A DNA stretch of 59,759 bases from Planctomycetaceae bacterium UBA6894 (GTDB lineage Bacteria; Planctomycetota; Planctomycetia; Gemmatales; Gemmataceae): the NCBI GenBank assembly GCA_002451275.1, contig DKBS01000028.1:1-59759 (forward strand), in the 5' to 3' direction. The position numbers and the translations under genes are program-made. Of this stretch, positions 1-59,759 are shown in pieces. The notes under the pieces were generated by a model, which saw only the letters and a program-made list of their open reading frames with translations, did no database searches and was not told the origin of the DNA. The number at the start of each line of letters is the position of its first letter. Positions within the stretch are counted from its first letter, which is position 1.

Positions 1-42
1 GAAACGATTTTCCGGTCCGGAAACCGGAACAGGGAGAAGATC

Positions 43-1332
43 ATGCGCGTTCGATTGGATTATGGGAAGACTGGGCTGGATGTGGAAATTCCCGAGACCA
101 ATCGGGTGGTTGGCCCCCTGTCTATTCGAGAAGCAGCCCCCTTGGCGGACCCCAAGGCCGCTCTGGAAGCAGCCCTGGCCAAGCCAATCGGGACGCCTCC
201 CCTGGCTGAGCTAGCAAAAGGCAAAAAAGATGCCTGCATTGTTATTTGTGATATCACCCGGCCTGTCCCTAATCAGCTGCTGTTGCCACCCATTCTGCGG
301 ACGCTGGAGCAGGCGGGCATCCCCCGGGACAAGATCACCATCCTGATCGCCACCGGGCTGCATCGTCCCAACGAGGGGGACGAGTTGGTGGAGCTGGTGG
401 GCGCCGAGGTGGCCAAGAACTACCGCTGCGTGAACCACCACGGCAAGGTGCGGGAAGAGCATGACTTCATCGGCACGACGCCGCGCGGTGTGCCGGCATG
501 GATTGACAGCCGATATGTCCGCGCCGACCTGAAGATCACCACCGGTTTGATCGAGCCCCACCTGATGGCGGGCTACTCGGGCGGCCGGAAACTCATCTGC
601 CCGGGCATTGCCGGCCTGGACACCGTGAAGGTGTGGCATGGCCCCAAGTTTTTGGAGGATCCGCGCGCGGATTGCGGCATCCTGGAAGGCAACCCGGTGC
701 ACGAGGAGAACACCCTCATCGCGAAGATGGCCGGGTGCGATTTCATCGTGAATGTGGCTATCGACGGCAAGCGTCAAGTCACCTGGCTGGGGGCCGGGGA
801 CATGATGGATGCCTGGATGGAAGGCGTGAAGTTTGTGGAGCAAGTGGTGCGCGTGGGTGTGCGCGAACCGCTGGATATCGTGGTGACCTCCTGCGCGGGT
901 TATCCGCTGGACACCACCTGGTACCAGGCGGTGAAGGGACTGACGGGGGCTTTGCCCATTGTGAAGCGCGGCGGCACGATCATTTTGGCGGCCAGCCTGA
1001 CCGAAGGGGTTGGCAGCCCCGAATTCCAGGAAGTGCTGCGGGATAATCCGTCGCTGGACAAGTTCATCGAACGGATCCAGACCACCGACTATTTCGTGAT
1101 GGACCAGTGGCAGGTGGAGGAACTGGCCAAGGTGCGCCGCCGGTGCAAGGTGAAGGTGGTGACGCAGGGGTTGAGCGCCGATGTGCTGCGCAAATGCCAT
1201 GTGGAACCAGCCGAGAGCGTGGAGAAGGCGATCGCCGAGTGCTTGGAGGAATACGGGGCCAACGCGCGGATCGGGGTGATCCCCAAGGGTCCATATGTGC
1301 TGCCATATGTGGAGGCGGGGGTCGGGACCTGA
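43..1332 (+). CDS. larA: LarA-like nickel-pincer-dependent lactate racemase family protein (DUF2088)
   Basis: Full-length 429-aa ORF. It carries LarA-type motifs 'ATGLHRPN' and '[18 protein letters not shown]' (His/Lys catalytic region), and its length is typical of LarA homologues. Confidence 0.8.
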
Positions 1333-1432
1333 GTGGTTTGGCGCAAACGGTCTGTGGCCCTGCCCCGTTGAGAAGGTGGCGGACCCATTCGCCACACCCT
1401 TCTGTTTGGCTGCCCCGGTGGAGGAAAATGTC

Positions 1433-2683
1433 ATGCATCAGCAAGTCAACGAACTTGGACGGCGGTTCTGGTTGGCCGGTGTGGGAGCCAGCTTGGCAGC
1501 CCTGAGCACAGGTCGCTTATCCACCCTGATGGCCCGTGATGTTTGGGACGCACCCATGAAAGCAGTCGTTACGGGGAGCAATCGCTTCGGGTTCGAGCTG
1601 CTGCGCCAACTTGAGGGTGGCAACAGTTTTGTCTCCCCCACCAGCATTTCTGCAGCCTTGGGGATGACTGCCCTTGGTGCCAAGGGGGAAACCTTGGAGC
1701 AAATTGCACAAGTGTTGCATTTGTCTGCCGGAACGCCTCTCCTGGACACAGGCTGGAAAGACCTGATCATCGGCTTGGTGGCTGAGAAACCGGGTCGGCA
1801 GGTGAAGCTGGCCAACCGTTTGTTCGGGCACCAGGGCTTCACTTTCCTGCCCGACTTCACCAACCGCCTGTCTTCCGCCTTCGCGGCACCCCTGGAGCGG
1901 GTGGACTACAGCAACCCCGAAGCGGCCAGAAACCGGATCAATGGCTGGGTGGAGGAAAACACCAACCAGCTCATCAAGGATCTGATCCCCTCGGGGGTGC
2001 TGACGCCGCTGACACGGCTGGTGCTGGCAAACGCCATCCACTTCAAGGGGGACTGGCAACTTCCCTTCACCAAAGGCGCCACCACGCCCGGCAAGTTCCA
2101 GGTCAACCCGGACAAGATCCTGACCCTTCCCATGATGAAGCAGACCGGCAATTTCCGGCTGCGAGAAAATGACAGCGCCGAAGCGGTGGAAATGCCCTGC
2201 AAGGGGAACGACCGCAGCGTCGTTTTTGTCCTGCCGAAAAAGCGGCACGGACTAGCCGCGGTGGAAAAAGAGCTGACCCCCCAGAGCCTTGAGAAGTTGG
2301 TGGGTGGCAATGCACCCAACCAGCGTGTGGAGCTGGTGGTGCCGCGGTTCGAGGTGAACACCTCGCTGTCGCTGAAGAAAACCCTGAGCGCCCTGGGCAT
2401 GGCCAAGGCGTTCAGCGACACCGCGGATTTCACGGGGATGAGCACGGAAGACAAAACGCTGCACATCGACGAGGTGGTGCACAAGGCGGTGCTGAAAGTG
2501 GACGAGCAGGGCGCCGAGGCCGCTGCCGCGACCGGGGTGGTGATCGGGGTCCGCTCCGCGATCATCCCGCAGGAGGTGCGCAAGTTCACGGTGGACCAGC
2601 CGTTCCTGGTGGCGATTGTGGACAAGCCAACCAACGCGATTCTTTTCCTTGGGCGGGTGACGGAACCGAAGGAAAAAGCGTAG
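1433..2683 (+). CDS. Serpin (serine protease inhibitor), secreted
   Basis: Serpin core motifs 'SPTSISAALGMTALGAKGETLEQI' and 'NAIHFKGDWQ', plus an inhibitory hinge 'EQGAEAAAATG'. I chose the ATG at 1433, which is preceded by GGAGG. The N-terminus 'GRRFWLAGVGASLAAL' looks like a twin-arginine/Sec signal. Confidence 0.85.
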   Translation: MHQQVNELGRRFWLAGVGASLAALSTGRLSTLMARDVWDAPMKAVVTGSNRFGFELLRQLEGGNSFVSPTSISAALGMTALGAKGETLEQIAQVLHLSAGTPLLDTGWKDLIIGLVAEKPGRQVKLANRLFGHQGFTFLPDFTNRLSSAFAAPLERVDYSNPEAARNRINGWVEENTNQLIKDLIPSGVLTPLTRLVLANAIHFKGDWQLPFTKGATTPGKFQVNPDKILTLPMMKQTGNFRLRENDSAEAVEMPCKGNDRSVVFVLPKKRHGLAAVEKELTPQSLEKLVGGNAPNQRVELVVPRFEVNTSLSLKKTLSALGMAKAFSDTADFTGMSTEDKTLHIDEVVHKAVLKVDEQGAEAAAATGVVIGVRSAIIPQEVRKFTVDQPFLVAIVDKPTNAILFLGRVTEPKEKA

Positions 2684-2710
2684 GGTGGAATCCACCTCCG
2701 AGGAATCCAC

Positions 2711-2741
2711 GGCACCGACATAAAGTCGGTGCCGTTTTTTT
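2711..2741 (+). terminator. Rho-independent terminator downstream of the serpin gene
   Basis: Perfect 9-bp stem ggcaccgac / gtcggtgcc with a 5-nt loop (ataaa), followed by g and a run of 7 T. Confidence 0.7.
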
Positions 2742-2828
2742 GCCTGCACCCCCGGCAACGACGGCCCACTACCCATCCTTTGGAAAACTGGTGTAGGCTA
2801 TCCGGTTCAGAAGAACCGGAGTCCTGCC

Positions 2829-5800
2829 ATGGCCCTCTCCCTGCTTTGCGCCTGTGTCCTTTCCTGTCCCGGTGTCGAACCCTGGGCGGATTCACAGCTC
2901 CCCACCGTGCCCGGGCTTGCCGCGTGGTACAGCGCTGAGGCACAGCCGAAAGCGTTTGCGGCCAGTGGCCTTGCTGTCCCCAAGGACGGGGAAGGTTTGG
3001 CGCACCTGTTTGACGGCTCGGGTAAGGCGCAGCACTTGCGCCAAAGCAAGGAGAGCCTGCGGCCCAAACTAGTCCGCAAGGCCGACCGTTGGCTGATCCG
3101 GCTCGATGGTGAGGATGATCACCTGAACCGGTCGGCCAAGGAGGCACCATCCACCCGCCAACTGACGCTGTTCGCGGTGCTGGTGCCGCACAAGAGCCCC
3201 GGCAGTTTCCACGGGCCCTTCGCGCTGGGGGCCACCGACGGCCGGGACTACGAGACAGGTTTCAACATCGACCTGGGCAGCCAGTTCAAGGAAAAGTTCG
3301 AAACCTTGAACCTTGAAGGCAAAGGCATGGGCGGAGAGCGCAACCTGTTGACCCGGACCTGGCCCCTGGGTGAGGCGCATCGGTTGACCGCGGTGGTTTC
3401 GGACCAGGAAGCCACCGTGTGGGTGGATGGTTTGAAGCAGGGTTCGCGGCCACGCAGCGGTGGGGAGATTGCCTGGCAGGAACTGGTGCTGGGTGCCCGA
3501 CGCTACACCAATGGCCCCGGGCCGCACGAGGTGCGGGGCAGTTTTCCGGGAGACATCGCAGAAGTGCTGGTCTTTGACCGGGCACTGAATGAAGGCGAGC
3601 GTCAGCAGGTGGAGCAATACCTGGCAACAAAGCATGGCAAGTTGATGCAAGCCGACCGGGTGGCCCTGGGGCTGCCCGAAGCGACCGCACCCATCAAACT
3701 GCTGGACCCGGTGGTACCCTGCCAGGTGCTGGTGCCGGGCTTTGAAGCCCGATGGCTGCCTATTGATTTGCCCAACATCAACAACCTGATATACCGGCCC
3801 GATGGCAAGCTGATCGCCCTAGGCTACAACGGCATGGCCTGGCTGCTGGAGGACACCGACAACGACGGCCTGGAGGACAAGGCGACTGTTTGGTTTGACA
3901 ACCCGAAGGGCAGCGTGCGTTCGCCCATTGGCATGGACCTGTTGCCCAAAGGGCATCCGCTGGGCGAGGGTCTGGTGGTGGCCTGCAAGGGGAAGGTGGT
4001 GCTGCTGCATGACCCGGACAACGATGGCAAAGCCACGGAAAAGGTGCTGGCCCAGGGCTGGGTGGAACTGCCGCTGAATGTGGACGCGCTGGGCGTGGCG
4101 GTGGACCCCAAGGACGGTTCGATCTACTTCGGCCTGGGATGCGCCGATTTTTCCAACGGGCATCAGGTGGGCAAGGATGGCAAGTCCGCATACCAGTTGC
4201 ATTCGGAGAGGGGTACCATCCTGCGGTTATCGCCGGATGCCAGCAAGCGCGAGGTGGTGTGCACAGGCATTCGCTTCCCGGTGGCCCTGCGCATGGGCCC
4301 TGGCAACGAATTGTTCTGCAGCGAACAGGAGGGCGCCACCTGGCTACCGAACGGCAACCCGTTTGACGAGCTATTGCACATCCGCAAGGGCTTGCACTTC
4401 GGCTTTCCGCCCCGGCATCCGAAGCATCTACCGAATGTGGTGGATGAACCGAGCCTGTGGGACTACGGCCCACAGCACCAATCGACCTGCGGTTTCAATT
4501 TCAACCTGGGGGTGAACGGCGGCCCCGCCTTTGGCAACAAGCTGTGGCAGGGCGATGTGCTGATGACGGGGGAATCACGGGGCAAGATTTATCGCACCAC
4601 CCTGGCAAAAACAGAAGCCGGATTTGTGGCGGGCACCCGCATTCTGGCCTGCCTGAATGTGCTGACCGTGGATTGCTGCGTGAGCCCGCAGGGTGACCTG
4701 CTGGTGGCCACCCATTCGGGACCGCCTGACTGGGGCACAGGTCCTGCGGGGAAGGGCAAGCTGCTTCGGCTAAGGCAAATTGATCAGGAAGCCCCACAAC
4801 CTGTAGCAGTTTGGGCGAGCAGCCCGCGGGAAGTGGTGGTGGCCTTTGATAAACCCCTTTCCGCCGAGGCGGTGGAAGGACTGCTGGCCAACACCCGGAT
4901 CACGGCTGGCGACGCGGTACGCGCGGGGGACCGTTTTGAGGGCATGCGACCGGGGTATGAAGTGGTGGCACGACAACTGCGCGAACCGAGACGCTCGCTA
5001 CGGGTGACGGCAGCACGGGTGAGCCCGGACAGGCGGTCGCTCCTGCTGGAGACCGACACCCATGCCTGGGACACCTGGTACTCGCTAGAAATACCGGGCC
5101 TGGGCAGGGCCGGGTTGAAGAACCAACCTGCTGGAGCATTGCCCCAGCATGGCGTGGTGGACCTGGACTATACCCTGAATGGCGTGCAGGCGACGGTGCT
5201 AGCGCAAACGCAGCAGTTGTGGCAGGGATGGCTGCCCCATCCCCACGCGGGTGTGACCCATGCGCTTTTGGCAGGAAACCAGCAACTGGAGCAACTGCGG
5301 GGGATTCCTGGTGCCCATGTTTGGATGTTTGACGGCAAACTGAACCTGAAGGACATGCTGCGGCCGGCCGTGCAACCGGGAGCGGCCATCGACCATGTGC
5401 CGCCGCCTGAAACCGTGACCCTACGATTGTCCTCCGACCGGGGGTTCCACTGGAAAGTCGGCGGCCAAGAAGTTGCCTCGAAAGACGGGAGCGCAGTCAG
5501 CATCACCTTGGAAAATCCGGTTAAACCATTAGGCTGGGGTGCGGTTTTCGATCCCGCCAATGGCGCCCCCCAGGTGGAAATGGCCTGGAGCACGAAAGAG
5601 GACCCGAACCGATGGCGGCCCATGCCCACCACCCGTTTCCTTGTCCCCTGGGCACCGGACACCAAGGCCAGCCAGAACGCGACCGTGGTGGCGCAGAATC
5701 TGCCGGGTGACTGGGCCCGGGGGCGCAAGCTGTTCAACGACCCGAATATCGGCTGCGCCAAGTGCCATTCGGTGAACGGTGCGGGGGGCAACCTGGGGCC

Positions 5801-6911
5801 GGACCTGGGCAATCTGGCCTTCCGGGATCCGGAATCGGTGCGGCGGGACATTGTGAACCCCAGCTACGCCATTCACCCGGACTACCTGGGCCATGTGGTG
5901 ACCCTGAAAAACGGGAAGGTGCTGACCGGCACCTTGCGCAGCAAAGGGAACACGCTGCTGGTGGGCGACTCGCAGGGGATCACCCATGAGGTGCCGCGCG
6001 GGGAGGTGGAATCGCTGGAGCCGGTGGCGAAGTCGGTGATGCCGGACAAACTGGACGAGAAACTGGGCAAGGAAGGCATGGAGGACCTGATCCACTTCCT
6101 GCTGAGCGGCGCGCCGAGCATGCCTCTGGAAGGCAGGGCGGTTCCCTACCCGGCCCGAAGCCGGGCCGAAGTGCTGAAGGTTTTGGCAGGGGCCCCGGAA
6201 GGAAAAGTGCAGAAGGGGCCATTGCCGATCCTGCTGACAGCGGGGCCCAAGGACCATGGCCCGCAGGAACACGATTACCCGGCGTGGCAGAAGGTGTGGA
6301 CGCGGTTGATGACGATGGCGCCCAGGGTGGAGGTGGACACCGCCTGGGAATGGCCCAAAAAGGAACAGCTTGAAAAAGCCAAACTGCTGGTGCTCTTCCA
6401 ACGCGGCGATTGGAACGGGCAACGGGCCGAGGATATGGACGCCTTTTTGCAACGGGGCGGCGGCGTGGTGCTGCTGCACTGGGCGGTGGATGGGCGGTCG
6501 CAGACTGAGGCTTTTGCCGAGCGGATCGGGCTGGCGGCGCATGGTGGCGGCATCGGTTTCCGTCATGGACCGTTGACCCTGAACCTGCAGAAGGACGCGC
6601 TGAGCCATCCGATCTTGCGGAATATGGGCGACCTGAAAATCCACGATGAGAGCTACTGGAAGCTGACCGGCCGGGAGGAGCGGGTGCAGGTGCTGGCGCG
6701 TTCCAAAGAGGACGGGAAAGACTGGCCCCAGGTGTGGACCAAACAAACCGGCAAGGGTCGCGTGGTCGGGCTGATCCCGGGCCACTACAGTTGGACCTTT
6801 GATGATCCCCTCTTCCGCGTGCTGCTGCTGAGGAGTATGGCGTGGGCGGCCGATGAGCCGGTGGACCGGTTCAATGAATTGGTCTGGCCGGGGGCGCGGG
6901 TGGGGGAGTGA
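2829..6911 (+). CDS. Giant multidomain secreted protein: LamG/concanavalin-like, dehydrogenase-type beta-propeller, c-type heme-binding (CxxCH) and ThuA-like modules
   Basis: 1360-aa ORF with an N-terminal signal-like segment. 'DIAEVLVFDRALNEGERQQVEQYL' is typical of LamG-type lectin domains. The central region resembles the PVC 'membrane-bound dehydrogenase domain'. 'CAKCHSVNGAGGNLGPDL' is a cytochrome c motif. The C-terminal ~230 aa ('LLTAGPKDHGPQEHDY...VVLLHWAVDG') resembles ThuA-type domains. Confidence 0.75.
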   Translation: MALSLLCACVLSCPGVEPWADSQLPTVPGLAAWYSAEAQPKAFAASGLAVPKDGEGLAHLFDGSGKAQHLRQSKESLRPKLVRKADRWLIRLDGEDDHLNRSAKEAPSTRQLTLFAVLVPHKSPGSFHGPFALGATDGRDYETGFNIDLGSQFKEKFETLNLEGKGMGGERNLLTRTWPLGEAHRLTAVVSDQEATVWVDGLKQGSRPRSGGEIAWQELVLGARRYTNGPGPHEVRGSFPGDIAEVLVFDRALNEGERQQVEQYLATKHGKLMQADRVALGLPEATAPIKLLDPVVPCQVLVPGFEARWLPIDLPNINNLIYRPDGKLIALGYNGMAWLLEDTDNDGLEDKATVWFDNPKGSVRSPIGMDLLPKGHPLGEGLVVACKGKVVLLHDPDNDGKATEKVLAQGWVELPLNVDALGVAVDPKDGSIYFGLGCADFSNGHQVGKDGKSAYQLHSERGTILRLSPDASKREVVCTGIRFPVALRMGPGNELFCSEQEGATWLPNGNPFDELLHIRKGLHFGFPPRHPKHLPNVVDEPSLWDYGPQHQSTCGFNFNLGVNGGPAFGNKLWQGDVLMTGESRGKIYRTTLAKTEAGFVAGTRILACLNVLTVDCCVSPQGDLLVATHSGPPDWGTGPAGKGKLLRLRQIDQEAPQPVAVWASSPREVVVAFDKPLSAEAVEGLLANTRITAGDAVRAGDRFEGMRPGYEVVARQLREPRRSLRVTAARVSPDRRSLLLETDTHAWDTWYSLEIPGLGRAGLKNQPAGALPQHGVVDLDYTLNGVQATVLAQTQQLWQGWLPHPHAGVTHALLAGNQQLEQLRGIPGAHVWMFDGKLNLKDMLRPAVQPGAAIDHVPPPETVTLRLSSDRGFHWKVGGQEVASKDGSAVSITLENPVKPLGWGAVFDPANGAPQVEMAWSTKEDPNRWRPMPTTRFLVPWAPDTKASQNATVVAQNLPGDWARGRKLFNDPNIGCAKCHSVNGAGGNLGPDLGNLAFRDPESVRRDIVNPSYAIHPDYLGHVVTLKNGKVLTGTLRSKGNTLLVGDSQGITHEVPRGEVESLEPVAKSVMPDKLDEKLGKEGMEDLIHFLLSGAPSMPLEGRAVPYPARSRAEVLKVLAGAPEGKVQKGPLPILLTAGPKDHGPQEHDYPAWQKVWTRLMTMAPRVEVDTAWEWPKKEQLEKAKLLVLFQRGDWNGQRAEDMDAFLQRGGGVVLLHWAVDGRSQTEAFAERIGLAAHGGGIGFRHGPLTLNLQKDALSHPILRNMGDLKIHDESYWKLTGREERVQVLARSKEDGKDWPQVWTKQTGKGRVVGLIPGHYSWTFDDPLFRVLLLRSMAWAADEPVDRFNELVWPGARVGE

Positions 6912-6952
6912 GGCCAGACCTCAAATTCCAAATGGTTTAGTTTGGCCGGATG

Positions 6953-7300
6953 TCATTCGTCTTGGGCATCCAGGTTTAAATCACCTTTTTCGGCGTCGGT
7001 GAGGAACGCCGTCGCCCCTCCGTCTTGAGTGTAAATGACAACCGGCACACTTTCACCCATCGCTGCTTCCGCTAGCAGACGCCGCAAATCGAGGCTCATC
7101 TTCAATCCCTCTAACCGCTGCAGAAGCTCGGCAAAGGTGCAGATTATTGGCACCGGTATCAATATGGGAATTTCCCGTTCTCGGTGGACCAGCAAAAGCA
7201 GCGCCTGACCACCACGCAGACGGGCAGTTTGCCCTTCAATAACCCGTAGAATTAGCGGGTCCTCCATAACCGCCATGAGCATGGGGGTTCCGTCTGGCAT
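6953..7300 (-). CDS. Hypothetical small protein (115 aa)
   Basis: This is the distal part of track ORF 6953..7807, restarted at the internal ATG at 7300. The upstream part of that ORF overlaps the hydrolase gene in another frame and reads as Arg/Pro-rich nonsense. I recognised no family. Confidence 0.3.
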   Translation of the reverse strand: MPDGTPMLMAVMEDPLILRVIEGQTARLRGGQALLLLVHREREIPILIPVPIICTFAELLQRLEGLKMSLDLRRLLAEAAMGESVPVVIYTQDGGATAFLTDAEKGDLNLDAQDE

Positions 7301-7458
7301 GGCAGTGTGAGTCCTTAACCAGTAGACCAAGCTACAAATCCACTTCAACCAAACCGGACAAGGTTCAAGCAGGGCGGAGGAGGGATGGTGGTAGCCATCC
7401 CTGATCGTTTGCAGTACACCCCGCCCTAATACCATAAAGAGTACATTTAAAATAGAAA

Positions 7459-8883
7459 TTACTTTTTCAGCGCCTGGTCGAAGAACGCGAAGACATCGAC
7501 CAGGCAGGCCTGGACCACGGTGAGGTGCTCGAGGCCCGGGTAGATCTTGAGGGTGACGGACGGGTTGCCGGCTTGGCCGAGGGCTTCCGCCAGACTTTTG
7601 GCGCTTTTCAGGGCGAAGTCTTTGTCTCCCACGCCGACGAAGTAGGGTAGTTTTTGCCAAACCTCGCCCTTGCCGGCACGACCACCGCCGCCCAAAGCGG
7701 CCACGGCGCGGAGTTGTTCCGGCTTGCGGGCGGCCCATGCGGTGGCGTTGGCGGCACCCATGGAATGGCCCACGGTGACCACCCGGCTTTTGTCGATGGG
7801 GTGCCATGCGGATAGTTTTTCGAGCATGTCATCGGTGGGACCATTGAGGGGGCTGATGAACAGCCAGCCTTTTTGGGCCGCCAGTTTGGGAGCAAGGGCG
7901 CCGTGGCCCTCGCAAAACAGGTTTTCGCTGCCGCCGGCACCATGGAGCGCGACCACACAGGTGAGCGGGGTTTTGCCATCGCGCTGGGCACCCTCGACCC
8001 GCACCACCTTGTCGGTGGCCCCCATGGGCAGGGCCAGCCAGAGGGGACCGGGCGCCGTGGGGCTGGGCCACACCTTTCCAGCCTTCAAATCCTCGACAGC
8101 CCCTGGCAGTTCGGCAAGCCACCGGCCCAGGGGGTATTCGGTTTCCAGGTCCTTGCCCTGGACGGCCTGCTTGAGCCGGCCGTGCAACAACTGCCAGGTG
8201 GAACGGCCCACCGAGGGAGGAAGCTTTGCCACCTCCCCTGCCAAGGATTCAAGCCTGGCCAGTTTGGCAGGCAGGTCTTCCACCACCCACAGGGACACCT
8301 TGCCCGTGGCCAGCGGATTGGCACCAACGCGCACCTCGTAGGCGAGAGCGTAAGGACCGGGCATGGTGCCCTCAGGCAGCACCGCCGTGAAATCCTGGTT
8401 GGCGTCAGCCAGATCAGACACCTTGCACGGTGCGGAGAGCGGCTTGCCGCTTTCGACCAGATGCATGACGGCATCCGAAGGGACCATGCCCTGCGGTTTG
8501 TAGATCCACGCCAGCTTGCCTTTCACCTGGCGGGTCTTCGCGTCCACCAGCGTTTGCGGCACACGCACCACCAGTGCCTGAGCCCAGCGATTGGATTCGG
8601 GCACCTCGACCAGTATGAAACGAGCCTGATCGAGCAATTGCGCGGCGCGAGACAGGTTGCCGGACAGGAAGCTGAAGGCGAGGGGTTCGAGGATGGCGGC
8701 CGCCTCACGGCGCTTGTCGTCATTGGGCTGGGCATCCCAGGCGGCCTCGAAGGCGCGCAGTTTCAAGCCGACGAGGTAGCGATCGGTCATGACTGCCCTG
8801 GCCGGCATGACTGTCAGGGCCAGGGCACAGAGTGTGAGCAGGACCACACGCAGTTGGGATACCTGTTTGCCGATTCCTCGCAT
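7459..8883 (-). CDS. Secreted alpha/beta-hydrolase (esterase / dienelactone-hydrolase-like) with an N-terminal domain of unknown function
   Basis: Signal peptide 'VVLLTLCALALTVMPARA'. The C-terminal esterase fold shows 'VVALHGAGGSENLF' and the nucleophile elbow 'GHSMGA'. I preferred the ATG at 8883 (GGGAG upstream) over the TTG at 8892. Confidence 0.7.
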   Translation of the reverse strand: MRGIGKQVSQLRVVLLTLCALALTVMPARAVMTDRYLVGLKLRAFEAAWDAQPNDDKRREAAAILEPLAFSFLSGNLSRAAQLLDQARFILVEVPESNRWAQALVVRVPQTLVDAKTRQVKGKLAWIYKPQGMVPSDAVMHLVESGKPLSAPCKVSDLADANQDFTAVLPEGTMPGPYALAYEVRVGANPLATGKVSLWVVEDLPAKLARLESLAGEVAKLPPSVGRSTWQLLHGRLKQAVQGKDLETEYPLGRWLAELPGAVEDLKAGKVWPSPTAPGPLWLALPMGATDKVVRVEGAQRDGKTPLTCVVALHGAGGSENLFCEGHGALAPKLAAQKGWLFISPLNGPTDDMLEKLSAWHPIDKSRVVTVGHSMGAANATAWAARKPEQLRAVAALGGGGRAGKGEVWQKLPYFVGVGDKDFALKSAKSLAEALGQAGNPSVTLKIYPGLEHLTVVQACLVDVFAFFDQALKK

Positions 8884-8907
8884 GTGGTCCAACTCCCTGA
8901 GCGGTCC

Positions 8908-9618
8908 CTACCGTTGACCCTTGCCCAACCACGGGCTGAGGGTGGACAGGCTGGCGGTGGGAAATCCATTCACCTCGATGGTGCCATTTCTCATGCGGAT
9001 TTCCAAGGTGTTGGATCCCAGCCACCGGGGATCATCCGCGCGGACGCGGTCGGAAAGCGTGAGCAACCGCTGGTTGGCCGAACCGATGAAGCGCCGGACG
9101 GGTTCGGGTTGGGTGTGGTCATAGGGGCCATCCACCAGCCAATCGGTCTGGGCCAGAAGGGCATCAACCGCAGGGTGTTGCCGGGCCTGCAATTCCTCGT
9201 GGCTATGGCCTGAAAAGACCAGGGTATTGACCCCGAGGGTGTGGGCGTGGCGCAGCAGAAACGCCGCGGCCTCAGGTTGTGCGGTGGGTTCGCCACCCAA
9301 GAGGGTGATACCCTCGACACGGTGCTCGCTGACCGCCTGGGTGATTTCGAGGGCCAGGGTCTCCAGCGGGAGCAGTTGGCCACCGGTAAAGCTGAGGAAG
9401 TGGGGATTGCAACACCCGGCACAGCGGAGGGGGCAGCCTTGGAACCAGAGGGCAAAGCGTTTGCCCGGGCCCTCGGCCTCGGTGCAGACGACCCGGTGGG
9501 CGACACGGGCATGGCGCACCGGAGTGTCGATGGTCTCCAGACTGTGCGGGGTGATCAGGGACACGGCGGCAGGTCCTGGATGCTGGGCGCGGTGATGGCG
9601 CCGGAAACATCCGGCCAT
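8908..9618 (-). CDS. NrdG/PflA-type radical-SAM activating enzyme (4Fe-4S single-cluster domain)
   Basis: 'EGPGKRFALWFQGCPLRCAGCCNPH' carries the Cx3Cx2C radical-SAM cluster in the NrdG-type context GCxxxCxGCxNP. A C-terminal 'FIGSANQRL' resembles NrdG-like activases. The start at ATG 9618 avoids overlap with the upstream gene. Confidence 0.7.
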   Translation of the reverse strand: MAGCFRRHHRAQHPGPAAVSLITPHSLETIDTPVRHARVAHRVVCTEAEGPGKRFALWFQGCPLRCAGCCNPHFLSFTGGQLLPLETLALEITQAVSEHRVEGITLLGGEPTAQPEAAAFLLRHAHTLGVNTLVFSGHSHEELQARQHPAVDALLAQTDWLVDGPYDHTQPEPVRRFIGSANQRLLTLSDRVRADDPRWLGSNTLEIRMRNGTIEVNGFPTASLSTLSPWLGKGQR

Positions 9619-9694
9619 TCCACGAAGCACTATACACCCAGAGACAAGCCAACGGTCGCCAGGGTGCCGGTAAAAAAATGGGGCAGGTCCGAGG

Positions 9695-10588
9695 TCACTG
9701 GGCCAGCGATTGTTCCTGGGCCTGCAGGGCCAGGGGTTTGGGAGCATCGGGCGCGGGGGCTTTCAGGGCCTGGCCGGTGCGGGCGACACGAATCACCAGC
9801 AGGCGACGGACCGGACGCTCGGTGTCGATCTGGGTGAGCCAGGAGAGTCCAAGCCCATCGACCGGCTTGTTGGAGCAACCGATGACCAGGTATTCGGAAG
9901 GGGCCAGATCCACCTCCACAGCCAACCCCTCGTATTTTTCCTGTTCCTGCCGCTGGGTGAGCTGCCAGGACATCACCCCCTCGGCATCGGTGACCGACTG
10001 GGGCTCAAACAGCATCTCGCCATGGCGCAGCACCGGCACCACCTTGACGGACAGTTTCTTTTCCTCACCGGGCTTGCAGGTGACTTCCCACTGGCATTGG
10101 GCCTTGGCGAACTCGACTGACTCGGACTGGTCTCCATCCCGCAGCGTGAAGCGGAGTGTCTCGTGCTTCAAGGCGGGGAAGGGCGAGTAAGGCTGGCCCA
10201 GACGGGTTTGCACCTGACGGGGCGCAACCGATGTTTTCTCGGAAGTGAGCAGGGCGAGAAAATCAGAAGGTGGATGGCCACCCAGCAGGCCGGCACGCAA
10301 ACCGTTGGCGGCCAGGTTGGCCTTGGACTCCAGGGGCAGGGCCTGCTCATCGACCATGGACCACAGTTCCTGGCCGACATAGCTGTCGGTGAGGGGCACC
10401 TCGATCACGGAAACCGCCATGGTGATGGCATCCGTGCCCTCCACGCCTGACAGGGGCAGCGGGGGACGGCGAACACCCCAGGACGCGGCTTTGTTCTCAT
10501 CCTCGCGCGAGTGCATGCAGCCGGAACACAACCCGAGGGTTGCGACCAGCAGCAGGGCAAGTCGTGCCAATGGCCCGCGCGCGGACAT
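9695..10588 (-). CDS. Hypothetical exported protein, probable lipoprotein
   Basis: N-terminus 'MSARGPLARLALLLVATLGLCSGC' is a signal peptide with a Cys-containing, lipobox-like end. I recognised no catalytic motif. Confidence 0.6.
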   Translation of the reverse strand: MSARGPLARLALLLVATLGLCSGCMHSREDENKAASWGVRRPPLPLSGVEGTDAITMAVSVIEVPLTDSYVGQELWSMVDEQALPLESKANLAANGLRAGLLGGHPPSDFLALLTSEKTSVAPRQVQTRLGQPYSPFPALKHETLRFTLRDGDQSESVEFAKAQCQWEVTCKPGEEKKLSVKVVPVLRHGEMLFEPQSVTDAEGVMSWQLTQRQEQEKYEGLAVEVDLAPSEYLVIGCSNKPVDGLGLSWLTQIDTERPVRRLLVIRVARTGQALKAPAPDAPKPLALQAQEQSLAQ

Positions 10589-10789
10589 GAGTGTGGATAA
10601 CCCCCTTCGGACAGACCCCCCGGTTCGTCCGTAGGGGCGCGCCATGCCCTGCGTGGGCCTGCCGCGTCAAGAGGAAAGCGGCCCAAACCCCGGGCAGTGG
10701 GCCCCGGCAATGACTTGCGGCACCCGGGATTGGGTGAAACGATAGGGACCTGACGAGAGTGAGGCGCCACCGCTTAGGGAGAGCTGTTG

Positions 10790-11560
10790 ATGGGACCCCT
10801 GATGGGACAATTCAGGCTGGATGGCAAAACGGCGCTGGTAACCGGCGGCAGCAAGGGGTTGGGGCTGGCGATGGCCCGCATCCTGGGCGAGGCCGGCGCC
10901 TCGGTGGTGATCTGCAGCCGGAATGCCGCCGAGCTAGAGAAGGCGCTGGGCCAGATTGAGGTGGGGGGAACCGCCCGCAAGGGTTTTGTGGTGGCGGACC
11001 TGGGAAAACGGACGGAAGCGGAACGCCTGGCCGAGGTGGTGCAGCGCGAGTACGGCACGGTGGACATTCTGGTGAACAACGCAGGCACCAACAAACCGCA
11101 ACCCATCGATGCAATTGACGATGCGGTGTGGGACGCGGTGATGGAGTTGAACCTGAACAGCGTGATGGCACTGAGCCGCGCCCTGTGCAAGGGGATGAAG
11201 GCCCGCGGCTGGGGCCGGATTGTGCATATCAGTTCCATCATGGGGCTTTTGAGCAAAGAGAAACGCAATGTGTATTCCGCCACCAAGTCGGCCCTTTTGG
11301 GGCTGTGCCGGGCAATGGCCCTCGATCTGGGGCCCCATGGAGTCACGGTGAACTGCCTTTCGCCCGGGCCGTTTTTGACCGACTTGCCGATGTACGTGCT
11401 GAGCGATGCCGAAAAACAGGCGTTTTCCGACCACACGGCGCTGGGGCGATGGGGCCAAACCGAGGAATTGGCCGGGCCGCTGCTCTTGCTGGCCAGTGAG
11501 GCAGGTCGTTATATCACCGGGGCCAACCTGGTGGTGGATGGTGGGTACATCATTCGCTGA
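10790..11560 (+). CDS. SDR-family oxidoreductase (gluconate 5-dehydrogenase-like)
   Basis: 'GKTALVTGGSKGLGLAMA' (TGxxxGxG), 'NNAGT' and 'YSATKSALLGL' (YxxxK). The exact start is ambiguous among 10787 (TTG), 10790 and 10802. Confidence 0.85.
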   Translation: MGPLMGQFRLDGKTALVTGGSKGLGLAMARILGEAGASVVICSRNAAELEKALGQIEVGGTARKGFVVADLGKRTEAERLAEVVQREYGTVDILVNNAGTNKPQPIDAIDDAVWDAVMELNLNSVMALSRALCKGMKARGWGRIVHISSIMGLLSKEKRNVYSATKSALLGLCRAMALDLGPHGVTVNCLSPGPFLTDLPMYVLSDAEKQAFSDHTALGRWGQTEELAGPLLLLASEAGRYITGANLVVDGGYIIR

Positions 11561-11731
11561 AACGGCCCCCTGTGACCAGCGGGGCAATCGCCCCAATCGT
11601 TTGTAATTTGGGGGGATTGGCCTTTTGGGGAATCATGGTTTATTGCCCAGCCCTCCGGTGTGGGTTAGACTAAAGTTACTTCACACCCGGGGCCGAATGG
11701 ACAGTTGATTGCCTCACCCAGTGGATTTTCC

Positions 11732-12136
11732 ATGATGAAAATCGGGTCCATCCACGAAGAGTGCCTCAAGGAAGAGGCCTCCTTCAAGTGGATTGAGAGT
11801 GAGAAAGCCGGAAGGGATTTGGGCGACACGGCCACGCGCCGGTGGGTCCAGATCCACTGGTGGGGTTATTTGCGAGCCCGCTGGCTGGAGCACCTGCAAG
11901 GCAAATGTTTCTGGATTGAACTGGATCGCGGTGATTTTGGGCTTCTGCCCCGCCTCTTCACTGAACACGGTCAACTGCTCAACGACATCATCGACCGCTT
12001 GAAAAATGGCCAAGAAAACCTAGATATCATCCTTTGGGCCCAAGACAGCAAAATCGATCTACAGCCGGTCCGCGATATTCTGGAAAAACTCGACATCAAC
12101 TCCCGCCGCCTTGCCCATCGATTCGACGCGAATTAA
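11732..12136 (+). CDS. Hypothetical protein
   Basis: 135-aa ORF from an ATG, in an otherwise gene-free gap. It contains a 'WIESEKAGRDLG' motif and shows coding-like composition. I could not name a family confidently. Confidence 0.5.
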   Translation: MMKIGSIHEECLKEEASFKWIESEKAGRDLGDTATRRWVQIHWWGYLRARWLEHLQGKCFWIELDRGDFGLLPRLFTEHGQLLNDIIDRLKNGQENLDIILWAQDSKIDLQPVRDILEKLDINSRRLAHRFDAN

Positions 12137-12226
12137 AACCCGCTATCACTAGCCAGCGATTGTCTTGATAGACTTTCAGCTGCTTAGGGTCACCCATTGG
12201 GCCCGGGATTGGGTTTTTGATGGGTT

Positions 12227-15052
12227 TCAAGCCGCCTGGGCCATGGGCCGGGCGGGCTTCTCCAGTTCCAGTTGCGGGGCGGTGGCCACGCCGATGCGCA
12301 CACCGCGCAGCAGGGCTGGCAGCAGGGTCAGGGCACAAAGCATGCAGGCAGCCACGCCGGTGGCGAGCAGGAGACCGAGGCTGTGCAGGCCCTGGTGGCC
12401 ACTGAAGGCAAGGGTGCCGAAACCAAGCACGGTGGTGAGGCCCGCCAGCAGGATGCCCTGCAGCGTGCCGGGGTGCAGACGGTAACGACGGGTGGTGTCC
12501 TCGCGGTGGAGCCAGTCGTGCAACACATGCACGCCGTTATCGACCCCCACCCCGAGGATGAGCGGTAGGGCGATGAGGTTGGCGGGATTGAGTGCCAACC
12601 CCAGCCAGCCCATCAGCCCAAGGGCAGCCACGAGACCGCCCGTGAGCGGGGCCAACGCCAGAACCACCAGACGGAAATTGCGCAAATCGAAGGCCAGCAC
12701 GCAGGTGATGGCAACCAGGGACAACATGCCGGCGCGCAGAAAGCCCAGGCGCATGCCTTCCAGCCCTTCCAGCGTGGTGTAGGGTTTGCCGGTTGCTTCC
12801 GGGGCAATCGATGCGACGGCATCATTGAACCGCGCGAGAGCGGCCGGTTCCCACAATTCGTCGCGGGCGAACACCCGCAGCAGGAAGTTGCCCCGGGCAT
12901 CCATGTGGCGCCCCCGGAAATCGGCCGGCAAGTCGGTTGCGGTGATGTAGCCGGGCTGGGACACGGAACGGAGTTTGTGGAGGTTGCCCAGCAGCTCGGC
13001 GGCCATGCGGTCATCGAGACGGGCAAGGCTGGCAGCGGCTACCGGGGGGGGCACCGCCGCGAGCGCGGACTTGAGTTGGGCACAGGATCCGAGGAGCGTC
13101 TCCTTCAGGGTGCCATCCGCCAGGTCGGAGGCGGCCAACTGGGTGGCCAGTTGATCCACCTCGGTGATGATGGCCTGGGCGCTGGACCGCGGATGCATGA
13201 GGGGGGCGTTTTTTTCGGGCAGGCGGACCAGGCGCTCGCGGATCTCGGCGAGGAGGGGTTCCTTGGCGGCCTGTTCGGACAGGGGAGGCAGCAGCGTGGC
13301 GGTCTCGCTCACCAGACCCACCTCGGGCAGGGCCTCGAGCTTGGCCTTCAGGTCCAGCGCCTGCTCACGGCTATCGGCCCAGACGAGGGCATGCCACGAC
13401 GCCCCCTTGGTGGAGGCCAGCAGGCGCTTTTCCCACTGGACTGAAGGCAGGTTGTCGCCCTGCAGGCGCAGCAAGTTGGCATCGTACCGGGTCCACCAGC
13501 AGCCGGTGGCCAAAACAACCCACACGGCGAGACCGATGGCCAGCGCCAAGCCAGGCCGGGCAGCCCATGAACTGGCCCAACCGGCGTTGCCCTCGGGAAC
13601 CGGCAGACGGATCACGCCGGATTGGGCGGGTTGTTCACGAATCAGCACACTCAACAAAGGTGGGGCCAGGCTGAGCGCGCTGAGGCCACACAGCAGCAGG
13701 CCTCCCCCGGCGATGAGCCCCAGTTCGGCCACGGCCTGAAAATCGGCCAGCATGGTCGCAAAAAAAGCCAGCATGCCCGTGATTGCGGCGGTGATGATGG
13801 ACGGGCCGGTTGCGGCTGCCGCGCGCACGAGGGCGGCGCGTGCGGCGGCCCGGGAGCTATCGCGCAGGGCGTCGCGTTCGCGCTGGAAGCGGCTGACCAG
13901 CAGCACCGCGTAGTCGCCCATGCCAATCAGCATGACCGCGAAGGTTGCCGACAGCAGGTTGAGATGGCCTACCGCCAGCGTGGCGAAACCGAGGGCCCAA
14001 ACCGTTCCGGCCAGCAGGGGCAGCGCGCTGGCCAAAGGAGCCCGCCACTGGCGGAAGACCCAGGCATAGAGCGTGAGCACACCCAAAAACGCCAGCCAAC
14101 TGGCCCGGGTGCTGTCGCGGGTGCTGGCATCCATCTCATCGCATTCCAGCACGGGGAGACCGGTGAGGCCGACTTCGAGCCCGGGGTATCCGGCAGCCAC
14201 CCCGGAAATGATTGCCCGGGCGCGTCGGACGCCGGCCACCTGCGGGCACATGGGGTCGGAAGCATCAGGAACAGGGCTGGCGAGCAGAAAGGAAAACTTG
14301 CCGTCGTCGCTGCGGAGGCGCTGGGGTTCGAGAAGCATTTTCTCGCGTGGGTCGGCCCCGCCGGCGGGTTGCCACAGTTTGGTTTCCCGCCCCTGACCAC
14401 TGACCTCGGCGGTGGCGGCGCGGAGCAGGCTGTTCAATTGGGCCAGAACCTGGCTGTCAATCTCGGCGCCGGGTTTGCCCTGGGCCTTGCGCCTACGGTC
14501 CTCCTCGGTCTCAGTGGCGACAGCCTTCAGGCGGTGGCGGGTTTCAAAGATGAGGTTGCGCAGCGTGAACAGGTTCCACCCCAGGGGCAGGTCGAGCAGC
14601 GGGCGCATGGTGCGCAGTTCGCGCACGATCGACTCGATCTGGCGGGTGTCGTTCAGCAGCATGGAGCGGTTGGCAATGGGACGCAGGTCCACCTCGCGCC
14701 AGATGCGGTTGAAGCGTTCGGGTTCGGCACGGAACCGGGCCTCTACCTCTGACAGGAATTGATCCTGCAGGGCCGGATCGGAACCACCAGCCACCACGAC
14801 CATGTCATCCTCGGAGCCGACGCGATCGAGATGTTCCTTCCAGCGCTTCTGCACCGGCTTGGAACTGCTGATCATGTCGTTGCGGCTGGTCATGAAACGG
14901 AGGCGTGTGGCCGCGTACCCGCCAGCCAGGACCGTGAGGAGCAAACCGGCCACCAGAAACCACGCGGGGTGGTCCCATGCCCACCCCGCCACACGGGCCG
15001 TGAGGCGCCCCAAGGTGGTGGTGTTTTCCGCGGGATGTTGGTCAGAACGCAT
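12227..15052 (-). CDS. MMPL/RND-superfamily exporter (HpnN-like, two 6-TM bundles)
   Basis: About 940 aa with two hydrophobic TM blocks and large loops, for example 'LNLLSATFAVMLIGMGDYAVLL' and 'ALPLILGVGVDNGVHVLH'. I chose the start at ATG 15052, ahead of the first TM 'AWFLVAGLLLTVLAGG'. Confidence 0.8.
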   Translation of the reverse strand: MRSDQHPAENTTTLGRLTARVAGWAWDHPAWFLVAGLLLTVLAGGYAATRLRFMTSRNDMISSSKPVQKRWKEHLDRVGSEDDMVVVAGGSDPALQDQFLSEVEARFRAEPERFNRIWREVDLRPIANRSMLLNDTRQIESIVRELRTMRPLLDLPLGWNLFTLRNLIFETRHRLKAVATETEEDRRRKAQGKPGAEIDSQVLAQLNSLLRAATAEVSGQGRETKLWQPAGGADPREKMLLEPQRLRSDDGKFSFLLASPVPDASDPMCPQVAGVRRARAIISGVAAGYPGLEVGLTGLPVLECDEMDASTRDSTRASWLAFLGVLTLYAWVFRQWRAPLASALPLLAGTVWALGFATLAVGHLNLLSATFAVMLIGMGDYAVLLVSRFQRERDALRDSSRAAARAALVRAAAATGPSIITAAITGMLAFFATMLADFQAVAELGLIAGGGLLLCGLSALSLAPPLLSVLIREQPAQSGVIRLPVPEGNAGWASSWAARPGLALAIGLAVWVVLATGCWWTRYDANLLRLQGDNLPSVQWEKRLLASTKGASWHALVWADSREQALDLKAKLEALPEVGLVSETATLLPPLSEQAAKEPLLAEIRERLVRLPEKNAPLMHPRSSAQAIITEVDQLATQLAASDLADGTLKETLLGSCAQLKSALAAVPPPVAAASLARLDDRMAAELLGNLHKLRSVSQPGYITATDLPADFRGRHMDARGNFLLRVFARDELWEPAALARFNDAVASIAPEATGKPYTTLEGLEGMRLGFLRAGMLSLVAITCVLAFDLRNFRLVVLALAPLTGGLVAALGLMGWLGLALNPANLIALPLILGVGVDNGVHVLHDWLHREDTTRRYRLHPGTLQGILLAGLTTVLGFGTLAFSGHQGLHSLGLLLATGVAACMLCALTLLPALLRGVRIGVATAPQLELEKPARPMAQAA

Positions 15053-15328
15053 ACGGCCGCTCACTCCCGGATCCAATCCGCAACGGCACACCGTGCGGAT
15101 TTGGCGCGGGACTATAGGATTTGGGCGATTGGGAAGCAAGCGGAAGGACCGATGGCCCATGCGGCCCATTTGTCCCATTTTTACAATTGGAGCCAGTCGG
15201 AATCTCCTCCCCCTGTCTTCGCAAAAAGATGGAGGATTCGCCGCCATGTCCTTGGTGGCCCGGCCCCTTTCGTGTTAATTGTGAAAAGGTTGGTGTTTTT
15301 TCATTAATATATCCGGAGTGGTTCCACC

Positions 15329-16504
15329 ATGACCCGCTTGCACGCCTTGGGAGCTCTGGCACTGACCGGCACTTGCTTGAGTTTGACGGTGGCCCAGGAA
15401 AAGTCGGTACCCGCCAAGAAAATCGTCCTGCCCGGGGCGGCACAACCAGGTGGTGCCCCGCTGCCTCCGGCGAACAGTCCGGCCGGCAAGGAACTGATGG
15501 CGTTGCGGTCGCAATTCAGCGTGCAACAGAGCCAAGTACTTGCCAAATTGCGCGCGACGGACAGCGAGGCGGAACGCATTGAACTGGTGAAGCAGTTGCC
15601 CAAATCTGAGCCCGTGGCGCAAAAGGCCTTGGAAATCGGGAAGAAAAATCTAGAAGACGAGGCGGCCTTTGACGCGCTGCAATACGCCAGCACGCTTGGC
15701 TCGCTTCCCACCAGCAAAGCTGGGGTGGAAGCGCGCGATATCCTGTTCAGCAAATTCATCGCCCATCCCAAGATGAAGGCGATGATCGGGACACTGACCA
15801 GTACCCCGGATGGCCGGCAGCAGGCAAAGGCCCTGCTGGCCAATGAAAAATTGCCGCGCGACATGAAGGGGCAGATTCTGTTCTCGCTGGCCCAGGACGC
15901 GCAGAACAACGCGCGTCGCGGGCTTTCCCCCCAGGAGCAGGAGAAAGCGCTGGAAGAGGCCGCCAAGCAATATGAACTGATTGTGAAGGATTTCGCGGAT
16001 GTGCCCGCGCAACGCACCGGCACCCTGGGTGACCTGGCCAAACCGGCCCTTTTTGAGATCCGCAATCTGAGCGCCGGCAAGATGGCCCCCGAAGTGACCT
16101 GCTGGAGGCTGGATGAAGGCAAGGAAGTGGAGGACAAGCTGTCCAACTACAAGGGCAAGGTGGTGGTGCTGGACATCTGGGCCACCTGGTGTGGGCCTTG
16201 CAGGGCGATGATCCCGCATGAACGGGAAATGGTGGAACGGCTGAAGGACAAACCGTTCGCGCTGATCTCGGTGAGCGGCGACGACAAGGTGGAAACGCTG
16301 CGCACCTTCCTGGAAAAGGAGAAAATGCCTTGGACGCACTGGTTCGCCGAGCGGAAGGGCATCCTCAAGGACTGGAACATCCGGTATTTCCCCACCATCT
16401 ATATCCTTGACCACACCGGCAAGATCCGCTTCAAGGATCTGCGTGGCGAGAAGATGGAAGAGGCGGTGAATGAACTGCTGGCGGAGATGAAAGAAGCGAA
16501 GTAA
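15329..16504 (+). CDS. Exported TlpA/ResA-like thiol-disulfide oxidoreductase with an N-terminal helical domain
   Basis: Signal peptide 'MTRLHALGALALTGTCLSLTVAQE'. The C-terminal thioredoxin fold carries 'VVVLDIWATWCGPCRAMIP' (WCxPC). Confidence 0.8.
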   Translation: MTRLHALGALALTGTCLSLTVAQEKSVPAKKIVLPGAAQPGGAPLPPANSPAGKELMALRSQFSVQQSQVLAKLRATDSEAERIELVKQLPKSEPVAQKALEIGKKNLEDEAAFDALQYASTLGSLPTSKAGVEARDILFSKFIAHPKMKAMIGTLTSTPDGRQQAKALLANEKLPRDMKGQILFSLAQDAQNNARRGLSPQEQEKALEEAAKQYELIVKDFADVPAQRTGTLGDLAKPALFEIRNLSAGKMAPEVTCWRLDEGKEVEDKLSNYKGKVVVLDIWATWCGPCRAMIPHEREMVERLKDKPFALISVSGDDKVETLRTFLEKEKMPWTHWFAERKGILKDWNIRYFPTIYILDHTGKIRFKDLRGEKMEEAVNELLAEMKEAK

Positions 16505-16529
16505 TCTTTGGAAGCCCGAACCGCCTCCA

Positions 16530-16566
16530 CCCCCGCCTCGGCTGCCCGTGGCGGGGGTTTGGTTTT
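16530..16566 (+). terminator. Probable intrinsic terminator after the thioredoxin-like gene
   Basis: 8-bp G/C stem cccccgcc / ggcggggg with a 12-nt loop, followed by tttggtttt. Confidence 0.45.
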
Positions 16567-16583
16567 CAGGCGGGCCACTTGTA

Positions 16584-17711
16584 TCAGCGTCGCCGGTAAC
16601 TTTCGCGGACACTTTTGCCCGAAGGGTCCTTGAAAGTGAAATCAACCGATTTCTCGCCCTGCAGGGTGTAGCGGATTTGGTGTTCGGCCCCCTGCAGGTT
16701 GTAGCGCAGGGTGTAGGTTTTTGCGTCCTCGTCGCGGTCGAACCCGGTGATCCTGGCGCCACGGAGGGGTCTGCCGGGGGGACGGGCGGGCGAATCCTTG
16801 GGCTGGGGCTCGATGCCATCGCCCCGCACCCGCACCACACCGCGCATGGCGCCGATGGTGTAGGGGTATTGCCTGGAAGCGTAGTAACGGTATTGGCCAT
16901 CCGCATCCAGCCGGCCATGGCATTCATCGAGATTATCCGGAACCTTGCCCTCGGCATCGGTGACACCCATGATCGGGTAACCGTCGAGGGCGTAGGCGAT
17001 GGGCTTCCCCTTGCCGACCACTTTCTCCAGGTGCAGCGGGGCCACATGGTAGTGGTAATCATCGCCCTTGCCGCAATGGCCGCCAAACTCATCCAGCTCG
17101 CCAATGAGGAATGCATCTTCCCCGCGGTTGTTGAGGGCGTTGAAAATGGGTACGCCATTCACCGCAACAGCGATGGCCCCGCGCATGAGGTTGGCGCGGG
17201 TGGACAGGGGTTTTGCCGCCTTGCGCGGCTCGATGGGGATGCGCCAGGCGTTTCCGCCCCGGTAGGGCTGGGGCAGCGGCACCTGTTGCTGCCAGTTGGT
17301 GATGCCCACCATCATGGGGTGGGCGGGAAAACCATTGGAGCCCACCAGAAGGTGGTCGCCATCCCAATCCAGTTCGAGCTGGTCCTTGAAAGCCGCGAAA
17401 TGCTCCAGGGCCACAGGTTTGGGCCCTTTGGGTTTGGAAGGGCGCTGAGCGCATGCGGTCACACCGGCCGCCAGGCAAACCAGCAACACGAGGCCCAAGG
17501 CCGGGCCCGGGCGGAAGCCGCCATGCCTCGCCCCGGCCAACAGGACCACTGAGCCCAAAATTCCGAGGGCTACCCAAGCAGATGACCATTCCGAGGAGCT
17601 GGCGACATGATCCACATGCACCGGCTCGGGGACGCCGTGCCCCCCCGGATGGGCGTTGGCCGTCAGAGCCAACAGCATTCCAGCACCCAACGAGCCCATT
17701 AGTCGCAACAT
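16584..17711 (-). CDS. YHYH-domain protein, exported or membrane-anchored
   Basis: 'GHCGKGDDYHYHVAPLHL' matches the YHYH-family signature. The ATG at 17711 is preceded by GGGAGG and opens a signal-like 'MLRLMGSLGAGMLLALTANA'. The N-terminus is His-rich and has further hydrophobic segments plus a lipobox-like 'AAGVTAC'. Confidence 0.65.
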   Translation of the reverse strand: MLRLMGSLGAGMLLALTANAHPGGHGVPEPVHVDHVASSSEWSSAWVALGILGSVVLLAGARHGGFRPGPALGLVLLVCLAAGVTACAQRPSKPKGPKPVALEHFAAFKDQLELDWDGDHLLVGSNGFPAHPMMVGITNWQQQVPLPQPYRGGNAWRIPIEPRKAAKPLSTRANLMRGAIAVAVNGVPIFNALNNRGEDAFLIGELDEFGGHCGKGDDYHYHVAPLHLEKVVGKGKPIAYALDGYPIMGVTDAEGKVPDNLDECHGRLDADGQYRYYASRQYPYTIGAMRGVVRVRGDGIEPQPKDSPARPPGRPLRGARITGFDRDEDAKTYTLRYNLQGAEHQIRYTLQGEKSVDFTFKDPSGKSVRESYRRR

Positions 17712-17832
17712 CTGGCAGCCTCCCAGCCGGTCAGACCCCATGATGGCTTGCGGACCTGAAGAAGGCGTGAAGGGAGCACTTCAGATTGTTCCCCAAAACA
17801 GGGTCAACCTTTTGTGCGTGGTGCAAAGCGGC

Positions 17833-18432
17833 TCAGAGATTCAGCAGCAAACGCACGAACATCGCCATCAGGTGCGCGTTGTCGTGCCAGGTACGGGCGC
17901 TGACCAGGTTGCCATCCACCACCACCGGAACATCGACATAGGTACCGCCAAAAGCGGTGATATCGAGGGCGCATTTTGCCACCGTGGTGGCGGTACGGCC
18001 CTTCAGACAGCCGGCCGCGGCGGCGATCTCCACGCCGTGACAGACAATGGCCACGGGCTTGCCGGTCTGGAAGAAGTGTCTGGTGGCATCGAGCAGGTGG
18101 GGGTTGTAGCGGAGGTATTCAGGTGCACGACCACCGGACAGGAACAGGCCGGCATACTCGCCGGGAACCACATCCGCAAAAGCGACCGTTGCGCGGACAT
18201 GGTAGGCGGGCTGCTCGCGCGTGATGTCCCACGGGATGCCGGGTTCAGGCGGGATCTCGTGCATGGCACCGTGGTAGACCCTTGCCTGGGGGCCCGCGAC
18301 CACCACCTCAAAACCCTCCTCGCGCAGGCGGAAGATCGGGTAAAGGGTGTCGAGGACTTCGGTGCCATCGCCCAGAGGCAAGAGGATTTTCCCTTTGCCG
18401 GTCGGCAAACTTGGAAACGCGGGCCGGTCCAT
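17833..18432 (-). CDS. DJ-1/PfpI-family protein (class-I glutamine-amidotransferase-like fold)
   Basis: 'KPVAIVCHGVEIAAAAG' is the nucleophile-elbow Cys-His. The size of about 199 aa fits the family. The start at 18432 lies one nucleotide from the stop of the upstream rsmD. Confidence 0.8.
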   Translation of the reverse strand: MDRPAFPSLPTGKGKILLPLGDGTEVLDTLYPIFRLREEGFEVVVAGPQARVYHGAMHEIPPEPGIPWDITREQPAYHVRATVAFADVVPGEYAGLFLSGGRAPEYLRYNPHLLDATRHFFQTGKPVAIVCHGVEIAAAAGCLKGRTATTVAKCALDITAFGGTYVDVPVVVDGNLVSARTWHDNAHLMAMFVRLLLNL

Positions 18433-18433
18433 G

Positions 18434-19111
18434 TCACTCCTCGCTATCGACCTCGTCGAACTCCGCGTCCTCTCCCGCCTGGTCTTCCCCGCCCTCATCC
18501 TGCTCGGATTCTTCGGCATCATCCCCCTCCTGGGCGATGGGGCCGCCCCAGAACCAGAGGAGGTTTCGGCCGTATTTGCGCTTACGCCATTGGTCCTGAT
18601 CCGGCAGCTTCTCGAGCATGGGGCACTGCTCCGACTGCAGGATAAGGGTGCTGCCCTCTGGCAAGGCCTTTTGCAGCGCGGCGATCATCGCCAGCATCGC
18701 GTCAGAACGGCCGGTGAGATCGGGGAAGGGTGGGCTGAGGAAAACGATCCACTCGCCAGGCATGGGCTGCCAGCTTTCCGCCCAGCGGTAGGCATCGAGA
18801 CGGCTGACCACCCCGCGGTCGGCAATGCGGAACAGCTTGAGATGCTTTTCCAGGGCCACCGCCAGCTTGGGATCTTTCTCAATGAACCAGCAGCGATCGG
18901 CGTTGCGGCTGAGCGCCTCCATGCCAATGACGCCGGTACCGGCGAACACATCGACAAAGTGCACGCCCGAAAGGTCGCCCCCCAGGATGGAGAAAAGGGC
19001 CTCGCGGGCCCGCTGGGAGGTGGGGCGGAGGCTGGGATTGACCTCGCACTCGATTCTGCGACCGCGCAACTCGCCCGCGATGATGCGCACCGTGTTTTTT
19101 TTGCTAGGCAT
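18434..19111 (-). CDS. rsmD: 16S rRNA (guanine966-N2)-methyltransferase RsmD with an acidic C-terminal tail
   Basis: 'VRIIAGELRGRRI...RPTSQRAREALFSIL' and 'VDVFAGTGVIGMEALSRNA' are RsmD hallmarks. There is an extra C-terminal 'EGDDAEESEQDEGGEDQAGEDAEFDEVDSEE'. Confidence 0.8.
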   Translation of the reverse strand: MPSKKNTVRIIAGELRGRRIECEVNPSLRPTSQRAREALFSILGGDLSGVHFVDVFAGTGVIGMEALSRNADRCWFIEKDPKLAVALEKHLKLFRIADRGVVSRLDAYRWAESWQPMPGEWIVFLSPPFPDLTGRSDAMLAMIAALQKALPEGSTLILQSEQCPMLEKLPDQDQWRKRKYGRNLLWFWGGPIAQEGDDAEESEQDEGGEDQAGEDAEFDEVDSEE

Positions 19112-19189
19112 GACACCCTGATGGAATTGCACGCAACGATTCAGCCCACTAGCCCCCAGTGTACACGGCAGCAGCGGATTTCGGTGGGA

Positions 19190-20440
19190 TCACCGGGCGG
19201 TTTGTTCCACCAGGTCGATGGCGATTTGCAAGGACTCCTGGGGGGTTACACGGGCCATTAGGCCCCGGGCTGCGGCCAGTAGGGAGGGTTGGCCCAACAG
19301 GCGAGCCATATGGCGACCCAATCGCCTGCGGGTGGCCCACCGCGGGGTCAGGTAATCACCCACCCCCAGCCAGCGTACCCGGTGCGCGTTGTCGTGCTGG
19401 TCGTGCGCGAAGGGGATGACCAACTGGGGAACGCCAGCCGCCAGGGCCCGGGCCAGCGTGCCCACGCCACCGTGGTGCGCCAGCAGGGCCGCCCGGGGGA
19501 GAAGTTGGCCCATCGGCGCCCATGTGGCGTGGAAGGCGTGCGGCGGCAGCGGGAGGGGCACCTGATCGGCATCCTTGGAGAGCAGAACCAGTCTGGCCCC
19601 GATATCGGCGGTGGCCTGGACGAAACGCTCCAACAGCCAGCGGGCCTGACGCATGGCGCTGCCAAAGGTGGCCACCACGGGGGGCGGGCCCGCCTCGACA
19701 AATTTCCAGAGCGCATCCAGGTCCGAAGAAGGTTGTTCATCATCGTGCTGAAGGAAGCCGACATGGCGGGCCTGCGCGGGCAGGGTGGGTATGGGACCGA
19801 ACCAATCGGGGAAACAAAGGAGGACCCGGTCGGGCGAGTTCCACCACCCCTCGAGGTAACGGCGGACCGGCGGCAGGCCGCTTTCGGCGCGCAGGGTTTC
19901 GACGGCGCCACCGATGAGCGGATCGGCGATGCGATCGACCAGGCGGTAGGCCATGCGGGGCGCAATGCGGAGCAGCGTGTTGGGCAGCCACCCACCAGGC
20001 ACCCGGGGCGGATGCTGGGAGCAGCGAAGCACGAGGGGCGCAAGGTGCATGGTGACCATAGGCACGCCGGTCTCCTCCTGGGCAACGCGGGCACCAAAGC
20101 CCAGGGAGGAGGCGACCACCACCCGGCTGCCGGTCCCGCGGGCAAACTGGCGGGCCAGGTCACGCTGGTTGCGCACCATGTTCATGGCCTGGAAATCAGC
20201 CAGGATGGTGCGCGTTCCCTTGCGGGGATGCCAGAGGTTGGGGTCCCGGGTGATGCGGTCGTAATGTTCGCGGGTGCCCAACGGTTCAAAGGTCAGGCCG
20301 GCACGGAGCACCTGCTGCTCGAAGGTGGGATTGGCGCACAGGCTGACCTGCCAACCCCGGGCGGCCAAGCCCTTGCCCAGGGCGATGAACGGGAAAACAT
20401 CGCCGGCACTGCCGACACCGAAGAGAAGGGCACTTTTCAT
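19190..20440 (-). CDS. GT1-family glycosyltransferase (MGT/UGT-like, GT28 N-terminal type)
   Basis: N-terminal 'GSAGDVFPFIALGKGLAARGW' and a C-terminal nucleotide-sugar motif 'HHGGVGTLARALAAGVPQLVIPFAHDQHDNA'. Confidence 0.8.
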   Translation of the reverse strand: MKSALLFGVGSAGDVFPFIALGKGLAARGWQVSLCANPTFEQQVLRAGLTFEPLGTREHYDRITRDPNLWHPRKGTRTILADFQAMNMVRNQRDLARQFARGTGSRVVVASSLGFGARVAQEETGVPMVTMHLAPLVLRCSQHPPRVPGGWLPNTLLRIAPRMAYRLVDRIADPLIGGAVETLRAESGLPPVRRYLEGWWNSPDRVLLCFPDWFGPIPTLPAQARHVGFLQHDDEQPSSDLDALWKFVEAGPPPVVATFGSAMRQARWLLERFVQATADIGARLVLLSKDADQVPLPLPPHAFHATWAPMGQLLPRAALLAHHGGVGTLARALAAGVPQLVIPFAHDQHDNAHRVRWLGVGDYLTPRWATRRRLGRHMARLLGQPSLLAAARGLMARVTPQESLQIAIDLVEQTAR

Positions 20441-20584
20441 ACACCGCCACCAGTCACCAAGGGTTTGGGTCTTATCCTACGAACCTTCTGGCAGAGAATA
20501 TTCCGGCTCAGCCCCACCCCTTCCCACCCTGGCGATGATGATAAGCTGTTGAAAACCGGGAAAGGCACTCACGGAGACAGCACC

Positions 20585-22474
20585 ATGGCCTGCATGCGGG
20601 GTTGGCTGGTTTTGGCATTGGGTCTGGGAGCGGGCGGCCTGGCCATGGGACAGGTGGCACCGGCACCGACGGATGCCGCCAAGGCCGCAACCGATTCGGT
20701 TAAGGCCAGCTACACGAAGTACGAGTACCAGATCCCAATGCGGGACGGGGTGAAACTGTTCACCGCAGTGTATGTGCCCAAGGATGAATCACAGGCCTAC
20801 CCGATCTTGCTGAACCGCACGCCCTACAGCGTGTCGCCCTACGGCGTGGACAACTACCGCGAGAAACTGGGGCCCTCGGACCTGTTCCAGAAATCGGGCT
20901 ACATCTTCGTGTACCAAGATGTGCGCGGGCGATGGATGTCGGAAGGCACTTTTTTGAATGTGCGGCCGCACCTGCCCAACAAGGGCCCCAAGGACTTTGA
21001 TGAAAGCACCGACACTTTCGACACCATCGAGTTCCTGCTGAAGACCGTTAAGGGGCACAACGGTCGTGTGGGGCAGAGCGGCATCTCCTACCCCGGATTC
21101 AACACCGCCGCCGGCATGATCGACGCGCACCCCGCGCTGAAGGCGTGCAGCCCGCAGGCTCCGGTGATCGACTGGTTCACGGGGGACGACTTCCACCACA
21201 ACGGCTGCTTCTTTTTGGCCCATGCCTTCAACTTCATGTCCGGCTTTGGCAAGGAGCGCCCGCAGCCCACGCGCACCTTCGGCCGGGTTTCCCACGACCA
21301 CCAAACACCCGATGGCTACCAATTTTTCCTGGACATGGGCCCGCTGGTCAACGCCGACAAGAAATACCTGAAGGGCACCATCTCGTTCTGGAACGAGATG
21401 ATGAAGCACGGCACCTACGACGAGTTCTGGCAGGCGATGAACCTGGCGCCGCACCTGAAGAACATCAAGCCGGCGGTGCTGAATGTGGGTGGCTTTTTCG
21501 ACGCGGAAAACCTGTACGGCCCCCTGGCCTGCTACCGTTCGGCGGAGAGGCAGAGCCCGGGGGCCAGCAACCGGCTGGTGATGGGCCCCTGGGACCACGG
21601 CGGCTGGTCACGCGGCACCGGCGAGGGCCTGGGCAACGCCCGTTTCGGCAGCAAAACCTCGGAATATTACCGCGAGAAGATCGAATTCCCGTTCTTCGAG
21701 TTCCACCTGAAGGGGAAGGGCAAGGACGACCTTCCAGAGGCCATGGTTTTTGAAACAGGGACCAATGTGTGGCGGCGCTACGACGCCTGGCCTCCCGCCG
21801 ACAGCCGTGAGCAGAAACTGTTCCTGCTGGAGAAAGGCGCCCTGGGAATGCAGCCAGCCGAGGCCGCCGGATCGGACAGCTACATTTCCGACCCGGCCAA
21901 GCCGGTGCCCCACATCGAGAAAACCACCACCAAGATGGACTACGACTACATGACGGCCGACCAGCGGCACGCCGCGCGCCGTCCGGATGTGCTGGTGTAC
22001 CAGACCCCCGTGCTGACCCAGGACCTCACCCTGGTGGGTCCGGTCACCGTGGACCTGCAGGTGAGCACCACCGGTACCGACGCCGACTGGGTGGTGAAGC
22101 TGGTGGATGTTTTCCCGGCCGACTACCCCGATTACGAGCCCAATCCGGCAGGGGTGAAAATGGGCGGGTACCAGATGCTGATCCGTGGCGAGCCGTTCCG
22201 CGGCAAGTTCCGCAACAGCTTCAGCAAGCCCGAACCGTTCGAGCCAGGCAAGGTGACCCGGGTACGTTTCACGATGCCGGATGTGAACCACACCTTCCGC
22301 CCCGGGCACCGCCTGATGGTGCAGGTGCAGTCCTCCTGGTTCCCGCTGGTGGACCGCAACCCGCAGAAGTTCTGCGACATCTACTCCGCCACCGAGGAAG
22401 ATTTCAGCCGTCAGACGCACCAGGTGCATCGCGGGCCTGAGACCCCAAGCTTCATCACGGTGCGGGTGAAATGA
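20585..22474 (+). CDS. CocE/NonD-family hydrolase (S15 X-Pro dipeptidyl-peptidase-like), secreted
   Basis: Only the distal 629 aa of the 1061-aa track ORF is credible. The ATG at 20585 opens a signal peptide 'MACMRGWLVLALGLGAGGLAMGQ', followed by 'YPILLNRTPYS' and 'GQSGISYPGF' (nucleophile Ser). The upstream part of the track ORF is antisense to the GT1 gene. Confidence 0.85.
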   Translation: MACMRGWLVLALGLGAGGLAMGQVAPAPTDAAKAATDSVKASYTKYEYQIPMRDGVKLFTAVYVPKDESQAYPILLNRTPYSVSPYGVDNYREKLGPSDLFQKSGYIFVYQDVRGRWMSEGTFLNVRPHLPNKGPKDFDESTDTFDTIEFLLKTVKGHNGRVGQSGISYPGFNTAAGMIDAHPALKACSPQAPVIDWFTGDDFHHNGCFFLAHAFNFMSGFGKERPQPTRTFGRVSHDHQTPDGYQFFLDMGPLVNADKKYLKGTISFWNEMMKHGTYDEFWQAMNLAPHLKNIKPAVLNVGGFFDAENLYGPLACYRSAERQSPGASNRLVMGPWDHGGWSRGTGEGLGNARFGSKTSEYYREKIEFPFFEFHLKGKGKDDLPEAMVFETGTNVWRRYDAWPPADSREQKLFLLEKGALGMQPAEAAGSDSYISDPAKPVPHIEKTTTKMDYDYMTADQRHAARRPDVLVYQTPVLTQDLTLVGPVTVDLQVSTTGTDADWVVKLVDVFPADYPDYEPNPAGVKMGGYQMLIRGEPFRGKFRNSFSKPEPFEPGKVTRVRFTMPDVNHTFRPGHRLMVQVQSSWFPLVDRNPQKFCDIYSATEEDFSRQTHQVHRGPETPSFITVRVK

Positions 22475-22487
22475 CGGGAGGCCGAGC

Positions 22488-23513
22488 ATGCGCGCAGCGA
22501 CGGTATGTCTGCTGGTTCTCGCTTTCACCGGAGTCTCCACGGGCATGGAGCCGGAGCCCTGGCTGACTCCCAAGGCTTTGAAGCCCGGTGACACCATCGC
22601 CGTGATCGCACCGGCAGCGCCCGCCACCCATCCCGAATTTGCGGCCTATGTGAAGCTGATGGAGGGGAAGGGGTACCAGGTGATCAGCAAGCCGGGGCTG
22701 GTGGGGCGCAAGGACCACTACCTGGGCGGAACCGATGACGAGCGGGCCGGGGAGATCAACGAGTACCTGCGCGACCCGCGGGTGCGCATGATCATGCCGG
22801 TGCGGGGAGGCTACGGGGTCTCACGCATCCTGGACCGGATCGACTACGCGGCCCTGCGCCGGGACCCCAAGATCATTGCCGGCTATTCCGACCTGACAGC
22901 GCTGCATCTGGGCGCTGCCCGGCACGCGCGGGTGGTCACCTTCCATTCCCCCATGGCGATGCGCGACCTGTGGCGCGAGCAGGAACCCGCCTACGCCTTT
23001 GCGGCCCGGTCGTTTCGGCGGGCGGTGTTCGCCGAGCAGTACCGCATCGGGGAGCGCGGCTTTGTGGTGGAAGGGCCGGAGGGGCATCAAGCGAAAGCGC
23101 TGGTGGGCGGCAAGGCGACCGGCAGGCTTCTGGGAGGCAACCTGAGCCTGGTAGTGACCCTGATGGGAACACCCCACGCCCTGGAACCCAAGGGAGCCAT
23201 CCTTTTCCTGGAGGATGTGAGCGAGCCGGCCTACCGTATCGACCGCTACCTGTCGCAGCTCCGGTTGGGCGGGGTGCTGGACCAAGTGGCCGGTGTGGTG
23301 CTGGGCTCGTTCACCACGAAGGACGAAAAAGAGGAAAAGGATACCGACCGGGTCTTGAAAGACTATTTCGGCAAACTGAAGGTTCCGGTGGTGACGCGCT
23401 ACCCCGTGGGACACACCCCCCAAAACGCCACACTGCCCCACGGGGCGCTGGTGGAACTGGATGCCGACAGGGGAACGCTGAAGGTGCTGGAAAACCCAGT
23501 GCGGGTGGACTGA
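22488..23513 (+). CDS. ldcA: LD-carboxypeptidase (muramoyl-tetrapeptide carboxypeptidase, S66)
   Basis: 'GDTIAVIAPA', 'IMPVRGGYG', 'GYSDLTALH' and 'GHT' near the C-terminus. A GGAGG lies upstream of the ATG. Confidence 0.85.
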   Translation: MRAATVCLLVLAFTGVSTGMEPEPWLTPKALKPGDTIAVIAPAAPATHPEFAAYVKLMEGKGYQVISKPGLVGRKDHYLGGTDDERAGEINEYLRDPRVRMIMPVRGGYGVSRILDRIDYAALRRDPKIIAGYSDLTALHLGAARHARVVTFHSPMAMRDLWREQEPAYAFAARSFRRAVFAEQYRIGERGFVVEGPEGHQAKALVGGKATGRLLGGNLSLVVTLMGTPHALEPKGAILFLEDVSEPAYRIDRYLSQLRLGGVLDQVAGVVLGSFTTKDEKEEKDTDRVLKDYFGKLKVPVVTRYPVGHTPQNATLPHGALVELDADRGTLKVLENPVRVD

Positions 23514-23552
23514 AGGGGGTGGCGGGAACTTCTTCCCGGCGGCTGGCAAAAT

Positions 23553-23570
23553 TTACACGACATCGTGTAA
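23553..23570. promoter_or_regulatory. Perfect inverted repeat TTACACGA-CA-TCGTGTAA (candidate operator)
   Basis: 8-bp arms that are exact reverse complements, with a 2-bp spacer. It lies in a visibly A/T-richer intergenic stretch (aaatttacacgacatcgtgtaagactttcccaaataaagatttatgg). Confidence 0.35.
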
Positions 23571-23860
23571 GACTTTCCCAAATAAAGATTTATGGCAATT
23601 GACCTTTCCCTGAACAGGGCCCGCACCTATAGCGCCGCCCGTGCTTGGGGATTGGCAGCCATGGACGGCAGCCGGCCCCGGGCACATCGCCCAAAATCCC
23701 TTGGAGAGTCGCAAGGATGCCGACCCTTCCAGCCTCGTGGTTTCGTTGGCTGATGGCACTGCTGCCGTGCTATGTGTGGATCGCCGCGTCACCGCCTCGT
23801 GCCGGTGCGGGTTGAACACCAGCGGGTTGCCCGCCCACCTTTGCCGGCAGTTTGCCGGTC

Positions 23861-24388
23861 ATGATGCCCAGCCAGTTTCAGGCCATGCCCCAGGTGTATG
23901 CAGCGCCGCCGCCCGCTCAGTGGGCACAGCAGCAGCAGCCGATGTACCGGGCCCCTGCCGCCCAGTATCCCGCCCCGTCGCCGCGGATCGCCAGCGCGGT
24001 GCCGCAGCAACCGGCCCAGCCGCGAATCACGGCCCGCGGAGCGATGCCGGACGAGGCACCCGCCCGTGCCCGGATTGAACTGCCAGCCCCGGAAGCTTTC
24101 GGGCTGAAAGCCGCTCCCGATGCGGGGACCAGTCTGGTGGGGAACACACTCGCCAATCAAACCATCCAGATCACGGCTGTGAACTGGACAATGGTGCGCG
24201 AGGAACTGCATCGGCTGGGAGCCAAGAGCTTCCATGTGGAGCAGCTGAATGATGGGCGGCATCGATTTGCCTGCAAAGTAGCCAAGACCACTGGGCAGAT
24301 GGATTTGGTGGAAGTGTTTGGACGGACGGAGGAAGAAGCGGTTCGCTCCGGCCTGGAAAGGGCGAACGCCCTTCGTTACGGATCGTAA
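23861..24388 (+). CDS. Hypothetical Pro/Gln-rich protein upstream of mraZ
   Basis: ORF with a low-complexity N-terminal half (PPPAQWAQQQQPMYRAPAAQYPAPSP) and a more globular C-terminal ~90 aa. The start is ambiguous (TTG at 23852 or ATG at 23861). I recognised no family. Confidence 0.5.
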   Translation: MMPSQFQAMPQVYAAPPPAQWAQQQQPMYRAPAAQYPAPSPRIASAVPQQPAQPRITARGAMPDEAPARARIELPAPEAFGLKAAPDAGTSLVGNTLANQTIQITAVNWTMVREELHRLGAKSFHVEQLNDGRHRFACKVAKTTGQMDLVEVFGRTEEEAVRSGLERANALRYGS

Positions 24389-24509
24389 GTCTCTGAGCAA
24401 TCAGAGCTTTCGGGGGGAGCCCCGGTCGTCCCAATGGACGGCCGGGGCATTTTTGTTGGGTGACCCCGGTGGGGCTGGTTGCCAAACTGCTGGCGGGATT
24501 GATAAGCTG

Positions 24510-24544
24510 GTGGAGCCCAGTGGGGCCAAGTGGGTAATTGTGGG
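24510..24544 (+). promoter_or_regulatory. MraZ operator: four direct GTGG(A/G) repeats at exact 10-bp phasing
   Basis: GTGGA at 24510, then GTGGG at 24520, 24530 and 24540 (gtggagcccaGTGGGgccaaGTGGGtaattGTGGGcagg). The array lies about 50 nt upstream of the mraZ start. This matches the known architecture of MraZ-binding repeats, which are GTGGG-type boxes with 5-nt spacers. Confidence 0.65.
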
Positions 24545-24593
24545 CAGGATTGGCCCTGAAAGGTGGTCCGGAGGGACCTGCGGGGTCATTCCG

Positions 24594-25034
24594 GTGCTGC
24601 TGACAGGAACCCATCGCCGCACGCTGGACGAGAAGAAGCGCCTGACGCTGCCCAAAAAGGTGCGCGAGGTGTTGGGTGAGCCGGGCGTTTTGTATGTGGC
24701 CCCCGGGCCTGACAAGTGCCTGTGGGTGCACACCGAGCAGGAGCTGGAAAGGCTGGCATCTCGCCTGGATGAGCGACCGGCCACCGATGCCGAGGCCCGG
24801 CTGTTCCGACGGCTGTACTTCGGCCAGACGGAACTGGTGGAGGTGGACAAGGCGGGCCGAATTCTGGTGCCGGACCGGTTGGCCCAAGTGGCTGGCCTGA
24901 CGGGTGAGGTGGTGCTGCTAGGCGTGCGGGATCACCTGGAATTGTGGGATGCGGGCCACTGGGACCGCTACCGAACGGAACAGGAACCGCGATTTGACGC
25001 GGTGGCACAAGGAGCTTTTGAGCCCAAGGCGTGA
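24594..25034 (+). CDS. mraZ: Transcriptional regulator MraZ
   Basis: 146 aa from a GTG start. It contains two SpoVT/AbrB-type repeats, 'LDEKKRLTLPKKVREVLG' and 'VDKAGRILVPDRLAQVAGL...VVLLGVRDHLELWD'. The N-terminus aligns with the canonical MFxGxxxxxLDxKGR. The upstream part of the 238-aa track ORF is not MraZ-like. Confidence 0.85.
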   Translation: MLLTGTHRRTLDEKKRLTLPKKVREVLGEPGVLYVAPGPDKCLWVHTEQELERLASRLDERPATDAEARLFRRLYFGQTELVEVDKAGRILVPDRLAQVAGLTGEVVLLGVRDHLELWDAGHWDRYRTEQEPRFDAVAQGAFEPKA

Positions 25035-25155
25035 GACAACGGGGTGCCAAAGCCCCAACGCATTGCGCGTGAGGTGCCCGGGTGAGCAGACCCGGGTCAT
25101 CTGCTGGTGAAAGGGCGGGTTTCCCAGCCATCGCCCTTTTTCCCATGCGCACCCG

Positions 25156-25198
25156 ACAGCCCTCCGGCGGGCCGAGCCCCGGGGGGCTGTCTTTTTTT
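25156..25198 (+). terminator. Intrinsic terminator/attenuator-like hairpin in the mraZ-rsmH spacer
   Basis: The outer stem acagccc / gggctgt encloses a further G/C-rich paired segment and is followed by c and then 7 T (25192-25198). Confidence 0.55.
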
Positions 25199-25291
25199 GC
25201 CCAAAGCGCCCATCCTTCCAGATCAGGCTAGCCTTTTTTTCTGCAACCGGCGGGCGGTACCATTCCCGCCCTTGGCGCCGTATCACTCCCG

Positions 25292-26287
25292 TTGGAGTGG
25301 TCTGCCACCGGGAGAGGTACACAATTGGGTTCACCTGATCACGCCAGCGATGATGACCTGGAAGCGCTTGCTGAAAGCCTTGGCTCCTCAGGAGTTGGGG
25401 CGGGCAAACAGCATGTGCCGGTTTTGCCTTCCGAAGTGTTGGAAGGGCTGAATCCCCAGCCCGGGCAGATTCTGGTGGACCTGACCCTGGGCGGAGGTGG
25501 GCACAGCCGTCTTTTGGCGGAACGGGTGGGGCCCACGGGAAAAGTCTATGCGTTTGACTGCGACCCCCATCAGGTGGAGAAAGCGCGGCAGCGACTGGCC
25601 GGGCTGCCGGTGGAGTGCTTCCACGCGCGCTACGACCAGGCTGGAGAGATCTTGCGGCGATTGGGTGTGAAAGCCCATGGGATTCTGGCAGATCTGGGTA
25701 TTTGTTCGGAGCAATTGGATGATCCCGGGCGCGGATTGGCGTTTCGCCATGAAGGGCCGTTGGATATGCGGTTGGATCCGAGCCGGGGTGAACCGGCCTG
25801 GAAATTGCTTGAACGGTTGGATGAGAACGACCTGACGCGGGCCCTGTTGCGTTACGGCGAGGAGAAGCAGGCGCGCAGGATCGTGCGGAAGATTGTTGAG
25901 GCCCGGAAGGAAGACCTGCCCTGGACCACCACGCGGCTGGCGGAGCTGGTGCGTTCTTGCCTGCCGCCGCGCGGGGTTGTGGGGAAGATCGACCCGGCCA
26001 CCCGGACCTTCCAGGGGTTGCGGATTCTGGTGAACGACGAGTTGGCGGTGCTGGAGGACATGTTGCGGCAGTTGCCCGGCTGGCTGGTACCGGGCGGGTT
26101 GGCGGCGATCATCAGCTTCCATTCGCTGGAGGACCGGCTGGTGAAACAGGCGTTCGCACGGGGCGAGCTGTGGGAACGGGTGACACGCAAGCCAGTGATT
26201 GCCGGCGAGGACGAGGTGAAGGCGAACCCGCGCTCGCGCAGCGCAAAGCTGCGGGTGGCGCGACTGGCAAGCGGACAAGGGCATTAG
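25292..26287 (+). CDS. rsmH: 16S rRNA (cytosine1402-N4)-methyltransferase RsmH (MraW)
   Basis: 'HVPVLPSEVLEGL', 'VDLTLGGGGHS', 'DLGICSEQLDDPGRGLAFRHEGPLDMRLD' and 'ISFHSLEDRLVK'. The start codon is uncertain: there is a TTG at 25292 and no in-frame ATG before the conserved HVPVL. Confidence 0.85.
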   Translation: MEWSATGRGTQLGSPDHASDDDLEALAESLGSSGVGAGKQHVPVLPSEVLEGLNPQPGQILVDLTLGGGGHSRLLAERVGPTGKVYAFDCDPHQVEKARQRLAGLPVECFHARYDQAGEILRRLGVKAHGILADLGICSEQLDDPGRGLAFRHEGPLDMRLDPSRGEPAWKLLERLDENDLTRALLRYGEEKQARRIVRKIVEARKEDLPWTTTRLAELVRSCLPPRGVVGKIDPATRTFQGLRILVNDELAVLEDMLRQLPGWLVPGGLAAIISFHSLEDRLVKQAFARGELWERVTRKPVIAGEDEVKANPRSRSAKLRVARLASGQGH

Positions 26288-26355
26288 CGATCCCCAAGGA
26301 CGGGGAACGGACGGAGACAACGGGAAGGCCCTGAAACGGATTTCAAGGAGCGGCC

Positions 26356-27924
26356 ATGAAAACAACTGAGACGGGCATGTTTTCCAAGGGCGAGTCCAAC
26401 CGCCGTATGGGTTTATACCTAGGGATAGGGCTGGCAGGCGCGGCCGGCCTTGGGTTGGGAATGGCCTGTAAAACAGCGTGGCAACGGCTGTCAACCAACC
26501 CAGCGACGCCAGTCAGCATGACGACAGGCGTGGCCGACAGAGCCCAGAAGACCACCGGGTCTGAACCCACGCCGATGGACAAGTCGATCCTTCAGGAAGC
26601 CTTTGTCGAGGCCTTCGGCCCTCCCGCCGGACTGCCTCCCGGACTGGCACAAGCTGCAACCGAATTGCCTGCCCAGGAAATTCCCTCCTTCAACCTTGCC
26701 CAGGCGCAGGTGCCCGCCCAGGAAAGCGTGCCGGCTACCAATCTAGACGTCCGATTCAACACCCAGGATTTTCCGATCCCTTTGCCCCCGGCTCCCCAAA
26801 TGTTCCGCCATATCGGCCCCGACGGGCTGGAACGGATCGGGATTGATTTTGAAAACAGCCAGCAAGCCCAGAACACACCCATTCAAATCATCAGAAGGTT
26901 CAGGCATGGGGAACAGGCAAAAGTCTGGGCAGTAGCCCAAAATATGGACAAAAACGACCTGGATAAACTAAATAAATGGGCCGGATATCCGGCAATCAGG
27001 CCTCTTATCCAAGACGCTTGCAGCGATGGCTCGACAACCGCCCTTCTGGAAATGGACGAGCAAATTTGCCAGGTTTTAGGCAGTATCCTCATCCAACGGC
27101 GGGGTGCTGACGGCTTGGCACGGATCGGCGTGGATACGGACCGTTTGGGTCTGGATTTCACCGTGATGATCCCCACTAAGAGGAAAGCGCCCAAACCGGG
27201 CAACAAAAACAGCCAGATCGCACAAGCCGTGGCACAGCCCGGCCATTTTGCCGGTTTGATCCAACAGGCCGGGTTTTTTATCCCGGCAGGTGAAACCACC
27301 ACCAACGATGGCAAGCAGTCCGGTGGCGGCGCCGGGGGAATGGCCAAGGTCGGTCCAGCGTCCCCCATGGGTCTGGAAAAGGGCACGCTGGGTTCGCAAG
27401 AACCGGAACCGCTAATCGGCTCCTTCACCACGGAGTTTGAGGACGGCTACCTGAAACTGCCCGAGGAACTGGCAGGCTGGGTGGTGGAAGGGAAAATCTT
27501 CATCACCCCGGGACCGGATGGCGGCTTGCGCATGGCACCGCTGGAAGATCTGGAAACCATGTTCAGCAACGAGAACGATCCGCAGGCCAACCGCGCGGAC
27601 AACGGCGACATTTCCGCCAAGGAATCCGGGCCCAGCATCCAGTCGCTCCGACGCAACATGCGGCGCTTCTACGGATTGATGACAGCCTGCACCCCCGAGG
27701 AGGACGAGGAGGGCGGCTTGTGGATTCCGCTGGGTGACCAACTGGCCAAGCAGGCCGGCCTTAAGGGCGAGGTGGTGATCGTGGGCATGCGCACCCACGC
27801 TGAGATCTGGTCCAAGGAAGGCTGGGAGGCTGAGCTGGCCACACCCAAGGTGCCAGCGCCACCCAAACAACTGGAACTGCAGAAAGTGGAGAGCCGGACT
27901 AAGACCGCCACTCCGGGCAAGTGA
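26356..27924 (+). CDS. Protein with a hydrophobic N-terminal segment and a C-terminal MraZ-like (double SpoVT/AbrB-type) module; no known function
   Basis: ATG preceded by AAGGAG (26345-26350). One hydrophobic segment, 'GLYLGIGLAGAAGLGLGMA', lies near the N-terminus. The C-terminal ~150 aa aligns by eye to the adjacent MraZ: 'IGSFTTEFEDGYLKLPEELAGW..IFITPGPDGGL' against 'LTGTHRRTLDEKKRLTLPKKVREV..LYVAPGPDKCL', and 'GGLWIPLGDQLAKQAGLKGEVVIVGMRTHAEIWSKEGW' against 'GRILVPDRLAQVAGLTGEVVLLGVRDHLELWDAGHW'. Confidence 0.7.
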   Translation: MKTTETGMFSKGESNRRMGLYLGIGLAGAAGLGLGMACKTAWQRLSTNPATPVSMTTGVADRAQKTTGSEPTPMDKSILQEAFVEAFGPPAGLPPGLAQAATELPAQEIPSFNLAQAQVPAQESVPATNLDVRFNTQDFPIPLPPAPQMFRHIGPDGLERIGIDFENSQQAQNTPIQIIRRFRHGEQAKVWAVAQNMDKNDLDKLNKWAGYPAIRPLIQDACSDGSTTALLEMDEQICQVLGSILIQRRGADGLARIGVDTDRLGLDFTVMIPTKRKAPKPGNKNSQIAQAVAQPGHFAGLIQQAGFFIPAGETTTNDGKQSGGGAGGMAKVGPASPMGLEKGTLGSQEPEPLIGSFTTEFEDGYLKLPEELAGWVVEGKIFITPGPDGGLRMAPLEDLETMFSNENDPQANRADNGDISAKESGPSIQSLRRNMRRFYGLMTACTPEEDEEGGLWIPLGDQLAKQAGLKGEVVIVGMRTHAEIWSKEGWEAELATPKVPAPPKQLELQKVESRTKTATPGK

Positions 27925-27951
27925 ACCGTCCACCCCGGACTACCTGCCCAC

Positions 27952-30330
27952 ATGCCAGATCAACTGATTGAGAACGGGAGAAAAGCCATGGCCATGACCA
28001 CCGAAGTCAAAACCGGGATGATGGTCTCGGGTGCCTTCGCCAGCCTGGTGGGTGCTGTCCTCACCAAACACTATGTTTCCCCAGATGAATTGCTGGGCCA
28101 CAAGGCACCCACCGAGCAGGTAGCCCCTGCCGACGGCGAGGTGAAATTGCCAGATGGGATCGAGGCTGCCAAGGGGACGACCGCGCTAACCTCGGGCCCA
28201 ACCGATCCCAAGAACGAAGTGGTGCTGGCATCAGCAAGCGGTACTGAAAAGGATTCGGCACCACCACCGCCGGTACCCAGCCCAGGCGACCTGCTACCAC
28301 CCCCGCCAACCCCCGCAGGGGCTAGTCCATCGACCACCGACACGATGCCACCGGCCCCGGGCGCGCCGGCGCCCATCGACAAACCGATGGATCTGGCCGC
28401 GCCGGCCCCTGCTTCCCGATCCCTGACGGGTGGAGATCTCGCCCCCCCGGCTCCACCCGCACCGGGCGGTTTGCCACCTTTGGAAGAAAAAAAATCCGCT
28501 GAAGCCTTGGCGCCACCACCTCCGGCGGGAACGGATGCGACCCCAAGTGCCAGCGCACCGCCCGACCCGGCCAAACTGGCCCAGGGCTTGCTGCCCCCGC
28601 CTCCGAGCGGTGGAAACACCCCTCCGGCCCCAGCCGCCCTGACCAGTTCCCCGACACCACCGCCTGACGCCGCCAAACTGGCTGAATCCTTGGTGCCACC
28701 CGCACCGGGCGGCGGCGGATTGGCCCCCCCCGCACCCCCGCCTGCCGCGGGAAGCACCACGGCCATGCCCGACCTGACCAAACCAATGGACAGCTTGGCC
28801 CCCCCTGCCCCAGGCGGCGGGTTGGCTCCAACCCCGCCAGCGGCTCCCTCGGTTTTGCCCGGTGGCCACACCCCCATGCCCAATTTGGCCCAGTCCCTGG
28901 ACAACCCGGCACCACCGGCTCCCCCCGGTGGTTTCGCACCGCCTGCAGCACCAGCACCTTTGTCCTCCGGAACGCCAGGCAGTTTTGCACCGCCCGCAGC
29001 CCCTGTTACCACCGGTGATTTGACGCCACCCGCAACACGGAACGCGACCGTTGGCGGGGCAGTGGGGTCTGGCGGCCTGGCCCTAGCCAGTGAGTCATTC
29101 CCCTCGGAGCCGGGCAAGCCCGGTATCGCACGGGTTTTGACCTTCCCGCTTTCCAATGGGCCCGAAAAACGATCAGAATCAATTCCGTTGGATGAGCCTG
29201 GCTTCCCTGTAGGCCGTTCCGTGGGCGGGGCACCTTCCCTGGCCACCGGATCCCTGCCACCCAGCGGCCCACCCCCATTGGCTGGTCCCAGCGGCTCCGA
29301 GGGCGCAGCCCTGCCACCCTCCGGCATGCCCGGCAACCTGAACGCGCCGGCCAGCCCATCCCGGCCGGCGGCCTTCGTACCAGTGGAAGGACGGAACATC
29401 CCCGTGCTGACCATGCAGCCCAACCCGGGCCAACCCATGCCCATCACCCCGGGATCCATTCCGGTCCCGACTGCGGGGGCCGGCTTGCCCCTCAACCCGA
29501 ACACGGTGACCAACACCGTCAACGGGCTGAACAACAATCTCAACAACACCGCCAACAGCCTTGCCAATCAGGCCAACAACACCGTGGGCGGCTTGAACAA
29601 CCAGTTGAACAGCGCGGTGAACGGGGCAAACGCCAACCTGAACGCCGCCACCAACAATCTCAACAACACGGCCAGCGGATTGAACAATTCCCTGAACGAT
29701 GCTACCCGGAGCCTGAACAACACCGCCACCAACCTGAACAACCAAGCCAACTCCACCCTCAACGGGTTGAACAACAGCCTGAACACCACCAACAACAATC
29801 TCAACAACACCGTCAATGGGCTGAACACCCAGGTGAATGGTGCCACCAACAGCCTCAACAACACGGTCAGCGGGCTCAACAACAGCCTGAACAACACCAA
29901 CAACAATCTCAACAACACCGTCAATGGGCTGAACACCCAGATGAACAGTGCCACTAACAACCTCAACAACACGGTCAACGGGCTCAACAACAACCTGAAC
30001 AACACGACCAAGGGCCTGAACAACACCGTGAGCGGCTTGAACAACAACCTCAGCACCGCCACCAACAATCTCAACAACACCTTGAGCAGCGTGAACGGAG
30101 CCGTTTCTTCGTGGACCGAGCAGGCCTACAGGGTGCAATCCGGCGATTCCTGGGAGAAAATCAGCCAGGCACAATACGGCAGCACGCTGTACGCGCCTAC
30201 GCTGAGGACATTCAATCAGACCCACCCGCGCGCCAGTGAAACCCTGGCGAAGGACGGCACTCCGGTGGCCGGCCAGGAGGTTTACCTGCTACCCTTGGAC
30301 CAGATACGCAAGCTCACAACCACACCCTGA
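27952..30330 (+). CDS. Membrane-anchored Pro-rich / Asn-rich repeat protein with a C-terminal LysM domain
   Basis: N-terminal hydrophobic segment 'MMVSGAFASLVGAVL'. About 380 aa are Pro/Ala/Gly-rich (repeated 'LAPPAPGGG'-type units), followed by about 200 aa of Asn-rich repeats ('NNLNNTVNGLN'). The C-terminal 'YRVQSGDSWEKISQAQYG...VAGQEVYLLP' fits the LysM pattern Y.V..GD....I....Y......N.......G....P. An alternative start is the ATG at 27988 (GGGAG upstream). Confidence 0.7.
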   Translation: MPDQLIENGRKAMAMTTEVKTGMMVSGAFASLVGAVLTKHYVSPDELLGHKAPTEQVAPADGEVKLPDGIEAAKGTTALTSGPTDPKNEVVLASASGTEKDSAPPPPVPSPGDLLPPPPTPAGASPSTTDTMPPAPGAPAPIDKPMDLAAPAPASRSLTGGDLAPPAPPAPGGLPPLEEKKSAEALAPPPPAGTDATPSASAPPDPAKLAQGLLPPPPSGGNTPPAPAALTSSPTPPPDAAKLAESLVPPAPGGGGLAPPAPPPAAGSTTAMPDLTKPMDSLAPPAPGGGLAPTPPAAPSVLPGGHTPMPNLAQSLDNPAPPAPPGGFAPPAAPAPLSSGTPGSFAPPAAPVTTGDLTPPATRNATVGGAVGSGGLALASESFPSEPGKPGIARVLTFPLSNGPEKRSESIPLDEPGFPVGRSVGGAPSLATGSLPPSGPPPLAGPSGSEGAALPPSGMPGNLNAPASPSRPAAFVPVEGRNIPVLTMQPNPGQPMPITPGSIPVPTAGAGLPLNPNTVTNTVNGLNNNLNNTANSLANQANNTVGGLNNQLNSAVNGANANLNAATNNLNNTASGLNNSLNDATRSLNNTATNLNNQANSTLNGLNNSLNTTNNNLNNTVNGLNTQVNGATNSLNNTVSGLNNSLNNTNNNLNNTVNGLNTQMNSATNNLNNTVNGLNNNLNNTTKGLNNTVSGLNNNLSTATNNLNNTLSSVNGAVSSWTEQAYRVQSGDSWEKISQAQYGSTLYAPTLRTFNQTHPRASETLAKDGTPVAGQEVYLLPLDQIRKLTTTP
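29490..30100 (+). repeat. In-frame tandem coding repeats (Asn-rich), including a 108-nt near-perfect tandem duplication
   Basis: The 42-nt string aacaacaatctcaacaacaccgtcaatgggctgaacacccag occurs identically at 29791-29832 and 29899-29940, an offset of 108 nt (36 aa). The flanks are near-identical. The core 'aacaatctcaacaacac' recurs five times, near 29534, 29653, 29794, 29902 and 30064. Confidence 0.8.
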
Positions 30331-30381
30331 CCGGGAGCGAACGGGCCGTCAGGATCCATTTTGGACGAGGGTTAGCACACC

Positions 30382-31602
30382 GTGCGGCTGGCGATGTTTC
30401 TTCCCCACCTAGGGGTATCCGGTGGCCTTGGGGTCCATTGCCGGGCGCTGCTGGAATCGCTGGCCACCTGCGGCGCAAAAGCGGGCCTGCACCTGGATGT
30501 GATTTGCCCGTCCAACCCGCAGTCGCTTTTTCCCCTGGCGGGTCTGGATGACACTTGGCAACCACTGGTCCGGCGCGACCATCTCACCCTGCACAGCATC
30601 GACTGGCCCGGCGGGCTTTCGCTGGCCGATGTGCTGGATCCAGCCCTGCTGGATCTGGTGCGCTCGCTGAAGCCGGACCTATTCTACGCCTCGTACTACA
30701 CCGGGCTGGAAAAGCCACCCTGCCCGCAGGCCATCACTTTCCATGACGCGGGATTTCTGGAATTCCCGCATGTGTTTGGCGACACAGCGCGCAAGCGGCG
30801 TGAGACCCTGGCGCGGATCGGCGGCGCGGTGGACCGGTTGCTGTGCGTTTCGTCCGATGCCCGGGACCGCATCTGCCGGCTGCTCCCCTTTCCAAAGGAA
30901 CGCGCCGAGGTGGTGTGGCACGCACTGTACGACCCGCCGGCCACCCTGGAAAGCGCCCGCGATACCGCCCAGATGAACCAACCCCTCTGGCCGGGGGGGG
31001 ATCGGGTCACCGATTGGGGTGACTATGTTTTCCTGCCGGTGGGAGCTGCCACCGGTTTCAACCGTGTGCGCAAAAATGTTCCCTTGGGCGTACGGGCATT
31101 CCGGGCAGTGCAGAATCCCGCCTTGAGGCTGGTGGTGGCCAGCACGGGAACGCTGAACGACCAGATGCTGGGCCAGTTGATCGACCCCGCCGAACAGGCC
31201 GCCGGCCGTTTTGAACGGGGCGTCTGGGTTTCGGGTGATGGCAGGGTGCTGATCCTGCCCAACCTGGACCGGTTGCCTTTCCTGCGAGCAATGGCTCACG
31301 CCAAGGCCGTGCTATACCCCACCCGGTACGAAGGATTTGGCCTGCCCAGCATCGAGGCCATGGCCCTGAGAACACCCCTCATCGCCGGCGACGCGACCAG
31401 CGTTCCGGAGGTTGTGGGGGATGCAGGCATCCTGGTGCCTCCCGATGACCAATCTGGCTTCACCCGGGCCATGGAACAGGTGCTGACCGACCGGTCCCTG
31501 CGGGAAAGCCTTATCCAAAAGGGCTCGGAGCGATTGAACCTCTTCACCCCAGCCCGCATGGGTGAGCGCATGCTGCACGTTTTTTCGGGGATGCTGGCCT
31601 GA
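30382..31602 (+). CDS. GT4-family glycosyltransferase
   Basis: GTG start. 'MRLAMFLPHLGVSGGLGVH' is a typical GT4 N-terminus. 'YPTRYEGFGLPSIEAMALRTPLIAGDATSVPEVVGDAGILVPPDD' carries the EX7E-type motif. Confidence 0.85.
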   Translation: MRLAMFLPHLGVSGGLGVHCRALLESLATCGAKAGLHLDVICPSNPQSLFPLAGLDDTWQPLVRRDHLTLHSIDWPGGLSLADVLDPALLDLVRSLKPDLFYASYYTGLEKPPCPQAITFHDAGFLEFPHVFGDTARKRRETLARIGGAVDRLLCVSSDARDRICRLLPFPKERAEVVWHALYDPPATLESARDTAQMNQPLWPGGDRVTDWGDYVFLPVGAATGFNRVRKNVPLGVRAFRAVQNPALRLVVASTGTLNDQMLGQLIDPAEQAAGRFERGVWVSGDGRVLILPNLDRLPFLRAMAHAKAVLYPTRYEGFGLPSIEAMALRTPLIAGDATSVPEVVGDAGILVPPDDQSGFTRAMEQVLTDRSLRESLIQKGSERLNLFTPARMGERMLHVFSGMLA

Positions 31603-31726
31603 GGTTTGGCTGTTCTGATCCCGGTTGTAGGCCCACCCTTTTGCCCGGAGATATCCCCGGCAGAACCGAACTCCCCGCACCACCGTATACTGCTCGGGTG
31701 GAAGAATCTGAACGGGGAGACCGGGC

Positions 31727-32245
31727 ATGCAACCCAACACATTATCGGGTCAGGGACCAGTGGAAGCCCCTTTCGAGCGGGATTACCCCGTGCCTGAATT
31801 CACGCCGAGCTGGAAGCGACCGCAGATCAACCGGCTGATGGCGCAGGATTTTGTGGTGGCTGCCCACATGGACCTGGATTTGGTGCGCCACCTGCTGGGC
31901 CGGGAGCCCGGCCTGGTGAACTCGACCATGGATTGGGGAGGTGGTGACTGGGAGACGGCACTGGGCGCTGCCTCGCACATGGGGCGCGCGGACATCGCCG
32001 GGTTCCTGATGGCCCACGGCGCGCGACCGGACATCTTTTGCGTGGCAATGCTGGGCAAGCTTGAAGTGGTGAAGGGCCTGCTGGAGCTGGAACCGGGGCT
32101 GATTGACGCCAAAGGACCGCATGGTTTCGGCCTGCATTTCCACGCCACGGTGGGTGGCCGTTTCGCCAAGCCGGTGCTGGATCACCTGCAATCGATCAAG
32201 GAGGTGGAGGTGCGGGTGCCGCCCTTCATGGTGCGGAGGGGGTGA
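31727..32245 (+). CDS. Ankyrin-repeat protein
   Basis: 'TALGAASHMGRADIAGFLMAHGARPDI' and 'AMLGKLEVVKGLLELEPGLIDAKGPHG' fit ankyrin repeat consensus features. Confidence 0.6.
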   Translation: MQPNTLSGQGPVEAPFERDYPVPEFTPSWKRPQINRLMAQDFVVAAHMDLDLVRHLLGREPGLVNSTMDWGGGDWETALGAASHMGRADIAGFLMAHGARPDIFCVAMLGKLEVVKGLLELEPGLIDAKGPHGFGLHFHATVGGRFAKPVLDHLQSIKEVEVRVPPFMVRRG

Positions 32246-32285
32246 GTAAAAACAGCTTTTAAACTCCGCATTTTATCTATTGCAA

Positions 32286-33770
32286 TCATCCATTTCCCAG
32301 CCATCTTTTCAGCAGATTTTCCGTGATCCGCTGCACGCGGGGGTCGGGACCGTGGGGGCGGCCGTCGTGCACGAAGGGCAGGATGTGGCCGGGCGGGTTG
32401 CTGAGCCCCATGGCCCAGAAGATGGTGCTGGCATTGAAGACGGTGTTGCCCTTCGGGCCTGGGTAGATGGTGGCCTCGTAATGGGAGGGCTGGTTGCCGC
32501 TGTTGATGGTGGCTCCCTTGGCGACCACTTCCAGGCCGGGAATGGGGGCGGGGTCTCCATGGAACTCCCAGCCCACCAGGCCGGGGATGGCATCGCCTTT
32601 TTTCATGCCGGTACCTTCAAACAGCCAGTGCCCGGGATTGGAACAGGTCCAGTCGCCTGAGCCGTTGAACGGGGAAACCGTTTGCGCCCCGATGAGGGTG
32701 GATTCATTGGGAGCCTGAACCGGCAGGTCCTCCATGTATTTCTCCTCACCCGGCCGGATGCCGCCGAAACGACCGAGACGCTCAAGCTGGCGGGGCACGG
32801 CATCATCCACCACAAAGCAGACGCTGTTGCCGGAAAAGAATCCGAAATGCACGCCGCGCCTTACCGCCTCCATGCAGGCCTGGTACTGGCCGCGGGTCCA
32901 GTACTCATCGTGGCCGACCGACAGGAAACCCTTGGCCCGGGCGATGAAATCGGCACCGCCTGTGTGGACATCTTCGTTGGCGCAGTAGGTGACATCGTAT
33001 CCCTTGCCTTCCAGCCAGTATGCAAAGGGATATTCCCACAGCAGGAACTCACCCGAACCGATGGACAGCGGATGGTCCACCACCTGGTGGTATTTGGCGT
33101 AGGGACGGTTGAAGCTGACGCGGACACCCGAGACCAGCGGCTTTTTGGAGGGATGGTCGTTGTCGTACAGCGAATCGGCCAGGGGCCACTTGTTGTAGGC
33201 CTGCCAGGTGTTGGTGCTGCACTGGAACAGCAGGTCACTTTTCCGTTCCTCCACCACGATGAACATGACATAGCTCTGGAAACGGTGGCGGTCGCAGGTG
33301 AGTTTGCCCAGGTAGACACCACTGGGCCAATCGGCAGGGATTTCCAACTCGGTGGACGGCTTCCAGCCGCATTCGCGCAGACGCTTGACGCCACGGTCCG
33401 GGGTGGCCTGCGTGGCGGTGGGGAAGGGGCCCAGCGTGGCCATGTGGCGGGCACCTTTGGCCTGATAGTAACCCATTCGGAAGATTTCGACCCGGGTCTC
33501 GGCAGCCGGTTCGGTGCTGATGTGGAAGGTTATTTTCTGCCCCGGGCGCACGCTGGTGCGGGAGCAGTAACCTTCAATCAGGCGCGTGCGGTAGCGCTCC
33601 TTGCCATCAAACTTCACATAGGTGAGTTGCCAGTCGGTGGTGCCGGGTTTGGCGTTTTCCCGGGCGAGGCCATTGTCCGGGGCCGGCGCATCCCCCCGGA
33701 CGAGGGTTCCGACAGAAGCAAGCGCGACGGGAGCCGACCATAAAGCGTTTCTTCTGTTGGGTTTAGCCAT
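32286..33770 (-). CDS. Exported protein of the N,N-dimethylformamidase large-subunit-like family (tentative)
   Basis: Twin-arginine-like N-terminus 'MAKPNRRNALWSAPVALASVG'. The conserved-looking 'LSVGHDEYWTRGQYQA...GVHFGFFSGNSVCF' is a motif I associate with DMFase-beta-like/DUF6605 proteins. The family assignment is from memory only. Confidence 0.55.
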   Translation of the reverse strand: MAKPNRRNALWSAPVALASVGTLVRGDAPAPDNGLARENAKPGTTDWQLTYVKFDGKERYRTRLIEGYCSRTSVRPGQKITFHISTEPAAETRVEIFRMGYYQAKGARHMATLGPFPTATQATPDRGVKRLRECGWKPSTELEIPADWPSGVYLGKLTCDRHRFQSYVMFIVVEERKSDLLFQCSTNTWQAYNKWPLADSLYDNDHPSKKPLVSGVRVSFNRPYAKYHQVVDHPLSIGSGEFLLWEYPFAYWLEGKGYDVTYCANEDVHTGGADFIARAKGFLSVGHDEYWTRGQYQACMEAVRRGVHFGFFSGNSVCFVVDDAVPRQLERLGRFGGIRPGEEKYMEDLPVQAPNESTLIGAQTVSPFNGSGDWTCSNPGHWLFEGTGMKKGDAIPGLVGWEFHGDPAPIPGLEVVAKGATINSGNQPSHYEATIYPGPKGNTVFNASTIFWAMGLSNPPGHILPFVHDGRPHGPDPRVQRITENLLKRWLGNG

Positions 33771-33920
33771 GATCCTGCTCCATGAGGCCCAAAGTCCGAC
33801 AACTGGAAACAAATGCTATCTTGCGGGGGCTGGGGAGGATAGAATTTAATCCACATGCCCGGTCACCCCGCTTGCGGGGTTTACCCCGGGTCCCGCCTGA
33901 AAGTTTGTAGGGTCTCTCCC

Positions 33921-36900
33921 ATGCGATCGTTTCCCCTTCTGGCCCCGGCCTTGGTGGCATGCCTTGCGGCCCTGCCCGCCGCCGGCGCCGACCTGCAGTT
34001 CAACAAGGATATTCGCCCCATCCTCGCCGAGCATTGCCTGTCGTGCCACGGACCGGGCAAGAAAAGCGGCGGGTTGCGGCTGGACCAACCCGAGGCAGCC
34101 TACAAGGGCGGCAAATCGGGCGACCCGGCGGTGGTGGCCGGGAAACCGGAGAAATCGCAACTGATCGAGCGGCTGCACACCGATGTGGAAACCGAGCGAA
34201 TGCCGCCGGCCTCCACCAAGAAGGTGCTGACCGATCGGGAAAAAAACCTGCTGAAGCAGTGGGTGCAACAGGGAGGCAAGTACGAGGGGCACTGGGCATT
34301 TGAACAAATCAAGGACCACGCACCCCCCGCTGGCGACGGGAACACCATCGATCGTTTTCTCCAGGCGCGTTTGGCGCAATCGGGCCTGGCCTACCGGCCT
34401 GAGGCCAGCAAGGAAACACTGATCCGACGCGTCTCGTTCACCTTGACTGGCCTGCCTCCCACGGTGGCCGAAGTGGACCAGTTTGTGAACGACAAGGCCC
34501 CCGGGGCCTACGAGCGCATGGTGGAGCGGTATTTCAACTCCACCAGACACGGCGAGGAGATGGCGCGGCACTGGCTGGACCTGGCCCGTTACGCCGACAC
34601 GCACGGCCTGCACCTGGACAACGAGCGGCAGATGTGGGCCTACCGCGACTGGGTGGTGAGCGCCTTCAACCGCAACCTTCCCTTCGACCAGTTCACCACG
34701 CAGCAACTGGCTGGTGACCTACTGCCCAACGCGACCCTGGACCAGAAGATAGCCACCGGGTTTTTGCGCTGCGGTCCCACCACCAGCGAGGGCGGTTCCA
34801 TCGAGGCGGAGTGGATCTACCGCAACGCGGTGGAACGGACGAGCACCGTTTTCACTGCGTTCCTGGGCCTGACTGGCGCATGCGCCCAGTGCCATGACCA
34901 CAAGTTTGATCCGATCAGCGCCAAGGACTTTTATTCGGTGTACGCGTTTTTCCATTCCGCCGCCGACCCGGCGATGGATGGCAACGCCCTGCTGACCCAA
35001 CCGGTGGCCAAGCTGGAGACCGCGGACATCCTGAAAAAGAAACAGGACCTGGACTCCGCTGTGGCCAAGGCAGAGGCACATCTGTCCGGACTGGTAGCCG
35101 CCGAAAAGTACAGCGATCCAGCGACACGCAAGGATCGCCCCGCCCCGGTGGTGAAGGAGGACCTGTGGTTCGATGACGCTTTCCCCCAGGGTGCGAAGGT
35201 GAGCGCAAGCCCCGGACACGCCACCAAGATCATCGAAAGCGCGCAGGGACCGGTGCACAGCGGCAAGAAGGCGGTGCAGCGCACTGATGCCGGCCTGAGC
35301 CAGGATGTGATCGAGAACATGCCGGCCAAAACACTGGTGGCCGGGTCGAAACTGTTCGCGTATGTTCACCTGGACCCGAAAAACCCGCCCAAGGCCGTGA
35401 TGCTGCAGTACCACACCGGCGGGTGGCTGCACCGCGCGGTCTGGGGAGACTACAACGCGATCGAATGGGGCAAAGCCAACACCACCGAACGGGTGAACAT
35501 GGGCAAGCTCCCCGAGGCGGGGAAGTGGGCCCGCTTGGAGGTGGATGCAGCCAAGCTGGGCATCAGTCCCGACAAGCAGGTGAACGGCTTTGCCTTGACC
35601 CAATTTGGTGGCACCGTGACCTGGGACCGTGTGGGTGCCGAAACCAGCAATGACCCTGCCAATGACACCACGCAGTCCCTCGCGGCCTGGTGGAAATCCC
35701 AGAAGGGGAAGGACCAGCCGGGGGTGGCAGCGCCTTTGGCGGGTTTCATCAAGAAAGGCCCGGAAGCCAAGCGAACCGACGCCGAGAAAGAGCAGGTGCT
35801 GCGCCACTATGTGATGACCGTTTGCTCCGCGGTGTCCCCCAAGCTGCTGGAGTCGCGCAAGAAGCTGGCGGACGAGAAGGCGGCCCGAGCCAAGGTGGAC
35901 AGCGATACCCCTGCCACCTTCATCTACACCGACTTGCCGAAGCCCCGCGACAGCTTCGTGATGATGCGGGGAGCCTACGACAAGCCCGGGGACAAGGTGG
36001 TACCCGATACTCCCAAGTCGTTGCCGGCATTGGGGGTGAAAGACCGCCGCGCCAACCGGCTGGACCTGGCCAAGTGGCTGTTGTCGAACGAGCAACCGCT
36101 CACCGCCCGGGTGACCGTGAACCGGTTCTGGCAGCAGATCTTTGGTATCGGTCTGGTGAAGAGCAGTGGCGACTTCGGCGTGCAGGGCGAGGTGCCCAGC
36201 CATCCGGAGCTGTTCGATCACCTGGCCTACCAGTTCCGAGCCAACGGGTGGAACACACGGGAACTACTTCGGCAAATGTTGCTGTCGAAGGCGTTCCGGC
36301 AGGATTCCGCAGCCCCGGCCGAATTGTGGGCCAAGGATCCGGAAAACCGGCTGCTGGCCAGGGGCCCGCGCCTCCGTCTGGAAGCCGAGCAATTGCGCGA
36401 CAACGCGCTGTTCCTGGGCGGGCTGCTGAAGGAGAAAATGGGCGGGCGAGGGACCTTGCCCTATCAGCCGCCCAACATCTGGGAACCGGTGGGTTTCACG
36501 GGAAGCAACACCCGCGTGTACACCCAGGAGAAGGGAGAGAACCTCTACACGCGCAGCCTGTATGTGTTTTTGAAGCGGACCGCTCCGGCCCCCTTCATGA
36601 GCAACTTCGACGCGCCCAACCGCGAGACGGCCTGCACCCGGCGGGAACGGAGCAACACGCCGCTGCAGGCGCTGCAACTGATGAACGACGTGCAGCATGT
36701 GGAAGCCGCGCGGGGCTTCGCCGCCAACCTGATCCAAAGCGAAAAGACCGATGAGGGACGCATCCGTCTGGCCTACCGGCAAGCGCTTTCGCGCCAGCCC
36801 TCAGCCGAGGAGGCGCGCATCGTGGCGATCCTGCTGGAGAAGGAACTGGCGAAATACCGGAAAGACACCGCAGCGGCGGGCAAACTGGTTCGCGTGGGTG

Positions 36901-37001
36901 AATCGCCCGTGCCCGGCGGAATCGCCGAGCCTGAACTGGCGGCCTGGACCATGGTGTGCAACCTGGTTCTGAACCTGGACGAAGTGATCAACCGCAACTG
37001 A
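33921..37001 (+). CDS. PSCyt1/PSCyt2/PSD protein (DUF1549 + DUF1553, planctomycete cytochrome-c-like)
   Basis: Signal peptide, then '[29 protein letters not shown]' (PSCyt1 CxxCH). The DUF1549-like '[36 protein letters not shown]' and the DUF1553-like '[19 protein letters not shown]' follow. Confidence 0.85.
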
Positions 37002-37044
37002 GACACCGACGACAAGCCCGGGCACGCCGGGCGGGAGTGGAACC

Positions 37045-38523
37045 ATGAATCATCTGCCACGCATCATTCCGACCGAGGAGACCCGGCGTCAGTTTTTCGC
37101 GGGCACAGGGCTTCGCATGGGCGCACTGGCCCTGGGCCTGCTGGGCGGCCAAGGGGCGCGGCGGGGCCATGGAGCGCCCGCCCAGCCCAAGGTGCACCCG
37201 GCGCTACCGGGTTTTCCGCACCACAAACCGACGGCGCGATCGCTGATCTACCTGCACATGAACGGTGCGCCTTCGCAGATCGACACCTGGGACTACAAAC
37301 CCAAGCTGGACGAGTATTTTGACAAGGATCTGCCGGCCAGCGTGCAGGGCGGCCAGCGCCTGAGCACCATGACCAGCGGGCAGAAGCGTTTCCCGGTGGC
37401 GCCGAGCAAGTTCAAGTTCAAACAATCGGGCAAATGCGGCACTTGGGCGAATGTGGACATCATGCCCCACACCGCGGGAATAGTGGACCACATGTGCCTG
37501 ATCAAGTCGGTGCACACCTCGGCCATCAACCATGACCCGGCCTGCACTTTTGTGATGACAGGAAGCGAGGTGCCGGGCAAGGCATCCATCGGCAGTTGGC
37601 TTTCCTACGGCCTGGGCAGTGACAACGACAACCTTCCCGGCTTCGTGGTGTTCACGCCGCGGTTCCCCGAGGGAAGCAACGGGCAGGCCTTGTTCACCCG
37701 CATGTGGTCGAGCGGCTTTTTGCCCACGCAGTACAACGGCGTGGCTCTCCGCGGCACCGGTGACCCGGTGCTGTACCTGCGCAACCCCGAAGGCGTGGCT
37801 CCGGAGGACCGCCGCGCCATGCTGGACGCGCTTGGCAAGTTGAACCAGCGCACATTCGACCACTACCACGACCCGGAAACCCAAGGCCGCATCAGCCAGT
37901 ACGAGATGGCCTTCCGCATGCAAAGCAGCGTGCCGGACCTGACGGACCTGTCGAACGAGCCGAAGCATATCCTGGAAATGTACGGGCCCAAGGTGACCCA
38001 GCCGGGCAGCTTCGCCAACAGCGCCATCCTGGCGCGGCGTCTGGTCGAGCGGGGCGTGCGCGTGGTGCAGTTGCTGCACCGGGGCTGGGACCAGCACGGC
38101 AACCTGCCCACGGAGCTGGGCAACCAGTGCAAGGACACCGACCAGCCCACTGCCGCGCTGGTGAAAGATCTGGCCCAGCGCGGGCTGCTGAACGAGACCC
38201 TGGTGGTGTGGGGAGGCGAGTTCGGCCGCACCGTGTACACCCAGGGCACGCTGACCCGTGACAACTACGGGCGCGACCACCACCCGCGCAACTTCTGCAT
38301 GTGGATGGCTGGCGGTGGCGTCAAACCGGGCATCGTCCATGGCGAGACGGATGACTTCAGCTACAACATCACCAAGGATCCGGTGCACATCAACGATGTG
38401 AATGCCACGATCATGCACTGCATGGGTATCGACCATGAGCGGTTCACCTTCAAGTTCCAGGGTCTGGACCAACGATTGACGGGTGTGGAACCGCAACGGG
38501 TGGTCAAGGAAATCCTGACCTGA
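37045..38523 (+). CDS. DUF1501 (sulfatase-like) protein with Tat signal
   Basis: '[18 protein letters not shown]' is a Tat motif. '[20 protein letters not shown]' and 'WGGEFGRT...GRDHHP' are typical of DUF1501. It is the canonical partner of the preceding DUF1549/1553 gene. Confidence 0.85.
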
Positions 38524-38549
38524 CCGACAGGCCCACCGGAGACAAAACC

Positions 38550-41500
38550 GTGCTGCTGGCGACGCTTGCCCTTCTTTTTTCCCAGGCGCCGGCACCAGCC
38601 GGCACGGTGAGCCTGGGACGGCACCATTTCAGCCTGCCCGCGGGCCTGAAGATCACCCAAGTGGCCGGCTCCCCGCTGGTGGACCGGCCAGTCAGCGCCG
38701 TATTCGACGCGCGGGGCCGGCTTTATGTGACCGAGTCCTCCGGTTCCAACGAGCCGGCGGCTGTCCAAGCCGAGAAAAAGCCGCACCGCGTGCTGCGACT
38801 GGTAGATGACAACGGCGACGGGGTCTTCGACCGCCGGACAGTGTTCGCGGAAAACCTGATGCTGCCGCAAGGCATCTGCGTGGTGGGGGACGAGGTGTGG
38901 GTGGGCGCGCCCCCCAAAATTTGGCGGCTGGTCGACGCCGATGACGACGGCATCGCCGAGAAACGGATCCTGTGGCATGACGGCGGCACGCTGACCGGCT
39001 GCATGAACGACCTGCACGGCCCAGCGGTGGGGCCGGATGGCTTCATCTACTGGACCAAAGGCGCCTTTGCCGAGCAGAAACACACGCTGGCCGGCGGTGA
39101 GACCCTGGTGACGAAGGGATCGCACATCTTTTGCGCCCGGCCGGACGGCTCAGGCCGGCAGGCGGTGCTGAACGGCGGCATGGACAATCCGGTGGGGCTG
39201 GCGTTCTCGGCCACGGGGGATGTGTTCCTCACCTGCACCTTCGTGCATCACCCCGGTGGCGGAAACGGACTGCGCGACGGCGTGCTGCACGCTGTGGAAG
39301 GGGGTCTATGGGGCAAGGACCATTCCCCCATCCGTGAACCGCAACACCTGTGGACCAGCCCGGACCTGATGCCGGTGCTGGTGGATCTGGGACCGGCCGC
39401 GCCTTGCGGGCTTACCACCGCCAAAAGCGATGCGCTGGGGCTGAAAAATCGCCTGCTTTCCTGCCAGTTCAACCTGCGGCGGGTGCAGTCGCATGCCTTG
39501 CAGACAGCCGGCAGCGCCCTGTCCGCACAATCGAGCGACCTGGTGGTTTCCGACCATCCGGACTTCCACCCTACCGATGTGGTGGAGGATGCGGACGGTT
39601 CGGTCCTGGTGGTGGACACGGGCGGCTGGTACAAGCTGTGCTGCCCGTCCTCACAGATGGTGAAGGACCAGTCGCTGGGGGCAATTTATCGGATCAGCAG
39701 GGTGGCAGGTGATTCCAAACAGGATCCACGCGGTTTGGGCATTGGCAATCTGGCCGATACCCGTCTGTTGGCTGACGGCCGACCCGTGGTGCGTGAACGG
39801 GCGCTGGAGGCGCTTGCTAAGGGCAACCATCGGGCTGAACTGGGTGGCTATGCACGGGAAACGAGCAATCCGGTGGAGGCAAGGGTGCTGGCCCTGTGGG
39901 GTTTGTGCCGTATTGGCACCCAGGAAGCCCTGGCCGATGTGGGCCCGCTGCTGAACGATCCCCAGGAAACCCTTCGTCTGGTGGCGGCCCGGATCGTGGC
40001 CCGCCAACGAGTGAGCGGTTACCGCGAAACACTCACCAAGCTGTCACAGGATGACAAGTCACCAACCGTGCGCCGGGCCGCCGTGGAGGCGCTGGTGGCC
40101 CTGGAACCCGCAGCGGCCCTGACCGGGTTGTTGGAGATTTTGAAAGCCCCCCAAGGCCCCAAGGACAGGGCGTGGCAACACGCTATCACCCGGGCCTTGG
40201 TGCTGGCGCTGAAGGCTCTGCCGGAGGGGGATCAGGGAATCGCCCAGGCTCTCGGAACGGTGAAAAATACCGGCCCTCGGGCACGGTGGCTACTGGCGGC
40301 ACTGGATCAAGCAAAGCGGCTGAACACCCCGGAATCCGTTCTGGCATTGGCGCGCGGTGCCGATGCCGAGGACAAGCGATTTGCCCGTTGGATTTTGGGC
40401 CGGCACCCGGAGTGGGCCCCGGCTATCGCCCAAGAATTGGCCCGCGGCAAGGCCCCAGCATGGTTGGATGAGGAACTGCTGGCGGTGCTGATCCAGGAGC
40501 CGGCCATGCAGGAACTGGCGGGGAAATGGCTACCCACCGGGGATGGCAAGCTGGCGCTCACGGCGCTGAGCCGCTGGCAGGGCAAGCAGATTCCGGCAGC
40601 ATGGGTGGAACCCGTGCTGGCCGGCTTCAAGACCAGCCGGGCCGAAACGCTGCCGGCCGTGGTCCGACTGGCCAAGCAAAGCCCGCTGCCAGCCGGCTGG
40701 CTCAAACAACTGGAAGAGATGGCAAGCGACACCAGCCTGCCACCCTTGCAACAATTGCAGGCCATGGTGGCCCTGCCCGTCGGACGCGGCGAGAATGACG
40801 CGCGGTTTGGCTGGGTGGTGGAGCATCTGCAAGCCTCGGCTCCAGCGCCGGAACGACAGGCGGCCCTCGAGGTGCTGGAACGGTTGAAGCCCACCGCGGC
40901 ACAGTGGCGAGTGCTGGCGGAGAAATTGGGTGGCGCCAGCGTGGCGGACCAGGCAAGGCTGGTGGGGCTCTTCCAGGCCAAAGACATCGCGGCCGGCAAC
41001 GCATTGGCACAAACGCTGGAAGAGGGGAAAATCCCGCCCACCGTTTCCACCGCCACGCTGCGGGCCGCGTTGGCAGGCCATGGTAAAAGTGTGTCGGAGC
41101 GAGCCGAGGGCGCCCTGGCCAAGCGGGATCCGTCCGCATCCAGCCAACGGGCGCTGGTGGATCAATTGCTGGCAGGCCTGACATCCGGGGACGCAGGCCG
41201 CGGGCATGAGGTGTTCAACAGTGCTAAAACAGCCTGCGCCTCGTGCCACAGGATCGGCTACCGCGGCGGATTGGCCGGCCCGGAATTGACCGCCATCGGC
41301 CGCATCCGCACCCAGCGCGATTTGCTGGAGGCGATCATCGCCCCGAGCGCCAGTTTTGTGCGGAGCTATGAGCCGGTCACCCTCTCGCTGACCAGCGGCA
41401 AAATTGTCTCCGGCATTCCCAAGGGTGAAACCGCCACGGATTTGCGGCTGCAAACCGGTCCTGACACGCTGGAAACCATCCCGCGCGGGCAGATCGAGGA

Positions 41501-41603
41501 GATGACTCCGGGCACGGTGTCGCTGATGCCGGCGGGGATCGACAAGCAAATCACGCCCCAGGAATTGGCGGACCTGATCGCCTTCCTCATGGCCCGCAAG
41601 TAA
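38550..41603 (+). CDS. PVC-type dehydrogenase-domain / HEAT-repeat / c-type heme-binding protein
   Basis: GTG start with GGAG upstream and a signal-like N-terminus. 'DARGRLYVTESSGS' and 'DGVFDRRTVFAE' fit a beta-propeller dehydrogenase-like domain. The central HEAT-like repeats include 'RRAAVEALVAL'. The C-terminal 'CASCHRIGYRGGLAGPELT' is a CxxCH motif. Confidence 0.75.
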   Translation: MLLATLALLFSQAPAPAGTVSLGRHHFSLPAGLKITQVAGSPLVDRPVSAVFDARGRLYVTESSGSNEPAAVQAEKKPHRVLRLVDDNGDGVFDRRTVFAENLMLPQGICVVGDEVWVGAPPKIWRLVDADDDGIAEKRILWHDGGTLTGCMNDLHGPAVGPDGFIYWTKGAFAEQKHTLAGGETLVTKGSHIFCARPDGSGRQAVLNGGMDNPVGLAFSATGDVFLTCTFVHHPGGGNGLRDGVLHAVEGGLWGKDHSPIREPQHLWTSPDLMPVLVDLGPAAPCGLTTAKSDALGLKNRLLSCQFNLRRVQSHALQTAGSALSAQSSDLVVSDHPDFHPTDVVEDADGSVLVVDTGGWYKLCCPSSQMVKDQSLGAIYRISRVAGDSKQDPRGLGIGNLADTRLLADGRPVVRERALEALAKGNHRAELGGYARETSNPVEARVLALWGLCRIGTQEALADVGPLLNDPQETLRLVAARIVARQRVSGYRETLTKLSQDDKSPTVRRAAVEALVALEPAAALTGLLEILKAPQGPKDRAWQHAITRALVLALKALPEGDQGIAQALGTVKNTGPRARWLLAALDQAKRLNTPESVLALARGADAEDKRFARWILGRHPEWAPAIAQELARGKAPAWLDEELLAVLIQEPAMQELAGKWLPTGDGKLALTALSRWQGKQIPAAWVEPVLAGFKTSRAETLPAVVRLAKQSPLPAGWLKQLEEMASDTSLPPLQQLQAMVALPVGRGENDARFGWVVEHLQASAPAPERQAALEVLERLKPTAAQWRVLAEKLGGASVADQARLVGLFQAKDIAAGNALAQTLEEGKIPPTVSTATLRAALAGHGKSVSERAEGALAKRDPSASSQRALVDQLLAGLTSGDAGRGHEVFNSAKTACASCHRIGYRGGLAGPELTAIGRIRTQRDLLEAIIAPSASFVRSYEPVTLSLTSGKIVSGIPKGETATDLRLQTGPDTLETIPRGQIEEMTPGTVSLMPAGIDKQITPQELADLIAFLMARK

Positions 41604-41638
41604 CAAGAAAATCCGAATCACATGGGGAGATTCTTCCT

Positions 41639-42571
41639 TTGCCCGTCTATTCAAAACTGGTTGGCCGGATTCCGGAGGGGCCTGTCGATGTGGTCGGCGA
41701 TGTGCATGGCGAAATCCATGCCCTGAATGACTTGCTGGGCCATATGGGCTATGGACCGGACGGCAGGCACCCGGAAGGACGGCGACTGATTTTCGTCGGC
41801 GACCTGATCGACCGCGGCCCGGACAGCCCGGGGGTGGTCCGCCGGGTCCGGCGCATGGTGGAGGAAGCCGGCGCCCAGGCGGTTTTGGGCAACCACGAGA
41901 TCAACCTGCTGCGCGGCTTGGACAAGGGCTTCGACAATGCCTGGTTCTTCAACCATCTCGGGCCGGCAGAACAGTCGGAAATGCTGGCGCTGCTGGCGGG
42001 CCTGCCCATCGCTCTGGAACGGCCGGACCTGCGGGTGGTCCACGCCAACTGGCACGATGATTGGGTGGAGGTGGCCCGCAACGCCAACTGCCCGGTAGAG
42101 TTGTTCGAGGAGCATGAAAGCCTGATTCAGGAATTCCTCACCCGTGAAGGGATCACCGACCCGCTGGAAATCAGTCTGCTGAAGCAGAACCACAATCCGG
42201 TTAAGCGGATCACCTCCGGGCCGGAAAAGCAGGCACCGGATGGACAGACCACCCCCGGCGAGCGGAAACATCATCTGCGGGACACCTGGTGGGACGAGTA
42301 CTCGGGCCCCCTGTGCGTGGTGGGGCACTACTGGCGCATGCAGGACCCTGACAAACCCTCGCACAGCCACCTGTTCGACGACAGCAAGCCCTTCGCCCTG
42401 CTGGGCAAGGGCCATGTGATGTGCGTGGACTACTCGGTGGGCAAGCGCTATCTGGAAAGGCAGCGGAAAGGGCCAGGGTTCCAGGGGCCCTTCCACCTGC
42501 GTCTGGGTGCGCTGCGCCTGCCCGAAAGAACCCTGGTCTTTGACAACGGGACCACCGCGCCGCTTGGCTGA
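41639..42571 (+). CDS. Metallophosphoesterase (PPP/ApaH-like Ser/Thr phosphatase family)
   Basis: 'VVGDVHGEIHAL', 'IFVGDLIDRGPDS' and 'LGNHE' are canonical PPP-family motifs. The start is a TTG. Confidence 0.75.
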   Translation: MPVYSKLVGRIPEGPVDVVGDVHGEIHALNDLLGHMGYGPDGRHPEGRRLIFVGDLIDRGPDSPGVVRRVRRMVEEAGAQAVLGNHEINLLRGLDKGFDNAWFFNHLGPAEQSEMLALLAGLPIALERPDLRVVHANWHDDWVEVARNANCPVELFEEHESLIQEFLTREGITDPLEISLLKQNHNPVKRITSGPEKQAPDGQTTPGERKHHLRDTWWDEYSGPLCVVGHYWRMQDPDKPSHSHLFDDSKPFALLGKGHVMCVDYSVGKRYLERQRKGPGFQGPFHLRLGALRLPERTLVFDNGTTAPLG

Positions 42572-42591
42572 AACATCTGGAGCATCCGGCC

Positions 42592-43845
42592 ATGTCTGAA
42601 GAACCCACCAAGAGCTGGATCTCCACGGCCTGGCTGACCGTGCTGCTGCTGATGCCGGTGGCCTTTCTGAACTATCTGGACCGGCAGATGCTGGCCAGCA
42701 TGAAGGGGTCGGTGATGGGAGACATCGCCGATATTGAGACCCAGGCCAACTGGGGCCTGATGCTGGGCCAGTTCAAATGGGTGTACGCCTTCGCCAGCCC
42801 CCTGGGCGGCTACCTGGCCGACCGCTTAAGCAGGCGGCTGACCGTGTGCGCCAGTCTGTTTGTCTGGTCGCTGATCACTTGGTGGACCGGGCGGGTGGAA
42901 AGTTTCCAGGAACTGATGCATGCCCGCACCCTGATGGGCCTGAGCGAGGCGTTTTACATTCCCGCCGCGCTGGCGCTGATAGCGGCCCACCACACCGGCC
43001 CCACCCGGTCCCGCGCGGTGGGCGCACACCAGATTGGCATCTATCTCGGGGTGATCGCCGGGGGGTTCGGCGGCATGGTGGCCGACCAGCCCAGTCTGGG
43101 CTGGCGCAGCGCCTTCACGGCCTGCGGGGTATTTGGCATGTTGTACGCCTTGCCCCTGGTGCTGCTGCTCCGGGACAACGGGTCACTTACTGAAACCGAC
43201 TCCCAGAAGGCTCCGGGCTTGGTGAACAGCCTGCCCAAATTGCTGCTGAATGGATCTTTTGTTTTGCTGGTGCTTTATTTCACGCTGCCGGCGCTGGCCG
43301 GCTGGATTGTGCGGGACTGGATGCCCGCCATCCTGCGGGACCGCTACGGGGTATCCCAGGGGAAAGCCGGCGTTTTGGCCTCATTGCCCTGGCAATCGGC
43401 CGCCATCCTCTTCGCGTTTGTGGGCGGCATTTTCGCCGACCGCATGATGGCCCGCACGGAACGCGGGCGCATCCTGGTGAGCGCACTGGGCATGGCGCTG
43501 ATCGTGCCGGCCATCTTCGGCATGGGCATCGCCGGAACCATTGGAACCGCGGTGGCGGCGCTGGTGTTGTTCGGTATCGGCTGGGGCATGTTCGACACCA
43601 ACAACATGCCGATTTTGTGCCAGATCGTGCCAGCCAACCTGCGGGCCACGGGCTACGGCATCATGAACCTGGTCAGCATCTCCTGCGGCGGCTTGGCCGA
43701 CTGGGGCTTTGGCAAGCTGAAGGATCAGGGCGCCTCGGAGCCACTGGTTTTCGGTGTGTTCGCGGCACTGGCCCTGGTGGCCGGGCTGCTGGTACTGTGC
43801 ATCCGGCCGAAAGGCCCTGAGGAATTGGAGCGGATGGCTATGTGA
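42592..43845 (+). CDS. MFS transporter
   Basis: About 12 hydrophobic segments. The MFS loop motif 'GGYLADRLSRR' lies between TM2 and TM3. Confidence 0.8.
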   Translation: MSEEPTKSWISTAWLTVLLLMPVAFLNYLDRQMLASMKGSVMGDIADIETQANWGLMLGQFKWVYAFASPLGGYLADRLSRRLTVCASLFVWSLITWWTGRVESFQELMHARTLMGLSEAFYIPAALALIAAHHTGPTRSRAVGAHQIGIYLGVIAGGFGGMVADQPSLGWRSAFTACGVFGMLYALPLVLLLRDNGSLTETDSQKAPGLVNSLPKLLLNGSFVLLVLYFTLPALAGWIVRDWMPAILRDRYGVSQGKAGVLASLPWQSAAILFAFVGGIFADRMMARTERGRILVSALGMALIVPAIFGMGIAGTIGTAVAALVLFGIGWGMFDTNNMPILCQIVPANLRATGYGIMNLVSISCGGLADWGFGKLKDQGASEPLVFGVFAALALVAGLLVLCIRPKGPEELERMAM

Positions 43846-43875
43846 AAACATGAAAATTCAGGCTATGCTGAGGAG

Positions 43876-44742
43876 ATGGCACCCCCTTCCGGTAAAACAG
43901 TCGGCGTTATTGGCCTTGGGCTGATGGGAACCGCCTTCACCTGCAGGCTGATCGAAGCCGGGTATTCCCCTTTCATCTGGAATCGAAGCCCGGAAAAAGC
44001 AGCCCATCTGGTGGCACAGGGTGCCCGGTGGAGCAATCAACCATTGGCCGAATGCGACCGGGTGATCATCAGCCTGTACTCCAGCGAATCGGTGGCCGAA
44101 GTGATCGGCAGCATGAAAGGCGACCTCCGCTCCGGCCAGTTACTCATCGACACAACCACCGGTGAGCCGGAACACGTTGAGAGGATGGGGAACGAACTTC
44201 TCCAAATGGGTGTCCACTACCTTGACGCACCCATATCCGGATCCAGCGAGCAAACCCGGCGAGGGGAGGCAGTGGTCTTGGTGGGGGGCCCTACGGAAGT
44301 TGTGGATTCATGCGGTGACCTTTGGCCAGTCCTTGGCAGAACGCTGCACCACTGCGGGCCCTTGGGGTCCGCATCCAGGATGAAGCTGGTCACCAACCTA
44401 GTCCTCGGCTTGAACCGCGCCGCCTTGGCCGAGGGGCTCGGGTTTGCACGGTCGATCGGGGTGAATCCGACGGCAGCCCTGGAAGTGCTGCGCGGCAGCG
44501 CCGCCCAAAGCAAGGTGATGGACACCAAGGGCGAGAAAATGCTCCAAGGCGATTTCAGCCCGCAGGCCAGGTTGAGCCAGCACCGCAAGGATGTTGAGAT
44601 CATTGTGAGGGACGGAGCTGCGGCCGGTTTGGACCTGCCCCTTTCGAATCTCCACCTGGACCTGCTTCGCGAGGCAGAAAAGCAGGGACTGGGTACCCTC
44701 GACAACAGCGCGATTGCCCGCCTTTGGGGCCTTGGAACATGA
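43876..44742 (+). CDS. NAD(P)-dependent beta-hydroxyacid dehydrogenase (3-hydroxyisobutyrate / 6-phosphogluconate dehydrogenase-like)
   Basis: Rossmann motif 'VGVIGLGLMGTAFTCRL'. 'DAPISGS' and 'KLVTNLVLG' are typical of the HIBADH family. GAGGAG lies immediately upstream of the ATG. Confidence 0.8.
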   Translation: MAPPSGKTVGVIGLGLMGTAFTCRLIEAGYSPFIWNRSPEKAAHLVAQGARWSNQPLAECDRVIISLYSSESVAEVIGSMKGDLRSGQLLIDTTTGEPEHVERMGNELLQMGVHYLDAPISGSSEQTRRGEAVVLVGGPTEVVDSCGDLWPVLGRTLHHCGPLGSASRMKLVTNLVLGLNRAALAEGLGFARSIGVNPTAALEVLRGSAAQSKVMDTKGEKMLQGDFSPQARLSQHRKDVEIIVRDGAAAGLDLPLSNLHLDLLREAEKQGLGTLDNSAIARLWGLGT

Positions 44743-45992
44743 ACGATCAATCCCTACGACCCGGCGCGAGGGTCTGGGTATTGACGGCCGTGTTCCTCGG
44801 TTTATTGTTTGACGGTTTTGAACTGGGCCTGATGCCCGTTGCCTCGCTTTCCGTCTCCAAATCCCTGCTGGGGGATCATTTCTCACCGCAGGCAGGAGGT
44901 GACTGGTTCGCCCGATTCACCGCAGCCCTGATGCTGGGTGCCGCGGTGGGTGGTATTTTCCTCGGCGCCCTGGGGGACCGTATCGGCCGGGCACGGGCCA
45001 TGGCGGTGAGCGTGCTTTTTTACTCGTGCTTCGCCTCAGCCGGTGCGTGGGTGCGGACCCAGGAGGAAATGCTGGCCTCCCGCTTCCTGGTCGGTTTGGG
45101 TGTCGGCGGAATGTGGCCCAATGGCATGGCCTTGGTGAGTGAGTGCTGGAGGGGTGCGTCGAAACCGCTGGTAAGCGGCGTGATGATGGCGGGTCTGAAC
45201 TCAGGAATACTGCTTCTCTCCCAACTGGCGAGGGTGTATCCGGTAACCAGCGACTCCTGGCGCTGGATTTTTCTACTAGCTGGATTTCCAGCCGCCTTGG
45301 GCTTGGCGTGCTGGTTCCTTCTGCCTGAATCGCCCGCCTGGATGCGGGAAAGGGGCGAGTCTCCTGTTCCTGCCCAGCCCCTGCGGACCCTTTTTTCCAA
45401 AGGAATGCTGCAACGAACCCTTGCAGGTATTGTCCTGAGTGCCATACCGATGGTGGGTGCCTGGGCCGCAAGCAAATGGATGATCCCGTGGGCTGATGAG
45501 GTGGCCCGGGACACAGACCCCGGATACAAGGCCGCCACGCAGGGATGGTGGTCGGCAGGTGCCATCGCAGGCAGTATATTGGGGGCCCAACTGGCGGCAT
45601 GGCTTGGCAGGGAACGCAGTTACCTGCTGATCAGCCTTGGCGCCTGGCTTTCCACCCTTGCCATGTTCCGCGCCACCGCCCCGTTGGAGCCCCTTTTCCA
45701 CCCCATCGTCCTGGCCCAGGGACTTGTTTCCACTCTCTTTTTCGGCTGGCTGGCCCTTTTTTTGCCAGAACTCTATCCGACGCAGGTCCGATCAGCGGGC
45801 AGCGGCATGGCCTACAACACCGGCAGGTTTGCCACAGCTTTCGGGGTGTTGGGTGCGGGGGCACTTTTCAACTGGCTGGGAGGAAATTATCCCAACGTGG
45901 GGTCTGTCATGGCATGCATTTACGGATTGGGCATATTTGCCATCTTGCTGGCGCCGCCATCCCGACTGGATAAAAGGAACTCCACCACATGA
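44739..45992 (+). CDS. MFS transporter
   Basis: Multiple TM segments, with 'GALGDRIGRARAM' as an MFS signature. The ATG at 44739 overlaps the upstream stop as ATGA. Confidence 0.8.
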   Translation: MNDQSLRPGARVWVLTAVFLGLLFDGFELGLMPVASLSVSKSLLGDHFSPQAGGDWFARFTAALMLGAAVGGIFLGALGDRIGRARAMAVSVLFYSCFASAGAWVRTQEEMLASRFLVGLGVGGMWPNGMALVSECWRGASKPLVSGVMMAGLNSGILLLSQLARVYPVTSDSWRWIFLLAGFPAALGLACWFLLPESPAWMRERGESPVPAQPLRTLFSKGMLQRTLAGIVLSAIPMVGAWAASKWMIPWADEVARDTDPGYKAATQGWWSAGAIAGSILGAQLAAWLGRERSYLLISLGAWLSTLAMFRATAPLEPLFHPIVLAQGLVSTLFFGWLALFLPELYPTQVRSAGSGMAYNTGRFATAFGVLGAGALFNWLGGNYPNVGSVMACIYGLGIFAILLAPPSRLDKRNSTT

Positions 45993-46930
45993 TTGCGACC
46001 GCCTATTGTTTGATCCTTTTTGTCACCAGCATGTCCCCGGATCAGGAGGCCCTCGGTTACGAGAAGCTGCCTAGCGGCCTGAAAATCATGCTCCGTGGTC
46101 GGCCGATGGCGACTTTTTTCCATGGGAACCAGAACATTCGACGCCCCTTTTTCGCCAATGTGCATGGCCCGGAAGGAACCCGTTTGACCCGCAACTATCC
46201 ACCCCATTCGGGCAAGGACGCCACAGACCATGCGACGATGCACCCGGGATTGTGGCTGGGTTTCGGAGATATCAGCGGAGAGGATTTCTGGCGCAACAAA
46301 GCCACCATGTCATTCGAGGGGACAACGATTGAACCAACGCTCAAGGACGGGGTCCTCGCGTTCGAAACCAGGCATTCGCTGAACCGGGCCGATGGCAGGA
46401 CCCTGGGAAACCTTCACACCGCATTCTCAGTACGTTTGGTGCCTTCCGGCGGGCTTGTCATCTGGGACACGACCATCCTGGCGGGGGAAAAAGAATTGGT
46501 GCTTGGCGATCAGGAGGAAATGGGCTTTGGAGCACGGATGGCCACCGAACTGATTGAAACCAATGGGGGGATCATCACCCAGCCCAACGGGAAAAAGTCC
46601 GCACGGGGAACCTGGGGCCAGCCAGCCAACTGGACCGATTACAGCGGCCGCGTAAACGGCAAGCACGCGGGGATCACCCTGATGGCCTCACCCTCTAATT
46701 TCCGACAGAGCTGGTGGCACAACCGTGACTACGGCCTGATGGTCGCCAATCCGTTTGGTCGGGCCGCGATGAAACAGGGTGCGAAAAGCGCAGTGGAACT
46801 GAAACCCGGGGAAAGCCTGCGCCTGGTGTTCGGCGCGGTCCTCCACGAAGGTGCTAACCATGAACCGGCGAAAGGCTATGCGGAATTCCTTCAGGTCATC
46901 AGACAGGACCCGATGAAGGAGGGAAATTAG
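45989..46930 (+). CDS. PmoA-like / DUF6807-family protein (tentative)
   Basis: The start overlaps the upstream stop as ATGA. 'DHATMHPGLWLGFGDISGEDFWRN' resembles the conserved block of the family annotated as 'methane oxygenase PmoA-like'. The family call is from memory. Confidence 0.5.
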   Translation: MIATAYCLILFVTSMSPDQEALGYEKLPSGLKIMLRGRPMATFFHGNQNIRRPFFANVHGPEGTRLTRNYPPHSGKDATDHATMHPGLWLGFGDISGEDFWRNKATMSFEGTTIEPTLKDGVLAFETRHSLNRADGRTLGNLHTAFSVRLVPSGGLVIWDTTILAGEKELVLGDQEEMGFGARMATELIETNGGIITQPNGKKSARGTWGQPANWTDYSGRVNGKHAGITLMASPSNFRQSWWHNRDYGLMVANPFGRAAMKQGAKSAVELKPGESLRLVFGAVLHEGANHEPAKGYAEFLQVIRQDPMKEGN

Positions 46931-46993
46931 CCCGCCTCGGAATGCCGGGCAAAAGCTTCCTGAAACCGAAAGCCCAAAACCCAGGAAGAACTT

Positions 46994-47029
46994 AAAAAAA
47001 TACCCCGGAGATTTCCCCGGGGTATTTTT
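46994..47029. terminator. Bidirectional intrinsic terminator between convergent genes
   Basis: An A7 run, then the 8-bp stem taccccgg / ccggggta with an 8-nt loop, then a T5 run (aaaaaaataccccggagatttccccggggtattttt). Confidence 0.7.
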
Positions 47030-47048
47030 GTTCAGCGTTCGCTGTCGA

Positions 47049-48332
47049 TCAGGTGTCGATGATCTTGCTGAAGCGCTCGACAAAGGCCTTCTCTTCCATG
47101 TTGCCGGCCTTGGCCAGGCGCTGGATGTTCTCGGGGTTTTCCACATCGCGCCGGTCGAGGCGGATCATGTAGCGGCGGGCGCACTCGTAGCCTTCACCCG
47201 AAATGTCTACCTTGCGCGTCTGCATGCGCTTGGTCTTGGGATCGAGCATGGTCTCGAAGGGCAGGGGCTTCATCTTGCCGTCCACCAGGCTGATGATGGC
47301 GCCGTACTTCGCCGAGTCGGGACTGAGGAGAAACTTCACGGCGCTGTAGCCCAGATCGCGCGTGTATTCCGCATCGAACGGGACCGGGTCGGCACAGCGC
47401 AGCTCGTAGCCGATCTCCTTCTCGGTGAGCGTCATGCTGATGCCCAGAGCCTTCAGCCGCTGGGCGACCTGATCCTTGATCATGCGGCCAAAATCCACCT
47501 CGGCCATGCGCAGGTGGCCGTGCGGGTCGCGCTCGATCTTGCCGTAGCGTGCCAGTTGGACCTCGCCCATCGCCTGCAGGGCTTCCTCTCCCAGGGCCTC
47601 GACCAGCCCCTCAGCCAGGACGGCCACGCCATAATCCTGCCCCTTGCTGCGGCGCTTGATGATGGCCCCCACCAGGATTTCGCACAGGCTGTCGAGCGAG
47701 GGAGGTGCCTTGCGGAACTCCTCCGGAATGATGGTCAGGGTGGCTGCGGAAGCCTTGCCGATGCCCAGGGCGAGATGGCCTGCGGCACGCCCCATGCTGA
47801 TAACAAAGAACCAGCGGCGGCTGGTCTTGGCATCTTCCATCAGGTTGCGGACGAGGTTCACACCAATCTGCCGCGCGGTCTCGAACCCGAAGGTGGGAAC
47901 CGAAGGGGGCAGGGGCAGGTCGTTGTCGATAGTCTTGGGCACATGGGCGACACGGATGGAGCCGCCGCCAGCCTTGTACACCTGGCTGCCCGAGTAAGCG
48001 GTGTCATCGCCACCGATGGTCACCAGGTAGCTGATGTCCATCTCCTTCAGAACGCGGAGAACCGTCTGCAGATCCTGCTCGTTCTTGGCCGGATTGACCC
48101 GGGCGGTAGACAGGATGGAACCGCCCTTGATGTTGATGTTCTTCACATCATCGACGGTGAGCGACTTGATCTGGCTCTTGTCACCCTTGACCAGATGCTT
48201 GAAACCTTCCATCACGCCAAAAACATCCCAGCCTTGCTGGGTGAGCGCCTCGATGGTGACCGCGCTGATCACACCGTTGATACCCGGCGCCGGACCACCG
48301 CCCACCACCAATGCCAAACGCTTCTTGCTCAT
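47049..48332 (-). CDS. pfp: Pyrophosphate-dependent 6-phosphofructokinase
   Basis: 'LALVVGGGPAPGINGVI', 'TIGGDDTAYSG' and 'VPKTIDNDL'. Asp in GGDD and Lys in PKTIDND are the residues associated with PPi specificity rather than ATP specificity. The start is the ATG at 48332. Confidence 0.85.
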   Translation of the reverse strand: MSKKRLALVVGGGPAPGINGVISAVTIEALTQQGWDVFGVMEGFKHLVKGDKSQIKSLTVDDVKNINIKGGSILSTARVNPAKNEQDLQTVLRVLKEMDISYLVTIGGDDTAYSGSQVYKAGGGSIRVAHVPKTIDNDLPLPPSVPTFGFETARQIGVNLVRNLMEDAKTSRRWFFVISMGRAAGHLALGIGKASAATLTIIPEEFRKAPPSLDSLCEILVGAIIKRRSKGQDYGVAVLAEGLVEALGEEALQAMGEVQLARYGKIERDPHGHLRMAEVDFGRMIKDQVAQRLKALGISMTLTEKEIGYELRCADPVPFDAEYTRDLGYSAVKFLLSPDSAKYGAIISLVDGKMKPLPFETMLDPKTKRMQTRKVDISGEGYECARRYMIRLDRRDVENPENIQRLAKAGNMEEKAFVERFSKIIDT

Positions 48333-48527
48333 TGACGAAAAGCCCTCAAACCGAGACATGCGACAGGGGGCCGCCAGGAGCCCCCGGAACCGCACCATCG
48401 TGGAAGGTTATTCTTAATGCAATCGCTCGGGTTCTCCAAGGCGGGCCGTGACGCCTTGGAAATCTGGAAAGGCTGGGGCAATTGGGAAGATATTATTTGT
48501 TAGCCCAAGCATTGGGTATGCATAATG

Positions 48528-50642
48528 CTAGGCGGCCTTTTTGGTTTTGTGGATATCAAACAGGCCGAAAATTTCGTCTTCAGAGAGCCCCATGCTGATG
48601 GGGGGGCCGTTCTGGGCGATGACTTCCTGGAACAGGGCGCGTTTCTGGTCAAGAACGAGGGCGATACGTTCCTCGATGGTGTTGACGCTGATATAGCGCG
48701 AGACGAACACCGTGGCTTTTTGGCCCAGGCGGTGGGCCCGGTTGATCGCCTGGTCCTCGATGGCAGGATTCCACCAGCGGTCGAACAGGAACACATAGTT
48801 GGTGTATTGCAGGTTGAGGCCCACCGAGCCGGTACCGTAGCTCATCAGGATGATCTTGTGGATCGGATCCGCCTTGAACTTGTCGAGTATCGGCTGGCGT
48901 TCGGGCTGGGGGATCTTGCCGTGGTACTGAACCGGATTGTGCTCGGCCAGAGCAGCCGCGATCGACTCGAGCGGCTCCACCCACTGTGAGAAGAGGATGG
49001 CCTTGTTGTTGGTGGAGGCGACCTCCTCCATGTCGGCGGTGAGCTGCTCCATCTTGGCGCTGGCGCCGGTGCGCGGGTCGAAATTGCAGATCTGCTTGAG
49101 GCGCATCACCAACTGGAACACATGCTGCACGGTGATGGTGTCGCCCAGCGAGTTGAGGTGGACGATGCCCTCCTTCTCGGCCTTGTCGTAGGTCTCGCGC
49201 TGCTCGGGTGAAAGCTCGAGATGGATGTCGCGGATGATGCGCGGCGGCATGTGGGTCGCCACCAGATCCTTGGTGCGGCGAATGATGTGGTCGCGCACGA
49301 TCTCGGACATCTGGCGCGGGTGCGCATCGGGCGGAATGAGCTTGGGATCGACGAAGGAGAAGATGCTGGTGAGATCTTCCACCCGATTCTCGATGGGGGT
49401 GCCGCTCATCGCCCAACTGCGGGATCGCTTGAGGGCCTTGGCGGCCTGCGCAGTCTTGCCGCCGGCGTTCTTGATGCGCTGGGCCTCGTCCAGCACCACC
49501 ACATCGAACTTCACATCGGGGTCGAGGATGACATCATGGTCGCGCGTGAGGATCTCATAGTTCACCACCTGCACCGGGCAGTTGGAGACCTTCCACATGG
49601 CGGTGCGGGTCTCGGTGTCACCCGAGAAGACCTCGAAGGCCAGGTCGGGGGCCCAGGTTCGCAACTCACGGGTCCAGTTGATGACCAGCGGTTTGGGACA
49701 GACCACCAGGGCCCGCTTCAGCATGCCGCTGCTGATGAGCAACCTGAGCGAAAGGATCACCTGCACGGTTTTGCCCAACCCCATCTCGTCGGCGATGAGG
49801 GCGGCGCTACGCGGCATGAGGAAGGCAATTCCCTGCAGCTGGTAGGGATACGGTTTGAAGGGCAGAGTGAGCCGGCCCTTGCCCAACATGCCCTCCAGGG
49901 GTGGTTGCAACAGGGTCAGCAGGCGGTCCTTCAGGCCCGCCATGGTTGCCGGGGGCTTCAACCGGGTGATGGTGTCGCCCACATCCACACCTTCTCCCCC
50001 CTCCGCGCCGGGGGGCAACAACGCATTTCCACCCACAGGCAGACCCATGACTGCCTCCTGGGTTCCAACCACCGGGTTTTCGCCGGCGGCCGTGGCGAAG
50101 TCGATCATTTCCTGGGTGGGCTGGGCCTCAGGCTCATCCGGAGCAGGCTCCACCTCTTCGGTGTTGGAAGCTGGGCAGGCTTGGCGGGATTTGCGGAGAT
50201 TGAGGTCTGGAGGCAGCGGAAAACGCCAACCCTGAGTCTGGATGCTGAAGTCGATGGCCCCGAGGGAGCGTACCCAGGGGGCATTGTTCAGCATGGGGAT
50301 GCTGCGCGCAGAAGGGGTGAGTGGGCGTTCCCAGGTGTTGACCCGGATCAGGCCGGGTTTCTCCAGCGGTGGAACCGCGTCGATGGCAGGGGTGGTGTCG
50401 CTGGAAAGCCCTAAATCGGGCGCACCGGGTCCGGCTGGGCTTTGGTACCGAGGTTCAACCTCGACCATCGACCCAGTGGCGGCGGGATCCAGCATGCGGT
50501 TTTCCTGGCTGGCCGGCAGGACGGATGTTTGCCCATCTGCCCAACCCGAAGGTTGGGACAACGGCATGAAAAACGCATCCGCCCGCATGCTGGGTGGATC
50601 GGCCCAAAAGGGTGGAAGGCTTGAAGCTATTGCGCCCGGCAC
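48528..50642 (-). CDS. SNF2-family helicase (RapA/HepA-like) with a low-complexity N-terminal extension
   Basis: 'PYQLQGIAFL', 'ADEMGLGKTVQ', 'VVLDEAQRIKN' and 'GSVGLNLQYTNYVFLFDRWWNPAIEDQAINRAHRLGQ'. The N-terminal start is uncertain: GTG at 50642, or ATG at 50588 or 50567. Confidence 0.85.
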   Translation of the reverse strand: MPGAIASSLPPFWADPPSMRADAFFMPLSQPSGWADGQTSVLPASQENRMLDPAATGSMVEVEPRYQSPAGPGAPDLGLSSDTTPAIDAVPPLEKPGLIRVNTWERPLTPSARSIPMLNNAPWVRSLGAIDFSIQTQGWRFPLPPDLNLRKSRQACPASNTEEVEPAPDEPEAQPTQEMIDFATAAGENPVVGTQEAVMGLPVGGNALLPPGAEGGEGVDVGDTITRLKPPATMAGLKDRLLTLLQPPLEGMLGKGRLTLPFKPYPYQLQGIAFLMPRSAALIADEMGLGKTVQVILSLRLLISSGMLKRALVVCPKPLVINWTRELRTWAPDLAFEVFSGDTETRTAMWKVSNCPVQVVNYEILTRDHDVILDPDVKFDVVVLDEAQRIKNAGGKTAQAAKALKRSRSWAMSGTPIENRVEDLTSIFSFVDPKLIPPDAHPRQMSEIVRDHIIRRTKDLVATHMPPRIIRDIHLELSPEQRETYDKAEKEGIVHLNSLGDTITVQHVFQLVMRLKQICNFDPRTGASAKMEQLTADMEEVASTNNKAILFSQWVEPLESIAAALAEHNPVQYHGKIPQPERQPILDKFKADPIHKIILMSYGTGSVGLNLQYTNYVFLFDRWWNPAIEDQAINRAHRLGQKATVFVSRYISVNTIEERIALVLDQKRALFQEVIAQNGPPISMGLSEDEIFGLFDIHKTKKAA

Positions 50643-50779
50643 GGGTTACCCTAGCTTGAAACTGGATGGGATGGCGCAATCCCTGCTGGCGGCGATGGTC
50701 TGGCCGGTTCTAACGGCCCTGTCGGCCGAACAATTTATCCATTTTCCTGAAATAACGGCGACGAGAGTCTTCTCCTTCC

Positions 50780-51367
50780 ATGCAGCCCATCATTCCCGGG
50801 GAATCTGTCAGTGCCGACGGGGTGGGGGACGCCCAGACCTGGGCATCCTTTGACACCCCCGCCTATGTGCGGCGCGGCCTGACGGTGGAGGTGGAATGGC
50901 GATCGCTGTGCGACAAGCTGCAACACACCTGGAACGAATGGACCGTCCCGGTGGGCAGGCTCTGCTCGCAATTGCGCCACCAAGCCGAAGGGTGGGAACC
51001 ATTCAGGCCCTGGCTGGCCACGGAGGAGGATCTGGACCGTCTTCGCCGGCTGGACGCACGATTGAATCAACGTTTGAAATACCCGCCGGCCAAGGCGACC
51101 TGGCTATGGACACTGAAGGGGCCGCTCAAGCGATTGGCGCGGATGGTTCCCGCCTTCAACGAGGTCTGGGGCAGGCATCTGGCCACCCTGGACCTGGGCC
51201 CTTTGAACCGGGCCCGGGAACAGTACAACCGCTGGTACCTGCTGGAGAAGGAATGCGCGATGCGTTCCACCCGCTCCGCCACGGGAGGTTTTGAAACTAT
51301 CCCATCGGCCACTGTGGCGGACCTGGCGGCGGCATTTCCACCGTTGCCGGTTTTTTCCCTCAGGTAG
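50780..51367 (+). CDS. Hypothetical protein
   Basis: 195-aa ATG-initiated ORF, divergent from the SNF2 gene. I recognised no motifs. Its 3' end overlaps the convergent RND gene by 8 nt. Confidence 0.4.
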   Translation: MQPIIPGESVSADGVGDAQTWASFDTPAYVRRGLTVEVEWRSLCDKLQHTWNEWTVPVGRLCSQLRHQAEGWEPFRPWLATEEDLDRLRRLDARLNQRLKYPPAKATWLWTLKGPLKRLARMVPAFNEVWGRHLATLDLGPLNRAREQYNRWYLLEKECAMRSTRSATGGFETIPSATVADLAAAFPPLPVFSLR

Positions 51368-54300
51368 GTTTCGGAACGACCACGGGCTCGGAGGACAATC
51401 GGTCTGCGACCTGCTCCGTTTGACCCCAGCGGATCCATCCCAAGTCCTCGACAAAAATCACATAAAGAACCGGCACCACCACCTTGGTCACCAGCGTGGC
51501 CAAAAGGAGGCCAATGATCTGCACATAACACAGGGGCTCCCAAAGCGGACCGCCCTTGATGGCCAGAGGAATCAGGCCGCCCACGGTAGCCAGCACCGTG
51601 ACCAGGACGGGCCTGAGGCGCACCAACGCCGCATCGATCACCGCCCGGCGGAGCGACTCGCCGCGCTCGTTCGCCTCCTCGATGTATTCGAACAGCACGA
51701 TCACATGGCTGATGATCACCCCGGCCAGGGAGGAAAGGCCCAGCAGCGCGAAGAAGCCCAGCGGCGTGTTCGACACCAGCAGGCCCATGAGCCCGCCCAC
51801 CATGCCAAAGGGCACCGCCGCGAAAATCACCATCGGCTTCATCAGGCTGTTGAACTGCAACACCAGGGCGAGGTAAATGGCCAGGATGGATGTGACCATG
51901 GCGATGCTCATGGAGGCAAAACCTTTTTCCTGTTCTTCCTTCTCCCCGCCGAAACCGTAGTGGAATCCGGCCGGCCAGGATTTGGACAGCGTCTTCAGCC
52001 TCGCATCCAGGAATTCAACCGCCTTGCTGGGCAGAACTCCGGGCACCGTGTCACATTTCACCGTGATACAGCGTTCGTGATCACGCCTGGCTATTTTCGG
52101 TGCGACCGCCTCGGGACTGAAACGGGCCACCTGGTCCAGGGGCACGCGCTGGCCCTCATAGTGCGTCGGCACCTTCAGGGTTCGCAGGGCGTCGAAACGG
52201 CTGCGCTCATCCGGCCTGAGCTTGAATGTGACCGGAATCAACCGGTCCCGTTCCCGGATCCAGGTGGCGGGCGAACCAGAGAGGGCCGCGTTCATCAGTT
52301 CGGCCACCGCCTGGTTGGTCACGCCGGACAGGCTGGCCTTTTGCGGGTCCACCTGCAGGCCGAGCTGGAGAACTTCGGGCTCCCAGTCATCGGAAATATC
52401 CGTTGTGCCCGAAAAATCCCGCATGAGCGCCTTGCTTTCCTCGGCCAGTCTGCGAAGGGTGGCGATATCCGGCCCCATGATCCGCAACTGGACCGGGATT
52501 CCGATGGGCGGCCCCGATTCCAATTGATTCACCCGGACGCGGGCCTCGGCGATCCGGGACGGCAATTCCCGTTTCAGCCTGTCCGCCAGGGCGATGGTGC
52601 GGTGGCGATCGGTCGTGTGCACGAGGATCTGGGCGTAGTTTGACGCCGGCTGCTCGGGAACGATCGAGATCCAGAAGCGGGGTCCGCCGGCACCCACAAA
52701 GGTGGTGTAGGCTTCCACCTCCGCACCCAGGATCGAGTCCGTCACGTAGATGGCCCGCATCGCCTGTTCCCTCGTTTGGGCAATCGAGGCGCCTTCAGCC
52801 AGGAACAGGTCGATCGTGAAAGCTGAATGCAGATCCTTGGGGAAGAAGTTGGTGCCGATCATCGGGATCAGGCTCATGGCGGTTGCCAGAAAGATAAGGC
52901 AGGCCGCCAGCGAAATCCATTTGTGGCGCATGCAGATTTCCGAGAACCCGTTGTACACGCGGGCGAAGCGCGAGCCCCGGCCCCCACCCTCTGCCAGACT
53001 GGCCTCCATGCCAGCCTGGCCCTTCAGCAGGTAGTACCCCAGGAGTGGAATGAAGGTCATGGAAACGATGCGGCTGGCCACCAGGGATGCCGTGACCACG
53101 ACAGGCAACGAGTAAATGAATTCGCCCACCACCCCGCTGACCATCAGGAGGGGAAGGAACGCGACACAGTTGGTGATCGTGGCGAAGAGGATGGCACGCG
53201 ACAGTTTCTGCGGTCCAAGCCAGGCGGCAACATCCCGTTTTTCACCCATCGCCAGTTCCCGGTTGATCGCATCCCCGGCCACCACCGGGTCATCCACCAG
53301 CAGGCCCAGGGCGATGATCAGCGCGGCGATGGAAATCTGCTGCAGGTCGATAGCGATGAGGGAGCAGAAGCCCAGCGTCATGGCCAAGGTGATGGGGATG
53401 GACAGGGCGACGATGAGGGCGCTGCGCCATTCCATGAAAACCAGCGCCACCCCCACCACGATGACGATGGCCTCGAGGAGGCAATCATTGAACTCGCGGA
53501 TTTTCAACCGCACCCGCTCGGGTTCGTCGCTGGTACGCTCGAGCCGCAGATCGGCTGGCAGAACCCCCTTGAGGGAGGCGATCGCCGCGTCCACATCCCT
53601 GGAAAAATCAGCGATCTGCGTGCCCTCCACATGGCGGACGGCCAGGGTGATGGCGCGCGTGGTCCAGAGTTCCGTGGGCCCTCCACTGCCTGCTCCTGTT
53701 TGGGCGACCACTGGTTCGGGCAACCCGGCCAGACCATCGGGCAGGCGGGTGGGGGAGTCGCCAGCGGGGGCCTTGATCGTGCGGAAATTCAGAGAGCGGG
53801 GCGGATCCTGGTAGCCCCTGACAATTTCCACATGGTCCCGCAGGTAGATGGGATACCCGTCCCCCTGGTTGACCACCATGTCCCTGATTTCATCGAGGCG
53901 GGCGAGCTTGCCGGTGGGTTTCACATTCACCCGCTGGGCGGGGAGTTCAAAGGTACCCCCCGGGGTGTCAATATTCCGTTGGGCCAGCAACCGGCCCAAC
54001 GACTGCAAATCCAGGTTGGTGGCACCCGAGCGGTGGCCGCTCATGAAGAGGTAGATGGCCTCGTCTACCACGCCCATTTGGTCGATCTTGCCCACCTTGG
54101 GGGACTGACGCAGTCGGTCCTGCAGCAGATCGGCGTACTGGCGCAGTTCCTCATAGCTGTACCGCGCGATGCCCCCGGGCTGGCGCTGGCACTGGCTCCG
54201 GAGGATTCCGGGCAGATCATCCAGGTCACCCACGACCACACCGGGCCAGATGTCGGGATGTCCCAATCCCGACCCGATGTAGTCGTTCTGCCAGCGACCC

Positions 54301-55067
54301 ATCTCCCGCTGCAATCGATCGATGGTATTGCCCGGCTTGATCCGGAAGTCGATCAGGCCAACGCCCAAAAGGCTGGAGTATTGGCCGTCCTCAATGATGC
54401 CCTGCTGCTCCAGGCGCAAAAGCGCCGAGCGCCCCAATCGCTCCACCAGCCCCGGATCAATCGCCACCGGATGAACCAGGATGCCGGTGTGGCGGTTGTC
54501 CCGCAAGGTCGCGGGCCTCTTGGCCCTTTCCTCCCTCAGCTTGGCTGCTATCACCTCGGACCGGCGATCCAGCTCAAAATCCGAGACAGGCGGGCTGCTC
54601 AGGGTGAGCAGTACCGCAACCGTGTCCCCGAAATCCTTGTCCAGGCGGGGGCGCAACGGCCTGCCTTCGGCGGTGGGCAGGTCGTTCATCGCGGACAGCT
54701 TGTTGTCCAGGTCCTGCCAGACTTGTTCGGCGTTCTTGATGGTGTCATACAGGTCGACGAAGACGATCGACAGGCCCTGCCGGCTGACGGAACGCACATG
54801 CTCCACCGCCGGGTTCTCGCTCAGCTTTTTCTCGATTTTCCGCGTGAGTTCCTGCTCCACCTCCAGCGAGGTCGCTCCGGGGTAGTCGGTAAGGACCAGC
54901 CCATTGCGGATCTGGATCAGCGGGTCCTGCCGCTGCGGCATGGAACGGTAGGCGAACACTCCCCACACCAGCGTGGCCACCAGCAAGGTCCACGCGATGG
55001 GGCGCTTGTAGACGAAGTACTGGGAAGTAGTCAGGGATTCGCGCATGGGTGTTGGCCCGTCTTTCAC
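51360..55067 (-). CDS. RND efflux transporter permease (AcrB/HAE-like), unusually long at 1235 aa
   Basis: The N-terminus 'FVYKRPIAWTLLVATLVWG' and the TM blocks 'LIVALSIPITLAMTLG' and 'ALLGLSSLAGVIISHVIVLFE' fit the family. The GTG start overlaps the stop of the upstream adaptor gene as GTGA. Confidence 0.85.
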   Translation of the reverse strand: MKDGPTPMRESLTTSQYFVYKRPIAWTLLVATLVWGVFAYRSMPQRQDPLIQIRNGLVLTDYPGATSLEVEQELTRKIEKKLSENPAVEHVRSVSRQGLSIVFVDLYDTIKNAEQVWQDLDNKLSAMNDLPTAEGRPLRPRLDKDFGDTVAVLLTLSSPPVSDFELDRRSEVIAAKLREERAKRPATLRDNRHTGILVHPVAIDPGLVERLGRSALLRLEQQGIIEDGQYSSLLGVGLIDFRIKPGNTIDRLQREMGRWQNDYIGSGLGHPDIWPGVVVGDLDDLPGILRSQCQRQPGGIARYSYEELRQYADLLQDRLRQSPKVGKIDQMGVVDEAIYLFMSGHRSGATNLDLQSLGRLLAQRNIDTPGGTFELPAQRVNVKPTGKLARLDEIRDMVVNQGDGYPIYLRDHVEIVRGYQDPPRSLNFRTIKAPAGDSPTRLPDGLAGLPEPVVAQTGAGSGGPTELWTTRAITLAVRHVEGTQIADFSRDVDAAIASLKGVLPADLRLERTSDEPERVRLKIREFNDCLLEAIVIVVGVALVFMEWRSALIVALSIPITLAMTLGFCSLIAIDLQQISIAALIIALGLLVDDPVVAGDAINRELAMGEKRDVAAWLGPQKLSRAILFATITNCVAFLPLLMVSGVVGEFIYSLPVVVTASLVASRIVSMTFIPLLGYYLLKGQAGMEASLAEGGGRGSRFARVYNGFSEICMRHKWISLAACLIFLATAMSLIPMIGTNFFPKDLHSAFTIDLFLAEGASIAQTREQAMRAIYVTDSILGAEVEAYTTFVGAGGPRFWISIVPEQPASNYAQILVHTTDRHRTIALADRLKRELPSRIAEARVRVNQLESGPPIGIPVQLRIMGPDIATLRRLAEESKALMRDFSGTTDISDDWEPEVLQLGLQVDPQKASLSGVTNQAVAELMNAALSGSPATWIRERDRLIPVTFKLRPDERSRFDALRTLKVPTHYEGQRVPLDQVARFSPEAVAPKIARRDHERCITVKCDTVPGVLPSKAVEFLDARLKTLSKSWPAGFHYGFGGEKEEQEKGFASMSIAMVTSILAIYLALVLQFNSLMKPMVIFAAVPFGMVGGLMGLLVSNTPLGFFALLGLSSLAGVIISHVIVLFEYIEEANERGESLRRAVIDAALVRLRPVLVTVLATVGGLIPLAIKGGPLWEPLCYVQIIGLLLATLVTKVVVPVLYVIFVEDLGWIRWGQTEQVADRLSSEPVVVPKPT

Positions 55068-56329
55068 GGCTCGACCTGGACAGCCTGGCCATCATGCAGG
55101 CGGTGGGTGCCGGTGGACACCACACGGTCACCCGGTTTCAGCAAGGTCGTGGCGTCGAGGCGGACCGCCACACGATTATCAAGCACATTGTCGAATCGGA
55201 CCGGAACCGACTCCGCAATGGACTTGCCGTCGCGTTCCACCACGCGAAACACCTGGTAGGTCGCCTCGCGCGCAGCCGGCACCACCGCGGTGAGCGGCAA
55301 CAGGTAGGAATTCACCTCCTTGCGGAACTCCACCGTGGCGATCATGCCCGGTTTCAAACCCGGCTGGTTGTCCACCCGCACCTCGATGGGGTAGGTGCGG
55401 GTTTGCTGGTCGGCGGCGGACGCGATCTTGTGCACGATGGCCTGGAAACGACTGCCAGGCAGCGCGTCGCAGAAGACATCGACGGTTTGGCCCAAGCGCA
55501 ACGCGCCCACCAGGGTGTCGGGAACCCCGAAACCGATCACCACGCTGGATAGGTCAAGAAGCAGGAATGACTTCTGGTTGGCGGTCACCCGCTGGCCGAC
55601 ATCGACAAAACGGGCAGCCACCGTGCCCTGCCGAAACGGCGACTTGAGCGTGCAGTAGGCGATGTTCGCCTCGGCCTGAGCCAAGGCGATGCGCGCAGAT
55701 TCCCTATCTCGCTTGGCGCCGGCTACGGCCAGGGCGGTGGAAACCTGTTTGGTCTTGGCGGTATCCAGATTGGAGATGCTGGTCGCGTTGCTTTTCCACA
55801 GTTGCTCCACCCGCCGGAATTCGAGCAACGCCAGCGACGCCTCGGACTCCAGTTGCGCCAAGTAAGCCTCGGCGGTGGCCACTTTTTCGGCGGCCACATT
55901 GCGGTCACGCACATAATCGGCGGTGTCGAGACTGGCCAGAATCGTTTCCGGGGTGACCAGGTCCCCCTCATGGATGGCATGTTCCTTGCCATCAGGCCCT
56001 ACCACCCGGTGCAGTCCGGTGATGGTTCCCCCCACCCGGAAAGAGAGTTCCGCTTTCTCCAACTCCTTGACCGGGCCGCTGTAGGTGAGCGCGGAGGAAA
56101 CCGTTTCAGAAACCAGCGGCTGAACCCGCACGGTCAGCGGCGGCGCCTCGGAGGGCTTCGGGGCTAAGGACAAGGCACGGTGGTACAGCAGCGAACGGAA
56201 GCCCAGTGCCAGGGCGCCGATGCCTATCAAAACCAACGCGGCCACGAGCCTATACTTCCATTTCCCCGGTTTTCCAAGGGAAGGGGAGGCTCCATCACCC
56301 GCCGGCAAAGCCCGCGTCCCTGGATTCAT
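55064..56329 (-). CDS. RND efflux periplasmic adaptor (MFP/HlyD family)
   Basis: The N-terminal TM 'LVAALVLIGIGALALG' is followed by coiled-coil and beta-barrel type sequence, for example 'YCTLKSPFRQGTVAARFVDVGQRV'. The start at ATG 56329 is tentative and overlaps the tetR 3' end. Confidence 0.8.
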   Translation of the reverse strand: MNPGTRALPAGDGASPSLGKPGKWKYRLVAALVLIGIGALALGFRSLLYHRALSLAPKPSEAPPLTVRVQPLVSETVSSALTYSGPVKELEKAELSFRVGGTITGLHRVVGPDGKEHAIHEGDLVTPETILASLDTADYVRDRNVAAEKVATAEAYLAQLESEASLALLEFRRVEQLWKSNATSISNLDTAKTKQVSTALAVAGAKRDRESARIALAQAEANIAYCTLKSPFRQGTVAARFVDVGQRVTANQKSFLLLDLSSVVIGFGVPDTLVGALRLGQTVDVFCDALPGSRFQAIVHKIASAADQQTRTYPIEVRVDNQPGLKPGMIATVEFRKEVNSYLLPLTAVVPAAREATYQVFRVVERDGKSIAESVPVRFDNVLDNRVAVRLDATTLLKPGDRVVSTGTHRLHDGQAVQVEP

Positions 56330-57035
56330 GGGGAAATATCTCCTGGCAGACCCGTTGGAAGGTCTGGTCATAGTCCCACTCCCCGCGCAGCGGACGCCAA
56401 CGCAGACCATCCAACATGGTCTGCATGTTGTCCCGCAGGGACTCGAATGGCTCGGACACCCGCATCTCCTTCAGAAGGTGCGGAAAATTCAGCATGGCCC
56501 AGTGACTGCCTATGACCATGGAATACAGGGAGAAAACCACCCCGCCGACCGATTGGCCCCTTTCCAGGACCAGATCCTTCCCGGCGACCGCGATTTCCAC
56601 GATTTCCATGACCCAGCGGATGATGCAGCGATCCTGCTCAAGCAGGGTTTCCCGACGCTTTTCGGAGGCCCTGGCATCGAGATCGGCCCAGCGAATCACC
56701 TGTTCCGAACGGAAATGATGGGGCTGGAGCCTGGCGAAAAGGTTGTCGGCAATGGCAAAGGCCAGCATGCGCTCGCGGGTGCGCCCCTGAAATTGGCGGG
56801 CCCGTTCAAACAACCCCAAACGCTGGCCACAGCTTTCGATCAACAGGGCCGCGACGAGGTCTTCCTTGGAAGAGAAATGCTGGTAGACGGTGCCTTTGGA
56901 ATACTCGGTCACCTCGGCCAGGCGATCCATTCCCAAGCCGGCGTAGCCGTGTTCGATGAGCATTTCCCGGGCCACACCCAGGAGCTTCCGTTCCCGCTCT
57001 TCGATTTCCCGCTGTTTGCGGGTCATTGTGCCCAT
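56295..57035 (-). CDS. TetR/AcrR-family transcriptional regulator
   Basis: The N-terminal HTH 'AREMLIEHGYAGLGMDRLAEVTEYSKGTVYQHFSSKEDL' is TetR-type. It is the first gene of the tetR-MFP-RND string. Confidence 0.85.
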   Translation of the reverse strand: MGTMTRKQREIEERERKLLGVAREMLIEHGYAGLGMDRLAEVTEYSKGTVYQHFSSKEDLVAALLIESCGQRLGLFERARQFQGRTRERMLAFAIADNLFARLQPHHFRSEQVIRWADLDARASEKRRETLLEQDRCIIRWVMEIVEIAVAGKDLVLERGQSVGGVVFSLYSMVIGSHWAMLNFPHLLKEMRVSEPFESLRDNMQTMLDGLRWRPLRGEWDYDQTFQRVCQEIFPHESRDAGFAGG

Positions 57036-57041
57036 GCGTCG

Positions 57042-57064
57042 ATTTTTGACGATTCGTCAAAAAT
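57042..57064. promoter_or_regulatory. 23-bp perfect palindrome, candidate TetR operator
   Basis: ATTTTTGACGA-T-TCGTCAAAAAT has 11-bp arms that are exact reverse complements. It begins 7 nt upstream of the tetR ATG at 57035. Confidence 0.6.
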
Positions 57065-57117
57065 GTCAATATGGCTACTTTTTTGGAAATACAGGCACCG
57101 TGGGAGAGAAGGGAGAA

Positions 57118-57963
57118 TCAGCCGAGCAATTTTCGGTAATTGTCCATCCCGTGGGCGGCGATCCCGCCCACTACCGAATTCCAGATGTTGTCCATCAACG
57201 AGATGCTCAGCGCTTTCTCCACCGCATCCTTCGCCATGTTTTTCACCAGGGAATCGGTGGGATTTTCGGCTCCGGTGTCGAGCAGCCGCTCCTCCTCGCA
57301 ATGGACAAACTCGTTAGCCAGAAGGCTGTACATGGGCAGGCGGGGAACCGGGTCAGGCTGGTTGGTGTAGCGGAACAGCTTACCCTTGAAATCGCGATTG
57401 AACGCATCGATCGCAATCTGGTTGCCGATCATGGGTGCGCCGAATGTGTAAATCTGGTGCACATTGATCATTTTACGAGTGAACAGCCACGCCGCGAATA
57501 GAGCCAGCGCACCACCCAGGCTGTGGCCGGTCACCCACAAGGGACGTTCGGCCTTGGCCATCTCCTCCTCCACCCCCGACAGCACTGGTGGCCAGATTTC
57601 GCCGATGGCCGCAACAAACCCCTGGTGGAAACGGGCTCCCACACCTGCGGCGGCTAGATCGGTGCCCAGCCTCCCCTCGGGCACCACCAGCAAGTTCATC
57701 GCGTTGGTGAGCAGCCAGTCCTTCAGTCCCTCGATGCCGGTAGGCTTTTCCGTGCCGCGGAATGCCACCACGATGTGGTCGTCATTCGTGGCGATCCAAG
57801 CCTGGGTGTTACCCACGCTGGCCAGCCGGCCGGCCAATCCCAACTCGTCACGGAACTTGCTCTCGCCCTCAGCCTGGGAGTAGTAGGCCAAATCGGCCGC
57901 CGCCGCCAAAAAACGGGCGTTGCGGGGATCACCCATCGCGTCTTCGAAAAGTTGCAGGGGCAT
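57118..57963 (-). CDS. Class-3 lipase family protein
   Basis: 'HIVVAFRGTE' and the nucleophile elbow 'WVTGHSLGGALA', followed by 'DPVPRLP'. There is no obvious signal peptide. The start is the ATG at 57963. Confidence 0.8.
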   Translation of the reverse strand: MPLQLFEDAMGDPRNARFLAAAADLAYYSQAEGESKFRDELGLAGRLASVGNTQAWIATNDDHIVVAFRGTEKPTGIEGLKDWLLTNAMNLLVVPEGRLGTDLAAAGVGARFHQGFVAAIGEIWPPVLSGVEEEMAKAERPLWVTGHSLGGALALFAAWLFTRKMINVHQIYTFGAPMIGNQIAIDAFNRDFKGKLFRYTNQPDPVPRLPMYSLLANEFVHCEEERLLDTGAENPTDSLVKNMAKDAVEKALSISLMDNIWNSVVGGIAAHGMDNYRKLLG

Positions 57964-57993
57964 GGAGGCTTCTCCTGGACAGGCTTCCACCAA

Positions 57994-58662
57994 TCACTTC
58001 AGGTATTTGCGTTCGTCCTTGTTCCCGGCTTTCCACTCGCGCAGGGTTTTGGAACTGATGGCCGTTTCGCGGGCATCGACCTCGACCAGGCTATTCATGG
58101 GCCCGAGGAACTCGACAAATCCTTCATTGGTCACGCCTGTCCCCCGCAGTCGGAGGATACGCAACGCAGGAAGCGTGGCCAGTTTCCGGAGGCCCTGATC
58201 GGTGATTCGGGTGTCATTCAGGTCCAGTTCGCGCAACTGAGCCATGTCGAGCAAAAAGTCAATGGTTTCGTCAGTCACATCGGGGTTGGCCATCTGCAGG
58301 ACCACAGCATTTTTCTTTTGCGCCAAAGGCGAGTAATCATTCTGATTCCAGCCGGTGAGCGTGATGTGCACCTCGCCATCCACCACCTTTTCGCGCGGCC
58401 CCAAACTCAGGCGATTGACCACCAGGCGATTGATTGCGATGGTGCCACCCGCAAGCGCCAGGCCCAGAAGCATGATGCAGAAGGGCCACTTGGCCCTTGC
58501 CGGATGCCGGAGCGCAAACGGAAAGGCCACTGGTGGAAAGGCCAAGCACCCCAGTCCCCAGGCAAGACTGACGCGGAAAGCGCGAATAACCAGCCACAGC
58601 AGGCCGACCAATGTCAGGATCAACCCTGCCAAAAGGACCCAATAACCGTATTGTTCGAACAT
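57994..58662 (-). CDS. Membrane protein with a C-terminal leucine-rich-repeat domain
   Basis: Three hydrophobic segments at the N-terminus ('YWVLLAGLILTLVGLLWLVI', 'LGCLAFPPVAFPF', 'FCIMLLGLALAGGTIAI'). LRR-like units follow: 'LRELDLNDTRITDQGLRKLATLPALRILRLRGTGVTNEG'. Confidence 0.65.
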   Translation of the reverse strand: MFEQYGYWVLLAGLILTLVGLLWLVIRAFRVSLAWGLGCLAFPPVAFPFALRHPARAKWPFCIMLLGLALAGGTIAINRLVVNRLSLGPREKVVDGEVHITLTGWNQNDYSPLAQKKNAVVLQMANPDVTDETIDFLLDMAQLRELDLNDTRITDQGLRKLATLPALRILRLRGTGVTNEGFVEFLGPMNSLVEVDARETAISSKTLREWKAGNKDERKYLK

Positions 58663-58799
58663 GAGTCCGCCTGAATGCCCTGCCGGTTGCAACCAATCAA
58701 CTTTACACAATTATTAGCCCGGAGACCCAGCGGACCTAACCGCTTGCCTGCCGGCCCTTTCGCGCGAAAACAGACCCAGCGCCCTTTTCGCATTGAGGG

Positions 58800-59530
58800 T
58801 CTACCAGGCAATGCGGTGACCCGCCTCATCGCCCACCCATGTCATTCGTTTCTTCCGGGAGGAAATCGCCGCAGGAATTCCTGCCCGTGCAGGCCGGTGT
58901 TGGCAACATCAGTGATGCCATCCTGGCGGAAATGGGTCACACCACCGTGGTGCCGACTTTTAGCGTGGACACCGAGATTTTGGACGCTGCGTCGACCTGA
59001 TGCGGACGGGCCGCCTGACCACCACCAGCTCCACCGCACTCACCCTGTCGGAGGAGAAACTGTAGGAGGTCTACGACCACTGGGATTTCTTCCGGTCCAA
59101 AATCATCCTGCGCCCCTGCGAATTGTCCAAAAATCCCGCCGTGATCCGCCAACCGGGCTTGATCAACATCAAGACGGCGCTGGAAGCGGACAGTTACGGC
59201 AACGTGAATTCGATGCATGGGTGTGGCACGCAGATGATGAATGGCATCGGCGGCTCGTGCAAATTCGAACGCAACGGGTACCATTCGGTGTTTGTCACGC
59301 CCTCGGTCGCCAAGGGGGGGAATCATCTCGTCCATCGTGGCGTTCTGCCCGCATATCGACCACAGCGAACATTGGGTGCATGGGCTGATGACGGAGCACG
59401 GCTTGGCCTATATTCGGGGTGTGGGGCACGCCCAGGCCACACCCGGCACGACCTGGCCCGGTGCTTTCAGTTGAACCGAAATCTGCTGGAGCACGGGTCG
59501 AAGCTGCTCGGGCTGAGGCTGGGGGAATAA
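58800..59530 (+). pseudogene. Degraded acetyl-CoA hydrolase/transferase-family gene (succinyl-CoA:acetate CoA-transferase-like), C-terminal half only
   Basis: Family-typical peptides are spread over three frames: 'VIRFFREEIAAG', 'LPVQAGVGNISDAIL...TEILD', 'DLMRTGRLTTTSSTALTLSEEKL', 'EVYDHWDFFRSKIILRPCELSKNPAVIRQPGLINIKTALEADSYGNVNSMHGCGTQMMNGIGGS' and 'GGIISSIVAFCPHIDHSEH'. They are interrupted by a TGA (58998), an in-frame TAG (59063) and several frameshifts, one at a G7 run near 59314-59320. The N-terminal half of the gene is absent. Confidence 0.65.
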
Positions 59531-59759
59531 GACCGCCAAACCTCCAGGTTTTGCCCTGAAGTCCAATACCAGCTGCTGACTCAATTTTCACAAATTAGCC
59601 AAATAGCCCAGACTACTTGAATAATCGGAAAATTTGGGATAAAGAGAAAAGATAAGCATGCTAAGCAGTTAGGGGCTGATTGCACCTTCTGCGGCGTGGA
59701 CCTTCCTTTCGAAATCCGGCGGGAGCTTTCCAAACCGCCGGGTCCAGAGCTCATTTAGC

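Follow-up and report, generated by a model that had tools for sequence, protein, structure and literature searches.

A membrane-anchored MraZ derivative and a LysM-like membrane protein are encoded downstream of mraZ-rsmH in Gemmataceae and related Planctomycetia

The DNA analysed here (the window; contig DKBS01000028.1, 59,759 nt) carries on its forward strand, in this order, a promoter-like element and a four-box operator, mraZ, a structured RNA with a terminator, rsmH, and two genes that we call X (ORF3) and Y (ORF4). This segment is the local version of a gene order kept across Gemmataceae and related Planctomycetia. The first-pass annotation had described mraZ-rsmH followed by two co-directional envelope ORFs, and this was borne out: the ORFs extend from 26356 to 27924 (522 aa) and from 27952 to 30330 (792 aa), with gaps of 68 and 27 nt, the latter applying to an ORF4 start at 27952. 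Codon-position GC is gene-like in all ORFs. The proposed PVC host was likewise correct, as the relatives of the window are Gemmataceae MAGs and the window encodes members of the planctomycete-specific PSCyt and DUF1501 families.

An intrinsic terminator found by a terminator scan (24419-24458, + strand; a 13-bp stem with 11 G-C pairs and a T run) ends the upstream unit, which includes a small ORF (23852-24388), and bounds the mraZ unit on its 5' side; the related loci L001, L003, L004, and L006 have kept the hairpin. A gene for an S66 LD-carboxypeptidase is located just upstream of the mraZ cluster. A promoter-like element read from the sequence, TTGCCA-N16-GATAAG (24479-24506, + strand), immediately precedes the MraZ boxes, and the corresponding TTGCCA...TGATA is conserved upstream of mraZ in L001-L006. 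Since a simple sigma-70 scan did not call the element, we infer rather than assign a promoter at this position. The operator (24510-24544, + strand) comprises four direct GTGG(A/G) boxes with a 10-bp period (GTGGAgccca GTGGGgccaa GTGGGtaatt GTGGG), and a search for a three-box pattern with at most 1 mismatch gave two overlapping matches in it (0.10 expected by chance). Conserved arrays of three to five boxes precede mraZ in L001-L008, and the known MraZ site consists of GTG(T/G) box repeats (PMC12957436). Position 24510, formerly taken as the start of mraZ, is thus the first nucleotide of the operator.

The mraZ gene (24594-25034, + strand) most likely starts at GTG 24594 and encodes a canonical DNA-binding repressor of 146 aa (MLLTGTHRRTLDEKKR...), which scores 108.9 bits against TIGR00242 (cutoff 98.35) and E=1.5e-24 against Pfam MraZ. 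The D-K-R-D-R pentad that reads DNA is intact in this protein and in all 55 stand-alone planctomycete MraZ proteins examined. The rsmH (mraW) gene (25292-26287, + strand; the exact start is uncertain, with 25325 chosen by gene callers) encodes the 16S rRNA m4C1402 methyltransferase, with 286.2 bits against TIGR00006 (cutoff 154.3) and 283.9 bits against PF01795; the 320-aa gene calls for it show 100% identity.

In agreement with the first-pass annotation, no gene for FtsL, a PBP or a Mur protein was detected when the remaining genes of the window, roughly 36, were scanned with Pfam. This absence is not new, since the literature already documents that Gemmatales have lost ftsL, ftsI and mur genes: most dcw and peptidoglycan-synthesis genes are lost in Gemmatales, Pirellulales, and Isosphaerales, and murA, murC, murD, murF, murG, murJ, ftsW, and ftsZ are reportedly missing altogether from Gemmatales genomes (PMC12283558). 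These reports argue against the view that the segment is a decayed duplicate of a dcw head, the genome having a full canonical cluster with a separate mraZ-rsmH at another place. The phylum does offer a precedent for duplicated heads, as Planctopirus limnophila has two mraW paralogues, Plim_2101 and Plim_4021 (PMC10632474); however, mraZ and rsmH of the window score as full equivalogs with intact catalytic and DNA-binding signatures, the operator is conserved, no ORF departs from gene-like codon-position GC, and the arrangement is kept across many lineages, which makes decay highly improbable.

Compared to the canonical dcw head of Escherichia coli and Bacillus subtilis (mraZ-rsmH-ftsL-ftsI), the first two genes and the GTGGG-type repeat array by the promoter are alike, and, as with ftsL and ftsI, the products of the following genes are single-pass membrane proteins, probably oriented towards the cell wall. 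The planctomycete head differs in that signatures of FtsL, PBP3 or Mur proteins could not be detected, an MraZ-derived and a LysM membrane protein taking their place, and in that mraZ and rsmH are set apart by a structured RNA with a terminator. Mycoplasma genitalium, with its reduced dcw cluster (mraZ, mraW, MG_223, ftsZ), likewise has an uncharacterised lineage-specific gene after mraZ-mraW (PMC8475190); that third gene is, however, unrelated, ftsZ is retained, and the organism lacks a cell wall.

The structured RNA between mraZ and rsmH (25065-25198, + strand) consists of a three-way junction and an intrinsic terminator. The junction is closed by P1 (25065-25071 paired with 25144-25150) and bears a hairpin (25077-25096) with a conserved GAGCAG loop and a second hairpin that includes the conserved UCCCAGCC (25122-25129), while the strong terminator (25155-25198) is formed by GACAGCCCUCC...GGGGGCUGUC followed by U7. 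The region is conserved at the DNA level in six loci. It folds with an MFE of -84.1 kcal/mol (z = -5.2; as-good folds in 0/200 shuffles), and the six window-type sequences share a consensus fold of 45 pairs, 19 of which show compensatory changes. More distant loci have a variant with 12 covarying pairs, a number reached by 0/500 shuffles, and the model built on this variant matches this intergenic region only. Rfam contains no family that matches the RNA. The mraW RNA motif of Actinomycetota (RF01746) is similar in being a conserved structured RNA directly upstream of rsmH/mraW; the planctomycete RNA differs by its three-way junction, AGCAG loop and UCCCAGCC, to which the window type adds the terminator, and the RF01746 model gave no match to it even at E <= 10. 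The first-pass annotation had placed the ORF3-ORF4 pair, as a candidate module, under the MraZ regulon. The terminator-ending conserved RNA that separates mraZ from rsmH-ORF3-ORF4 renders this uncertain; the coupling to the MraZ promoter is probably conditional, and rsmH-ORF3-ORF4 may be expressed by regulated read-through or from a separate promoter. No convincing terminator was found from rsmH to the end of ORF4, the lone + strand match (27251-27272, inside ORF3) being weak and the scan total being 9 against 10.1 expected.

ORF3 (26356-27924, + strand) encodes a single-pass membrane protein of 522 aa, in which a variable middle part precedes an MraZ-derived domain at the C-terminus. Its transmembrane segment (aa 20-38, LYLGIGLAGAAGLGLGMAC; 26413-26469, + strand) corresponds to the sole 19-residue Kyte-Doolittle window above 1.6, is predicted to be helical, and is conserved in the family. 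The middle domain shows a weak similarity (probability 0.93, E 0.3) to the periplasmic domains of GspL/XcpY. The "second MraZ-like module" seen earlier in this protein proved to be a complete two-repeat MraZ fold rather than a fragment: aa 353-496 (27412-27843, + strand) include both SpoVT/AbrB-like repeats (pLDDT 70-83), the C-terminus is 32% identical to residues 13-124 of the window MraZ (BLASTP, E=4e-13), and Foldseek matches the AlphaFold model to the MraZ crystal structure 1n0e with a TM score of 0.72-0.77 (E about 1e-8). The domain scores below the Pfam and NCBIfam thresholds.

Comparison of this domain to MraZ (PF02381/TIGR00242; PDB codes: 1N0E, 9QLG, 9R4J) shows that the two-repeat fold and the interface residues R66, R70, E113, F68, and F73 are kept, R70 and E113 being conserved in 64/64 X domains. 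Unlike MraZ, X is membrane-anchored and its gene lies downstream of rsmH, the domain is strongly acidic (net charge about -11, against -2 for MraZ), and the DNA-reading positions are replaced (F361/D363/Y365, G454). K13, R15, and R86, each of which is essential for DNA binding by M. genitalium MraZ (PMC12957436), are all three absent from window-type X, and R15 is retained in only 11/57 other X domains. In lineages without an adjacent mraZ, a few X domains have a fully canonical pentad (DKRDR in L050, DKRNR in L017 and L023). The C-terminal domain of X is the descendant of a duplicated mraZ in which the fold and the interface residues were kept and the DNA-reading residues lost. Window-type X is fast-evolving, on a long branch; its close homologues are few (13 in a set of 5.8e9 proteins, 7 clusters in a set of 1.84e9 representatives) and are always positioned after rsmH. 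X-type proteins carry the database label "MraZ", and our literature search found no paper describing X or Y.

ORF4 was predicted earlier as a 792-aa protein from 27952; the ORF itself stands, but the start is probably ATG 27988 (27988-30330, + strand; MAMTTEVK..., 780 aa), which is used by gene callers and agrees with the ORF4 homologues, hence the gap to ORF3 is 63 nt. Its only hydrophobic segment by hydropathy (aa 19-38; 28006-28065, + strand) is the transmembrane segment, and the pattern K.G....G.F..L.G.V forms invariant columns out to distant relatives. Composition and alignment delimit a Pro/Ala-rich spacer (28234-29481, + strand; 26.7% Pro in aa 95-510), inside which there is a conserved central block, FPSEPGKPGIARVLTFP...VPVLTM. 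It is followed by an Asn-rich repeat region (29482-30099, + strand; aa 511-716, 38.8% Asn) with hydrophobic residues at 3-4-7 spacing (heptad/hendecad) and DNA repeat periods of 21, 33, 54, and 108 nt. The length of this region differs among relatives, and its repeats have weak, sub-threshold matches to the helical repeats of apolipophorin, perilipin, and the ZorA tail. The transmembrane segment, Pro-rich spacer and Asn-rich repeats were thus described correctly, while the terminal LysM-like domain (30121-30318, + strand; beta-alpha-alpha-beta with an inserted helix) is supported only at the level of the fold: Pfam LysM gives 16.3 bits, under the 20.9 cutoff, whereas the family profile has its PDB matches mainly in LysM proteins (E 0.004-0.07), and the best structural matches of the AlphaFold model (pLDDT 75) are almost only LysM domains, those of Kbp, MltD, NlpC/P60, and phage baseplates at the top.

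The layout of ORF4 (a short N-terminal peptide, one transmembrane segment, a long Pro-rich or low-complexity, presumably periplasmic spacer and a small C-terminal domain predicted to bind glycan) is that of the division proteins FtsN, DedD, and DamX, which end in SPOR, and of the LysM-bearing envelope factors DipM, NlpD, and MltD; ORF4 ends in a LysM-like domain instead of SPOR, contains no enzymatic domain, and is not homologous in sequence to any of them. The best structural match of its end domain, Kbp/YgaU, is a cytoplasmic BON-LysM protein, from which ORF4 differs by the lack of a BON domain, by its membrane anchor, and by its very long spacer. ORF4 relatives are named 'YgaU' by JGI.

All close relatives have homologues of ORF3 and ORF4 after mraZ-rsmH, and L001-L006 share the order S66, small ORF, mraZ, rsmH, X, Y (and GT4). 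Among more distant planctomycete contigs with rsmH and at least 2.5 kb downstream of it, X and/or Y (as domain-equivalent genes) directly follow rsmH in 50/50, and the same holds for the 6/6 contigs that were reached via RsmH alone; Y-equivalent proteins come after rsmH or X in 45 of the 50 loci. The X-Y pair is a conserved planctomycete feature and not a local oddity. The GT4 glycosyltransferase gene reported after ORF4 is present and co-directional (30382-31602, + strand; Pfam Glycos_transf_1, Glyco_trans_1_4, and Glyco_transf_4), syntenic and 76-79% identical in L002, L003, and L006, and absent after the module in L008, L009, and L010, so the linkage is confined to the closest clade.

X and Y could be ordinary lineage-specific envelope anchors, rich in Pro and low-complexity sequence, which have simply inherited their gene order and have no functional tie to MraZ, RsmH, or division, the MraZ-like domain being a drifting relic. 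The great variability of X/Y spacers in length and composition, Asn-rich repeats that come and go, the fast evolution of window-type X, flanking genes (GT4 included) that are not conserved, and the dispensability of rsmH in P. limnophila (PMC10632474) fit this explanation. It is, however, at odds with an adjacency to rsmH that holds without exception in the 50 loci, down to 49-60% RsmH identity, with the 4-7 nt overlap of rsmH and the next gene in several lineages (L002, L009, L010, and L091), with the conservation of the transmembrane and N-terminal peptide sequences, and with the strongly conserved MraZ-like core and interface, which is not expected of a relic. We regard this explanation as quite improbable.

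The membrane orientation of X and Y bears on their function. Both start with similar, conserved, charged N-terminal peptides (M.TRETK / M..RKTQ), and the charges flanking the transmembrane segment show a weak N-in lean for most X and Y, the counts being near-balanced. In many relatives a canonical LysM stands just before the MraZ-like domain of X, and this combination within one polypeptide (P0177, P0192, P0234, P0265, and others; 27 loci) implies that both domain types are on the same side of the membrane. LysM domains of bacteria are extracytoplasmic in nearly all cases. We know of no MraZ-fold protein outside the cytoplasm, MraZ being known only as a cytoplasmic ring-forming DNA binder. In L008/L055-type X, positive charges follow the hydrophobic segment, a pattern which suggests the opposite orientation, and the DNA-competent-looking X domains of L050, L017, and L023 are easier to explain with a cytoplasmic, DNA-facing domain.

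The latter observations agree with the main rival to a periplasmic function, namely that X is N-out/C-in like ZipA and that its Pro-rich linker is a tether within the cytoplasm, for which ZipA and FtsK are precedents. The domain derived from MraZ would join free MraZ in mixed rings, or bind DNA where free MraZ is missing, and so hold the regulator at the membrane and tune the repression of the GTGGG-box promoter, while the LysM would sense cytoplasmic muropeptides or precursors. Oligomerisation of MraZ modulates its DNA affinity (PMC12957436), and X encoded next to a canonical mraZ keeps the interface and not the DNA-reading residues, as expected of a decoy subunit; Kbp/YgaU demonstrates that a LysM can be cytoplasmic, and the S66 LD-carboxypeptidase encoded upstream belongs to a cytoplasmic type of peptidoglycan-recycling enzyme. 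X shares with ZipA and the FtsK linker a transmembrane anchor, a long Pro-rich linker and a globular domain for a cytoplasmic partner or DNA. However, homology to ZipA or FtsK is lacking, the N-terminus of ZipA is nearly uncharged, and the two or three charged residues that precede the transmembrane segment in most X and Y disfavour N-out. Y, with its similar N-terminus and 400-aa Pro-rich spacer, lacks an MraZ-like domain altogether. In the mraZ-less clade any of R, Q, T, V, A, and C may occupy the R15 position, a freedom that speaks against selection for DNA reading, and GTGGG box arrays were not found near rsmH in mraZ-less loci. Together with the prevalent location of LysM domains, this leaves a cytoplasmic role fairly unlikely.

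We tentatively propose that X and Y form a periplasmic tether from the inner membrane to peptidoglycan, clustered via MraZ-type oligomerisation. The short conserved N-terminal peptides would be cytoplasmic and the remainder of both proteins periplasmic, the Pro-rich spacers would cross the wide planctomycete periplasm, and the LysM domains would attach to glycan in the peptidoglycan layer. The domain of MraZ origin, presumably no longer DNA-binding, would build X into MraZ-like multimers, which with Y may constitute a multivalent anchor. The module would be produced together with RsmH and be linked to the MraZ-repressed promoter via the RNA leader and terminator, with probably regulated read-through. 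The X-Y pair provides concrete candidates for envelope organisation in planctomycetes that lack FtsZ.

Profile scans and the ORF listing of the window confirmed the gene order that the first-pass annotation had read from the sequence, i.e. mraZ and rsmH followed by two co-directional ORFs and a GT4 glycosyltransferase gene, all on the + strand. mraZ (TIGR00242, 108.9 bits against a cutoff of 98.35; Pfam, 86.2 against 23) does not start at 24510 as had been stated; 24510-24544 is occupied by four direct boxes and the most likely start is the GTG at 24594 (24594-25034). rsmH (mraW) starts at 25292, 25325 or later, and its product is assigned by profile, at the equivalog level, as the SAM-dependent 16S rRNA m4C1402 methyltransferase (TIGR00006, 286.2 bits against 154.3; PF01795, positions 3-307 of 309). 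ORF3 (26356-27924, 522 aa) and its homologues are called X here, and ORF4 (27952-30330) and its homologues Y. The ORF of 792 aa ascribed to Y is real, its start, however, is most probably at 27988. The GT4 gene (30382-31602) encodes the GT-B fold domains Glyco_transf_4 and Glycos_transf_1 (PF13439, 46.9 bits; PF00534, 61.8; PF13692, 61.1; all above cutoffs). Codon-position GC is gene-like in all five genes.

Among the other ~36 genes of the window, Pfam scans detected none for FtsL, a PBP or a Mur protein, in agreement with the earlier reading that ftsL, PBP3 and mur genes are missing here. The planctomycete-specific families PSCyt1, PSCyt2, PSD1 and DUF1501 are present (Pfam). A MAG contig in NCBI (GCA_002331825.1) corresponds to the window, whose closest named relatives are Gemmataceae MAGs. 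Gemmatales, Pirellulales and Isosphaerales are known to have lost ftsZ, ftsA, ftsB, murA, murC, murD, murF, murG, murJ and ftsW, while mraW is one of just three dcw genes retained throughout the PVC superphylum (PMC12283558). The absence of ftsL, ftsI and mur is thus expected from published work; what is new here is what occupies their place. FtsL, FtsI and FtsN identities were rejected for the two ORFs. FtsL is small and bitopic and has a periplasmic leucine zipper; neither ORF matches a Pfam or NCBIfam FtsL/DivIC model and both are 5-7 times longer (as FtsL is poorly recognisable from sequence, weight is given to the negative model result alone). FtsI/PBP3 was rejected, the transpeptidase and PBP dimerisation domains being unmatched anywhere in the window (Pfam, NCBIfam). 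FtsN-like proteins end in a SPOR domain, whereas ORF4 has no SPOR match and ends in a LysM-like domain.

Upstream of the mraZ unit lie genes for an S15 X-Pro dipeptidyl-peptidase (~20600-22474, +) and an S66 LD-carboxypeptidase (22488-23513, +), the latter an enzyme of the peptidoglycan-recycling type; both are syntenic in the close relatives L001, L003, L004 and L006. Directly 5' of mraZ, a small ORF (23852-24388, +) encodes 178 aa with a Pro/Gln-rich N-terminus and a C-terminal domain of ~70 aa, has no match in Pfam or NCBIfam and ends at a strong terminator. It is 63-71% identical in the same four relatives and more weakly conserved, at 34-44%, in L008 and L056-L061.

ORF3 has one hydrophobic segment (aa 20-38). 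In the alignment, a conserved EAFVEAFGPPAGLP motif comes next, and a variable middle part separates it from the C-terminal region, which is again conserved. The C-terminus matches residues 13-124 of the MraZ of the window (BLASTP, 32% identity, E=4e-13), and the same relation is found in every relative (tblastn). The AlphaFold model of X is confident only at aa 353-496 (pLDDT 70-83), residues 1-177 and 242-352 being of low confidence. The X domain matches 1N0E, 9QLG and 9R4J in Foldseek with a target-normalised TM of 0.72-0.77 (E ~1e-8) and superposes on 1n0e with an rmsd of 3.4 Å over ~147 columns. The C-terminal region of X is a complete MraZ paralogue, composed of two tandem SpoVT/AbrB-like repeats; the second MraZ-like module that had been suspected in the 522-aa ORF thus proves, by BLASTP and Foldseek, to be a complete MraZ fold. 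It scores below the curated thresholds (Pfam, 19.4-21.2 bits against 23; TIGR00242, 28.3 against 98.35). While MraZ is small, soluble and encoded 5' of rsmH, ORF3 has 522 aa and an N-terminal TM segment and is encoded 3' of rsmH.

In the 2026 cryo-EM study of MraZ from M. genitalium, K13, R15 and R86 are each essential for box binding and are positioned by D11 and D82 (PMC12957436). This DNA-reading pentad, DKRDR, is intact in the MraZ of the window (LDEKKR, VDKAGR), likewise in 55/55 stand-alone planctomycete copies collected. In ORF3, the positions of K13, R15 and R86 are taken by D363 (or a gap), Y365 and G454, and that of D11 by F361; none of the seven window-type X proteins (the close-relative form) keeps any of the three basic reading residues. 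The ORF3 domain is strongly acidic, its net charge being ~ -11 against -2 for MraZ. The interface residues R66, R70, E113, F68 and F73 are conserved across the wider X family, from which window-type ORF3 retains R66, R70 and E113, not the F68/F73 positions. Since the reading residues are replaced and interface residues are conserved, canonical DNA reading is very probably lost in the MraZ fold of X, which may still oligomerise. MraZ itself forms ring oligomers, octamer to dodecamer.

Two other readings of parts of ORF3 were rejected. A lipoprotein or a cleavable signal peptide is contradicted by the lack of a lipobox and by a Cys, next to the hydrophobic segment, that the family does not conserve; the structural match of the middle domain to GspL is weak (E 0.3) and not reliable. 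A short motif, (I)GPDGLERIGIDF / GADGLARIGVD, is found twice in ORF3 (aa 153-168 and 250-270), the copies flanking an inserted domain that is present in some family members only; an unrelated protein of 1238 aa from a Pirellulales MAG (L007, 8984-12700) has two copies as well. An X homologue in L092 (7930-9561) has ~90 extra residues beyond the MraZ-like domain (…FFVDGKQAYLLESMDGRAQLYVTAQAGLNLDAYVNRTVDLRGPTIYHGELRSNYMTAATVNLLQ).

Y begins with a conserved peptide and a TM segment (MAMTTEVKTGMMVSGAFASLVGAVLTKHY), so that both ORFs are membrane-anchored and the envelope character attributed to them holds. The TM segment, Pro-rich spacer and Asn-rich repeats described for Y are all seen in its composition and alignment. 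The spacer is a Pro/Ala-rich stretch of 400 aa (26.7% Pro) with a conserved block (FPSEPGKPGIARVLTFP...VPVLTM). The Asn-rich region (29482-30099) comprises ~200 aa with 38.8% Asn and hydrophobic residues spaced 3-4-7, its DNA repeat periods being 21, 33, 54 and 108 nt; it resembles a rod of amphipathic helices or coiled coil. The length of the array is lineage-variable (absent or short in the relatives L002, L008, L009 and L010), and a similar N/D-rich helical stretch is found in a distant Y homologue (L093, 8173-9945). The idea that the Asn-rich repeats carry N-glycosylation sequons, tied to the GT4 gene, was rejected, as 19 N-x-S/T sites against 16.4 ± 2.8 expected are no enrichment.

The C-terminal domain of Y (~65 aa) scores 16.3 bits against Pfam LysM (PF01476; gathering threshold 20.9), over the first 17 profile positions only. 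A profile of 11 Y-type domains retrieved mostly LysM proteins from the PDB (E 0.004-0.2), including LysM receptor kinases, LytE, Kbp, Ecp6 and SafA. The AlphaFold model (pLDDT 75) has a beta-alpha-alpha-beta order plus one extra helix, and nearly all of its top Foldseek matches are LysM domains (rmsd 2.5-3 Å over ~58 residues; probability 0.9-1.0, but E 0.02-1). Relatives of Y are named 'YgaU' by the JGI pipeline. On the basis of the model, we accept a LysM-type fold for this domain; the LysM assignment made for the 792-aa protein therefore stands at the level of the fold and not at the Pfam threshold. From the predicted fold, we infer that the domain may bind peptidoglycan.

The strict ORF3 family is small, with 13 proteins among 5.8e9 and 7 clusters among 1.84e9 representatives (E<1e-10). 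All contigs carrying it show the order S66 LD-carboxypeptidase, small ORF, mraZ, rsmH, X, Y, and GT4 follows wherever the contig reaches beyond Y (L002, L003 and L006). A scan of GTDB genomes with the derived, narrow patterns returned 4 loci. At 70% RsmH identity (L008), mraZ and rsmH are followed by a 265-aa TM plus MraZ-like protein and a Y-like protein; at 58-61% (L009, L010, L091 and L093), a Y-like protein with TM, spacer, LysM-like domain and canonical LysM stands directly 3' of rsmH. In L092 the order is mraZ, rsmH, X (TM, spacer, LysM, MraZ-like) and Y. Altogether, X and/or Y follow rsmH in 6/6 look-ups made via RsmH, which were unselected for X or Y.

Among the weak matches of the HMM search were many single chains of 260-490 aa composed of TM, Pro-rich spacer, canonical LysM and MraZ-like domain (P0177, P0192, P0194, P0220, P0234, P0265, P0273 and others). 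A metagenome scan with these proteins gave 184 relatives and 80 loci kept, in 50 of which rsmH is present with 2.5 kb or more of sequence 3' of it. After rsmH, 22 of the 50 encode a LysM+MraZ-like protein followed by a LysM protein; 15 encode a MraZ-like protein followed by a LysM protein, as in the window; 8 have LysM+LysM, 5 have an X-type gene alone (Y not detected) and none has anything else. The subset retrieved by mraZ is unbiased for 3' content, and the module is present in all of its members with enough downstream sequence (L066, L068-L071, L073, L074, L081, L082 and L090). The synteny around mraZ-rsmH in relatives, which had been proposed as a check, is thus decisive (50/50 loci and 6/6 RsmH look-ups): the X and Y genes are locked to rsmH. 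In L002, L009, L010 and L091 rsmH overlaps the next gene by 4-7 nt, which argues for co-transcription and translational coupling. The reading that X and Y are functionally unlinked envelope proteins is unlikely, and the reading that the locus is a decayed duplicate is very improbable.

In a neighbour-joining tree, canonical MraZ forms one clade (100/100 bootstraps) with most X domains as its sister clade, window-type X lying on a long branch. The simplest history suggested by these sequences would be that mraZ was duplicated once, long ago, that the copy was joined to a Y-like membrane protein, and that X of the window lineage lost its LysM later. The 440-490-aa proteins P0177, P0192, P0220, P0234 and P0265 are named 'MraZ protein' or 'division/cell wall cluster transcriptional repressor MraZ' in JGI/IMG; on TM-LysM-MraZ-like proteins this label hides the architecture and is probably functionally wrong. 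Full-text literature searches found no description of such fusion proteins. We class the module as a dcw-cluster head in which an exapted, membrane-anchored paralogue of MraZ is accompanied by LysM partners; it occurs far more widely than in the window alone.

The first-pass annotation had placed the candidate module under MraZ control. In the mraZ promoter region, 24510-24544 reads GTGGAgccca GTGGGgccaa GTGGGtaatt GTGGG, four direct boxes with a 10-bp period, for which the three-box pattern gives 2 overlapping matches (≤1 mismatch) against 0.10 expected by chance, and the boxes upstream of mraZ are kept in relatives. GTG(G/T) box arrays are the known type of MraZ operator (PMC12957436). The terminator of the upstream gene (24419-24458, 13-bp stem) is followed on its 3' side by a conserved TTGCCA-N16-GATAAG. 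MraZ control is complicated by a conserved RNA and terminator 5' of rsmH. Conservation is higher in the mraZ-rsmH spacer than in the coding DNA on either side, and the spacer contains, at 25065-25198 (+), a structured RNA consisting of a three-way junction and an 11-13-bp G+C-rich terminator with U7. Its P1 pairs GCGCGUG with CAUGCGC; one hairpin has a GAGCAG loop and another carries UCCCAGCC. The minimum free energy is -84.1 kcal/mol (z = -5.2; 0/200 shuffles fold as well), and in six window-type sequences 19 of 45 pairs show compensatory changes. The terminator stem is invariant in sequence, which suggests an additional, alternative pairing of this stretch.

In more distant loci a related element shares the AGCAG-loop hairpin; it has 12 covarying pairs and 92% of cells are paired (0/500 shuffles). 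Spacers with structured RNA (the window, L001-L008, L029-L048, L053-L058 and L065-L090) occur only where canonical mraZ is present, and the invariant terminator is an addition of the window-type loci. The covariance model of the distant variant matches this intergenic region only, in 20 loci; it gives weak matches in the window-type L001 and L004 (E 0.03-0.07) and none in the intergenic region of the window or in mraZ-less loci. A single model for both variants was therefore abandoned; their homology is likely. Rfam has no match at gathering threshold in the whole window and none relevant at E ≤ 10 in 24980-25340, and the covariance model of the actinobacterial mraW motif (RF01746) does not match the RNA. 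The element is a candidate for a new cis-regulatory leader or riboswitch, or for a mraZ 3'-UTR element.

As a conserved terminator stands between the MraZ-controlled promoter and rsmH, expression of rsmH, X and Y needs read-through, possibly controlled by a ligand or protein, or a second promoter (25200-25400). A transcript ending before 26356, which had been held to argue against a shared unit, is thus possible at the mraZ/rsmH junction; from rsmH to the end of ORF4 the scan gave one + strand terminator match, weak, inside ORF3 (27251-27272), its total count being at chance level. Within 25199-25400, 3' of the terminator, window-type loci share a conserved block, GGGTACCATCCCCGGCCTTG(A/T)T, that resembles the -35-like motif CCTTGATT of mraZ-less loci. 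This block is possibly a promoter of rsmH alone, in which case the true rsmH start (25292, 25325 or later) is uncertain.

Nine loci (L012, L016-L018, L021, L023, L050, L059 and L062) have no mraZ upstream of rsmH. The GTGGG boxes and the RNA element are absent upstream of rsmH in these loci, which share a promoter-like CCTTGATT-N17-(A)TGAGTATAGT there. They bear on the proposal that X is a membrane-bound, cytoplasmic MraZ decoy or tether modulating the boxed promoter, which we consider rather doubtful. Several observations point towards it. X of L050 has a complete DKRDR pentad (LDEKGRLTLP / IDSDGRVAIP) and X of L017 and L023 keeps K, R and R; in X of the L008 and L055 type the positive charges follow the TM segment, the best structural match to the LysM-like domain of Y is Kbp, a cytoplasmic protein, every known MraZ is cytoplasmic, and long Pro-rich tethers can be cytoplasmic, as in ZipA and FtsK. 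The R15 position, however, drifts freely even within the mraZ-less clade, and there are no box arrays near rsmH in these loci. The same two observations led us to reject X as a functional DNA-binding MraZ where mraZ is missing, a rejection that leaves the intact pentad of the L050 type unaccounted for.

We tentatively favor, at slightly less than even confidence, a periplasmic tether in which X and Y extend between inner membrane and peptidoglycan. The MraZ-like and LysM domains share one polypeptide in relatives and hence act in one compartment. Both proteins would be N-in/C-out, crossing the enlarged planctomycete periplasm to the peptidoglycan layer. This orientation draws on the short, conserved, charged N-terminal peptides (M.TRETK in Y, M..RKTQ in X); on flanking charges that lean weakly N-in for most members, positive-inside counts being near-balanced, inconsistent between subfamilies and only weak evidence; and on the LysM domains and long Pro-rich spacers, which are typical of periplasm-spanning anchors, e.g. 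TonB and FtsN. The LysM domains would bind the glycan of peptidoglycan and the MraZ-derived domain would cluster X into multimers, giving a multivalent tether or scaffold. A direct division role of X and Y is possible. It would be a long shot that they are the core of an FtsZ-independent envelope-growth/budding machinery, a peptidoglycan-tethered, MraZ-derived membrane ring in the FtsL/FtsI slot with synthesis gated by a riboswitch-like RNA, or else that X is the first membrane-bound anti-MraZ factor, coupling the state of the cell wall to dcw transcription.

According to PMC10632474, the dcw genes are dispensable in Planctopirus limnophila. Its mraW paralogues, Plim_2101 and Plim_4021, are two in number and neither is essential; it also has a 'Peptidoglycan-binding LysM' gene, Plim_1787, two genes from the PBP-like Plim_1789. 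Conservation of X and Y is strong, and their genes are physically linked to those dcw genes that alone survive group-wide. Recruitment of the MraZ fold into a membrane protein, often LysM-fused, with loss of the DNA-reading residues, is a new use of this fold, and the name 'MraZ' in public annotation of X-type proteins is misleading. The RNA with its terminator is a candidate new class of cis-regulatory RNA before a SAM-dependent rRNA methyltransferase operon. For FtsZ-less budding division and peptidoglycan handling after dcw loss (PMC12283558, PMC10632474), there are now two specific proteins to probe.

Follow-up and report, generated by a model that had tools for sequence, protein, structure and literature searches.

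What does an MraZ module do at the end of a membrane tether, next to an intact MraZ? Canonical MraZ is a free cytoplasmic protein of about 150 aa, encoded first in the mraZ-rsmH gene string. In Planctomycetaceae bacterium UBA6894 (family Gemmataceae), the same string carries a further gene with an MraZ-like domain, in third place and directly downstream of rsmH; its product, by contrast, has 522 aa, a transmembrane (TM) helix and a linker of about 300 aa. The gene product is named MraZ2, and the window protein represents a divergent subfamily. The window is the whole stretch of DNA analysed, 59,759 nucleotides of contig DKBS01000028.1 (assembly GCA_002451275.1). The features are listed in Table 1.

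Table 1. Features of the mraZ-rsmH-MraZ2 locus in the window.
Feature	Position	Strand	Remarks
Four GTGG boxes, exact 10-bp spacing, upstream of canonical mraZ	24510..24543	+	Presumptive MraZ operator
Canonical MraZ, 146 aa, GTG start	24594..25034	+	D11, K13, R15, D82, R86 intact
rsmH (mraW), start codon uncertain	25292..26287	+	
MraZ2, whole ORF, 522 aa, ATG start	26356..27924	+	Bitopic membrane protein with C-terminal MraZ-like module; divergent subfamily
N-terminal tail, short, aa 1-17	26356..26406	+	Net charge +2
Sole hydrophobic, Gly/Ala-rich helix, aa 18-38	26407..26469	+	Membrane anchor; Kyte-Doolittle, low-confidence model, invariant columns
Conserved motif AFVEAFGPPAGLP, aa 82-94	26599..26637	+	Inside disordered Pro/Gln/Ala-rich linker; invariant columns; pLDDT <50
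First copy of motif IGPDGLERIGIDFE, aa 154-165	26815..26850	+	Sequence repeat; not LysM
Lineage-specific insert, aa 166-249	26851..27102	+	Weakly predicted alpha/beta; pLDDT 53-62; no Pfam match
Second motif copy GADGLARIGVDTDRLGLDF, aa 250-268	27103..27159	+	Sequence repeat
Invariant Gly-rich motif DGKQSGGGAGGMAKVGP, aa 318-334	27307..27357	+	In linker; invariant columns, dN/dS
MraZ-like repeat 1, aa 353-406	27412..27573	+	Profile searches, model, hhalign; DxxxR replaced by E-D-(gap)-G-Y
Acidic insertion between repeats, aa 407-431	27574..27648	+	Family-specific; low confidence in model
MraZ-like repeat 2, aa 432-497	27649..27846	+	D82 kept, R86 replaced by Gly; invariant acidic run EEDEE
Basic C-terminal tail PK..PK.LELQKVE.R.K, aa 498-522, and stop codon	27847..27924	+	Conserved; disordered in model
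Partner gene, 792 aa, co-directional	27952..30330	+	Conserved 3' of MraZ2 across those Gemmataceae loci that were read

Open reading frame, anchor and linker

The ATG start is credible because homologues keep the N-terminus MKTTE(T/S/N)G. The reading frame is full-length and intact in at least 12 homologues. The JGI label for members of the identical cluster is 'hypothetical protein'. The hydrophobic N-terminal segment proposed in the initial annotation is present (Kyte-Doolittle mean of 1.65 over 19 residues), with no second one found in the protein on the same scale. Invariant residues of the helix in the family alignment are G23, A27, G31, L32 and G35. The full-length AlphaFold model places a helix at residues 18-47, with low confidence. 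A Tat signal and a lipoprotein signal are both rejected, since neither the RR pair of the N-terminus nor the Cys after the hydrophobic segment is conserved across the family.

The region of about 330 aa ahead of the module had been described as unknown, and neither Pfam nor NCBIfam has a match to the N-terminal or middle part of the protein. In the full-length AlphaFold model the N-terminal 350 residues are mostly at pLDDT <50, and no docking of N-terminal motifs onto the MraZ module is seen. The invariant positions of AFVEAFGPPAGLP are A82, F83, A86, F87, P89, P90, G92, L93 and P94. The internal repeat 'DGLERIGIDF' / 'DGLARIGVD' that had been pointed out exists as two motif copies, and the insert that separates them is restricted to P0001-3 and P0007. 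Kinship of DGLERIGIDF with LysM had been hinted at by a weak BLASTP HSP; the motif as a relic of the LysM domain of the orthologues is rejected, because hhalign of the regional profiles gives a probability of only 0.1%. With no Pfam match either, a LysM-like domain is absent from the window family.

MraZ-like module and DNA-contact residues

Residues 353-497 are a genuine, divergent MraZ module with both repeats. Such a module had been claimed at 27414-27860, equivalent to codons 353-502. By BLASTP the C-terminal 187 aa are 33% identical to the neighbouring MraZ over 113 aa (E 1e-14), in an alignment that takes in repeat 2 completely and repeat 1 in its second half; direct counting gives 15 identities in 28 positions, in agreement with an earlier estimate of about half for the final ~30 residues. 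When the C-domains of 10 family members were combined into a profile and searched against the PDB, MraZ chains alone matched at E <0.001 (1n0e, 1.6e-6), and the match to 9qlg covers both repeats (12-155 vs 23-149). By hhalign against 18 canonical MraZ the probability is 99.8% (E 1.4e-27; 130 aligned columns, both repeats). Comparison with the MraZ family has a divided outcome: profile against profile the module is MraZ, but the single-sequence score with PF02381 is below the Pfam threshold of 23 bits, both for the full window protein (19.4 bits, repeat 2 only) and for the isolated domain (21.7 bits, one repeat only). TIGR00242 gives 28.3 on the window protein, with a cut-off of 98.35.

The AlphaFold2 domain model has a mean pLDDT of 76, with about 90 in the core. 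Superposition on known MraZ structures, proposed with the initial annotation, bears the fold out: all 16 Foldseek matches in the PDB at E <=0.001 are MraZ chains (E 2e-9; target-normalised TM 0.69-0.77; 146-152 alignment columns), and the next match is at E 0.22. Shared with canonical MraZ (PF02381 / TIGR00242; 1N0E, 9QLG, 9R4J, 9SZ7) are the two tandem SpoVT/AbrB-type half-barrels with flanking helices, the place in the mraZ-rsmH gene string and the structural invariants P20, R73, D85, G110, E116 and W118 (window-MraZ numbering). Also kept are several polar ring-interface positions (E49, R66, R70 and E113). The C-terminal alignment has 65 invariant columns, with just 53-95% identity between the lineages in this part. 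Unlike canonical MraZ, the module has a 2-aa insertion in repeat 2 and an inter-repeat insertion of 16-30 aa, which is acidic and belongs to the loop through which MraZ subunits interdigitate in the ring (PMC12957436).

MraZ is related in fold to SpoVT/AbrB proteins (PMC12957436). The 'cradle' barrel of the module is the same as that of the swapped-hairpin members AbrB, MazE and the VapB-type antitoxins, which are small cytoplasmic homodimers and bind DNA via a DxxxR-type loop; the module, in contrast, is a single-chain barrel, membrane-tethered, with the arginines missing. Some SpoVT/AbrB members (antitoxins) bind proteins through additional surfaces.

DNA binding of M. genitalium MraZ is abolished by each of the substitutions K13A, R15A and R86A (PMC12957436). 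In 12 of 12 window-family members K13 is deleted, R15 is replaced by Y or S, and R86 by G, N, K or S. D82 is the only DxxxR-associated residue retained. Of the further contact positions, T9, D11, A20 and S83 are occupied by E or D, and N14 by G. The replacement residues are conserved too (EEDEE, G-Y). The cradle segments have a net charge of -8, vs +1 in 78 canonical MraZ; for the whole domain the values are about -11 and about -2. The pI of the window-family domain is about 4.6-5.0. With K13, R15 and R86 lost and the cradle acidic, the module would not act as an MraZ-type repressor, and its residues suggest that it is most likely without MraZ-type DNA binding; against a reading without any DNA binding, another mode of nucleic-acid binding is formally compatible with the loss of the canonical contacts. 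Three options had been offered in the initial annotation. A membrane-sequestered DNA-binding regulator is unlikely in view of these losses and the cradle charge, and the evidence favours another option, an MraZ fold re-used for a non-DNA function; the third, an anti-regulator, is conceivable.

The neighbouring gene, in turn, is a bona fide MraZ gene, as first proposed, with the contact residues intact. Upstream of it, a scan for four GTGG-N6 units gives two overlapping matches vs 0.01 expected; the array is found also in L002 and L004, and repeated GTG(G/T) boxes are the MraZ box consensus (PMC12957436). Canonical MraZ binds such boxes sequence-specifically and forms ring oligomers of 8-12 subunits. 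Between canonical mraZ and the MraZ2 gene there is no strong terminator-like hairpin. Terminator-like matches are at chance level, save a strong hairpin at 24419-24448, and a sigma-70 promoter scan found nothing. In the 792-aa partner, a TM helix is accompanied by a Pro-rich region and by Asn-rich repeats, with a weak LysM-like domain at the C-terminus.

Relatives and gene order in the Gemmataceae

An MraZ paralogue behind a TM helix had been regarded as an unfamiliar arrangement; in the Gemmataceae it is common. At least 141 'long MraZ' proteins of this family begin with a TM helix and a Pro-rich linker and end in an MraZ domain, which in most cases is preceded by a LysM-like domain. One of them, P0029, is matched by at least 241 clusters at 90% identity. 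The class is thus widespread in the Gemmataceae, bacteria that divide without FtsZ. Annotation pipelines label the long forms 'MraZ protein' or 'transcriptional repressor MraZ'; no description of a membrane-anchored or LysM-linked MraZ was found in the literature searched. The window protein's own family is rare: in a set of 1.84 billion representatives it accounts for no more than 7 clusters at 50% identity. Three related loci were found in a contig scan, all in Gemmataceae or planctomycete MAGs, a lower bound because the scan used exact peptide patterns.

The layout of the long forms (for example P0029, P0249, P0236) is TM helix, Pro-rich linker, GEPPLAP motif, LysM-like domain, MraZ domain. 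They share with the window family the single N-terminal TM helix, the long low-complexity linker, the C-terminal MraZ-type domain, the partly eroded DNA-binding motif, and the slot between rsmH and a homologous TM-Pro-rich-LysM gene. The window family differs in the absence of the LysM-like domain and of GEPPLAP, in the loss of K13 and R86, mostly kept in the long forms, and in motifs of its own (AFGPPAGLP, DGLERIGIDF, QSGGGAGGMAKVGP); its MraZ module shares only 24-31% identity with those of the long forms. The LysM-like domain, an assignment near or below Pfam thresholds, lies between TM helix and MraZ domain in about 100 of the 141 long forms. The L013 paralogue is without LysM, so the domain is common, not universal, in the class; this protein has the same one-residue deletion at K13 as the window family. 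Among 140 long forms K13 is kept in 99 and R86 in 124, R15 in 9 and D82 in 13. Judged from these residues, erosion of the DNA-binding motif is a class-wide trend.

In 4 of 4 lineages whose loci were read, the gene sits between rsmH on its 5' side and a TM-Pro-rich-LysM gene on its 3' side. The order is smallORF-mraZ-rsmH-MraZ2-TM/Pro-rich/LysM-GT4 in L004-L007, mraZ-rsmH-(TM + MraZ domain, 284 aa)-(574-aa LysM-type protein) in L012/L013, and rsmH-(TM-Pro-LysM-MraZ)-(LysM-type protein) in L008-L011. The genes downstream of MraZ2 and of the long forms are homologous between loci. The L008-L011 loci lack a GTGG array, and a canonical mraZ is missing from the surrounding 8 kb. In a neighbour-joining tree of 130 MraZ-type domains the window family is monophyletic; its module is 25-31% identical to canonical and long forms alike. 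The tree is uninformative on the origin of the module, whether from the long-form paralogue or by a separate duplication of canonical mraZ, and orthology with the long forms rests on synteny. The window protein is a clade-specific, divergent, fast-evolving positional orthologue of a second MraZ paralogue, MraZ2, found throughout the Gemmataceae.

Membrane orientation, role and significance

The module is probably periplasmic. The position of the LysM-like domain, between TM helix and MraZ module in most orthologues, points to the periplasm. A second hydrophobic segment is present in 0 of 141 long forms, the flanks of which have charges of +2 (N-flank) and +1 (C-flank), with an N-tail of 7 residues. 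A LysM fold does not always mean an extracytoplasmic location: the LysM profile matches for the long forms include Kbp, a cytoplasmic protein. In the window family the N-flank is 0 to +2 and the C-flank +1 to +3, a distribution that appears balanced or may slightly favour a cytoplasmic C-terminus. In TonB and TolA a short N-tail leads into a single TM anchor, and a long Pro-rich spacer then carries a globular head at the C-terminus; MraZ2 is alike in layout only, with no kinship in sequence or fold, and the likeness, a further cue to a periplasmic module, is an analogy, not membership. ExbBD or TolQR partners are not seen near the window gene. In transcription factors of the ToxR/CadC type, a TM helix joins an N-terminal DNA-binding domain in the cytoplasm to a sensor in the periplasm; membership in this type is rejected, as MraZ2 has the reverse domain order, with the candidate DNA-binding fold at the C-terminus, and the DNA-reading residues are lost.

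MraZ2 would be a single-pass membrane protein; its gene is in the slot after rsmH, which in ordinary dcw clusters is held by ftsL. In the window clade its module keeps the MraZ fold and the structural invariants, with every base-reading residue lost and the cradle strongly acidic. Repression would remain the task of canonical MraZ, which heads the same gene string together with its four-box operator. The MraZ2 module, anchored to the membrane by a long flexible tether, would most likely bind proteins or assemble with itself, and would probably be on the periplasmic side, working with the downstream LysM-type protein in the envelope or division of bacteria without FtsZ. This reading, in which a membrane-tethered and probably periplasmic module serves interaction or oligomerisation instead of DNA binding, with a LysM-type partner in envelope or division, has an about even chance of being correct. 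A wider proposal is tentative and rather doubtful: the whole class would present an extracytoplasmic MraZ/SpoVT-AbrB fold, a ring-forming or partner-binding head, tied to the inner membrane by a tether that crosses the periplasm, which took over the ftsL slot and with the co-transcribed LysM protein would belong to the FtsZ-independent division or envelope machinery of budding Gemmataceae, the window variant being the extreme.

It is unlikely that MraZ2 is a cytoplasmic decoy directed against MraZ, in which the DNA-blind module would join MraZ rings, or the acidic cradle would mimic DNA and dock on the basic cradle of MraZ, in either case titrating MraZ to the membrane and de-repressing the operon. 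Such a decoy would suit a gene that shares its string with canonical MraZ and lies 3' of the MraZ operator, with no strong terminator-like hairpin between, as well as the retention of some polar ring-interface residues, the cradle acidity and flank charges compatible with an N-out, C-in orientation. However, the helix-loop-helix that interdigitates in MraZ rings carries the 16-30-aa insertion, hydrophobic interface positions differ (F73 replaced by G, no alpha6 equivalent), and the LysM-like domain of most orthologues points to the periplasm. The positional orthologues in L008-L011, with no mraZ or GTGG array nearby, also speak against it, since they indicate a class role independent of an adjacent MraZ.

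FtsL / DivIC proteins are small and bitopic, form a leucine-zipper coiled coil in the periplasm and have their gene after rsmH. A highly modified divisome protein of this type, descended from ftsL and with an acquired MraZ-derived head, would suit the shared slot and the bitopic layout with a short N-tail, in an order that lost most dcw genes and retains mraW (PMC12283558). This descent is quite improbable: the protein has 522 aa and no FtsL/DivIC Pfam match at E up to 1, and past the TM region the model shows no confident helix, hence no sign of a leucine zipper. Very improbable is a membrane-tethered transcription factor whose module would still bind DNA, but with a changed specificity, either at the membrane or once freed by proteolysis. 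In its favour, the module preserves the MraZ fold with many core residues, long-form relatives mostly keep K13 and R86, and databases call these relatives 'transcriptional repressor MraZ'; yet in the window family the three essential basic residues are missing, five more contact positions are acidic or neutral, the domain is acidic in pI, and the known operator is already served by the intact canonical MraZ.

The gene is under purifying selection. Against the L002 orthologue dN/dS is 0.21 for the whole gene and 0.14 for the MraZ-like module, lower than in most of the remaining gene; the linker with DGKQSGGGAGGMAKVGP (aa 318-334) is the most constrained part, at 0.09. A decaying duplicate, a functionless relic of mraZ accidentally fused to a membrane ORF, is scarcely credible: divergence is fast (dN about twice that of canonical mraZ, 0.125 vs 0.058, and dN/dS about three times), the PF02381 score is below threshold and the functional motif is lost, but the module is constrained, its invariant columns and replacement residues are conserved, its fold is predicted confidently, and its frame is intact in the homologues.

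Gemmatales are without FtsZ, FtsA, FtsB, FtsW and most genes of lipid II synthesis (PMC12283558). Of the dcw cluster there remain mraZ, rsmH, the MraZ2 gene and the LysM-type partner gene, and the latter two, which encode membrane proteins, are therefore candidate lineage-specific division or envelope factors. New here is the acidic, DNA-blind variant of the membrane-anchored MraZ class; the class itself is already auto-annotated 'MraZ protein'. The name 'transcriptional repressor MraZ', carried by hundreds of membrane proteins, probably misdescribes many of them. As a natural separation-of-function variant, the window family keeps the MraZ fold and has its DNA-reading residues swapped for conserved acidic ones, and it would be evidence for a selectable activity of the MraZ fold other than DNA binding.

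MraZ-like module of the target protein

The 522-aa target protein carries an MraZ-like double-repeat module at its C-terminus, as the initial annotation had read by eye; BLASTP, Pfam, profile comparison and AlphaFold2/Foldseek agree. The C-terminal 187 aa are 33% identical to the neighbouring MraZ over 113 aa (BLASTP, E 1e-14), and the high identity noted over the last stretch of the module is borne out (15/28 residues). PF02381 is matched by 10 of 10 target-family members tested (best E 2.9e-6); the target protein alone scores 19.4 bits against a threshold of 23, in repeat 2 only, and lies just under threshold. In a PDB search with a profile of the family C-terminal 180 aa, matches at E <0.001 are MraZ chains only, one alignment covering both repeats. 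Comparison with 18 canonical MraZ by hhalign gives 99.8% probability (E 1.4e-27, 130 columns). The AlphaFold2 model of the module has a mean pLDDT of 76 (core about 90). The structural comparison that had been proposed gives 16 significant Foldseek matches, each of them an MraZ chain (E about 2e-9, target-normalised TM 0.69–0.77); no non-MraZ match is found below E 0.2.

The hydrophobic N-terminal helix already recognised spans aa 18–38, and no second one is found. The 'DGLERIGIDF' / 'DGLARIGVD' repeat is likewise present (aa 154–165 and 250–268). In the full-length model everything beyond the module is disordered except a weak alpha/beta region at 178–241. Comparison with the L002 orthologue shows purifying selection on the gene, with dN/dS of 0.21 over its length and 0.14 for the module (mraZ 0.045, rsmH 0.11).

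The exact architecture is rare. Word-indexed search with the target gives 13 clusters (90% identity level). When all 1.84 billion representatives are scanned with the HMM, only 7 reach E <1e-30, and three of these are fragments or frameshifted. Conserved parts are an MKTTE start followed by a Gly/Ala-rich helix, the AFVEAFGPPAGLP motif, one to three copies of (G)DGLERIG(I/V)DF, the invariant DGKQSGGGAGGMAKVGP motif, the module and a basic tail. Linkers differ in length, with a ~85-aa insert in four members only. The DGLERIGIDF-type motif is a short module that also occurs outside the family, because P0031, an unrelated 1209-aa protein of the representative library, has two copies of G(I/A)DGLERIGIDFD at aa ~340–440. 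Profile comparison shows that the motif is not LysM.

Gene string and the membrane-anchored MraZ class

All genes around the target ORF, from mraZ to the GT4 gene, lie in one direction, and four independent contigs share the order small ORF, mraZ, rsmH, target, TM/Pro-rich/LysM protein, GT4. Related contigs come from Gemmataceae or planctomycete MAGs. The hairpin and the GTGG boxes probably mark the operon boundary and the MraZ operator.

Features of the mraZ operon and its flanks in the window
Feature	Position	Strand	Remarks
LD-carboxypeptidase (Peptidase_S66)	22488-23513	+	E 1e-34 to 1e-37; 5' flank of operon
Small ORF	23852-24388	+	178 aa as listed; true start probably later
Terminator-like hairpin, strong	24419-24448		13 pairs, 11 G-C, then T-run
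Four GTGG boxes, exact 10-bp spacing	24510-24543		2 overlapping pattern matches vs 0.01 expected; ~50 bp 5' of mraZ start
Canonical mraZ	24594-25034	+	GTG start; Pfam MraZ 2e-25; TIGR00242 above cut-off
rsmH	25292-26287	+	
Target ORF	26356-27924	+	522 aa, ATG start
792-aa ORF	27952-30330	+	TM helix, Pro-rich and Asn-rich regions, weak C-terminal LysM-like domain (Pfam E 0.0095)
GT4 glycosyltransferase	30382-31602	+	3' flank of operon

The GTGG array of the window is also present in loci L002 and L004, with a similar array in L013. The C-terminal ~100 aa of the small ORF (…NWTMVREELHRLGAKSFHVEQLNDGRHRFACKV…) are kept directly 5' of mraZ in L005, L006, L007 and L013; the ORF, which belongs to no Pfam family, seems to be a conserved companion of the mraZ operon in Gemmataceae that has yet to be characterised. 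The 792-aa protein has a Pro-rich region of ~350 aa. Its version in the window, like those of L005 and L006, also contains a long block of Asn-rich 'NNLNNT…GLNN' repeats, which is absent from L004, L008–L010 and L013. The sharply negative GC skew at 28–30 kb (-0.21) is due to this gene. LD-carboxypeptidase serves in peptidoglycan recycling. Synteny extends to the S66 gene in L005, L006 and L007 and to the GT4 gene in L004, L006 and L007; the neighbourhood is therefore cell-envelope related.

The arrangement, which the initial annotation did not know from elsewhere, is not unique: TM proteins with a C-terminal MraZ domain are common to several Gemmataceae lineages. In the HMM scan, the matches ranking next are largely such proteins of 260–540 aa (long forms). 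In 120 of 141 long forms a tail of ~7 residues leads into a strongly hydrophobic N-terminal helix; a second hydrophobic segment is found in none (0/141). A Pro-rich spacer is part of the architecture; a GEPPLAP motif and a LysM-like domain, located between anchor and MraZ module, occur in about 100 of the 141. The LysM-like domain matches LysM-fold proteins only in a PDB profile search (best E 5.5e-4) and scores near or under threshold with Pfam LysM and Phage_tail_X. The MraZ domain is Pfam-significant (E 1e-9 to 5e-22). Search with one long form gives at least 241 clusters; the names they carry are 'MraZ protein', 'transcriptional repressor MraZ' or 'hypothetical protein [Gemmataceae]'. Gemmataceae also commonly encode a canonical MraZ of ~144 aa.

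Long-form genes lie directly 3' of rsmH and 5' of a gene for a 500–570-aa TM-Pro-rich protein with a C-terminal LysM-like domain, homologous to the 792-aa ORF at both ends (E 3e-13, 2e-12). L012/L013 carry the small ORF, GTGGG boxes, mraZ, rsmH, a 284-aa TM + MraZ-domain protein and a 574-aa LysM-type protein; the window layout is therefore common to several Gemmataceae lineages. The target and the L013 paralogue have in common a one-residue deletion in the first DxxxR loop, and neither has LysM. The target ORF is a divergent positional orthologue of this second, membrane-anchored MraZ paralogue. Canonical mraZ is present in L012/L013 and the window; in L008, L009 and L010/L011 unrelated genes (e.g. 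PIN-domain, DUF6941) precede rsmH, with no canonical mraZ at the locus. No GTGG array lies within 8 kb of long-form-only loci. A literature search found no description of the class; the architecture is in databases already, yet appears to have been analysed by nobody.

DNA-reading residues and module surface

In M. genitalium MraZ, cryo-EM of 2026 shows that K13, R15 and R86 read GTG(T/G) boxes; binding is lost when any one of them is changed to alanine, and the arginines are positioned by D11 and D82 (PMC12957436).

Residues at DNA-reading positions (M. genitalium numbering)
Group	K13	R15	D82	R86
Window canonical MraZ and Gemmataceae orthologues	kept	kept	kept	kept
78 canonical MraZ (about 10 gapped at positions 11-15)	K in 61	R in 64	D in 76	R in 76
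140 long forms	K in 99	R in only 9	D in only 13	R in 124
12 target-family members	deleted in 12	Y (10) or S (2)	kept in 12	N, G, K or S

At other contact positions of the target family T9, D11, A20 and S83 are all replaced by E or D, and N14 by G. Net charge of the two cradle segments is -8 (canonical MraZ, median +1); that of the whole domain is about -11 (canonical MraZ, -2). Judged by these residues, the window clade would be the extreme, fully DNA-blind form of the class. The structural invariants P20, R73, D85, G110, E116 and W118 (window-MraZ numbering) and several polar ring-interface residues are kept. Unlike canonical MraZ, the target family has 16–30 extra residues in the helix-loop-helix, the element that interdigitates within MraZ rings, and it differs at some hydrophobic positions of the interface.

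Topology and proposed function

Flank charges of the long forms (+2 N-side, +1 C-side) and the position of their LysM-like domain weakly suggest an N-in orientation, which would place the MraZ-type head in the periplasm. Flank charges are balanced in the target family, and no LysM-like domain is found in it. LysM folds can be cytoplasmic, and Kbp is among the matches of the long-form LysM-like profile. A periplasmic head is somewhat favoured. Conserved long-form cysteines (e.g. P0249, aa 250–262, 300–310 and 345–350) lie in 'DAC' after the LysM-like domain, in 'TGT(F/Y)xC' of strand 1 of the MraZ domain and in 'PGPDxC'. A disulfide between two of them, if formed, would point independently to the periplasm.

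The target protein is proposed, with about even confidence, to be an MraZ-fold module on a membrane tether that does not read DNA and would act by protein binding or self-assembly, probably in the periplasm and probably with the co-transcribed LysM-type protein. Regulation of the operon would be left to canonical MraZ and its operator. A cytoplasmic decoy directed against MraZ is unlikely. Descent from ftsL with an MraZ-derived head is improbable; it concerns origin and is compatible with the proposed function. A tethered DNA-binding regulator with a new specificity is slightly less probable still. A decaying duplicate is hardly credible: the replacement residues are themselves conserved (e.g. 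an invariant EEDEE run), which argues for a new selected surface. Of the initial interpretation, module and tether stand and re-use for a non-DNA function is favoured; uniqueness falls, and a regulator is unlikely.

Gemmatales are without ftsZ, ftsA, ftsB, ftsW and most mur genes and keep mraW (PMC12283558). This makes the two membrane proteins encoded after rsmH natural candidates for division or envelope factors specific to the lineage.
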